A stretch of DNA of 64,000 nt from Mobula hypostoma (lineage: Eukaryota). Location: positions 72,170,001 to 72,234,000 of the forward strand of contig NC_086108.1 of the NCBI RefSeq assembly GCF_963921235.1, given 5' to 3'. Made by a program: the position numbers and the translations under genes. The notes beneath the pieces are model-generated. The model was given only the letters and a program-made list of their open reading frames with translations. It searched no databases and had not been told where the DNA came from. Below, piece by piece: positions 1-64,000 of this stretch; position 1 is the first letter of the stretch; each line of letters begins with the position of its first letter.

Positions 1-1652
1 CTAGCTGCATGCCAGAGGTCTGGGAGTGCCAGGGAGCATGAGTGAGTGCCATTGCTATAACAGTGCTAGGCAAACGGAAAGGTCTTAAGGTGGATAAGTC
101 ACCTGGAACAGATGGACTACATCCCAGAGTCCTGAAAGAGGTTGCTGAAGAGGTAACTGATTCATTGGTCATGATCTTTCAAGAATCACTTGAATCTGTC
201 ATGGGCCCTGAGGACTGGAAGACTGCAAATGTCACTCCATTCTTTAAGAAGGGAGGAAGTAAAAGAGAGGATATTATAGGCCAGTTAGCCTAACCTCAGT
301 GGTTGGGGAAAGTGTTGGAGTCCATTATTAAAGATGAGGTTTTGGAGTACTTGAGACAAATGATAAAATAAGTCAAAGTCAGTATGGTTTCTGTGAAGGG
401 AAATCTTGCCTGTCAAATCTGATAGAGGTCTTCGAGGGAGTAACAAGCAGGGTGGATGAAGCAGAGGCAGTGGATGTCATTTACTTTGATTTTCAGAAGA
501 CATTTGATATGGTATCAGCCATGAGGCTGCTTAACAAGAAAAATTCCTATGGTGTAACAACAAAAACACTGGCATGGATAGAGGAGTGGCTGACAGGCAG
601 GAGTGGGAATAAAGGGGCCTTTTATGGTCAGCTGCTGGTGTCTAGTTGTGTTCCTGAAGGGTGAATATTGGTACCACTGCTTTTCACATTGTTTTTCAAT
701 GATTTCCATAGTGGAATTGATGGCTTTGTGACGAAGTTTGTAGTGATACGAAGATAAGTGGAGGGGTAGGTAGTGCTGAGGAACCAATGCGATTGCAGCA
801 GGACTTAGGCAAATGGAAGAATGGGCAAAAAAGTGGCAGATGGAATACAGTGTTGGGAGATGTATGATAATGCATCTTGGTAAAAGGAACGGTAGTGCGG
901 ACTATTATCTGAATGGGGAGAAACTTCAAACATCAGAGGTACAAAGAAACCTAGCAATCCTTTGACTCCCAGAATGTTAATTCACAGGCTGAGTCTGTGG
1001 TAAAGAAGGATAATGTAATGTTCGCATTTATTTCAAGGGAAATAGAATTTACAAACAAGGAGATAATGCTGAAGCTTAATAAGACACTAGTTAGTACACA
1101 TTTAGAGTACTGTCAACAGTTCTGGGGCCCCTTATCTCAGAAAGGATGTATTGTCATTGGAGAAGGTCCAGAGGAGGTTCACAAGGATTATTCTGGGAAT
1201 GAAAGAGTTAACATATGAGGAGTGTTTGGTGTCTTTGGGCCTGTACTCACTGGAATTTAGAAGAATGCTTGGGGATCTCATTAAAACCTACCAAATGTTG
1301 AATGAACTAGATAAGGTGGATTCCTCTGGTGTGAGTATCCAGAACCAGAGGACACAGCCTCAAATTTAAGAGGTGACCTTTTAGAACAGAAGTAAGGAGG
1401 AATTTTTTTTAGCCAAAGAGTGGTGAATCTGTGGAATGCTCTGCCACAGGCTGCAATGAAGACCAAGTCCGTGAGTACCTTCAAAGCGGAAGTTGATAGA
1501 TTCCTGATTGGTTGGGGCATCAAGGGATATGGTGAGAGGGCAGATGTATGGGGTTGAATGGGATCCGGGATCAGTCATGATGAAATGGCGGAGCAGACTC
1601 GATGGGCTGAATGACCTAATTCTGCTCCTGTGTCTTGTGGTCTTGTAGTCTA
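1..1652 (+). mobile_element. CR1-clade LINE, decayed ORF2 RT region plus 3' UTR
   Basis: Frameshifted peptides KSPGTDGLHPRVLKE, EDWKTANVTPFFKKG, VDVIYFDFQKTFD, HLEYCQQFW and VQRRFTR; ends in tcttgtggtcttgtagtc tail. Confidence 0.92.
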
Positions 1653-1980
1653 ATCTACAAACCTCCTCTGCTGCAGATACAGTATGTCATTATTTGAAAT
1701 GCTTCATGCCTACCAACCCTGTTTTCCCCATGGAGGACCCATCTGCCAGGGCCCTAGCTTGTTGCTGCTGGAATACTTGGAAGATGGCACGGAACGTCAT
1801 CCTAACTGCCAACCGCACCTCCTGCTACCAGGCCAACAGCAGGTGGCATCCAGTCAGGCTACTCTGTCTGGGGACCATGTCTGATTACCCGCCTGAGATT
1901 TTCCCCTGCACATCCACTCCCGCAAGCTCTCGTCCCAGGTCATTAGTCCCTTCAGGATTACCCATCATATCAATCCAGTC

Positions 1981-2083
1981 GGGGTTCTGAGTTGGATGAT
2001 CAGCCATGATCATAATAAATGGCGGTGCAGGCTCGAAGGGCCGAATGGCCTACTCCTGCACCTATTTTCTATGTTTCTATGTT
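1981..2083 (+). mobile_element. CR1 3' tail only (about 100 bp, 5'-truncated)
   Basis: Nearly identical to the 3' end of the CR1 at 44177-44285; (tctatgtt)n tail. Confidence 0.85.
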
Positions 2084-2089
2084 TATCTC

Positions 2090-2695
2090 CAGCTGCCACC
2101 ATCCTGCAAAATCACACCTATCTTCCACCTGTCCTGCCTCAAGCCTGTTGTCCATGCACCATATTCACCCCACCTGAGCCTGCATTTCTGCGACCTAGAA
2201 TGGAGGAAGGTAGCCCAGGTATATGGTTCGCTGGTTGATGGATTCATGGATGGGGTACGCATTACTTGGTAGATTGGGAAAGGTACAGCCCCATGGAGAG
2301 ATAATGGATCCAGTTTTATCTTGGATCTATCACTTAATGAGTTCGACCAGACTCATCAGGATCACCCTGTCGAGTGCCCACCATAAGAGGGGGAGTCCTT
2401 TCAGGCAGTACAGGTCAGTGCCTTCCAGTCTCCAACCAGCTAACAGGAGTCACCTGGCACTCATTTCCAACTCATCACCTGTAGCCTATTAAAACCCAGC
2501 TCTCATCCACCATCCTTATTCACTCATCAGACCAGCCAGGATTAATCATTTGCTCCTACCCTTTAGTTACCTTGCTGCCTATCTGTTCCCTCTTGTTTCG
2601 TGCCTCCTCCGGCTTGTTATTTTGAAGTTTATTAGTAAAGTTAATGTTTGCCACTGTTCTGCTGTTGGATCAAGTCTCCACTATATTTCCTGACA
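2090..2695 (+). mobile_element. Gypsy LTR retrotransposon 3' remnant (integrase C-terminus, PPT, 3' LTR)
   Basis: PIFHLSCLKP matches the HPxFHVSxLKP motif (compare [11 protein letters not shown] near 63110); purine tract aagaggggga at about 2385; LTR-like segment with tattaaaa, ending cctgaca at 2695. Confidence 0.65.
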
Positions 2696-4127
2696 AATGG
2701 TGCAAAATACCTCTATATGTCGTGTTAAAATAATGCAGGTCTCAGTTTCTCTTTTATTTGTTTACCCCAGAGCTTCAACCTTTGGATTTGGGGAAAGGAT
2801 AGGGCACCTGCATCCTCAAAAATGTATTCAAATCTCCTTGTTTTCATTATCACTAAAAATCTCTTTTGAAGGGAAGTGTCAAGATAACTAATTAGCTTTT
2901 TCCATTTAAAATGATTTATTGGGACAATTCATTAGAGGTAGTGTGTTGCAATTTCCAGGCTTCATTTGTTTCAGAGATTCTCATCTGATGAATTAACATG
3001 AGGTCCGGGTCCTCCTTTATCCTGTCAAGTCTCTGACATTACTGACAGTGAATAATAGCTGATGGAGCATATCAGCTCGTGCAAAATTTTGGAATCTTTG
3101 CTTACCATCTCTACTATCTCTGTCCTGTAGATCCCTTTCTGTTGTTTACATTATGTTTCTTTTAAATAGAATGATTTTTTTTCTTGTGTCACTTCATAAG
3201 AGTGACTGCATATAAGTGAGAATGTTACTATCTCAGCCATGTTTTTGTGCTTTGTTCAACATCACGTCTAACATTACTGATTTATCGCAGCTTAGTTTTT
3301 TGAATGGAAAATAGTCCACTCTTACGCTGCTTTATGAATTCTGAATTCAATAATTTTCAAGTCTCTTATTTTGCACCATTTTAGCACCTTATTATGTATT
3401 GATTTGGGTATTTGGACATTAATCCTGTCATTTTTAACTAGTTGATTTAATTGCATCACCCAAATGCTTTCATATTTTTTGGATCTGTACGTACTTAAAT
3501 GAAAGGTTATATTTGCACTAAATGTTTTGTTCACATAAAACAAGGACATGGCCTTATGAAATGTAGGAATACTTAAGAATTTGTTTGCAGTTAAAATATA
3601 TTTTTAAATAGTTACATTATTGTTTCTTGGAACAAGAATTGTCAATCCCTGATCAGCCTAATCTTTGATCTATTGTATTCCACTTCTTCAGATCATTAAT
3701 ATATTTGAACATTACTGACAGCTTTAAATCATTCTCCATACCTTTGCTTCAATAAAAATGAAATATGTTATTTACCTGTTTTTTGCACTATAATCTTCAG
3801 CTTAATTTGTTTCTTAAAGGATGCTACTTTTTCTTACAAAGTACATCCCATTTTGTTAATGCCAAGCCATAGTGATGACACTGTCACTGAGCCCTGTAAA
3901 GCCTGGTCAATCAGAGGAAACCTTTTGCTTTTCTGCACATGGCCTCGTAAGTGCATAATAATTACAGAGCTTTTATCTAGAATTATCCTCACTGTGGCTC
4001 AGATTGACTGCAGCTCTCAGTAAACATAGTGCTCTGATGGAATGGTAGCTTTCTGTCTTGTCTCCCAGCTCTCACAATCTCACAATACCTCTGACCCAGC
4101 CAGTGCTTTAGTTCCATTTCCAAAAGT

Positions 4128-5600
4128 CGGGTCCTAGCTATGCTTGCCTGTTTGTCGGCTACGTGGAACAGTCTATGTTCCAAGCCTACACTGGTGACTG
4201 TCCTGCACTTTTCCGAGCTGCATCAATGATTGCATTGGTGCTGCTTCCTGCACCCATGCTGAACTCATTTATTTCATCCACTTTGCCTCCAACTTCCACC
4301 CTGCCCTCAAATTCACCTGGTCCATTTCCGATACTTCCCTTCCCTTTCTTGATCTCGTTGTCTCTATCGCTGTAGACAGCTTATCCAGCAAAATCTATTA
4401 TAAACCAACAGACTCTCACAGCTACCTGGACTACACCTCATCCCACCCTGCTACTTGTAAAAATGCCATCCCTTTTTCTCTCAAATCCTACCTCTCCACC
4501 ACATCTGCTCTCAGGATGAGGCTTTTCATTATAGAACAAAGGAGATGTCCTCCTTTATCAAGGAAAGGGGCTTCCTTTCCTCCACCATCAACACTGCCCT
4601 CAACTGAAATGCTTCCATTTCACCCACGTCTGCTCTTACCCTACGCTCCCGCCACACTACCAGGTATAGGGTTCCTCTGTCCTCACCTACCACCCCATCA
4701 GCCTCTGCTTCCGGCACATAATTCTCTGAAATTTCCACCAACTCCAACTGGATCCCATCACCAAACACATCTTTCCCTCCCCCCACTTTCTACTTTCTGC
4801 AGGGGTTGCTCCCTAGTCTATTCATCCCTCCCTATTAATCTCCCTCCTGGCACTTATCCTTGTAAGCGGAACAAGTACTACACCTGCCCCGACACCACCT
4901 CCCTCACTACCATTCAGGGCCACAAACAGTCCTTCCAGGTGAGACGACACTTCACCCGTGAGTCTTTTGGGATCATATACTGTGTTCGATGCTCCAGGTG
5001 TGGCTTCTTGTATATCGGTGAGACCTGACATAGATTGGGAGACCACTTTGCTGAGCATCTACGCTCCGTCCACTAGAACAAGAAGGATGTTCCGGTGGCC
5101 ACCCATTTTAATTCCACTTTCCATTCCCATTCTGATCTGTCCTTCGATGGCCTCCTTCACTGTCAGTATAAGGCCACACTTAGGTTGGAGGAACAGTTCC
5201 TTGTACTCTGTTTGGGTAGTCTCCAACCTGATGGCATGAACTTCAATTTCTCAAACTACCAGTAATGCCTCCCCCTTCACCATTTCCATCCCCTTTGCCC
5301 CTTTGTCATTTTATCTCCTTGCTTGCCTATCACCTCCCTCAGGTGCTCCCCCTTTTCTTTCTTCCATGGCCTTCTGCCTCTTTCACCAATCAACTTCCTA
5401 GCTCTTTGTTTCATCCCTACCCCTCCAAATTTCACCTATAGCCTGGTGTTTCTCTCTCCCCTCCTCCACCTTTCAAATCTCCTCCTCAGCTTGCTTTCTC
5501 CAGTCCTGCCAAATGGCTTTGCCCCGAAACATCGACTGTACTTTTTTCTACAGATGTTGCCTGGCAAAGTTTCTCCAGCAAATTTTGTGTATGTTGCTCC
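4128..5600 (+). mobile_element. Penelope-like element, decayed RT and GIY-YIG endonuclease plus 3' pseudo-LTR
   Basis: GPSYACLFVGYVEQ, YYKPTDSHSYLDYTSSHP, YCVRCSRCGFLYIGET (GIY-YIG), RLGDHFAEHLRSV and PVATHFNS; degenerate hammerhead motif at 5501-5538. Confidence 0.9.
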
Positions 5601-6596
5601 AAAAGTCATGCTCTATTTCTCCAGATGACAGCTCAAGCAATTTCCAGAATAGGAAATTAACTTATTGTTTTGATAACTGTTTGAATTGCTGCCCTTCTAT
5701 GCTATCCTTTTATACAAGTGAAAGCACAAGAATTAGGTTTATGGTAATCATAAATAGTTGGTATTAATAAATCAAATAAGCATTCTTTATCAAAGAGTAA
5801 GTAAAAGCCGCAAATCATCTCTTTGAAAATGAGTGTCATCAATCCTATGGGCCTCTGTGGTGACCCATAGAGCACTGGGCTTGCAGGTTTCTCAGGCACC
5901 TGTTTTTATTCATTGTCTTAACTAGGGTCATTAAGCACTTCTGTTTAATCTTGTCAAGTTTATTGTGACCGGCATGGGGTTTCCTCGTTCTGTTATTTAT
6001 TTTAGTGGACTCCTGATTAGCATTCATTGCGGGGTCCTTACACTAAGAATGATTTGTCTTGCGGTATTATTCAGTCATGCCACTGATATTCTGTTGGTAA
6101 TCCTATATATGAACTCTTGTTTCTATCTCCACATGGGAGTCTTTTGTTCCTCCACACCTGGGTTCAGTCGTTGCCAGAATTTCATCGTGACGAAGACCTT
6201 GCCTTGATTTTAGAAGAAACCAAGGCAAAATTCAATTTGTTCACATTAATATGAAGCTTTTTTTTGTTCTCAAAACATTCTGGACATATTAATAACCATG
6301 ATCTTGTAGCCTGAGTTGAGGTATTTGATAGCTTGAGCCAAACTTGTATGAACTTATCTTACTTGGAATGAAATGTATCGATGTTTCAGGTCCCGGTCCC
6401 CATCCCCTTATCAGAATGGATAAAGGGAGTTTTCTCTTGCAAAGAAGGTGAGGGTGGGGGATTGGAACAAAGAGAATATCTCTGATAGGAAAAAACAAAA
6501 TTGAATAAGCATAGCATTTACAAATAGGTTTTGCCTCTTTTGTAATGTGAAATTAGTGAAGATTTTCATGTGTCTACATTCACAACATTATTTCCC

Positions 6597-6752
6597 AGCA
6601 ACATACAAAAGAGCTAAAGGCATTCAGTGGGTCAGGCACAGGCAGCATTTTTGGAGGGAAATGGGTGGTTGATGTTTTGGGTCAAGACCCTTGGTCCTGA
6701 TGAAGGGTCCTTTGGGTGCTGCCACAATTTTCCAGCACCCACAACCTCTTGT
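6597..6752. mobile_element. Degraded Penelope pseudo-LTR fold-back fragment
   Basis: Similar to the arms at 25360-25573 and 39255-39476; contains gtcctgatgaagggtc, a partial hammerhead core. Confidence 0.6.
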
Positions 6753-7859
6753 AGTTCCATTTTTCTCTCTAGTGTTGTTTCCACATTGTAATAAATAATT
6801 AAATTAAAAATTAATAAAAACTTCCTGCTATTGCAACAGAAAATATATCACATGCTGGATTATCATTGCTACCCCTGGGAATTAGAATAAACTCTCCATT
6901 TGTTCCAGCACAAAACTTCAAGGCACTGGCTTTCTATTCTAATAGATTACAAATTCTGCCAAAGGTTGCAGTATTAATCAGTATAGTTATAATGCAGTAA
7001 AACTAAATAACCTTGTTCTAAAGTTGGTGGTTGCAATACAAAAGGGGTATTAGAGCTTTTTTCAAAGCGGTGTAATTTGGGACCTCAAGGTTCAATGTAT
7101 GGGAGGAAAGATGATTGTGGGGAGACCATAGAGATGTGATTGACCGCTAAGGAAATTGAGTTAGGAACATACTCGGCTTTGGTCCTGGCAGTGGGGAGTC
7201 AAATATTTTACTAAGCAGTTGAGCAAATTCTCAAGAATGGTTAGTTTTTCATTTGTAAATACGCTGATACTGGTGAAGCCCACCAACTTGGATAGTAAAT
7301 AAACTTGACCTTAAGAGCCAATTACATTCCAAAATGTAAGGTTGCTTGAGTGGTTGCAATGACATTTCTGAAAAAGTCACTTTTCTTAATGCATTAGTCA
7401 CAGGCTGAGCAAGTGATTGAGTGCATATTTAATTCCTTGCAATCTGTATCCATGGAAAGTTAAATTGCTGCACTGCAATCAAGTGACCACAAAATAAGAC
7501 CAAATTGACAGTGCTCTCTCGGTGATGGATTAATGCTTTCGTGATTCTACATCAAATCCTATGTTAAGTTCTTCATTGGATGCTTTAATATGAACAATTT
7601 GCCATCTACTTTTCACTGATCTATTTTCAATGCTTCCTTGTGCCTCTGACAAGCAATTGCCTGAAAGTGTCCTCATTTTTTTTTTAATGCAGTCTCTCTT
7701 CTGCACATGCACACCATAAAAATAATAAAAACCAGCAACAGGAGCCCACTCCTCTCTCAATTTGATAATGGCTAATCTGTTCTCAGTTTCAGGTCTCCCT
7801 CCCTGCCCATCCTAAAACCACTGACTTCCTGCAATGCCAGAAACCTTATCTCTGAATAG

Positions 7860-8220
7860 CGAGTTACCTTGCATGGAGATAGACCCTTCTGCCCATCTCC
7901 TCCATGCCAGCCAAAATGCAAATCTAACATAGTCCTGTTTGCATTTGGCCTGTACCCCTCTAAATATTTCCTACCTGTGTACTTCTCTAGATCTCTTTTA
8001 AATATTATAATTGTGTCTGTTTAAACATTGTAATTGTACCTGCAAAACGTTGTAATTGTCCTTCCATGGTTCAACCTACATGGATCTCTGGAACAGATAA
8101 TTCAAAAGGTTCAGGTAAACAAATAACACAACCTTGTAAAACAGACCGGTTCTTCTTTTTACTTTAAATGGCTAACATCTTACTCTGAAAATGAGACCTT
8201 TAGCTCTAGTTTCACCCATG
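7860..8220 (-). mobile_element. Old CR1 3' fragment
   Basis: Resembles the minus-strand CR1 tails elsewhere (ccctctaaatatttcctacctgtgtac...ttttaaat). Confidence 0.55.
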
Positions 8221-8494
8221 TTTGTGCCAGAACCATTCTATGATTGGAAAACCTGAGTCATCCAATATTTCAATGCCAAAGTTGGGTAGGGAATTGAAAA
8301 TTAGAGATCAGTGGGATTTGAGATGGATAGGATCTGGGCTTGAAGCTCAGCACACGACTAAATAGTGTCCAATTATTGACTGAGGAAAGTGGTTCAGGCA
8401 ACTTTCATATCAGCCTGAACAGATTTTTCTATTTTTCAATATAATTATTGAAAGGGGAGAGGTAAAAGATTTAACTGTGTTGCCTTGATTGGTT

Positions 8495-9777
8495 TGACAC
8501 TGATTCAGCTGTTTCAAAATGAGTTTGAGAGGCACTTCAAAGATACTAAATTAAAGTCTGCAGATATCCAACTAAGAACTTCTACAGGTGAAAAGTTAAC
8601 TCCTGTGGGAATGAAATTGAACTTGTATGTGGTATTAACAGAAGGAACTGCATTGTGGGATGTGATTGGCTCAGACGACTGCAACTTGATTGGAGATCCA
8701 TTCACTATTTGCATGAATCATCCCCTGTAATAAAGCCATCTGAAAGTGAATCAGGAAAGGTACTGGATGATGCCACAACTGTCTCCATGCAGAACACCAT
8801 GAATCATTGCCCAACAGAGGACAAACATGTGTTGGTGACAACGTCAGTACCTCTGGTTGGAAAGCATATTGGACTAAGGAAGGGCCAAGCTGCCCAGTGG
8901 AATTGTGAAAGTGATGAAAGCAGTTGTTCAACTACAACAGTTTTTATAGCAAAAAATCTGAGAAAGCTTCCAATATCTTAAAGAGGCAGTTACTTGTGAA
9001 ATGTGATGATGAATTAAGTTGGAAAGAGTTCAAGGAGTTTCAGGAAAGTTGCATGAATTTAGCTTTTGTGAGTATAAAAACCAGAACCTACTCTATGTGC
9101 ATCAAGGTTGTTGCATGAATTTCAAGTGGGAGTCAAAAAGCTGCTTGTAAAAGTAGATGCAAAGACCCAAGCCCAGCTGGATGAATGGAAGGCCAAAAAG
9201 AAAGGAGTCAATGGAGATACATCAGATGATGTTGCGGATATAGAAACTAAGTGCAGAGATCAGATCGTGAAGGGAGCAATAAGCGAATACTCCATGAACT
9301 AAATATACCTTCCCATGATCATGATGCACAAAGGAGAAGAAACAAAAGGAAGGTGAAGAAAGGTGTCCAGAGCTGTCAGAATCACTTCCTACAGTCTCAG
9401 AGTCGACTCCAACAGCCACCACGGAGAAGGCACCAGAATCTGAGATTGGTTTCACAGCCAAAAGCCTCATCTGTCAAGCAGAGAGAACCCACTTGTCAGG
9501 AAAGATGTTATCCCACAAGAGTAAGAAAGCCTCTGCAATGAAGAAATCTTTCACCCTAAACAGGACAACTTAAAATTTACTATGGTGTGGATGTCTGTAT
9601 ATAGTAGTAATATTAGAAAATATACTGGGAGATGCATTCTACATTGAGTTGGAGCTTATAGCTAAGTAGGGAGGTGTGTTGTTTATTTAATATCTCACTG
9701 ATATTTGAATAATTGTATATAGATTAGTTGATTAAGCATTCTTGTTCATTTAAATAATGGGTTATATGTAAAAATAT
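8495..9777 (+). mobile_element. Internally deleted Gypsy-type LTR element remnant carrying an RBM25 fragment
   Basis: Protease-region peptides QNEFERHFKDTKLKSADIQLRTSTGEKL and GCDWLRRLQLDWRSIH (8500-8780); post-integrase tail ERCYPTRVRKP (about 9500-9540); PPT-like aagtagggagg at about 9664, then tgttg, the probable LTR start, cut by a LINE at 9778. Confidence 0.7.
8825..9360 (+). pseudogene. RBM25: Processed, frameshifted fragment of RNA-binding motif protein 25 (N-terminal RRM region)
   Basis: Stitched translation VGKHIGLRK...TTTVF..SEKAS..L.RQLL.KC...LSWK RVQG.SGKL..F.FCEYK.PE.TL.A.RLLHEFQVG.KKLLVKVDAKTQAQLDEWKAKKK...ETK.RDQIVKGAI..EYS.ELN.PS matches the RBM25 RRM region as I recall it; contiguous with no introns and several frameshifts. 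Confidence 0.88.
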
Positions 9778-10387
9778 GTCAAGTCAAGTTTATTGTCATT
9801 TAATACATGAATATAATGTCTATAACTATATAATGTATAGAGAAACGAGACAATGTTACTCTGAACTTGAGTGTAAAGCACAGTAGTACACATAACACAA
9901 TAACTTTTGAAAGTAAGGATAAAATCTACAGATGAATCACACATAAATAACAAACTAAAGTGCATTAATATTAAATATTGTAAGGTACGGAACAGATTAA
10001 CCAGTGACACTTAGAATACGATGCGACAGGGAGTTCAGAAGTCTAAAGGTCTGAGGGCAAAGACTGTTTCTCATCCTGACCATTCTTCTTTTTATGCATC
10101 ATAGTCTCCTGCCTGAGTCCATGATGCATAGTCTCAGGGAGACCCCTATGATCCTCTCAGCTGTTCTCACAGTCCTTTGTAGGGATTTCTGGTCCAATGC
10201 TTGACTGCTCCCATACCAGATGGAGATGCAACTAGTCAGGACGCTCTCAATAGTGCTCCTGTAAAACACAGTTAAGATGTTGGGGGTGGGGGGGGGGGAG
10301 GAACCTTGCTCGTCTCAGTCTTCCTAGGAAGTGAGGTGCTGCTGTGCCTTCTTGTTCAGGGAGGTGATATTAAGTGACCAGGTGAGG
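9778..10387 (-). mobile_element. Rex1/Babar-type LINE, 3' part (continues at 14462)
   Basis: Minus-strand AATAAA plus (cttga)n tail at 9778-9795; sequence gaccaggtgaggt| rejoins |cttctgtgatgtgaactcccag across the CR1 insertion. Confidence 0.75.
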
Positions 10388-13300
10388 TTAAGAAGGGACA
10401 AGCGGAGAGGCCATTGTTGGGAGTGAGAATGGGAGGGTCAGGATTTGGCTCAAATGAGTCTTCATCTTGGAAGAAGCATTGGCTCTGGGTAAGTTTCTGT
10501 TAAGTTTCCCTTGTTTCCTTACCGTGTCTGGGGTACTTAGTGTAGTTTAAATGACAGTTGTGTTCTTCATGCTGCATGTCTTCCAGGGAACTACACCTGC
10601 ATGGTGCATCCAGCTGCAGCTCCTTGAAGACCATGTTAGGGATCTGGAGCAGCTGCTGAAAACCTTTGGCTTGTACGGGAGAGTGAAGAGATCACTGATT
10701 GGAGCTACAGGGAAATAGTCACCACTAAGTTGCAGGAGGCAGGTAGCTGGGTGACTGTCAGGAGGAATGGAAATTTGAATAGGCAGTTAGCACAGAACAC
10801 CCCTGTGGACATTCCTTTCAATAATAAGGATTCCATATTGTATACTGTTGTGGGGGATGACCTCCCAGGGGAATGCTACAGAGACCAGATTACTGGCACT
10901 GAACATGGGGCTGTGGTGCAGAAGGGATAGAAGGAGAAGAGGGGAGCAGTAGTAAAAAGGGTTCTATGGTCAGAGGAACAGACAGGAGATTCTGTGGACG
11001 TGAATGGAACACACAGACAGTATGTTGCCTCCCAACTGCCAGTGTAAAAGATGCCTTGGATCGCATCCACAGTATTTTGGAGAGGGAAGGAGAGCAGCCA
11101 GATGTCTTGGTACATATTGGTACAAACGACGTGGGTTGGAAAAACAAAGAGGTCCAGAAGAGGGAATTTAGAGAGCTCGGCAGGAAGATGAGAAATAGGA
11201 CCTCCAGGGTAGTAATTTCTGGATTGCAACCTGTGCCATGCACCAATGAGGATAGAAACAAGATGATTTGGCAGATAAATGCATGGTTGAGAAGCTTCAA
11301 GTTCTTGGATCATTGGGATCTGTTCTGGGGGAGGTATGATCTATACAAAAGGGGTAGTTTGCCTGAACTTGAGGGGAACCAATATTCTCACTGGCAGGTT
11401 TTCTAGAGCTGTTGGGGAGGGTTTAAGCTAATTTGGCATGGGAATGGGAACTGAAATGAAGGGACTCAGGACAGGATGGATGGTAAAAAAGCAAAGGTAG
11501 TGTGCAGTCAGCCTGTCAGGAAGGGCAGGCAGATGACAGGACAAAATTGCAACCGGCAGGGTGAGTATCAGTGCATTAGGGATGCAGAATCAAAAAGGGT
11601 AGCAAATACAGAACTCAAGGTGTTGTATCTCAATGCATGGAGTATAAGAAATAAGGTGGATGATCTTGTTGCACTTTTAATGATCGTCTGATACGATGTT
11701 GTGGCCATCACTGAATCATGGCTGAAGGATGGTTGTAGTTGGGAGCTGAATGTCCACAGTTACACGTTGCATCGGAGGGATAGGAAGGTAGGCAGAGGGA
11801 GTGGCGTGACTCTGCAGGTAAAGAATGGCATCAAATCACCAGAACAATATGACGTAGGATTGAAAGATGTTAAATTATTGTGGTTTGAGCTTAAAAACTT
11901 GCAAGGGCAATAGGACCCTGATGGCAGTTATGTACAGCCCTCAGAAAAGTAGCTGGGATGTGGACTACAGATTACAATGGGAAGTAGAAAAGACGTGTCA
12001 AAGGGGCAATGTTATGATAGTCATGGGAGATTTTAACATGCAGGTAGATTGGGAAAATCAGGTTGGAAGCGGATCGCAAGCAAGTGAATTTGTTGAATGC
12101 TTACGAGATGTCTTTTTAGAGCAGTTTGTCATTGACCCCACAAGGGGATCAGCTATACAGGATTGGGTGTTATGTAATGAAATGGAGGCAATTAGCAAGC
12201 TTAAGGTAAAGGAACCTTTTGGAGACAGTGATCACAATATGATTGATTTCACTTGAAGTTTCATAGGGAGAAAGTAAAGTCTGATGTAGTAGTATTTCAG
12301 TGGAGTAAAGGAAATTACAGTGGTACGAGAGAGGAGTTGGCCAAAGTAAATTGGAAGGGGCTGCTGGCAGGGATGACAGCAGAGCAGCAACGGCGTGAGT
12401 TCCTGTGAAAAATGAGGAAGGTGCAGGACAGATGTACTCAAAAAACCAAAGAAATACTCCAATGGCAAAATAGTACAACCATGGCTGACAAGGGAAGTCA
12501 AAGCTAATGTAAAAGCAAAAGAGAGTGCAGAGAGCTAAGCAAAAATTAGTGGGAAAAATAAAGAATCGGGAAGCTTTTATAAACCTGCAGTAAACAACTA
12601 AAAGAATCATTAGGAGGGAAAAGATAAAATATGTAAACAAGCTAGCAAATAATATCAAGGTGGATAGAAAAAGCTTTTTCAAGTATATATAAAAAATAAG
12701 AGAGATGATGAAAATTGATATAGGACCACAAGAAAATGGCACTGGAGAGATAATAACTGGGGCCAAGGAGATGGCAGATGAACTTAATGAGTATTTTGCA
12801 TAATCTTTCACTATGGAAGATACTAGCAGTGTGCCAGATGTTGTAGTGTGTGAAGGAAGAGAAGTAAGTGCAATTACTGTTACAAGGGAGAAAGTGCTCC
12901 AAAAGCTGGAAGACCTAAGGTTACATAAGTTACCCAAAGCAGATGAACTGCACTCTAGGGTTCTGAAAGAGGTAGCAGTAGAGATTGTGGAGGCATCAGA
13001 AATGACCTTTCAAGAATCATTGGAGTCTGGCATGGTTCTGGAGGACTGGAAAATTTCGGACGAACTTGGAGTTGGACTGTGGTGGGATGCTTCCGGGATG
13101 CTGCATCAGCAAGTTTGCGGTGCTGGAGGTTTACCATCTGCATGAGCTGACGGGGCTTTTGAGAGACTTTGAGACTGTACCGTGCCCATGGTCTGTTCTT
13201 ATCAAATTACGGTATTGCTTTGCACTGTTGTAACTATATGTTATAATTATGTGGTTTTTGTCAGTTTTTCAGCTTTGGTTTGTCATGTGTTTCCGTGATA

Positions 13301-14465
13301 TCATTCTGGAAAATCATTGTATCATTTCTTAATGAATGCATTACTAAATGACAATAAAAGAGGACTGTGTGTCCTCATATCTGAAAAAAACCTAAATAGC
13401 AAATATCACTCCACTTTGTAGGAAAGGAAGGAGGCAGCAGAAAGGAAATTATAGACCAGTTAGCCTGACCTCAGTGGTTGGGAAGATTTTGGAGTCAATT
13501 GTTAAGGATGAGGTTATGGAGTACTTGGTGACACAGGACAATACAGGACAAAGTCAGCATGGTTTCCTTAAGGGTAAATCTTGCCTGATGAACCTGTTGG
13601 AATTCTTTGAGGAGATTACAATTTGGTGGGTGGCAGGTAGTATTGAGGAAACAAGTAGGCTGCAGAAGGACTTAGACTGATTAGGAGAATAATTTGGCAG
13701 GGAGATGGGATGAAATAAATGTGCAGACTATTTACTAAACGGGGAGAAAATCCAAACATCTGAGATGCAAAGGGACTTGGGAGTCCTTGTGCAGAACACC
13801 CTAAAGGTTAATTGCAGGATGAGTCAGTGGTGAGGAAGGCAAATGCAATGTTATCATTCATTTCAAGAGGTCTAGAATACAAGAGCAGGGATGTGATGCT
13901 CAGGCTTTATAATCACTGGTGAGGCCTCACCTTGAGTATTCTGATCAGTTTTGGGCTCCTTATCTATGAAAAGATATGCTGGCATTGTAGAGTGTTCAGA
14001 GGAGGTTCATAAGGATGATTCCAGGAATGTAAGGGTTACCATATGATAAATGTTTAATGGCTCTAGGCCTGCAGTCGCTAAAATTTAGAAGGATAAAGGG
14101 GGATCTCATTGATCTCAAATGTTGAAAGGCCAAAACAGAGTTGATGTAGAAAGGATGTTTCCCCTGGGGGGAGTCTAGCGCAAGAGGGCACAGCCTCAGG
14201 ATAGAGGAGTGTCCATTTAAAATGGAGATGTGGAGAATTTGTGGAATTTGTTATCATAGGCCGCTGTGGAGGCCAGGTCTTTGGGTATACTTAAGGCAAA
14301 AATTGATAGGTTCTTAATTGGCCATGGCATCAAAGGTTATGGGGAGAAGGCTGGGGGATGGGGCTGACCAGGGGAAAAAATGGATCAACCATGATGGAAT
14401 GGTGGAGCAGACTCAATGGGTCAAATGGCCTAATGCTGCTCCTATGTCTTATGATCTTATGGTCT
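10388..14465 (+). mobile_element. Near full-length CR1 LINE (ORF1 with SGNH esterase; ORF2 APE endonuclease and RT with internal deletion)
   Basis: ORF1 SMVRGTDRRFCG...VCCLP...VLVHIGTND (about 10950-11400); ORF2 LYLNAWSIRNK, ITESWL, MGDFN, SDHNMI, HSRVLKE, KSCLMNLLEFFEE; RT core deleted at about 13620; (tcttatg)n tail. Confidence 0.92.
13057..13392 (+). mobile_element. 5'-truncated non-coding retroposon 3' end inserted in CR1 ORF2
   Basis: Interrupts the EDWKI|ANITP coding sequence; same family as 19017-19630 in opposite orientation; AATAAA followed by gaggac...gtcctc hairpin. Confidence 0.8.
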
Positions 14466-15670
14466 TCTGTGATGTGAACTCCCAGAAACTTGGTGCACTT
14501 AACTCTCTCTGCAGAGGAGCCATGTATTCACAGAGGTGGATGATTCGTCTGCACCTGGTTGAAGTCCACAATGATTTCCTTTGTCTTCTCCACGTTCAGG
14601 CTTGGGTTGTTCTTCTCACATCAATCCACCAGCCACTCCACTCCCTCTCTGTACTCCGTCTCATCATCATTCTTGATAAGGCCAATGACTGTTGTGTCAT
14701 CCGCAAGCCTGATGACAAGGTTTGAGCTGGATCCTGCAACACAGTCATGTGTCAGCAGTGTGAACAGCAGCGGACTTGCGGTTAGGAAGTCCAGTATCCA
14801 ATTGCAGAGGGAGGTGTTGAGCCCCAGCAAGGACAGGCTCCCCACCAGTTTCTGTGGTAAGATGGTGCTAAGCACCAAGCTGAAGTCTATAAACAGCAGT
14901 CTGGCATATGAGACCCCATTTTCCAGGTGGGACAGGACAGAGTGGAGGGTAGAGGCTATTGCATCGTCAGTGGATGGATTTGAGTGATAAGCGAACTGGA
15001 CAGGGTCCAATATAATCAGGAGAAAGGCTTTAAAGTGCTCCATGTCCAGCCGCTTAAAGCATTTCATAATGGTTGATGTTAATGCCGCCAGATGATAGTG
15101 ATTTAGATAGGTTACCGTCGCCTTCTTTGGCACTGGAAAGATGGTTGCCACCTTGAAAACTGAGGGAACAATGGATTGTTCCAGAGGGATGTTGGATATA
15201 TCCATCAGCCGGGCTGCACAGTCTTTCAGAACCTGACCTGGTATATTATCGGGGGTTTGCGTGGGTTGTCCCTGTCCAGGGTTTTCCTCACCTCAATTTC
15301 ATCCAGACAGAGTGACTTTTCCTTGGGGGGGGGGGGGTACCTTCCTGCCAGCATTTTATTCTGTGCCTCAAACCGGACATAGAAGACATTCAACCTCTCA
15401 GGGAGTGAAGCGTCCTGGTCACTGACGCACAGGGTAGACTTGTTGTCTGTAATCCTCTGAATGCCCTGCTACATGCACCTACATGCAGAAGTGACTGGAA
15501 ATTCCCTGAGAATGCTCCCATTTCACTTTCCTGATGGAGAAGGAACACATAGTTCTTGTTCTCTTGACAGCTGTTGCATCCCCCGATCTACACACAGCAT
15601 CACAATCCCTCGGCGATGCATGGACCTCTGCAGTAAGCAGTGGCTTCTGATTTACATATGTCATCACTCT
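14462..15670 (-). mobile_element. Rex1/Babar-type LINE RT region
   Basis: ORF 14621-15205: IFPVPKK, ALTSTIMKCF, QFAY, STDDAI, LLFIDFS, LCNWILDFLT, SPLLFTLLTHDC, LADDTTVIGLI. Confidence 0.88.
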
Positions 15671-16154
15671 ACCCCATGAAGCAGTGAGCTGAACACTGAC
15701 CCATTCCTTGCCTCTGGACCTGACACCCTAACCTTTTCAATCTGGCCCAGCACTTGAATCAGCCAAACAGCAGATCATTACTCACCCTCGGGCACGGTGC
15801 TTAAATCAGTCAAATCTTGCTTGTTCCTCGCTCTCAGGCCTGGGCCCTGGTGCCGTGATTGCCTCACCTCGGTTCTGCCGTTTTGAATCTCCTTCCAGTC
15901 TGCTCCAGCAGCCAAACATTGGCTCATTCCCCGCTCTCGGGCCCGAGCCCGGGCCCCTGTACCTCGATTTGGCACATAAATACCATACCGCAACCATCCT
16001 GCACCTTTGAAACTTCAGTTCACACCAGAAAAAAATGCCAGATCATGCAGGTGGTTCAAAATCTCGATTCAGCATTTCATCTAGTTTAGTAATCACAGTT
16101 TCTCCTGTTTTGAAGAAAAAGTGTGATTAATAAAGTAAGCAGATGATATGCTGA

Positions 16155-17390
16155 ATCAGCACAAAGTTCCAAGACAGTAGAAACACTGCTGTGCATTCTT
16201 TGTAATTACACTTACATGCTGGTCCCAGGACAGGTCCTCTGAAATGATAATGCTAAGAAATTTAAAGTTACTGACTCTCTCCATCTCCGATCCCCTGATG
16301 AGGACTGGCATATGGATCTCTAGTTTCCTCCTCCTGTAGTCAATAATCCGCTCTTTGGTTTTACTGCTGTTAAGTGAGAGGTTGTTGTTGTGACACCATT
16401 CAACCAGATTTTCAATCTCCCTCCTAAATGCCAACTCATCACCACTTTTGATTCGGCCAACGCCAGTGGTGTGGTCAGCAAGCATGAACGTGGCATTGCA
16501 GCTGTACTTAGTCTCACAGTCAAATATAAATTGAGTAGAGCAGGTTTGTGGTGGAGTTGTGCTGATGGTGGTTGTGGAAGAGATGTTGTTGCCAATCCAA
16601 AGTTCATGAGGTTCTGCAAGTGAGAAAATTGAGGATCCAGTTGCACCAGGAGGTATTGCAGCCTGGATTTTGCAGCTTATTGATTAATTTTGAAGAGATG
16701 ATGTTGAATGCAGAGCTATAGTCAATGAAGAGCATCCTGATATATGCATCTTCACTGCCCAGATGTTCCAGGGTTTAGTGAAGAGCCAATGAAATGGCAT
16801 CTGCTGTTGACCTGTTGTGATAGTAGGCAAACTGGAGGAGTTACTCTTCAGACAGGAGTTTGATGTGTTTCATGACTAACCTCTCAAAGCACTTCATCAC
16901 AGTGGATCTAAGTGCTACTGGACGATAGTCATTGAGGTAGGTTACCACCTTCTTCTCAGGCACTGTATAATTGAAGCCTGCTTGAAGCAGGTGAGTACCT
17001 CGGACTGCTGAAGCGAGAGGTTAAAGATGTCAGTAAACACTCCTGCAGTTGATTAGAACAGGTCTTCAGTACTTGGCCAGAGGCTTTCCATGGGTTCACC
17101 CTCTGGAAAGATGTCCACACTTCGTCCTCAGAGAGTGAAATCACAGGGCCAACAGAGGCTATGGGAGTTCCTGAAGGCGCCTTCTGGTTCTGTCTGTCAA
17201 AGTGAGCATAAAATACATTGAGCTCATTTGGGAGTGAAACTTTGTCGTCACTTGGTTTTACTTTGGAGGAGAAGATAACATTCACACCCTGTTACAGCTC
17301 TTCAGCATCATTCTGTGATTCAGATTTGGTCTGGAATTGCCTCTCTGCATGTGAGATGGCTTTCTGGGGATTGTACCCGAATCTTGTATT
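16155..17390 (-). mobile_element. Second Rex1/Babar-type LINE RT remnant
   Basis: LADHTTGVGRI, WCHNNNLSLNSSKTKE, FKFLSIIISEDLSW and LPNELNVFYAHFD. Confidence 0.85.
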
Positions 17391-19016
17391 TTTGATGGTG
17401 ATGTCAAGATTATCCTATCATACCCGAGGATTGCTTATTAGTCTGAGAGTGGGGTCTAGAATTGAAGTGTGGGGGTTCAAAATCACATTGTTCAAAAGGT
17501 GGAGGACTGAGAGCTTTAATAGTCAACACTAAACCCAACATACAGTGTGTTCAAAAATATTAATTGCAAATGTTTATGGATGGACCATAAACAGCCCTTC
17601 TTAAGTATTTTTGAGTTGGAGTTTGTATAGTGGAGTTTATCTGAATGGAAAACAAAATTATAATATTTCAGAGAAGTATCGTTCAGTAGATCTCTTTTAT
17701 TTACTTGTGCCCTGGGGTAGAAACCATGTGGTGGTGAGGATACCAGGAAGGTCAACATCCTGGAAGATCTTGGTTTGGAAGAGGGGACTCTTCCACTTGC
17801 CAGGGAAAATATAGTAAGATTATTAGTCTGATGTTTTCCTTGGAGTAACATCCCTTCTCCCAGTTACTGCAATTTTGAACACAAACCAGGGAAACTAATA
17901 AATGCTTTTAAAAGTGGAGCCAAGTCAAACAACAACATCTGTTTAATTATTTTTTTCTATGGGATTTGTCCCACAAAGTAATTCACTGTACTTCCATTGG
18001 GTGCTGGGTGTGCATTTTTTAAGGCTATTTTACTGTTTTTGCCAAGTGTAACTTGGGAGCCAATGTTGTTAGTGGTTGCAATCATAGGTATAGAGCCTCT
18101 AGGGGATTTTGCCTAACATTAATCATTCTGCTGAGGAGTAGCTACGCCCGTAATTCAGTGCCAGAATTTGAAAGGATCTCCAAAGGCATGTGGTTGTGGT
18201 CTGCCATTCATCTGGATGGCTATTGCAAATTACAATAAGGTTTTCCCGCTATCCATTAGTGTATTTATTGGGAAATTCCTACTGAGAAAGTCACATTTGA
18301 GGGAGCACTATTTCCATTGTGTCCTTATCACCCAGTTCATATCCTTAGAGTGGCCCTCAACACCTCAAGCTAAGAACATTAGTAATTGATCAATATTTTC
18401 AGAGCATGTAAAGGAAGTAGAGTGTGTTGCCTTCTTTACTGGGGGTATTTATCCCCAGCCTCTTGGTCCTCTTGGTCCTCTTCCCATTGCTCTGATTCTC
18501 TCAGGTGCCGTGAGGTACCCTTTGATAAGTTATGCAGGAAGCCATCATCACATCCCTTGTCTTCATCCTCTCACTTCATCCACATTGTTGTGCTGTGAAT
18601 TATATGTGGGAGAGAGGAAAATGACCCCAGAATGAATGCCCTGGATGAGTCTTACTGTTGGATCTCATTAAGCACTTTAATAAATGCTGGCAGCTTATGT
18701 AATGTGTTAAATATATCTGTGTAATTTATATTAATTCTATCATTATTAAGAATATAATTATATGGTCAAGCAGTACACTAGGATTTCCATCATCTGCAGA
18801 TTTTCTCTTGTTTATAATTATCTCGTCTACCATTTGAGGACTCTGTTTATTTGATTACATGGCAATAAGTTTGGATACAGGAGCCCTGTGGAGAAATTGC
18901 AGATGGATTTGTTGTCTTAGTGAGGAATGGCCTGTAGCCAACAAGCAATTTATCTTTGCTGTTCAATACTTCAAGTTGCTATCTGGAGTTCAATCAGACA
19001 ACAACATTGCTTGCTT

Positions 19017-19630
19017 TTTAGATTTTAGATTATGAGGACACGCAGTCCTCTTTTATTGTCATTTAGTAATGCATGCTTTAAGAAATGATACAAAGTTTTT
19101 CCAGAATGGTATCATGAAAACACATGACAAACCAACTTAAAAACTAACAAAAACCACATGATTATAACATGTAGTTACAACAGTGCAAAGCAATACCGTA
19201 ATTTGATAAGAACAGACCATGGCACTGTAAAGTCTCAAAGTCTCTCAAAAGTCCCATCATCTCACACAGACAGTAAACCTCCAGCGCTGCCAACTTGCTG
19301 ATGCAGCATACTGGAAGCATCCGACCACAGTCCAACTCAGAGTCTGTCCGAAAACTCCGGGCCTCCGAGCGCCGAGCACCATCTTTGCTGAGCGCTTCGA
19401 CCCCAGCCCCGGCAACAAGCGATAGGCAAAGCCAAGGATTTGGGGCCTTGGTCTCCGGAGATTCTTGATCGCACAGTAGCAGCGGCAGCAAAGCAGGCAT
19501 TTCAGAAGTTACTCCAGGTGTTCCTCCGTACTCTCACGGCTGTCTCCATCAAATCCAGATTGTGCACGGCCCCCCCTAGTTACACATATGATATTCATTC
19601 AGAACGGCTGCGTGCACTGCGATCTTCTCC
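19017..19630 (-). mobile_element. Non-coding retroposon (SINE-like or long LINE 3' UTR)
   Basis: Minus strand ends AATAAAA-GAGGAC-tgcgt-GTCCTC-ataatctaaaatctaaaa; homologous to 13057-13392; CpG-rich. Confidence 0.75.
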
Positions 19631-19810
19631 CCCCTCCGGAGTGGGTCTTGCAGTGGGTTAGCTACCTAAGGCTATTAACCTTAACACCCAGCAGGTCTTT
19701 CTGAAATATCTTCGGTAAAATCTCAGGTTCTGTACATAATGAATCGAGTTTGGTACATCTTTCTGAATGTTATCTGGAGCCACTGAACTTTTATGACCAT
19801 GAGATGGCTA

Positions 19811-20722
19811 CAACTACCAGCACCAAAAAGACCGAAGTTATGTACCAGCCTGCCCCAGGAAAGCCATACCAGGAGCCGCGCATCATGGTGAAGGGCCAGA
19901 ACCTCCAGGCAGTCGACAACTTCACCTACCTGGGCAGCATACTCTCTCGCGCAGTGAACATAGACGCTGAGGTCAACAACAGGATTGCCAAAGCCAGCGC
20001 CGCCTTTGGGAGACTCCGTGAGAATGTCTGGGAGCGGAGAGGACTCAGCCTTACCACCAAGCTGAAGGTCTACTGTGCAGTGGTCCTTACCACCCTCCTT
20101 TACGCCAGCAAGACCTGGACTGTCTACAGCAGACACGCCAAACAGCTCAACCACTTTCACCTGAGCTGTCTCTGCAGACTCCTCCACATCAGGTGGCAGG
20201 ACAAAGTCCCTGACATGGAAATCCTGGAACAAGCTGGGCTCTGCAGCGTCTACACCCTCCTGCTGAAAGCCCAAGCCAGGTGGGCTGGACATGTGGTCAG
20301 AATGCCAGACAGCCGATTGCCTAAGCAGCTGCTGTACGGAGAACTGTGTCAGGGCAAGCGCTCAGTCAGGGGGCAGAAGAAACGTTACAAAGACTGCCTC
20401 AAAGCGTCCCTCAAAGGCCTGAGTGTTGACATCAACACGTGGGAGACGCTTGCCCTCGACCGTCCAGCTTGGCGCAGCAAGATCACCACAGGAGCCCGTG
20501 CAGCTGAAGTCAGGCGCATCATCGAGGCACAACGAAAGCGTGCTGTGCGCAAGGCCCGAGCAGCATCCACTGCCACGACAGCACCCACCCACTTGTGTCC
20601 CACATGTGGGTGAGCCTTCAGGGCCCGGATTGGCCTCATCAGTCACCTCCGGACCCACAGCCACCAGTCTCCCATTTGACTTTGAAGCCATGGTCATCTT
20701 CGACTACGAAGGACGAACAACA
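19811..20722 (+). mobile_element. RTE-clade LINE, 5'-truncated, C-terminal ORF with C2H2 finger
   Basis: KKTEVMYQPAPG, FTYLGS, RIAKASAAFGRL, RWAGHVVRMPDSRLPKQLLYGEL, GQKKRYKD, CPTCG*AFRARIGLISHLRTH; (caa)n tail; imperfect TSD atgaccatgagatggcta (19793-19810) / atgaccatgatgatgcta (20723-20740). Confidence 0.92.
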
Positions 20723-21948
20723 ATGACCATGATGATGCTAAGTGGTGACTCAGTCCCTAGCATTTCCCTTAGTACCCGTTTAGAACTTCTTGTTAATCTC
20801 CGAGCACATTGAATGGTTTCATTCTTCCTCTTTGGTGATCTTCCTCCTGCACTACAAAGTCCTGTGTATCAGCAGCAGCATCTCGGGAGCACTCTCATCT
20901 CTGTCACAGATATTTGAGAATCCCAATCCCATTTCAGAGAATCCAGTGAAAGGTCTAAGTGAAGCTAAGTTAGGATGACGCTCTGCTGAAAGGGAGATGA
21001 AGAGGCGGTGGAGCTGTGTTTTTGGGTCCGACTTCATCCGTCCTCTAGGACAGACATAAAAATAACTTGCAGCGTCATTATGAGAACGGGCAGACTGTGG
21101 GTGTGGGAAGCCAGTTAGACCCAAACAACAGGCCTTTCTGGAAAAGTAAAAGGCATTTATCTGGTCAGTGCCACTTTGCTGTTTATGACAGATTGCTGTT
21201 GAAAATTGGCTGCCATGCTAACTACATTTAAAAACCACTGCACTAGTTGTGAAGTATTCAGAATATCCTAAGGTTACAAAATGCACATGGTCAGTGTGAG
21301 TATTTCCTTCTTTCTTTCCTAATCCAACTAATCCCAGTTCGGTCAGTAGTTATATCAGTGAAGAAAGGCCTTACTCCGTAGCATTTGCACATGCACATAT
21401 GAACAGCACACATATGTGCAAGCACAGAGATATGTATGTACCCTAATATTTCATTTTATTCCATGTTACTTTCTAGGTTGTTCATATAACGTTTATTAGG
21501 TCATTAAAATATATTCCTTTGATGTCCATCTGGATTAATGTAATGCTGGCAAACTCTTCATTCTGATTGAAATTTACTGCTAGCTACATTAAGTACGTTA
21601 GGCATTTTCAAACCTGCTGATGTCAATGAAGCCATGTCTGTGTAAAAAAAAAAATTCAGTAATTGAGGGAAAACTGATGGAAAAAAATCAAAGACTGGAA
21701 TAGAACATTGTTTTAAATTAAGCTTTAATTCACCTTCAGAAATGTTGATGGTACAGTTGCCTGGCAACTAATTGAATTCCCAGTGAATGTACAAAGGAAA
21801 TTGCAATGTGCCCTTTAGGTATTGAGGCATTGATAACTTTCTTGTCTTTGAGTAGAAGAACAGTGCTTGATTGCACAATAATCCTCCCTTAACCTTGATT
21901 TTTACTACAATACTTTCTTGAAATGAAGGACAATCAGTCCACTATTTT

Positions 21949-34539: not shown

Positions 34540-34980
34540 AATGTTATAGAGCATTGCAGCATAGAAATAGGCCCTTCAGTCCAACTGTCCATGCTGACCA
34601 CAGCATCCTTCCTGTTACTCCAATTGCCCGTGTATGGCCCATATGCTCCAAGCCCCCTCCCCACACCCCCCATGTGCCTATCCACTTGCTCTCTAAAATG
34701 TTGCAATTGTACCCACCTCAGCCACTTCCTCTGGCAGCTCATTCCAGATATTCGTTATCCTCTCTGTGAAGGACTTTCCTCTCAGGCCTCCTTATAAATC
34801 TTTTCCTCCTATCTTCTTTCTGCGCTCTCTAGTTTTGTACTCTACAACTGTAGGAAAAAGACTGACTGTACGCTTTATCCATACCCCTCATGATTTTAAA
34901 AGATTCGGTGAGGTCACTTCTCAATTGCCTATGCTTTAAGAAATAAAAACCTCTCCCTATTACTCAGCCCCTTCAGACCA
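34540..34980 (-). mobile_element. Old CR1 3' fragment
   Basis: catagaaataggcccttcagtccaactgtccatgctgacc tail and typical CR1 3' UTR on the minus strand. Confidence 0.7.
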
Positions 34981-35659
34981 GGTCTGATGATCCTAGAATG
35001 CCCTGGTTTTCTTCATTTTCAATTCCTTACACAGTATGTTTAAATATCAAGCTCGAATGATTTATTCACCACTTCATGGTTTGTTGGACGATGAAATTCA
35101 TCAGAGTCTGCAGCGGTGTGTTGACCATTGCTGTTGGGTCTTCAAAATTTATTTTGGTTATGGGTCCATCACTTAAAAGTTCAAGTTGCCCTCACTCCTC
35201 TGCCTGGACAGTCTGCTCTCAGCAGATGCTCAAGGCTGCAAACCAAACTGAACTACTAAATCTGACTGAGTTAAGAGCCCACCAACAGCCACAATTCAGA
35301 ACAATATCCACACAGCCCCCTCGGCTTTGCTCCGACTGGGAACAGATGGGATTCGGTGTGTCTGCAAGGTGAAAAATGCACAGTCAGCACAAGTGTGATT
35401 TGCAACCAGATGGCAGAATTTCTCGACTGGTACAATTCAATCTGGAAACCAGTGTGATTGAGTTCCATTTTGGAAAATACATGGCTCCATTTTCACATTT
35501 CTAGGCTGCAATCCTCACCTCCTCTGCCTGGATAGTCTGCACTCAGTTGATGAAAAGGCAGAAAGAAACATGAGGCCTTAGTCTTTTTTGTATGGGACTG
35601 ACAGATGAGATGTAATTGAATGATCAGAGTATGTTTACCTCTTTGCTCACTTCATCTGA

Positions 35660-38393
35660 TGGGCATATGACAGAATGGCTACTTAGAGTGCCAGGCTTTA
35701 GATGTTTCAGAAAGGACAGGGAGGGAGTCAAAAGAGGTGGAGGTGTGGCACTGTTGATAAGAGATAGTGTCAGGACTGCAGAAAAGGAGGAAGTCATGGA
35801 GGGATTATCTACTGAGTCTCTGTGGGTGGAAGTTAGGAACAGGAAGGGGTCAATAACTCTACGACGTGTTTTTTATAGACCACCCAATAGTAACAGAGAC
35901 ATCGAGGAGCGGATAGGGAGACAGATTCTGGAAAGGTGTAATAATAACAGAGTTGTTGTGGTGCGAGATTTCAATTTCCCAAATATTGATTGGCGTCTCC
36001 CTAGAGCAAGGGGTTTAGATGGGGTAGACTTTGTTAGGTGTGTTCAGGAAGGTTTCTTGACACAACATATAGATAAGCTTACAAGAGGAGAAGCTGTACT
36101 TGATCTGGTATTGGGAAATGAACCTGGTCAGGTGTCAGGTCTCTCAGTGGGAGAGCATTTTGGAGAAAGTCATCATAATTCTATTTCCTTTACAATAGCA
36201 TTGGAGAGGGATAAGAACAGAAAAATTAGGAAAGTGTTTAATTGGAGTAAGGGGAAATATGAAGATATCAGCATGAACCTGGAAGCATAAATTGGGAACA
36301 GATGTTCTCAGGGAAATGTACAGCAAAAATGTGGCAAATGTTCAGCGGATATTTGTGTGGTGTTCTGTAGGTTCCAATGAAACAGGAAGAGGATGGTAGG
36401 GTACAGGAACTATGGTGTACAAAGGCTGTTGAAAATCTAGTCAAGAACAGAAGAAAAGCTTATGAAAGCATTCAAAAAACTAGGTAATGATAGAGATCTA
36501 GAAAATTATAAGGCTAGCAGGAAGGAGCTTAAAATGAAATTAGGAGAGCCAGAAGGGGCCATGAGAATGCCTTGGCGAGCAGAATTAAGGAAAACCCCAA
36601 GGCATTCTACAAATATGTGAAGAGCAAGAGGATAAGACATGAAAGAATAGGGCCAATCAAGTGTGACAGTGGAAAAGTGTGTATGGAGCAGGAGGAGATA
36701 GCAGAGGTACTTAATGAATACTTTGTAACAGTATTCACTACGGAAAAGGACCTTGGCGATTGTAGGGATGATTACAGCAGACTGAAAATCTTGAGCATAT
36801 AGACATTAAGAAAGAGAGTGTGCTGGAACTTTTGGAAAGCATCAAGTTAGATAAGTCCCTGGGACCGGACGGGATATATCCCTGGCTACTGTAAGAGGCA
36901 AGAAAGGAAATTGCTGAGCCTCTGGCAATGATCTTTGCATCATTAATGGGGATGGGAGAGGTTCCGGAAGATTGGAAGGTTGCAGGTGTTGTTTCCTTAT
37001 TCAAAAAAGGGAGTAGAGATAGCCCAGGAAATTATAGACCAGTGAGTCTTACTTTAGTAGTTGGTAAGTTGATGGAGAAGATCCTGAGAGGCAGGATTTA
37101 TGAATATTTGGAGAGGCATAATATGATTAGGAATAGTCAGAATGGCTTTGTCAAAGGCAGGTCATGCCTGGTTAAATTTTTTGAGGATGTGACTAAACTC
37201 ATTGATGAAGGTAGAGCAGTAGATGTAGTGTATATGGATTTCAGCAGAGCATTTCATAAGGTACCCATGCAACGTCTATTGAGAAAGTAAGAAGACATGG
37301 GATCCAAGGGGACCTTCCTTTATTGATCCAGAATTGGCTTGCCCACAAAAGGCAAAGACAGATCATATTCTGCATGGAGGTCGACGAACAGTGGTGTGCC
37401 TCAGGGATCTGTTCTGGGACCCCCTTCTCTTCGTGATTTTTATAAATGACCTGGATAAGGAAATGGAGGGATGGGTTAGTTAATTTGCTGATGATACAAA
37501 GGTTGGGGGTGTTGTAGATAGTGTGGAGGGCTGTCAGAGGTTACAGCGGGACATCGATTGGATGCAAAACTCGGCTGAGAAGTGGCAGATGGAATTCAAC
37601 CCAGATATGTGCGAGGTGGTTCATTTTGGTAGGTCAAATACGATGGCAGAATGTAGTATTAATGGTAAGACTCTTGACAGTGTGGAGGATCAGAGGGACC
37701 TTGGTGTCCAAATCCTTAGGACACTCAAAGCTGCTGCACAGGTTGACTATGTGGTTAAGAAGGCATACGGTGCATTGACTTTCATCAACCATGGGATTGA
37801 GTTCAAGAGCTGTGAACTAATGTTACAGCTATTTCGAAACCTGGTCAGACCCCACTTGGAGTACTGTGCTCAGTTCTGATCACCTCACTACAGGAAGGAT
37901 GTGGAAACTATAGAAAGGGTGCAGAGGAGATTTACAAGGATGTTGCCTGGATTGGGGAGCATGCTTTATGAGAACAGGTTGAGTGAACTTGGCCTTTGCT
38001 CCTTGGAGCAATGGAGGATGAGAGGTGACCTGACAGAGGTGTACAAGATGATGAGAGGCATTGATCGTATGGATAGTCAGAGGCTTTTTCCCAGGGCTGA
38101 AATGGCTAATGCGAGAGGGCACAGTTTTAAGGTGTTTGGATGTATGTACAGAGGAGATGTCAGGGGTAAGTTTTTTACGAAGAGAGTGGTGAGTGCGTGG
38201 AATGGGCTGCTGGCGACAGTGGTGAAGGCAGATACAATAGGGTCTTTTAAGAGACTCCCGGATACGTACTTGGAGCTTAGAAAAATAGAGGGCTATAGGT
38301 AACCCTCATTAATTTCTAAAGTAAGTACATGTTCGGCACAGCATTGTGGGCCGAAGGGCCTAGATTGTGCTGTAGGTTTTCTATGTTTCTATG
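35660..38393 (+). mobile_element. CR1 LINE ORF2 (APE endonuclease and RT), decayed
   Basis: GGGVALLIR, FYRPPN, RDFNFP, NYRPVSLT, YMDFSRAF, GVPQGSVLG, FADDTK and RPHLEYCAQF; (tctatgtt)n tail. Confidence 0.93.
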
Positions 38394-39254
38394 AACAGTG
38401 ACACTTCTGAAATGTGAGATCCCCAAAAATAGGAGGGTGGTCTGTGACAAGGTGTGTCCTCTACCTGTCATCCTAATACAATCCTTCCCTTTCACTTTCA
38501 TCAGGGCTCTATTGGAGTTGAGATGATTCCTGGCCTGCTGGGAACTCATGACTATCTGAAAGGAGGAAGGTATCCAGGTTGGTGAGGGGGTGGAAGAATG
38601 TAAGAGGTGAAATTATACACCATTGCCATCTTGTGATTATTTGAGATGGGGGAAAATAACGTGTTGGAATAGGGTACAGGAATTAGCTATGATTCTGCCA
38701 ATATCTTCAACCATCTCAGGACAATCGCTGATCATGGACTCTGTGAGGTCTAGTACAATTGTAGCCTGCAGTCCCTCAGTGTAAAGAATGATCTGTCAGG
38801 GCCACGTTCTTTCCCCATTGGTCTGTTGCAAATCGTGCAGCACCTTGTTCTACATGAGGGGGACATGTGGAAGTGCTTGTAATTGCAGGGGTTTGCATGG
38901 AGTACGTACAATAGATGAATAGCCAGCTGTGAGGTATAGGTGTGAGCTGCAGTGGTGGTAATTGTGTGCACGTGTGCTGGGATATTTAAGGTTAGCCCTG
39001 GCTTATATTGAAACCATTAAATAGATACGGCATAGGTCTAACGTGGGCAATTGGAGTTAGTGTAGATAGGGAGAAAGGTTGGCATGAATGAGGTGAGCTG
39101 AGGGTTCACTGGTTTACAATACTGTGGCTCTATGACATGTTAGCAAATTCAAAACAAACTGTGGAATGACTTCCACTACAGTTGCACTGCAGATGGTAGT
39201 CATGCATTTATAAAGGCTGACTTCAATTACTGTTAACTCTTTTAAATTGATACA

Positions 39255-39476
39255 TAAACACAAGTGATTCTGCAGATGCTGGAAATCCAGAGCGAGTCAC
39301 ACGAAATGCTGGAGGAACTCAGCAGGTCAGGCAGCATTTATGGAGGGGAATAAACAGTCAGTGTTTCAGGCTGAGACCCTTCAGTAGTCCTGATGAATGG
39401 GCCCGAAACACTGACTGTTTATTCCTCTCCATAAATGCTGACTGACCTGCTGAGTTCCTCCAGCATTTTGTGTGTT
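39255..39476. mobile_element. Penelope pseudo-LTR fold-back element
   Basis: Inverted arms at about 39298-39368 and 39405-39475 around a degenerate hammerhead agtcCTGATGA...GAAAcactgact. Confidence 0.85.
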
Positions 39477-40105
39477 AAACTGATGCAATTATCCAAAAAG
39501 ACAGCTCTCATTTTGTTTGATGTTCTAGGGGAAAGAAGCAACCCAATTAACATTGGATGCTCACTGAAATCATGCCCATTAACTGGCTGCACAAATTTTG
39601 TATGTGTTTTGCTCTGGGACATGGGATCATGGGCTAATCATAGTTTGTGATCCAATGCCTAGTTTCTGGTACTATCTGCTTTAGCCACTCTCCTCCTCCC
39701 ATCCCTCCATGTGCTCTTGCTCCCTCCCACAGAAAGCAGAAATTGGATGGTACTATTAAACAGACCTGTGCCTGACAATACATGATGAGCCTTTTTTAGC
39801 CAATGGGGGTTGTGTGAGAAATTTGTCCTCAAAACCTATTTGCATGATTGGATTGAGAAGCAAGTACTATGCATTACCTGATCACAGGCACATTCACCAT
39901 AATACTGCAGAGGCTAGCACAAGCTGGAACTACCCAGTGAAAATCTGATCCTGGCCTGCATTTCTTCAAGAAACAGTTCCAAAGAATCATGGAACTATCA
40001 TGGAATCATGGCATGCACACTGACATGGTGGAGAAGAGGAGGAGGAAGCCAACTTTCCTCAGGAACTGCTCTAGCAGCAGCGCTGGATGAGGTGAAGAGG
40101 CAGAG

Positions 40106-40200
40106 CAACACACACAAAATGCTGGAAGAACTCAGCAGGCCAAGCAGCATCTATGGAAAAGAGTACAGTTGATGTTTCAGGCCGAGACCCTTTATCAGAC
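40106..40200 (-). mobile_element. Penelope pseudo-LTR fragment with degenerate hammerhead
   Basis: Minus strand reads gtCTGATAAagggtctcggcctGAAAcatcaactgt. Confidence 0.8.
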
Positions 40201-41854
40201 CCTTCTAGTTTGTGAGGAAGATGTTTTCTACACAAGGCAGAAAACTGTCTGGGCCATACTTTTGACCCCTTATTTAGACAGTGTCTGTGGAAGAAGAAGC
40301 AGAGCTATTAAATAGCTGGGACCGCTGCCTATGCTAATTGCAGGACTCACATGAGCTTAACACTATGTTCATTAGTGTTGGCCAGTTTTGCAGAGCTGGC
40401 AACAGTTCAATTTTCCATGAGGACTTATGTTATGCATTGCTTCCATGTGCAATTTCACTGCATTTACCATTGCCTTTATGGAATGACCAGCCATTGTATT
40501 TGGTGAAAATATCCACTACCTATTTGCTGATTAATTTGGATTAATTTCACCAACTGGAGCACTGATAAAATAAATGGTAAGGAAGGGCCAATGATACATG
40601 AGACATTGTCACTACTTTGATGTTAAGACAATGCATTGCTGGATATTTCACTTATTCTGAAGGAGTCAGTAAGAGTTGGTTGTATTTTATGGAGATCTAA
40701 ATGACATTAATGAAATCCAGACTGAAAACATTGGTCTTTGCTGAAGTTTTTAATTTATTACCCTCATTAATCAGTTTTCACAGGACAAGAACACTTTTAG
40801 TTAAACCAAGAAGTAATTGTTAGTCTGTCAGAAATCACAGGGCACTGATGACTAATGACACTGAAATTGCTTTTGCAAGAAGCCCACACATGAAGTGAGG
40901 CTAATTCTGGAGCAGAAACTGAGTCCAGTGATAGGCTGATGGCAGGAAAAGCATTCTAAGTGGAGGGACAGATGAAAGGAAATTAACATGTGGGTGGTTT
41001 AAGGAAAAAATAGCCCACCACCCTTTTTGACAAACCAGATTGTGGCTGTTTTAACAGCGAGCACTCTTCAGCTGGAAATGTGGGGCAGTGGCAGAACTTG
41101 GTTGATTGTCATATTGCTTCCCATTAACTTTCTCATTAGTTATTGTTTCTTCAAAATGATTTTCCACCAACTCCTCCAAAAGTTTATAACCCAAAGTCAA
41201 AGGAACTCTGCCAAATGCAGGCAGAATTTATGGTATCCAAGTCCTCCTCTGTGTCTCATCCAGCAGAATTTATTTATGCAGTTGAGGCATTTATTAGGGC
41301 TCAAGTATGACTGATCAGAAGCCAATTCCTTATTTTAAAGAATGTAATCAGACTGGAATAAATATTAATAAACTGGCTTTAAGAAAACTCCTCCTCAGTC
41401 CTGGCATGTGTTGGATTTCCAGTACTGACAATGCCTGAAAGCAATGTTAATTGGCTGTATTCTCTGCAGATTTAATCAAATCACATGATCTATTTTTCTG
41501 TATCACCCACTCCTATCCTCCCACTATTAGGTGTCTGTTGTCCATTGACCATTATTCAGGCCTATTGACCATTTTCCAGGCCATCTATCCACCACACAAA
41601 TTGGGAAACAGTTTCTTCATTACCTGGTTGGATACTTGAAGACTCTCATTCAGCACTTTTTTGGCAATCCCATTATATTGCAGTTCCAAGTTTTTTTTTG
41701 CTGGACAGGAGATTGGAATAGAGTTCCCACAGAGAATGGAGCAGGGCAGTGTAGCCAGCCGTAGCAATCCTAACCCCAGAAAGTGAGATAATGAATCCAA
41801 GGAAGTGAAGGGAAGAATCAAAGAAGTGAAGAAGAATGTAGGACGGCCTCCGAG

Positions 41855-42010
41855 CTTCTCACTTCGTCCCCCTTCCCCAACCCACTTACCATCCTCATAC
41901 CTAGTTTCATCTATCACCTTCCAGCTTATACTCCTTTCCCTCTCCCACCTTCTTATTTTGGCTTCTTCCCCCTTCCTTCCCAATTTTGATCCAAAACATC
42001 AACTGCACGA
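41855..42010 (+). mobile_element. Penelope 3' pyrimidine-rich fragment
   Basis: Similar to 5300-5540 (ctatcaccttccagc...cccaccttcttattt...aaaacatcaactg). Confidence 0.55.
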
Positions 42011-42079
42011 AAAAGGATGAAGGATAAGGTTCCAGTTAGAAACCATATAGAATAACTTAGACCAGAATGTAGTTATGAA

Positions 42080-44285
42080 TGTAGGTATGAGACGTGAATT
42101 ATCTAAGATAGACTGGCAAATGATACTTAAGGGGCTGACGGTGGATATGCAATGGCAAGCATTTAAAGATCGCATGGATGAACTACAACAATTGTTCATC
42201 CCATTTTGGCAAAAGAATAAATCAGGGAAGGTAGTGCACCCATGGCTGACAAGGGAAATTAAGGATAGTATCAATTCCAGAGAAAAAACATACAAATTAG
42301 CCAGAAAAAGCGGCACACCTGAGGACTGGGAGAAATTCAGAGTCCAGCAGAGGAGGACAAAGGGCTTAATTAGAAAAGGGAAAAAAGATTATGAGAGAAA
42401 GCTGGCAAGGAACATAAAAACTGACTGTAAAAGCTTTTATAGATATGTGAAAAGAAAAAGATTGGTTAAGACAAATGTAGGTCCCTTACAGTCAGAAACA
42501 GGTGAATTGATCATGGGGAACAAGGACATGGCAGACCAATTGAATTACTACTTTGGGTCTGTCTTCGCTAAGGAGGACATAAATAATCTTCCGGAAGTAG
42601 TAGGAGACCGAGTGTCTAGTGAGATGGAGGAACTGAGGGAAATACATGTTCATAGTGAAGTGGTGTTAGGTAAATTGAAGGGATTGAAGGCAAATAAATC
42701 CCCAGGGCCAGATGGTCTGCATCCCAGAGTTCTTAAGAAAGTAGCCCAAGAAATAGTGGATGCATTAGTGATAATTTTTCAAAACTCTTTAGATTCTGCA
42801 TTAGTTCCTGAGGATTGGAGGGTGGCTAATGTAACCCCACTTTTTAAAAAAGGAGGGCGAGAGAAACTGTGGAATTATAGACCGGTGAGCCTGACATTGG
42901 TGGTGGGGAAAATGCTAGAGTCAGTTACCAAAGATGTGATAACAGCACATTTGGAAAGCAGTGAAATCATCAGACAAAGTCAGCATGGATTTGTGAAAGG
43001 AAAATCATGTCTGACGAATCTCATAGAATTTTTTGAGGATGTAACTAGTAGAGTGGATAGGGGAGAACCAGTGGTTGTGGTATAGTTGGATTTTCAAAAG
43101 GCTTTTGACAAGGTCCCACACAGGAGATTAGTGTGCAAACTTAAAGCACACGGTATTGGGGGTAAGGTATTGATGTGGATAGAGAATTGGTTGGCAGACA
43201 GGAAGCAAAGAGTGGGAATAAACGGGACCTTTACAGAATGGCAGGCAGTGACCAGTGGGGTACCGCAAGGCTCAGTGCTGGGACCCCAGTTGTTTACAAT
43301 ATATATTAATGACTTGGACGAGGGAATTAAATGCAGCATCTCCAAGTTTGCAGATGACACGAAGCTGGGCGGCAGTGTTAGCTGTGAGGAGGATGCTAAG
43401 AGAATGCTGGGTGACTTGGATAGGTTAGGTGAGTGGGCAAATTCATGGCAGAAGCAATTTAAGGTAGATAAATGTGAGGTTATCCACTTTGGTGGCAAAA
43501 ACAGGAAAACAGATTATTATCTGAATGGTGGCCAATTAGGAAAAGGGGAGGTGCAACGAGACCTGGGTGTCATTGTACACCAGTCATTGAAAGTTGGCAT
43601 GCAGGTACAGCAGGCAGTGAAAAAAGCGAATGGTATGCTGGCATTCATAGCAAGAGGATTCGAGTTCAGGAGCAGGGAGGTTCTACTGCAGTTGTACAAG
43701 GCCTTGGTGAGACCACACCAGAGTATTGTGTGCAGTTTTGGTCCCCTAATCTGAGGAAAGACATTCTTGCCATAGAGGGAGTACAAAGAAGTTTCACCTG
43801 ATTGATTTCTGGAATGGCAAGACGTTCATATGATGAAAGACTGGATGGACTAGGCTTATACTCTCTGGAATTTAGAAGATTGAGGGGGGATCTGATTGAA
43901 ATGTATAAAATCCTAAAGGGATTGGACAGGCTAGATGCAAGAAGATTGTTCCCGATGTTGGGGAAGTCCAGAATGAGGGGTCACAGTTTGAGGATAAAGG
44001 GGAAGCCTTTTAGGACCGAGATGAGGAAAAACTTCTTCACACAGAGAGTGGTGAATCTGTGGAATTCTCTGCCACAGGAAACATTTGATGCCAATTCATT
44101 GGCTATATTTAAGAGGGAGTTAGATGTGGCCCTTGTGGCTAAAGGGATCGGGGGTATGGAGAGAAGGCGGGTATAGGGTTCTGAGTTGGATGATCAGCCA
44201 TGATCGTCATGAATGGCGGTGCAGGCTCGAAGGGCCGAAAGGCCTACTCCTGCACCTATTTTCTTATGTTTGTATGTTTTTATGA
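42080..44285 (+). mobile_element. CR1 LINE, well-preserved RT half of ORF2 plus 3' UTR
   Basis: 336-aa and 222-aa in-frame ORFs split by one stop; KSPGPDGLHPRVLK, NYRPVSLT, DFQKAFDKVPH, GVPQGSVLGP and KFADDTK. Confidence 0.95.
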
Positions 44286-44344
44286 AATTGAGCTTTCATA
44301 GATACGTAATCAAAGAGGAGAAAATAAACTTGTGAAGTTTTTAA

Positions 44345-45165
44345 GCAAAGTCAGAATGGTACTGAACAGCGACTCCTTTGCTTGCATCTTCAGAAGGGCT
44401 CTATTTCTATCTTCGATATTTCTTTTTCCTTTTCAAGGTTCTTTTGAAGACCCTGACCCGGAACTACGCTCTGACTTTGGTTCTTTGTGGGAATGGGACC
44501 CGCTTTCAGGGCCTCATGACCGGCCACTTTTCGATATGCCAAGGACGCAGCCTGGAAGACTAGCGCACCTTCAGGGTGCCAGATTTTTGTGGCTCTGGAG
44601 ACGGGCTGATTCAAGGCCGGTGCTCCTGACTGAGGTGCTGCGGGAGAACACGTAACATTGGGAGCTGTACGTCCAGAGACCTGAGCTTTTCCAGTACCGA
44701 TTCTCTGGGTGCAGAGCTCAGGAGAAGCAACACAACAGACTTTTAACGTCATAAATCAGTCTGTTTTGTCTCTCCTCTCATTGTGAAATGGAGACTTCTC
44801 TTTTTCCCTTATTAGGAAGAGAGAGCGAGAGCCTGTGGTATGTCCAATTACTGGGTGAATGAGTAGTCTTTGGAGCACTACAAGTCTGTGTCCTTATAGA
44901 TGTTTTGCTGCACGCTTGTATGCTTGGTGGAGGCTGCCGATGCTTTTTTGCTGGTGGGGGAAAGTGGAGGGGGGTTCATTGCTTTGCTGCTGCTTGTGCA
45001 TGGGACGGGGGAGTTTTGGGGGGGGCTTTGAGACTCTAACGTTTAACTGTCGTTCATTCTTTGGGCATTCCTCTGTTCTTGTGGATGGTTGTGAAGAAAA
45101 AGAATTGTAAGAGATATATTGTATACATTTCTCTGACATAAAATGGACCTGCTGAACCTATTGAA
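44345..45165 (+). mobile_element. Non-coding interspersed repeat, probable retroposon 3' part
   Basis: CpG-rich block contrasting with its flanks, ending cataaaatggacctgctgaacctattgaa (poly(A)-signal-like motif plus short repeat tail); no recognisable ORF. Confidence 0.45.
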
Positions 45166-48100
45166 AAATAGAAAAAACTGAAATCTCCTCATAGAACAGG
45201 TTAGACAGTTCTGCATGGCCACTCAAGACCACATTTCCTTTATGGCTAATGCACAGTCCAGGATTATTTTCATTGATAGAGAACATAAATGCAGCCACAC
45301 ATTTTGATAATAAAACTATCAATTGCCACATTTCATACGTAGTTGGAAAAAGCAACAAGAACCACTCATGAATTCTGGCTATCCTACTGTGCAGGTTTCC
45401 CCCAGTGTCTGTGAACTGTCACTGAACCAGGCACGTGGCCAGCCATCAATTTCTTTGTCTTCTATCCTCATCCAGGACAGTGACCGGAGGGTAAGATGAG
45501 TGGGTGTTTATTCAGAGTTAGCATTGTGACTGCTTTGCTGGTCACTGGTATTTCATAATTAGGCAAAAGACAGGGCCTATTGATTAATTTCAACGTTATT
45601 TTTGAGTCATAGGTTCATGGAGTAATGCAGCGTGGTTACAAATCCTTTGTCCATCGTGACTATGTTGTCCAACTAGCTACTAACAATTTCCAGCCTGCAG
45701 ATCTCATCCCTGCTCTCAATGCATACATTGTACCTTCCAAATACAATTACTATATTAAATTTTTACTTTGCTATTGTTTTCCATTCATTGAAATACTTTC
45801 CAATTTCTTAAGTTCTTGCTTTCAGTTTTTAATTTGTTTTTTTTTTTCTGTCCATAAAGTTACTATAGTATTTCCATTGGGTTTCTGAATTCAAATGGCA
45901 AACTCAAACCAAAAGCTGCAGAGGCCCTATCATGGTTCCTCGGTACATCCTGTACAGCACACCCTTCATCCTGTAACATCTCCCTAATCCTTCACAGTAT
46001 TTTTTCCCTTACCTTTCAACCAAATCATTACCCATTTCCAATGTTTGCCATAAATCTTTATTGCCATAATTTTTATTGCCTGATTTTAATGACATTCTTT
46101 ATGATAAATACAGTCATGAATTTTCTGAAGGACTTAGTGCATGTGATGGCAATGGTTTCCAATTTTCACTTAGCAGTCTCAGTTGTCTAGAATAAGTCAC
46201 TAATCCTATTGCTTGTATGCCTATTCCATGTTACTGGGGCTGATGCATTAGCTGGAAAGTATGCATTCATTATTGCAAGTACTGAACAAAAATTGGCCCT
46301 GATTCTCTTGTGATACTGTGATACAATTTGATTTGGATGAGATTGGCTGAAAGGAGTTGCCTCAACTTGGCAAGATGCACTTTTAATTAAAAGTACAGGA
46401 GGTCATTTATGTAATAAGGCGGGAGCATTTTCCAGCATCTTACTGAATATCATACCATCGTAACCAGCTGAAAACACAATAATTTATCCCCTGCAGGTTA
46501 CATAAAATGAATGTCATTTTGCTTGGATTTCTTTAATGCCACAAATTATCTGATCAGTTCAATTTGTTATTTGCACCAATCCAATGGTTACTTTAACAGG
46601 ATTTCAATATTCCTATAAATCTAGTTCTTTTATGAATGCTATTTTTTATCTTAATTTTGACTTCAACATGCCCATATATATTGCCCCAGAATTCTGCACC
46701 ATGTATTCTGTATATAGGTGAAGAATCTGTTCCATTTACTCAACTGAGCAGTGGCATCCTTCAACACCTTTCATTTACTTGTGCTTTCCATATAAAATGT
46801 GCTGACTGGCATCTAAATATCTACAGAAGACTATCATTAAGTAAATAGTTCAGCATCTGTAATTCCAAATAACAAATGTTGCTTTCCAAACAAAGCAATC
46901 AGAAGATAATCTATTCCATTTTGATTATTGAGCTATGTTCACTTGGTTTCTGTCTCTGCCACTTGCTAAAGCGGGGAATGAGGCAGCAGAACAGGATACA
47001 ATTGCTATTGAAAATACATCCAATTCATCCGGTGAATAAAAAGTAAAGAACTATTTATTGAAGCTGACACCATGCCCATGCTGAAACTAGATTACATAGC
47101 TGGATGGAGAAGAATGAAGTAAATAGAATAGGGATCAGTGAATGGGGATTGAAGCATATGTGGAGGACAAACGCCAACATGAACTAGTTGTCATGTTAGA
47201 CTGCCGAATCCCATGTTTTAATATCAATGTAATTCCATGTTAAGCACTGGTTATGCAACAAAGCTGGCATGTTTAAGCTTGTAATCAGTATCTGGACTGG
47301 AAAGTTGCTATTTTTATAGTTAGTGAGATTTTAGAATCAGTAACTGAATAACACGCCCATTGCAACAGCGGAATGCTTTCAGATCAAGGTAAAGGTCTTA
47401 AAATGAAATTAAAATTATACAGTGGAATGAATGATATTGGTGGCAAGTACCAAAATTCTGGCCATCATTCACCTGAATGATGCTAGTCTATATTTGGTAT
47501 GCATCCAAGTTGCCATGACCTGAAACAAAAAGTAACAGTTAAATTACATTTCAGAGCAAAGGCTCTAATTTGATGATAGACAGAGTTCATGGACTGAATG
47601 AAATTAATTTGATTGATATACTGTATTGAAACAATAAAGCCAAGTAAATTTACGTAATAATGGAACCTATATCCAAAGAATTGACTCTGTGTCATAAGGA
47701 TCTTGAGTAATATCTTACTATGGTTGTAGTTTGGGTTTAACTCTAGAGAATAATAAGTATTAATAGAAAATTATGCCAGGAAGGGAGTATTGCAAAGTCA
47801 AAACACATATTCTTATCTAACCAAGGTTTAATATTGCAGGGTGAGAACCACTATTATAAAAAAGTTAGTAAATATATTGCCCTGGAGTGACAATCAAATT
47901 GAATATTGTAGTGGTTTTCACCCTGCAGTGTGAGATTGTCTTGAGTAGGAAGGTGCATCTAAGTTTATAGGTGTTTTGTGAGGCATTGATCATGTTTAAG
48001 TAAGGTTGACAATAAAAAGTACAAATACACTTGACACATTAGTTGATGACCTTCCCTTCCATTGCCACCAGGAATTTAAGCAAGTTTTGTTAGTACGATA

Positions 48101-48611
48101 AGAAAATGATTCCTAATAAACATAGCTAAAATAGAAACTTATGCAAAACAGAAAAGGCTAAGGAGAGGGCAGAGAAACATTGTGCATGTATCATTGGCAA
48201 GTCCAGGAGCACACTATATCAGTGGTGCTGGAGTTGCTTATAGATCAGACCAAGCTCAGTTGTTCAGAGATTATGTCTGAAAGAACTTGCTCCACTTATA
48301 GGATGATAGACGTCACACATTCTCCCCTTTCCACACTCCTCTCCCAAAGCTGACCATTAAAATCAACGTTGTTATTCATCAAGGGTATATTAGATTTATG
48401 GAAACAAGTCAAGTAGATGCAGTTAAAGAATAGATCAGCCATCTTCTAAGTGAATGGTGGAACAAGCTAGAGAGCCTGTTTCTCTATGTATGATCCCACC
48501 CATGACTAGAGAATTGCATTATCAGTTTTTCATTTTGGGTGGAAAAGGCAAAAATTTGGAGGTGTTACTCTCCAAGTGTACATATGCAAGGCATAAATGG
48601 TTGCTCTAAAA

Positions 48612-48691
48612 CAGGGGTTCCCTACTTTTTTTATGCCATGGACCCCTATCATTATCCAAGGGGTTCGTGGACCTCAGGTTGGGAACGTCTG
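48612..48691. mobile_element. 80-bp hAT (Charlie-type) MITE
   Basis: TIRs caggggttccc / gggaacgtctg; 8-bp TSD ctctaaaa (48604-48611) / ctctaaag (48692-48699), resembling the nTCTAGAn target of Charlie elements. Confidence 0.8.
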
Positions 48692-48699
48692 CTCTAAAG

Positions 48700-48935
48700 G
48701 GCACAATAATGTAACATCAGTGTAGCACTATTGCAGTGTCAACAACCCAATTCTATTCTGCCCTGGCCATAAGGAGATTGTGTATCCTCCCCATGACCAT
48801 GTGGGTTTCCTCTGGGTGCTCTGGTTTCCTCCCACGTTCCAAAGACGTACAGGTTAGCAGGTTCATTGGTCACATGGGTGTAATTGGGCAGCATGGGTTC
48901 GTTGGACCGGAAGGGCTTGTACTGTACAAATAAAA
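48700..48935 (+). mobile_element. V-domain SINE
   Basis: Core ctccccatgaccatgtgggtttcctctgggtgctctggtttcctcccacgttccaaagacgtacagg is characteristic of vertebrate V-SINEs. Confidence 0.8.
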
Positions 48936-49044
48936 TATATAAATCTGGCTACAGAACTATTAGCAACCAACCAGATCTTCTCAAGTCCTTAAAAACAGCA
49001 AGCCATAATGCTATTGTACTTTGTGGATGGGGAATGGAGGAAGA

Positions 49045-50560
49045 ATCGAGTCGGTGGTGAGGAAGGCAAATGCCATGTGTTACGTACCCCGTAACTGGGT
49101 TGCCAAACCAGCAGAAATGGACCACTAGTTGGAGTCTGGATTACTGGAAGCCAATAAAGTTTTATTAAAGAAATAAGTAACACAGTACTCTAATCGTACG
49201 GATATAAATACAACAGGTTAGCAATGATAAAACACACATGTACACAGAACTAGGGTAATAGGAATCAATCAAGCTCTATCGCAGTCTAGGGGTAAAATGA
49301 TCAGTCTCAAGTGATGCAGCGTTCAGTTCAGTTTAGTATAGTTCGCAGTAATCACTGTTGTGCCGTTGGAGAGAGAGAGAGAGAGAGAAAGAGAGATATG
49401 AAAATCTGATTCAGCAGACCTTTGATATTCACAGGTGGTTTTGGGCGGACCCATTTTATGTCTTCTGTGGTCACCGACTGTGACCCCTCCGTTCCGGATA
49501 CGACCGTTCTTCCGCGGTGAACCCGGCACCCAGGCAAGGGCGGACACACACACCAGGTTCCCGCCGATCGTACCTTTTCACCCTGTCAGTCTATGGTCGG
49601 TTCCCTCGAACCAGACCTCCAACTCCTACCAACTTGTGGGGGCACACAACTCTTCCAGGGTCTCGTTATCTCGTGATCTCGTGGTGTGTGTCGTGCCTTA
49701 GCAAACCTGTTCTTTTTATCCCCCTGCTGGGGTATTGCCTGTCCATCAAACTTCAAACAGTTCAGGTTCAAAGCAATTGGTCTGTCAATATCCGAAATGT
49801 GTTGCTTTCTCGTTAATCTCTCTCTCCTCTCTTATTAGCATTTTGAATGTTTCTCCATTGTCTCCCTTATCTCTCTCATCAGCATCAATCTTCTGATAAC
49901 TTGGTTTGTCATCACACATGTTAGCATTCCTTTCAGGAGATCTAGAATACAAGAGCAAAGATGTGATGCTGAGGCTTTATAAGGCTTTATGAGGCATCAC
50001 CTTGAGCATCATGAACAGTTTTGGGCCCCTCATCTTAAAAAGATGTGCTAACTTTGGAAAGGGTCCAGAGGTGGTTCACAACGATGATTTCAGGAATGAA
50101 AGTGTCATCATACGAGGAATTTTAGATGGCTCTGGGTCTGTACTCACTGGAATTCAGAAGGATGAAGGGGAAATCACATTGAAACCTTTCAAATGTCAAA
50201 AGACTTAGACAGAGTAGATGTGGAAAGGATGTTTCCAATGATGGGGGAGTCTAGTACAAGAGGGCACAGCCTCAGGATAGAAGGGTGCCCTTTCAAAACA
50301 GATACGGAGAAATTTATTTAGCCAAAGGGTGGTGAATTTGTAGAATTTGTTGCCACATGCAGCTGTGGAGGCCAGGTCATTGGGTGTATTTAAGGCAGAG
50401 ATTGTTAGGTTCTTGATTGGATATGGCATCAAAGGTAACGGGGAGAAGGCCGGAAACAGGGGTTGAGGAGGAGAGAGAAAAAAGGATCAGCTATGAGTGA
50501 ATGGCGGAGCAGACTCGAATGGCTAGATGGCCTAATTCTGCTCTTATATCTTATGGTCTA
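49045..50560 (+). mobile_element. CR1 3' fragment interrupted by a solo LTR
   Basis: gtggtgaggaaggcaaatgccatg|...|ttagcattc (VVRKANAMLAF) split by the LTR; tcttatggtct tail. Confidence 0.88.
49078..49916 (-). mobile_element. Solo LTR (839 bp)
   Basis: tgttacg...catcaca termini; perfect TSD CATG (49074-49077 and 49917-49920); minus-strand AATAAA near 49165 and gataaaaa TATA-like box near 49715. Confidence 0.9.
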
Positions 50561-51407
50561 AGAAATTGAGTTTTACCCAAGTTGTGATCCACTGGAACAC
50601 ACTGTTGCTTTGGAGCTCTTCAGTACCATTCTGTGTTGGTTTAAGTAGCTGTGGGAATCTGTTATTTATGCACTCCTGCTTTTAACATTAAAGTTGTCCT
50701 CTGGACAGATTTTAATAAGTATGGGGATATGGAATGTCAATGTTATTGGTGCTGGACACTAGCAAGCACTGAAAATTCACTGCTCAATTTTTTTTCAATG
50801 AGGGCTTCTGTGGGATGGTATTGACCACAGGTACCTTTTCTCTCAAGGACTTCCCGGAACATCGCCACCAAATTTTTAAAGTACGTTTTGGATAGAATAA
50901 TATCAGCAAATCCAAGTTCATTTGGCCTGTTAATATATCAGAAAAAGATTATTTAATTTTACTAATTAAATAAGATGATGCTGATTTCAAACCATTTTAT
51001 GAACATAATATTTTGTAACAGGATACACAAAACAGACTAACTCTCTATTGACATCACAAATCGCAAACAAAATAAATTTGAATATATGAATGGCTAAGTA
51101 TATAAAATTTATTTAAATGTTGTAAGTTTAGCTTAGTGAACACAATAAAAAAAATGTAGGATGATAGAAAATGAACCAGAAATTAATAAGAATTGCTTTC
51201 AGGATAAATTAAAAAAATGAAACCTTAAGCGTTTTGAGAGTGAAGAAATCCAGAAGTTGGCTAAAAGTTTGACAAATTATGAAGTTTGCTTTCAATATGG
51301 ATAACGATGCAATTTGGCTCAATCTCTGCGCATAAGAAAAAGTGCTCACAAAGTTATTTAAAGCAAGTTGTCTAGACTATCACATTGTTCACAGTGGGGG
51401 GTGGGGG

Positions 51408-51470
51408 TGAGAGGGAGAGAGAGAGAGAGAGAGAAAAGAAAGAAAGAAAAAGAAAGTAAAAAAAAAGAGA
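51408..51470. repeat. (GA)n / (GAAA)n microsatellite
   Basis: Direct reading of the sequence. Confidence 0.9.
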
Positions 51471-51474
51471 AAAC

Positions 51475-52015
51475 ACTACAGCACTGAAACTGGTCTTTCA
51501 GTTCATGCCAAACTATTCTTCTGGCCAGTTCCATTGACCTGTGCCCCGACAATACCCCTCCCATCTATGTACTTATCTAAATTTCTCTTAAATGTTTTAA
51601 ATCAAAACCACACCAACCACTTCTGCCAGCAGCTCATTCTACACTCGAACCACCTGCTAGTGAAGGAGTTCCCTCTCATGCTCCCCTTAAAGATTTCACC
51701 TTTCATGCTTAAACCATGACCTCTATTATTAGTCTCACCAAACCTCAGTGGAAAAAGCCTGGTAGCATTTACCCTATTTATGCCATTCATAATTTTATAC
51801 CACTATCAAATCTTGCCTCATGCTCCTATACTTCAGGGAATAAAGTTCTAACCTATTCAATCTTCCCTACAACTCAGGTCCTCAAGTCCCGGCAACATCT
51901 TTGTAAATTTACTCTTTACTCTTTCCATCTTATTGATATGTAGGTAGGTGACCAGAACTGCACACAATACTCCAAATTAGACCTCATCAATGTTTTATAG
52001 TATTTCAACATAGCA
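51475..52015 (-). mobile_element. CR1 3' fragment
   Basis: GINRVNATRLFPLRFGETNNRGHGL on the minus strand. Confidence 0.85.
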
Positions 52016-52031
52016 ACCTAATAAACAAACT

Positions 52032-52420
52032 TCAAAGTTCAAAGTAAATTTATTATCAAAGTACATATATGTCACCAGATACAAACCTGAGATTCTTTTT
52101 CTTGCAAGCATAAACAATAACTACAAAGAAACAATAATAATAAATAAGTTTAAAAATATTGAGAACATGAGATGAAGAGCCCTTGAAAATGAGTCTATAA
52201 GTTGTGGGAACAGTTCAGTGTTGTGGTGAGTAAAACTGAACGAAGTTATCCCCTCTGGTTCAAGGGCCTGATGGTTGACAGGTAATAACTGTTTCCGAAC
52301 TTGGTGTTGTGGATCCTGAGGTTCCTGTATGTCCATCCTGATGGCAGCAGTGATGAGGATCATGGCCTGGATGGTGAGGATCTTTGAAGATGGGTGCTGC
52401 TTTCCTGTGATAGTGCTTCA
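52032..52420 (-). mobile_element. Rex/L2-type LINE 3' end
   Basis: Minus-strand aataaatttactttgaactttgaa tail; NTKFGNSYY-like C-terminus. Confidence 0.75.
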
Positions 52421-53009
52421 TTAATTCTGTGAGGATGGGACCTCAGAAAAGTATCCTTTTTGGGCATCCCATGTATTTAATTCACCTTCCTCCCAAAGCT
52501 GAAATGGAATGAATTAGTAATTAGCCTTATATTTAATAATTAACTCTCCAGTTCAAAATAACAGCCAACTTATTCAAGCTTGCTGGCTTATTCTTGAGTG
52601 TATTTTAATTTTTTCAATTTAAATAATTCAGCTCAGCAAACACAAGCAATACAAGCACCAAGAGTAGGCGAAAAAAAAATTGGCTCATGAATTATTTTAA
52701 GGATAAATAAAGGATGAAATCACAGATTAGCAACCAAATAAGTCAAAGTTTGATGAAAATACTTAGAAATTTTGTACTTGTTAGTTTAAACTATCAGGAA
52801 TTTGCTTTTTGATAAACAACACTTACTTTCTGTAGCATAGTTTAGAGTAATATTTTCACCACAGATCCTGTGCAGTTATGTTTCTAATTACTTTACAGTA
52901 ATTTAATATATTTTAAATGCTATATAATCACTATTTTAATATTTATTTTATTTATTTTATCTGTTTCAACTATTTCTGACATGCCTGTAACCGAGATGCC
53001 ACATGTGGG

Positions 53010-54510
53010 GGCCCTAGCAGAAATATTTAAAATGTCGCTGTCTATGGGTGAAGTGCCGGAGGATTGGAGAGTGGCTCATGTTGTTCCGTTGTTTAAACAA
53101 AGGATCAAAAAGTAATCCGGGAAATTATAGGCCAGTGAGTTTAACGTCAGTAGTAGGTAAGTTATTGGAGGGAGTACTAAGAGACAGAATCTACAAGCAT
53201 TTGGATAGACAGGGGCTTATTAGGGAGAGTCAACATGGCTTTGTGCGTGGTAGGTCATGTTTGACCAATTTGTTGGAGTTTTTCGAGGAGGTTACCAGGA
53301 AAGTGGATGAAGGGAATGCAGTGGATATTGTCTACATGGACTTCAGTAAGGCCTTTGACAAGGTCCCGCATGGGAGGTTAGTTAGGAAAATTCAGTCGCT
53401 AGGTATACATGGAGAGGTGGCAAATTGGATTAGTCATTGGCTCGATGGAAGAAGCCAGAGAGTGGTGGTAGAGAATTGCTTCTCTGAGTGGAGACCTGTG
53501 ACTAGTGGTGTGCCACAGGGATCAGTGCCGGGTCAATTGTTATTTGTCATCTATATCAATGATCTGGATGATAATGTGGTAAATTGGATCAGCAAGTTTG
53601 CTGATGATACAAAGATTGGAGGTGTAGTAGACAGTGAGGAAGGTTTTCAGAGCCTGCAGAGGGACTTAGACCATCTGGAAAAATGGGCGGAAAAATGGCA
53701 GATGGAGTTTAATACTGACAAGTGTGAGGTATTGCACGTTGGAAGGACAAACCAACGTAGAACATACAGGGTTAATGGTAAGGCACTGAGGGGTGCAGTA
53801 GAACAGAGGGATCTGGGAATACAGATACAAAATTCCCTAAAAGTGTCGTCACAGGTAGATAGGGTCGTAAAGAGAGCTTCTGGTACATTGGCCTTTATTA
53901 ATCGAAGTATTGAGTATAAGAGCTGGAATGTTATGATGAGGTTGTATAAGGCATTGGTGAGGCCGAATCTGGAGTATTGTGTTCAGTTTTGGTCACCAAA
54001 TTACAGGAAGGATATAAATAAGGTTGAAAAGTGCAGAGAAGGTTTACAAGGATGTTGCCGGGACTTGAGAAACTCAGTTACAGAGAAAGGTTGAATAGGT
54101 TAGGACTTTATTCCCTGGAGCGTAGAAGAATGAGGGGAGATTTGATAGAGGTATATAAAATTATGATGAGTATAGATAGAGTGAATGTAAGCAGGCTTTT
54201 TCCACTGAGGCAAGGGGAGAAAAAAACCAGAGGACATGGGTTAAGGGTGAGGGGGGAAATGTTTAAAGGGAACATTAGGGGGGGCTTCTTCACACAGAGA
54301 GTGGTGGGAGTATGGAATGAGCTGCCAGACAAGGTGGTAAATGCAGGTTCTTTTTAACATTTAAGAATAAATTGGACAGATACATGGATGGGAGGTGTAT
54401 GGAGGGATATGGTCCGTGTGCAGGTCAGTGGGACTAGGCAGAAAATGGTTCCGCACAGCCAAGAAGGGCCAAAGGGCCTGTTTCTGTGCTGTAGTTTCTA
54501 TGGTTCTATG
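53010..54510 (+). mobile_element. CR1 LINE RT half plus 3' UTR, well preserved
   Basis: ORF 53048-54094: GNYRPVSLTSVVGK, YMDFSKAFDKVPH, GVPQGSV, KFADDTK and RPNLEYCVQFW; ttctatggttctatg tail. Confidence 0.95.
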
Positions 54511-55639
54511 TGGTCCACAGTCCTAGGGAGACACTGGCCTGAGCCAAGGTGGACAGTGGCTGTAGTCACAGAATGAGTGTGGGAAGGTGTCTTCGAAGTG
54601 TGAGCTGTGTCAAATGTAGTCCGGACCAATGACTCCAGATGTCCCAGGTTGTGGAAAAGGATGGGTTGGGATACAAGTCCTTTTCAATGAATTTCCCATT
54701 GGGTTGATGTAATCCAGATGGTCCAAATGAATTTCTGATTAGTAAGATAAAGTTAGAGCATCATTCATAGCTCTAACACTCCAAAGCAATTTACACCTCA
54801 TGTAGCATCAAATCACACTGATTTCAGCAGAGTAAATTAAATACATTAACTAACTAGAGATCATGAGTTTTCAAAGTTATAATACCCCAAAAATAACAAG
54901 GCCAGAATTTATCACTGAGTCATACAGTGCTATTTTCCTCACTCTCAGTTATTTTAGAATAATTGACAAATGAAGCCATACAAAGGTAAATTAGGAAAAA
55001 AATTTATCACTTAAACAATTTTTAGTGAGTTATTTCATCTTCATCTATAAGAATGTCTTCAGACACCCAACTGCAGTGTTTAACTTGTATTCAGCTTCAA
55101 GTCATTAAAGTGAATATCTTCAGAGAACCATATGTATTCATTGGTCTCAAAATCAACATAAAAGCATCAGAATAACAATGAAAGTGATGTGAATATAATA
55201 CCATCGTCAGATTAATATCAGGAGTAGAGGTAATTTAAATTTGTTTCTGCTATGGTGATATAACCCTTACCTGCTCATTGTGTTGGCCACTCTCTTACTG
55301 CTACTCCATATCTGCCCATATTGACCTACTGTAACTTCTTAACAAAATTAACAAAAACAAAGGAAATTTGAATATTTTACTGGGATAATCCATATGGTAT
55401 TGTGTATTTAGTAATGTTTACCTTTAAAGAGTGTACAAAAAACTTACTGAATATCTTTAAATCATCAAAAGTTAAGAAAACAAGAATGGAGGTGAATCTT
55501 TTTGATGAACATAACTTTGAGTTCCTGACTAAGTAATGTCTTTACATTTTCAGAACAAAGACCAGGTACTGTCATTCACCATTGAGCAGCTTATATATAA
55601 ATCAATCCCTCTCTCTCTCACTCACTCATTCAGTCTGAA

Positions 55640-55754
55640 CTACAACTGAGCCTCCTGACCATGCAGGTATGCTTTTATGCAATGAGTTGCTGTCACGTGA
55701 ATGGTTGATTATATATCTGCATTAACGAACAGGTGTACCTAATAAAGTGGCCAC
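55640..55754. mobile_element. Tc1/mariner-derived terminal fragment
   Basis: aacaggtgtacctaataaagtggccac resembles a Tc1-type TIR end; the partner TIR was not seen. Confidence 0.5.
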
Positions 55755-56417
55755 ATATACTTGCTCTATATTGACTGGAAATTTACCCACATATGATAAC
55801 ACACAATGTGGTGTTTTGTATCTTTGAAGTCTGGCTCCACAATTTATTCCATTGATTTCTATGGTGAATTTCAGAGTCTTAAAATCAGATGTTTAGTGCG
55901 TTGTTAGACTAACTTTCCAAACAATGTTGCATATTTTGACTAGAAGGGTAGCACTCAGATAATGTATGTTGAATGTACATCGGTGTTTTCTAGCTGAGGG
56001 ATTGACGTAATTAAGCAACCAGCTTCTTATTTGCAAATTGTGAAGTTGCTTCCCTTTCGTGCATTAAATTCCAAGAAAATCTTTATAAAGTGCTTTAGAT
56101 TTAAACAATTTCATCTTGCACTAATATTGGAATTGGGATACCAGATTAGACTTTAATATTCATGCTTAACTTCTGCAGTTGAAAAGAAAGACTGCATGGT
56201 GTAAAATCTAGTAGCCTTGCAAATGATATTTCTTATTTTAAGCCTCAGTACATTACTATTAAATGTTTTTCTTCTGTGGGCCAGCATCAGGAGGACTTGT
56301 CTGTCACTGGATCTTTGTCTGTTGGTACAATTGTTAACCATGTTAACATGATGTTATAACTTCATAATAAAATATTGCAGTCTGTGCTTCAAGATGATGT
56401 AAAACATCAATCCTGAG

Positions 56418-56655
56418 CTTCTGTCTCTTTCACCAATCAACTCCGCAGCTCTTTGCCCCATCCCTCCCCCTCCAGATTTCACCTATCACCTGGTGCTTCT
56501 CTCTCCCCTCCCCTCCCCCCACCTTTTTAAATCTACTCCTCAGCTTTTTTTTCTCCAGTCCTGCCGAAGGGTTTCGGCCCAAAACGTCAACTGTACTTTT
56601 TTTCCCTAGATGCTGCCCGGCCTGCTGAGCTCCTCCGGCATTTTGTGTGTGTCGC
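56418..56655 (+). mobile_element. Penelope 3' pseudo-LTR fragment with degenerate hammerhead
   Basis: Homologous to 5370-5600; cagtcCTGCCGAagggtttcggcccAAAAcgtcaactg. Confidence 0.85.
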
Positions 56656-57874
56656 TTGTTTACCAATATCATTTTCTGCTCAAACGACACCTTGATTGAA
56701 TAACAAACCCTGACGGACAGTAAGCCAGAGAGCCTTATGTTCTGAATGTTTATATTTCACTGTGCAAGGCAGGTTTATGCAACACATTATCTGAATTAAA
56801 TCTGTTCAAATTCTGATATTAGGGAGGGAAATATTATTCTTTTTACCATAGAGATAGGCTTGTTTCATTCGCCAACATTCTCATATGGACCTATTGAAAG
56901 AACTCATCAAGATCTCTGTTCAAAAATATCAGAAAAGTATTTGTAATTAAAGCCTTGAGGTAAAAGTTTCTGGAAGTGTGTTTCTGTCAAAAATGGAGCC
57001 AATTGGCATAATTTGTAGAAGCTATTCTATTTTTTCTCTTCCTGTGCACTTCACATAAATGTAAGTATTCAGATTCCTTTAATGTGCAAATGAAGAGACA
57101 CGTCAGTGATTTTGCTGTGAAAGTTGCAAAAGCAACGTAAGAAAATTCCTTCCAGATCATTAAAGTTCACCATCTCCAAGAGAGTTTGCATTTCTCTTTT
57201 TCAGCTGCTCACAGTTCCACTGCTTTCCCTCTTGAGAGACATAATGAGAAAAGCTGAAAGAAAGTGTGGATAATCTCTGGAACAATTCTAACTAATTCCT
57301 CTCCTACTCTGGGAGATTGTGGTTAACCATGACCATTATCAAGGCAATTCAAACCAACCATTACACACCACAGATATTTTAATTTCTTTCAAGATTACAG
57401 TATGACTATTGATAGCAGCTACGCATTATTAACTGTGTAATAAAATATCTCTATTTCTTTGCTCTACTGTGACATAATGTCAAAACAAAGTCAATTGAAT
57501 CTATCTTTTACCTTCCGTTACATTTTGCTGTTCAGAAACAAGATTGATTTTTTGGTGCATTAAAGCATTGTGTGCTTGGCATGACAAAAAACAAATCTGG
57601 AACAAGGCTAGAATAAGTTAAACACAGAAAGGTATACTTGAGCAGGCCTTCATGGTGCCTAATGGGACCAGGTGCAATTGAAAGCAGCTCCCGTTACTTA
57701 GCTGCACAGCAAATACAGTCTTTAGTGACTATGCTCATTACTGCATTCAGACAGCAGTAGCCTGTGCAACAGATACCACAGCAGAGAAAAATAATGCAGC
57801 AGTGAAACACCTTCCAAATCTACTGAAACAAGTGCAGAAATCATCATTAGAGATATTTTGTATTCTGAAGCTGA

Positions 57875-58610
57875 ATTATGTTTATTACCACTGACATATG
57901 TTGTGAGATTTATTGATCTTCAGCAGCAATACAGTGCAACACGCAAGCCTGACAGTACGTTCCAAAAATAAATACCTGGTGCAAGAGAGGAGTAATGAGA
58001 CAGGGCTCCAGGACCATTCCAAAATCTGATGGCAGAGGGGAAGAAGCTGTTCCTAAATCATCAAGTGTGGGTCTTCTGGCCCCTATACCTCATCCTGGAG
58101 AGTGGCAATGTGAACAGGACAAGTTCCAGATAGTGGGAGTTTAATGCTGGACGCTGCCTTCCTGAGGCACTGCCTCTGAATGACGTCCTTCATTGCAGGG
58201 AGGGTTGTGTCTGTGATGGAACTGGCTGCAACCCTCTGCAGCCTCTTTTGATCCTGTGCATTGGAAGCTCCATACTCAGATGTTTTGCAGCCGGACAGAA
58301 TAGTGGCAACTGCACATCGGTAGATATTTGCAGAAATCATTGGTGATATTTCAAATTTCCTCTAGCTCCTAATGAACAGAGGCACTGGTGTGCCTTCTTC
58401 AATATTGTAGCAATGTGTTGGGTCCAGGATGGGAGTTCTGTGATGTACGTAGGTACCCAGGAACACGAAGCTGTTCGTCCTTTCCACCACTGATCCCTCA
58501 ATGCAGATTGGTGTCTGCTATCCCAACTTCCCCTTTCTGAAGTCCTCAGTCAGTCTCTTGGTTTGTTGATACAAGATTGGTTTGCGACACCATTCAACCA
58601 TCTGATCAGT
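57875..58610 (-). mobile_element. Old Rex1/Babar-type LINE 3' part
   Basis: NIYRCAVATILSGC...AQDQKRLQRV...CLRKAASSIK. Confidence 0.78.
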
Positions 58611-58737
58611 CTTGCTCCTATATGCCTCCAAAATGTTCTGAAACATTTCTTAAATTCTTGACCATTTGCAATAAATATACTGCCATTAAAATTCCATCTC
58701 CCCTGCCTGTAAACTGTTGGATCCACTATTCAGCATT

Positions 58738-59128
58738 TCTGGCCCCTGTATTACTGAATACTCCGTCTCTTATCTGTTTCTCATTATTACCTGTGTTGCT
58801 GCCACCTGTGTCTCATTGTGCTCCACCTATCATCTGCCTCTCTGTTTACTGCTCAGTGTATGTCAGTCCTGTGTTTTCACCTGTTTGTTGCCAGATTGTC
58901 CCAGTGAATTTTCCTGAGCCTTTCCAGTATTCATATCTGTACTCTGTCTGTTTGAATATCAACTCTGCCTGTTTCCTGATTCTGGTTTTTGGATTTCTCT
59001 GGATGTTTTGATCTCTGCCTGAACTTTGACGCCGACTTTGTTTACACCTTGTGATTTGTTACTCAATTAATATCACTGTGTGCACAGTATTGGGTCTGCG
59101 ATTGGATCCCTGCTCCAGCATCCTGACA
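58738..59128 (+). repeat. 5' LTR (first ~100 bp missing)
   Basis: Aligns with about 63505-63895; ends cctgaca. Confidence 0.92.
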
Positions 59129-59143
59129 GTACAATCTGGCCAG

Positions 59144-60109
59144 AATGAATCCAGCAGACCCCGATTATCTGAGAGATGCCCTGGAACAACAGGGAGTGAT
59201 GCTTGGGGAGACACCAGATCCAGATGGACTCCGTATCAGGGCAGTGGAGTTGCTTTCTGCTAAGGTCACCAATCTTATGGCCCAGACTCAGTCTTTCCAT
59301 CTGTCCTAGAGCGCCCATCAACATTCTGTGACTGCATCTTCTGCCCTGCCCTCTGCGTCCTCGCACGGTCCTCCTGTTCAAAAGCCCTGTCTACCTCCTC
59401 CAGAAAAGTACTCAGGTGAGCCCAGTACCTGCTGCTCTTCTCTTTCCCAGTGCACCCTCATTTTTGAATTACAGCCAACAACATTTCCAGCTGATTGAAC
59501 CAAGGTATCCTACGTCATCACCCATCTGTCCACTGGGAGGCAGGCTCCCCTTTCTGCAGTAGTTTTCAGTTATTTTCTGAGGAGATAGGAGACGTTTTTG
59601 ATTGCTCCAAACGTGGGAGAGAGGCTGCCCATGAAATGCTGCACATGCACCAGGGGCGCAGATCTGTGTCAGATTATGCCATAGAGTTCTGGACCCTAGC
59701 CACCTCCAGCAGCTGGAACTCAGATGCACAGTACGACACCTTCCTGAACGGCTTCTCTGAAGACATCAAAGATGAGCTGGTCACCCAGGACCTTCCTGCC
59801 CCCTTTGAAGCCCTGATGGATTTGGCCATCTGTATTGATGTTCACTTTCAGCAGTGGTACAGAGGGAGGTGTTCCAGAGGGTCCCTGGGGGTACTGGGTA
59901 AGTTCCAAGCTCCTCATCAGTCTGCATTGCCCTGCCGTTTGCCTCCATGTACAATTCCCATCCCAGAGCCCAAGACCAAACATGTAGACTGTACCTGGCT
60001 GATGCTGACTGAAAGACAAAGAAAAATCAGCACCTGCTCATGTCTGTACTGTGGCCAACCAAGCCACTTCATCTCCACCTGCCCAGTAAAAGCCAGCCCT
60101 CACCAGTAG
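59144..60109 (+). pseudogene. gag (sushi/PEG10-like), frameshifted
   Basis: PEKYSGEP, HQGRRSVSDYAIEF, FLNGFSEDIKDEL and CCHC knuckle CLYCGQPSHFISTCP. Confidence 0.9.
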
Positions 60110-63100
60110 GATGAGGAGTACTGGTGAGCGTGTCCCCTGTCCTGTCCTCCTCGACACCACTCACTTTCGTACCTGCTTCTCTGGAGTGGGGTGTCCAACA
60201 CCGAGCAATCTCCGTTTTGGTCGATTCTGGTGTGGAAGGGAGTTTTATCGATTCTGGCTTGGCTGCCCAGTGGGGACTACCCACGTCTGCTCTCCAGTCA
60301 CCATTAATGGCCAATGCCTTGAACGGTCAGAGACTAGCTAACATCACCCATGTCATAGCCCCAGAGAGTCTCAGTTTATCTAGCAACCATCATGACAGTT
60401 AACCCTTTGTTATTGACTCTCCTCATTGTCCTGGGTCATCCCTGGTTAGTCAATCACAACCCCCACATTGACTGGCTCAGTCACTAGATTGTAGGCTGGA
60501 GCCCATTCTGTCACTCCCACTGCCTCCACCATGCTCAGATCCCCTTGTCTCCAAACCCAGATCCCCCCGAGGAATTTCTGGATCTTAGTGCCATCCCTCC
60601 TAAATACATGGAACTCTAGGCTGTGTTCAGCAAGTCCCAGGCCACTTCCCTGCTGCCTCATTGTCCATATGACTGCGCCATTGACCTCTTGCCTGGCACA
60701 CCTCCCCCAAGGGGCTGCCTGTACTCCCTATCTGTACCTGAAACAGAAGCCGTGAGTAAGTACATTCAAGAGTCTCTGGCTGCAGGCATCATCCGGCTGT
60801 CTTCCTCCCCTGCTGGTGCCGGCTTTTTCTTTGTTGAAAAGAAGGATGGCTCCTTGTGTCTATGCATTGACTACCGGGGACTGAATGAGGTCACTGCTAA
60901 GAATCGTTACCCTCTTCCGCTCATGACCTCGGCATCTGAACTACTACAAGGAGCCTCAGTTTTCACCAAGCTTGATCTCCATAACGCCTACCATCTTGTC
61001 TGCATCCGTGAAGGAGACAAGTGGAAGACGGTTTTTAACACCACTTCAGGCCATTATGAGTATCTGGACATGCCATTTGGTCTCACCAATGTCCCCACCG
61101 TCTTCCAAGTCCTGGTAAATGACGTTCTCAGGGGCATGCTGATCCAATTTGTTTTTGTGTATCTCGACGACATTTTGATTTTTTTCTAAGTCCCTTGCTG
61201 AACACACAGGTCACGTTCACAGAGTTCCCCAGCGCCTTCTGGAGAACCAGCTCTTTGTGAATACTGAGAAATGTGAGTTTTATCACAATATAGTATCCTT
61301 CCTGGGGTACGTAATTTCAGGTGGTTCCATTCAGTTGGACCAACAGAAGGTCAAGGCTGTGGTTGAATGGCCCCAACCCTCGACTCATTGGAGCTGCAAC
61401 GCTTCTCGGGCTTCATTAACTTCTATCGCCACTTCATCAGAACTGGCTGTATCACTCATTGCTCTTACCTCATCGACTGTCAGATTCTCCTGGTCCCCTG
61501 CTGCTGGAAAAGCATTCTCTGACCTGAAGGAACATTTCACCTCTGCCTCCATCCTGATTCAACCAGACACCGACCGACAGTTCTTTGTGGAGGTGGATGC
61601 ATCTGACACTGGTATAGGAGCTGTTCTCTCTCAGCGCTCGGCCAAGGATGAGAAGGTACACCCCTGCGCCGCCTTCTCTCACCGCCTCACTCCCACGATG
61701 TTGGAAACTAGAAGCTGCTGGCTGTGAAGCTAGCTCTGGAGGAGTGGAGGCATTGGCTGGAGGGAGCAAAGGTGCCATTCTTAGTCTGGACTGATCACAA
61801 GAATCTGAAATATATCTGTACTACCAAGCATCTCAACTCCTGTCAAGCTCGTTGGTCCCTGTTTTTCTCAAGGTTCAATTTTACTCTGTCCTTCCGCCCT
61901 GGTTTCAAGAATGGAAAACCTGATGCCCTCTCCCAAAGATTTCCTTCCTCCGAGACCCCTGAGGTACCCGATGTCATCCTCCCAGCTCACTGTCTCGTGG
62001 GTGCAGCGCAATGAGACATTGAATCCATTGTGCAAGCTGCTCAACAGAGCGAGGCAGTCCCTAGTCAATGCCCCACTAACCATGTTTATGTTCCCAGCTC
62101 TGTCCACTCACAGGTATTGCAGTGGGGTCATTCTTCCCGGTTATCCTGTCATCCTGGAACCAGGCGTACTCAGACCCTCATCAGTCGGTGGTTCTGGTGG
62201 CCCTCCATGGGAGATGACATCCGCAACTTTGTCTCAGCCTGCTTGGTCTGTGCTCAAGGCGAGAACTCTAACAGGTCACCTGCTGGTCTGTTACAAGCCA
62301 GGTCTACCCTCAAGAGACCCTGGTCCCACATTGACCTGGACTTTGTCACCGGTCTTCCCCCATCAGATGGTAACACCACCATTCTCACAGTAGTTGAACA
62401 TTTCTCCAAGTCTGTACACTTCATTCCTTTACCTAAACTTCCCTTGGCCAAAGAAACAGCCAAATTACTAATACTGCATGTTTTTAAATTACATGGTTTA
62501 CCTGTAGATGTTGTGTCAGACAGGGGCTCTCAATTCACATCCAACTTCTGGAGGGCATTCTGTAATCTTCTTGGTGCCTCAGTGAGTCTGTCTTCAGGAT
62601 TCCACCCACAGACCGATGGCCAGACCAAGTGGGCCAACCAACAGCTGGAGATAGTATTGCGGTGTCTGGTCTCCCAGAACCCATCCGCATGGAGTCAGCA
62701 GCTACCCTGGCCCAAGTACTCTATAAACTCTCATCCATCCTCATACACCGGTCTGTCCCCCTTCGAGTGCTGCCTTGGCTACCAACCTCCACTGTTTCCT
62801 GCCCAGGAGGAGGAGGTTGGCGTTCCACCTGCCGAGGCATTCATCCGCCGTTGTCAGCAGATGTGGAGGCGCACTCGCTCCGCCTTTCTTTGTGCCTCAG
62901 CTAGGATCAAGAGTCAAGCTGACCACCATCACTCCAGGACCCCACGTTACCGCCAGGGACAGCGTGTGTGGCTTTCAACCCGAGACCTGCCCCTCAAGGT
63001 GGATTCCTGCAAACTCTTTCCCCCACTTCATCAGCCCCTTTCCCATTGCTAAAGTCATCACCCCTGCTGCCGTCCGTCTCAAGCACCCCTCCACTCTCTG

Positions 63101-63366
63101 CGGCATTCATCCCACCTTCCATGTGTCCCGCATCAAGCCTTTCATTAGCCACCCCGTGTCCTGTCCCCAAACCCTCCCCTCCCCCACGATTCATCAACGG
63201 GTCGGAGGCCTTCATGGTGCGTCGACTGCTGGACGTTTGTCACCGTGGCCTCCAGTGCCTCGTGGACTGGGAGGGCTATTGTCCCGAGGAGTGTGCTGAT
63301 TCCCCACCCTTAACATCCTGGACTCCTCTCTCATCAGGGACTTTCATCGCCAGCACCCAGCTCTAA
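60110..63366 (+). pseudogene. pol (protease, RT, RNaseH, integrase, chromodomain), disrupted
   Basis: [46 protein letters not shown]...[31 protein letters not shown] and [11 protein letters not shown]. Confidence 0.93.
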
Positions 63367-63406
63367 CTATCGTGACAGCAGGAGGCGTCCGTAGAGGTGG
63401 GGATAC

Positions 63407-63895
63407 TGTCAGTGCCTCCAGTTGAACTCTGTCTTTTTGTGTGTTTTCCCCCTAACTGTCAGTCTGTGGTTTTGTATTGCCATGTGCTCCCATCCCTGCT
63501 CTACTCCGGCCCCTGTATTACTGAGTACTCCGTCTCTCACCTGTTTCTCATTATTACCTGTATTGCTGCCACCTGTGTCTCACTGTGCTCCACCTATCAT
63601 CTGCCTCTCTGTTTACTGCTCAGTGTAGTTCAGTCCTGTGGTTTCACCTGTTTGTTGTCAGGTTGTGCTGGTGAATTTTCCTGAGCCTTTCTAGCATTCG
63701 TCTCTGTACTCTGTCCATCTGAATATCAACTCTGCCTGTTTCCTGATTCTAGTTTTTGGATTTCTCTGGATGTTTTGACTTCTGCCTGAACTTTGACACT
63801 GACTTTGTTTGCACCTTGGGATTTGTTACTCAATTAATATTACTGTGTGCACAGTACTGGGTCTGCGATTGAATCACTGGTCCAGCTTCCTGCCA
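63407..63895 (+). repeat. 3' LTR
   Basis: Starts tgtca after the PPT; ends cctgcca, a variant of cctgaca. Confidence 0.92.
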
Positions 63896-63897
63896 GG

Positions 63898-64000
63898 ATA
63901 ACCCACTACTGGAAACATCTTCTCCAGGTCACAGCTATCTAGGCCCTTTAACATTCGGTAAGTTTTAATAAGTTCTCCCCTCATTTTTCTAAACTCCTAA
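63898..64000 (-). mobile_element. CR1 fragment running off the window
   Basis: ccactactggaaacatc...ctatctaggccc is the reverse complement of the GLDR...MFPVVG region of CR1. Confidence 0.65.

Follow-up and report, generated by a model that had tools for sequence, protein, structure and literature searches.

An RBM25 fragment between the arms of a probable LTR element

The window, that is, the whole 64-kb stretch of DNA analysed here, contains on its plus strand an intron-free piece of RBM25 coding sequence of about 580 bp (from 8772 or 8778 to about 9354), oriented in sense to a repeat element that flanks it on both sides. The flanks are very likely those of an LTR retrotransposon, and likely one of the Gypsy type, an assignment for which anatomy, sequence resemblance and weak Atlas leads are the grounds. 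The features of the locus, in window coordinates, are:

8150-8485, no strand: single-copy upstream flank, outside the element; orthologous insertion site shared with organism B (X1 record 1, X3 record 24)
8494-8777, plus strand: left arm, 5'-truncated and decayed, which has frameshifts and an internal deletion and likely represents the aspartic-protease region of a Gypsy-type pol together with the linker
8772-8777, plus strand: candidate 5' switch point, a possible microhomology of 6 nt (start of the alignment to protein P0122, and contig ends)
8778-9354, plus strand: internal RBM25 fragment, consisting of an alternative 5' segment, the RRM and a linker up to the KKEE-coding exon end (protein alignments)
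9355-9560, plus strand: right arm, likely the post-integrase tail of pol (contigs of four runs joining at 9355, high depth)
9561-9662, plus strand: 3' untranslated part of the element (high-copy depth continues)
9663-9674, plus strand: polypurine-tract-like sequence, 11 of 12 letters purines (sequence)
9675-9779, plus strand: likely start of the 3' LTR, with TG at 9675, AT-rich (21% GC) (sequence; in bin 9718-9773 the depth is about 2,700 times that of single-copy DNA)

A homology search with the stop-free frame at 9078-9299 returned 216 candidates, 157 of them at E ≤ 0.001; among the 120 of these matches that were listed, the named proteins are RBM25, except for one myosin-VI-like protein with an RRM, and the rest are hypothetical, unnamed or uncharacterized entries. 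The top match is a shark (Heptranchias) RBM25-like protein (P0001, 75% identity, E 9.5e-23), which tblastn maps onto 8787-9328, and a frameshift-aware alignment finds P0122 colinear with about 8772 to about 9361, with 137 of the 202 aligned residues identical. The preliminary description of this DNA had recognized an RBM25 peptide in an intron-free, sense piece, and the alignments confirm this, but the length is about 580 bp rather than the 540 bp or so that it gave. Relative to P0122 the aligned stretch has four frameshifts (near 8955, 9026, 9079 and 9294) and deletions only, comprising 590 nt where 633 would be expected. Both of its ends are cut: it covers residues 12 to 222, approximately, of P0122, and full-length relatives (P0005) have about 830 residues. 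The whole RRM lies within the captured piece (RRM_1, residues 72-140 of P0122 according to Pfam), which stops well short of the acidic repeat region and the PWI domain. A 16-residue segment encoded at 8781-8828 occurs, among the aligned proteins, only in the shark isoforms (P0001, P0121) and P0122, and has no counterpart in the aligned RBM25 proteins of bony fish and mammals; the piece also lacks the four residues that tell shark isoform X1 from X2, and its sequence fits a spliced transcript of the X2 type. The captured piece may serve as a fossil record of an old, shorter splice form of RBM25 carrying the 16-residue segment.

Exon borders were predicted by comparing 10 RBM25 proteins, from isoforms and from ORFs of other fish that read through introns. 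A block is missing from P0051, whose match picks up again at KCG; in P0005, 5 additional residues stand ahead of AFG, where the matches of P0034 and P0056 start (that of P0113 starts one residue later); after NG there are 30-odd foreign residues in P0034 and P0056, and P0113 diverges there too; and the matches of P0001, P0121 and P0034 end after KKEE or its equivalent. The four splice junctions predicted in this way (near 8829, 8999, 9055 and 9213) are crossed without an insert in the window, and the RBM25 match is lost within a few bases of the last predicted exon end (KKEE). With borders taken from other fish, the captured sequence is consistent with an origin in a spliced mRNA.

The element copy begins abruptly at about 8494, inside a protease-like region that opens with a degenerate D-T-D-S-A at 8496, which we take to sit where the D-T/S-G motif of the protease is expected. 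That the flanks are of the Gypsy type, as first described, agrees with the Atlas leads for the left arm, PF00077 (score 0.87, 31% of members) and PF08284 (0.85, 17%), which are clusters of retroviral aspartyl proteases and are both weak, with scores under 0.9, but Pfam and protein searches gave the assignment no support: Pfam over 7 frames returned nothing relevant (two sub-cutoff, unrelated matches, and none for the left-arm read-through), and two left-arm peptides drew 3 and 12 candidates in homology searches, none significant.

The element resumes at 9355, as the loose ends of contigs indicate, with an arm whose label of post-integrase tail is presumptive and comes from resemblance. A tail after RBM25 had been described before; it is present as a high-copy arm, but starts at 9355 and not at 9361. 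A search of 1.84 billion representatives with the tail peptide yielded 4 proteins, which were dismissed as chance matches (the 3 that were scanned are unrelated, being a PRDM9-like zinc-finger protein and two others), and Atlas clusters of bacterial resolvases were dropped at scores of 0.8 or less. Further downstream, the polypurine tract stands directly ahead of the TG-starting, high-copy, 3' LTR-like stretch, a feature of LTR elements that was also anticipated in the preliminary description. Such a tract and a TG-starting 3' LTR are common to all LTR elements and are not specific to Gypsy. The LTR-like start is cut at about 9780 by a LINE-type insertion, and the window yielded neither the remainder of the LTR downstream of this LINE nor a TSD marking the insertion. 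For this element no gag and no second LTR copy were found in the 64-kb window, and RT, RNaseH and integrase are absent between the two flanks, in agreement with the earlier account. Rfam gave 0 matches over 7800-10500; 25 pattern matches in viral contigs included none that was confirmed, and metagenome contigs had 0 matches for each of the junction-side patterns.

At the 5' junction, the codons A-T at 8772-8777 fit both the frame of the element and RBM25, and this overlap, a match at the protein level, is a candidate microhomology. The frame 8592-8981 is stop-free from the left arm across the 5' junction into RBM25, and this is the only junction seen to be in frame, in the present copy. Near 9355 there is a purine-rich, EE-coding overlap between RBM25 and the right arm, again seen at the protein level. 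As reported earlier, neither a poly(A) nor a TSD surrounds the RBM25 piece: no run of six or more A stands at either of its ends, the sole one being internal (8951), and the longest word common to the neighbourhoods of the two junctions is a 7-mer that does not bracket the piece. Decay in so old a copy could hide either feature.

Copies of the chimera in sequencing-run contigs

Contigs of 4 of 24 sequencing runs were aligned to the window: X1 (organism A), X3 (organism B), X20 (organism J) and X22 (organism A again, from a separate study). X1 and X3 are DNA runs, and X20 and X22 are guessed to be RNA runs; X1 is identical to the window over 8150-8581 and may be from its source sample. The similarity cut-off for contigs was 80%, below which private decay of the window copy would drop other places.

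Upstream of the element, at 8150-8485, there is one main contig in each DNA run, with a depth of 15.5 in X1 and 12.4 in X3. Depth then jumps from single-copy to hundreds- to thousands-fold in bin 8486-8541, and high depth is confined to the element, ending at bins 8486 and 9774. Over the nine bins of RBM25 the ratio to the flank ranges from 24 to 4284 in X1 (median about 500) and from 23 to 3029 in X3 (median about 450). These ratios are read as a family of hundreds to a few thousand copies, with the warning of the tool that summed contig depth is no copy number and would be inflated by overlapping short contigs. Across the 5' junction the depth ratios are nearly flat (1705, 1627 and 1299 in X1), suggesting that the chimera makes up a large share of its lineage.

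The 5' junction is bridged by 19 of the 32 pieces listed (the longest 32 of 27,660, thus not a random sample), with at least 31 letters on each side. Seven of these bridging pieces are from X1, 5 from X3, 3 from X20 and 4 from X22; they represent three organisms and are 15-21% different from the window copy. In a contig of 961 nt from the third organism (X20 record 11) the left arm continues through the junction into 147 nt of RBM25, and the right arm is present as well, the arms being 385 nt apart vs 430 in the window; in addition, a joint from RBM25 to the tail (9217 to 9350) is present in one contig each of X1, X3 and X20. At the RBM25 sites 8838 and 9168, at least 112-127 contigs of X1 and X3 have another letter, counts being capped at 128. 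The junctions are therefore multi-copy. Since depth is raised over the element including its RBM25 part, and the pieces bridging the 5' junction are diverged, the chimera itself multiplied long ago, and an amplification that had been supposed before is now shown. Some contigs of X1 and X3 step back by about 42 bases at 9366-9411, a short tandem duplication that is possibly a marker of a subfamily.

Contigs also bear on what occupied the place of RBM25. In X20, 22 contigs of other copies break off from the alignment at 8777, and contigs that enter it at 9355 number 169 in X1, 178 in X3, 43 in X20 and 16 in X22; the loose letters at both points are unlike the opposite arm; no joint skipping from 8777 to 9355 is among the 15 of 565 joints that were listed. 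Both observations indicate that RBM25 replaced element sequence and did not interrupt it, and the replaced stretch, to judge by its position, would be that of RT, RNaseH and integrase.

This insertion predates the split of organisms A and B: X3 record 24, from organism B, spans 8150-8711 and has the same insertion with 5 other letters and 14 gap letters, and X3 record 30, likely from the same locus, differs at 4 of 244 positions. Organisms A and B are thus about 1-2% apart at the orthologous insertion vs 15-21% between copies, so that the burst of copies long predates the separation of A and B. The window copy stands alone at many sites against almost all of the other contigs, which also depart from it at several of the positions where it is broken, for which reason its damage looks private; the window copy is dead and most likely does nothing today. 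Some members of the family may be transcribed, as is hinted at by the four bridging pieces in X22, a guessed RNA run whose contigs carry neither strand nor level and in which the single-copy flank has no cover.

Origin and spread of the chimera

It is highly probable that a spliced RBM25 mRNA was captured by an LTR retrotransposon through template switching and that the product then spread as a non-autonomous element. The mRNA would have been packaged in the particle of the element, and two template switches, one at about 8772-8777 and one near an exon end at about 9355, would have exchanged RT-RNaseH-integrase for about 580 nt of coding sequence. The shortened element, having kept its LTRs and purine tract, could have been copied in trans by the enzymes of intact relatives, reaching hundreds or a few thousand sites, and its copies would then have decayed neutrally, the one in the window losing its 5' half and receiving a LINE in its 3' LTR. 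Retrotransposition is proposed as the means of spread because the flank is single-copy and the copies are divergent, the window copy itself having neither an LTR pair nor a TSD of the element. The mechanism is already known and the scale is unusual; no function is shown. The preliminary description had likewise argued for a non-autonomous LTR family carrying an RRM and against a LINE-made retrocopy, and its reading is supported: of the observations that it named as contrary, a peptide unlike RBM25, single-copy junctions and a poly(A) or TSD were each looked for and not found.

LINEs are abundant in the window, and RBM25 might instead have entered a Gypsy element as a LINE-made retrocopy, which then lost its two ends through deletions that also took pol, before the resulting element was amplified. 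The divergence of 15-21% between copies could have erased a poly(A) or a TSD, and the microhomology at the switch point is a candidate at the protein level only. This course of events is nevertheless distinctly unlikely: additional deletions would have to stop precisely at the one junction and at the other, and the fragment, which comes from within the coding sequence and ends (at about residue 222 of P0122) a long way before the 3' end of the mRNA, lies in sense to the element and is in frame at the 5' junction; poly(A) and TSD are lacking, as is the intact mRNA 3' end of a processed pseudogene. Very unlikely is a single capture whose copies arose by duplication at the DNA level, as tandem arrays or segmental duplications, and not by retrotransposition, because the flank is single-copy right up to an element that is hundreds- to thousands-fold, because depth is high only as far as the element extends on either side (bins 8486 and 9774) and because the copies differ by 15-21%; in its favour, the truncated copy offers no LTR pair or TSD, and contigs cannot place the copies.

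Whichever way the copies were made, RBM25 might have been selected as cargo, whether as an RRM fused to Gag-protease, as host-like sequence that blunts silencing, or as a source of small RNAs regulating RBM25. The inclusion of the whole RRM and the in-frame 5' junction count in favour of such a role, and the nearly constant depth across that junction allows that the chimera dominates its lineage; the X22 pieces that bridge the junction could be its RNA, and precedents may be seen in the silencing RNAs of PxyMasc retrocopies (PMC9674220) and the donor-gene siRNA conflict in maize (PMC13317346), as these are presented in the cited sections. Against this, the left arm of the window copy is broken and its RBM25 part is frameshifted at four places, an in-frame junction is expected by chance in one third of cases, in-frame retrocopies are common among young LTR retrocopies, and short non-autonomous elements can proliferate with no need of a useful cargo (PMC5131818). 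Selection of the cargo is accordingly unlikely. The bolder proposition, that the element took the RRM of an essential splicing factor and thereby out-multiplied its intact parent, has a similarly small chance of being correct. If it were true, a Gag-protease-RRM fusion would have aided the RNA of the element, or silencing of the cargo would hit RBM25 itself, and in a cartilaginous-fish lineage the host gene would be exposed to small RNAs from RBM25-like loci numbering hundreds to thousands.

Comparison with known captures, and other elements of the window

Acutely transforming retroviruses carry a host mRNA fragment in place of pol and need a helper. HERV-K/FAM8A1 likewise has a host mRNA fragment in place of pol and is helper-dependent (PMC5131818). 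Both are retroviral, whereas the element with RBM25 is likely of the Gypsy type, with spread in the germ-line genome, and no env is seen in its window copy.

The closest likeness is to the LTR-mediated retrocopies of animals (Tan et al. 2016, Genome Res 26:1663, PMC5131818), of whose seven distinguishing characters five are found here: a partial mRNA cut at both ends, loss of introns, no poly(A) or TSD, internal replacement, and spread with shared switch points. The retrocopies in the cited text of that study are also partial mRNAs, cut at both ends, that replace internal ORFs of an LTR element; they have no poly(A) or TSD, are usually in sense and often in frame, and underwent secondary spread as non-autonomous elements, and in BLASTOPIA, too, one switch point is near an exon junction. 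Unlike them, the RBM25 chimera has hundreds to thousands of copies, is old (15-21%) and is present in three organisms; the words shark and cartilaginous are absent from the main text of PMC5131818.

Bs1 of maize is similarly an LTR element with exonic host fragments and switch points common to all copies, but it exists in 1-5 copies, draws on three donor genes and includes a chimeric gene that was retained (PMC5131818, PMC13317346, in the passages cited), whereas the RBM25 family derives from a single donor, is far more numerous and has no function shown. Pxyfem, the W-linked PxyMasc retrocopies of the diamondback moth, resembles it in combining spliced host cDNA with remnants of an LTR retrotransposon in multiple copies; there are 11 tandem copies with a demonstrated silencing-RNA role, as the cited part of PMC9674220 has it, whereas the copies of the RBM25 family are many more and likely dispersed.

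None of the titles and abstracts listed in the literature searches describes this family, though repeat databases such as Dfam or Repbase may catalogue it without noting its cargo, and the main text of a 2026 preprint on manta and devil ray genomes has no RBM25 and no retrocopy, though its supplements could hold repeat libraries. The mRNAs captured by LTR elements of animals number one to about a dozen copies in the cited parts of these papers. An amplified block of exons from RBM25, a housekeeping splicing factor, in a vertebrate is like a Pack-type element made by retrotransposition. In these fishes the family would interfere with the annotation of RBM25, with the mapping of reads and with estimates of copy number. 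Its copies, numerous and dated, also allow one to ask if a cargo from a host gene lets an element evade silencing, or compels the host to exempt an essential gene from attack by piRNAs.

The window as a whole is repeat-rich DNA of vertebrate type, and a cartilaginous fish is its likely source, since the top RBM25 match is to a shark protein. A separate, near full-length LTR retrotransposon occupies 58738-63896, with direct repeats at 58738-59129 and 63505-63896 (91% over 300 nt) and gag, RT, RNaseH and integrase in Gypsy order (Pfam); as possible kin of the RBM25 flanks it was rejected, tblastx giving no significant match, and it belongs to a different family. The LTR-like start of the RBM25 element is interrupted by a minus-strand LINE-type element (about 9780-15800), itself split by a plus-strand CR1-like LINE (about 10390-14465), both class names being presumptive. 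No Pfam match was obtained for an ORF at 14621-15292, and the remnant of the first ORF of the CR1-like LINE (10903-11406) matches OSK and GDSL-esterase models (Pfam). A decayed ORF at 4198-5260, without a Pfam match, presumably resembles an RT of the Penelope type with a GIY-YIG tail, and a stop-free frame of 302 codons at 19705-20613, also without a Pfam match, is what we take to be the 3' part of an RTE-type LINE. The remnant of a Tc1-like DNA transposon lies at 21930-23587, with inverted arms of 129 nt (86%) and a transposase HTH (Pfam, E 1.7e-17).
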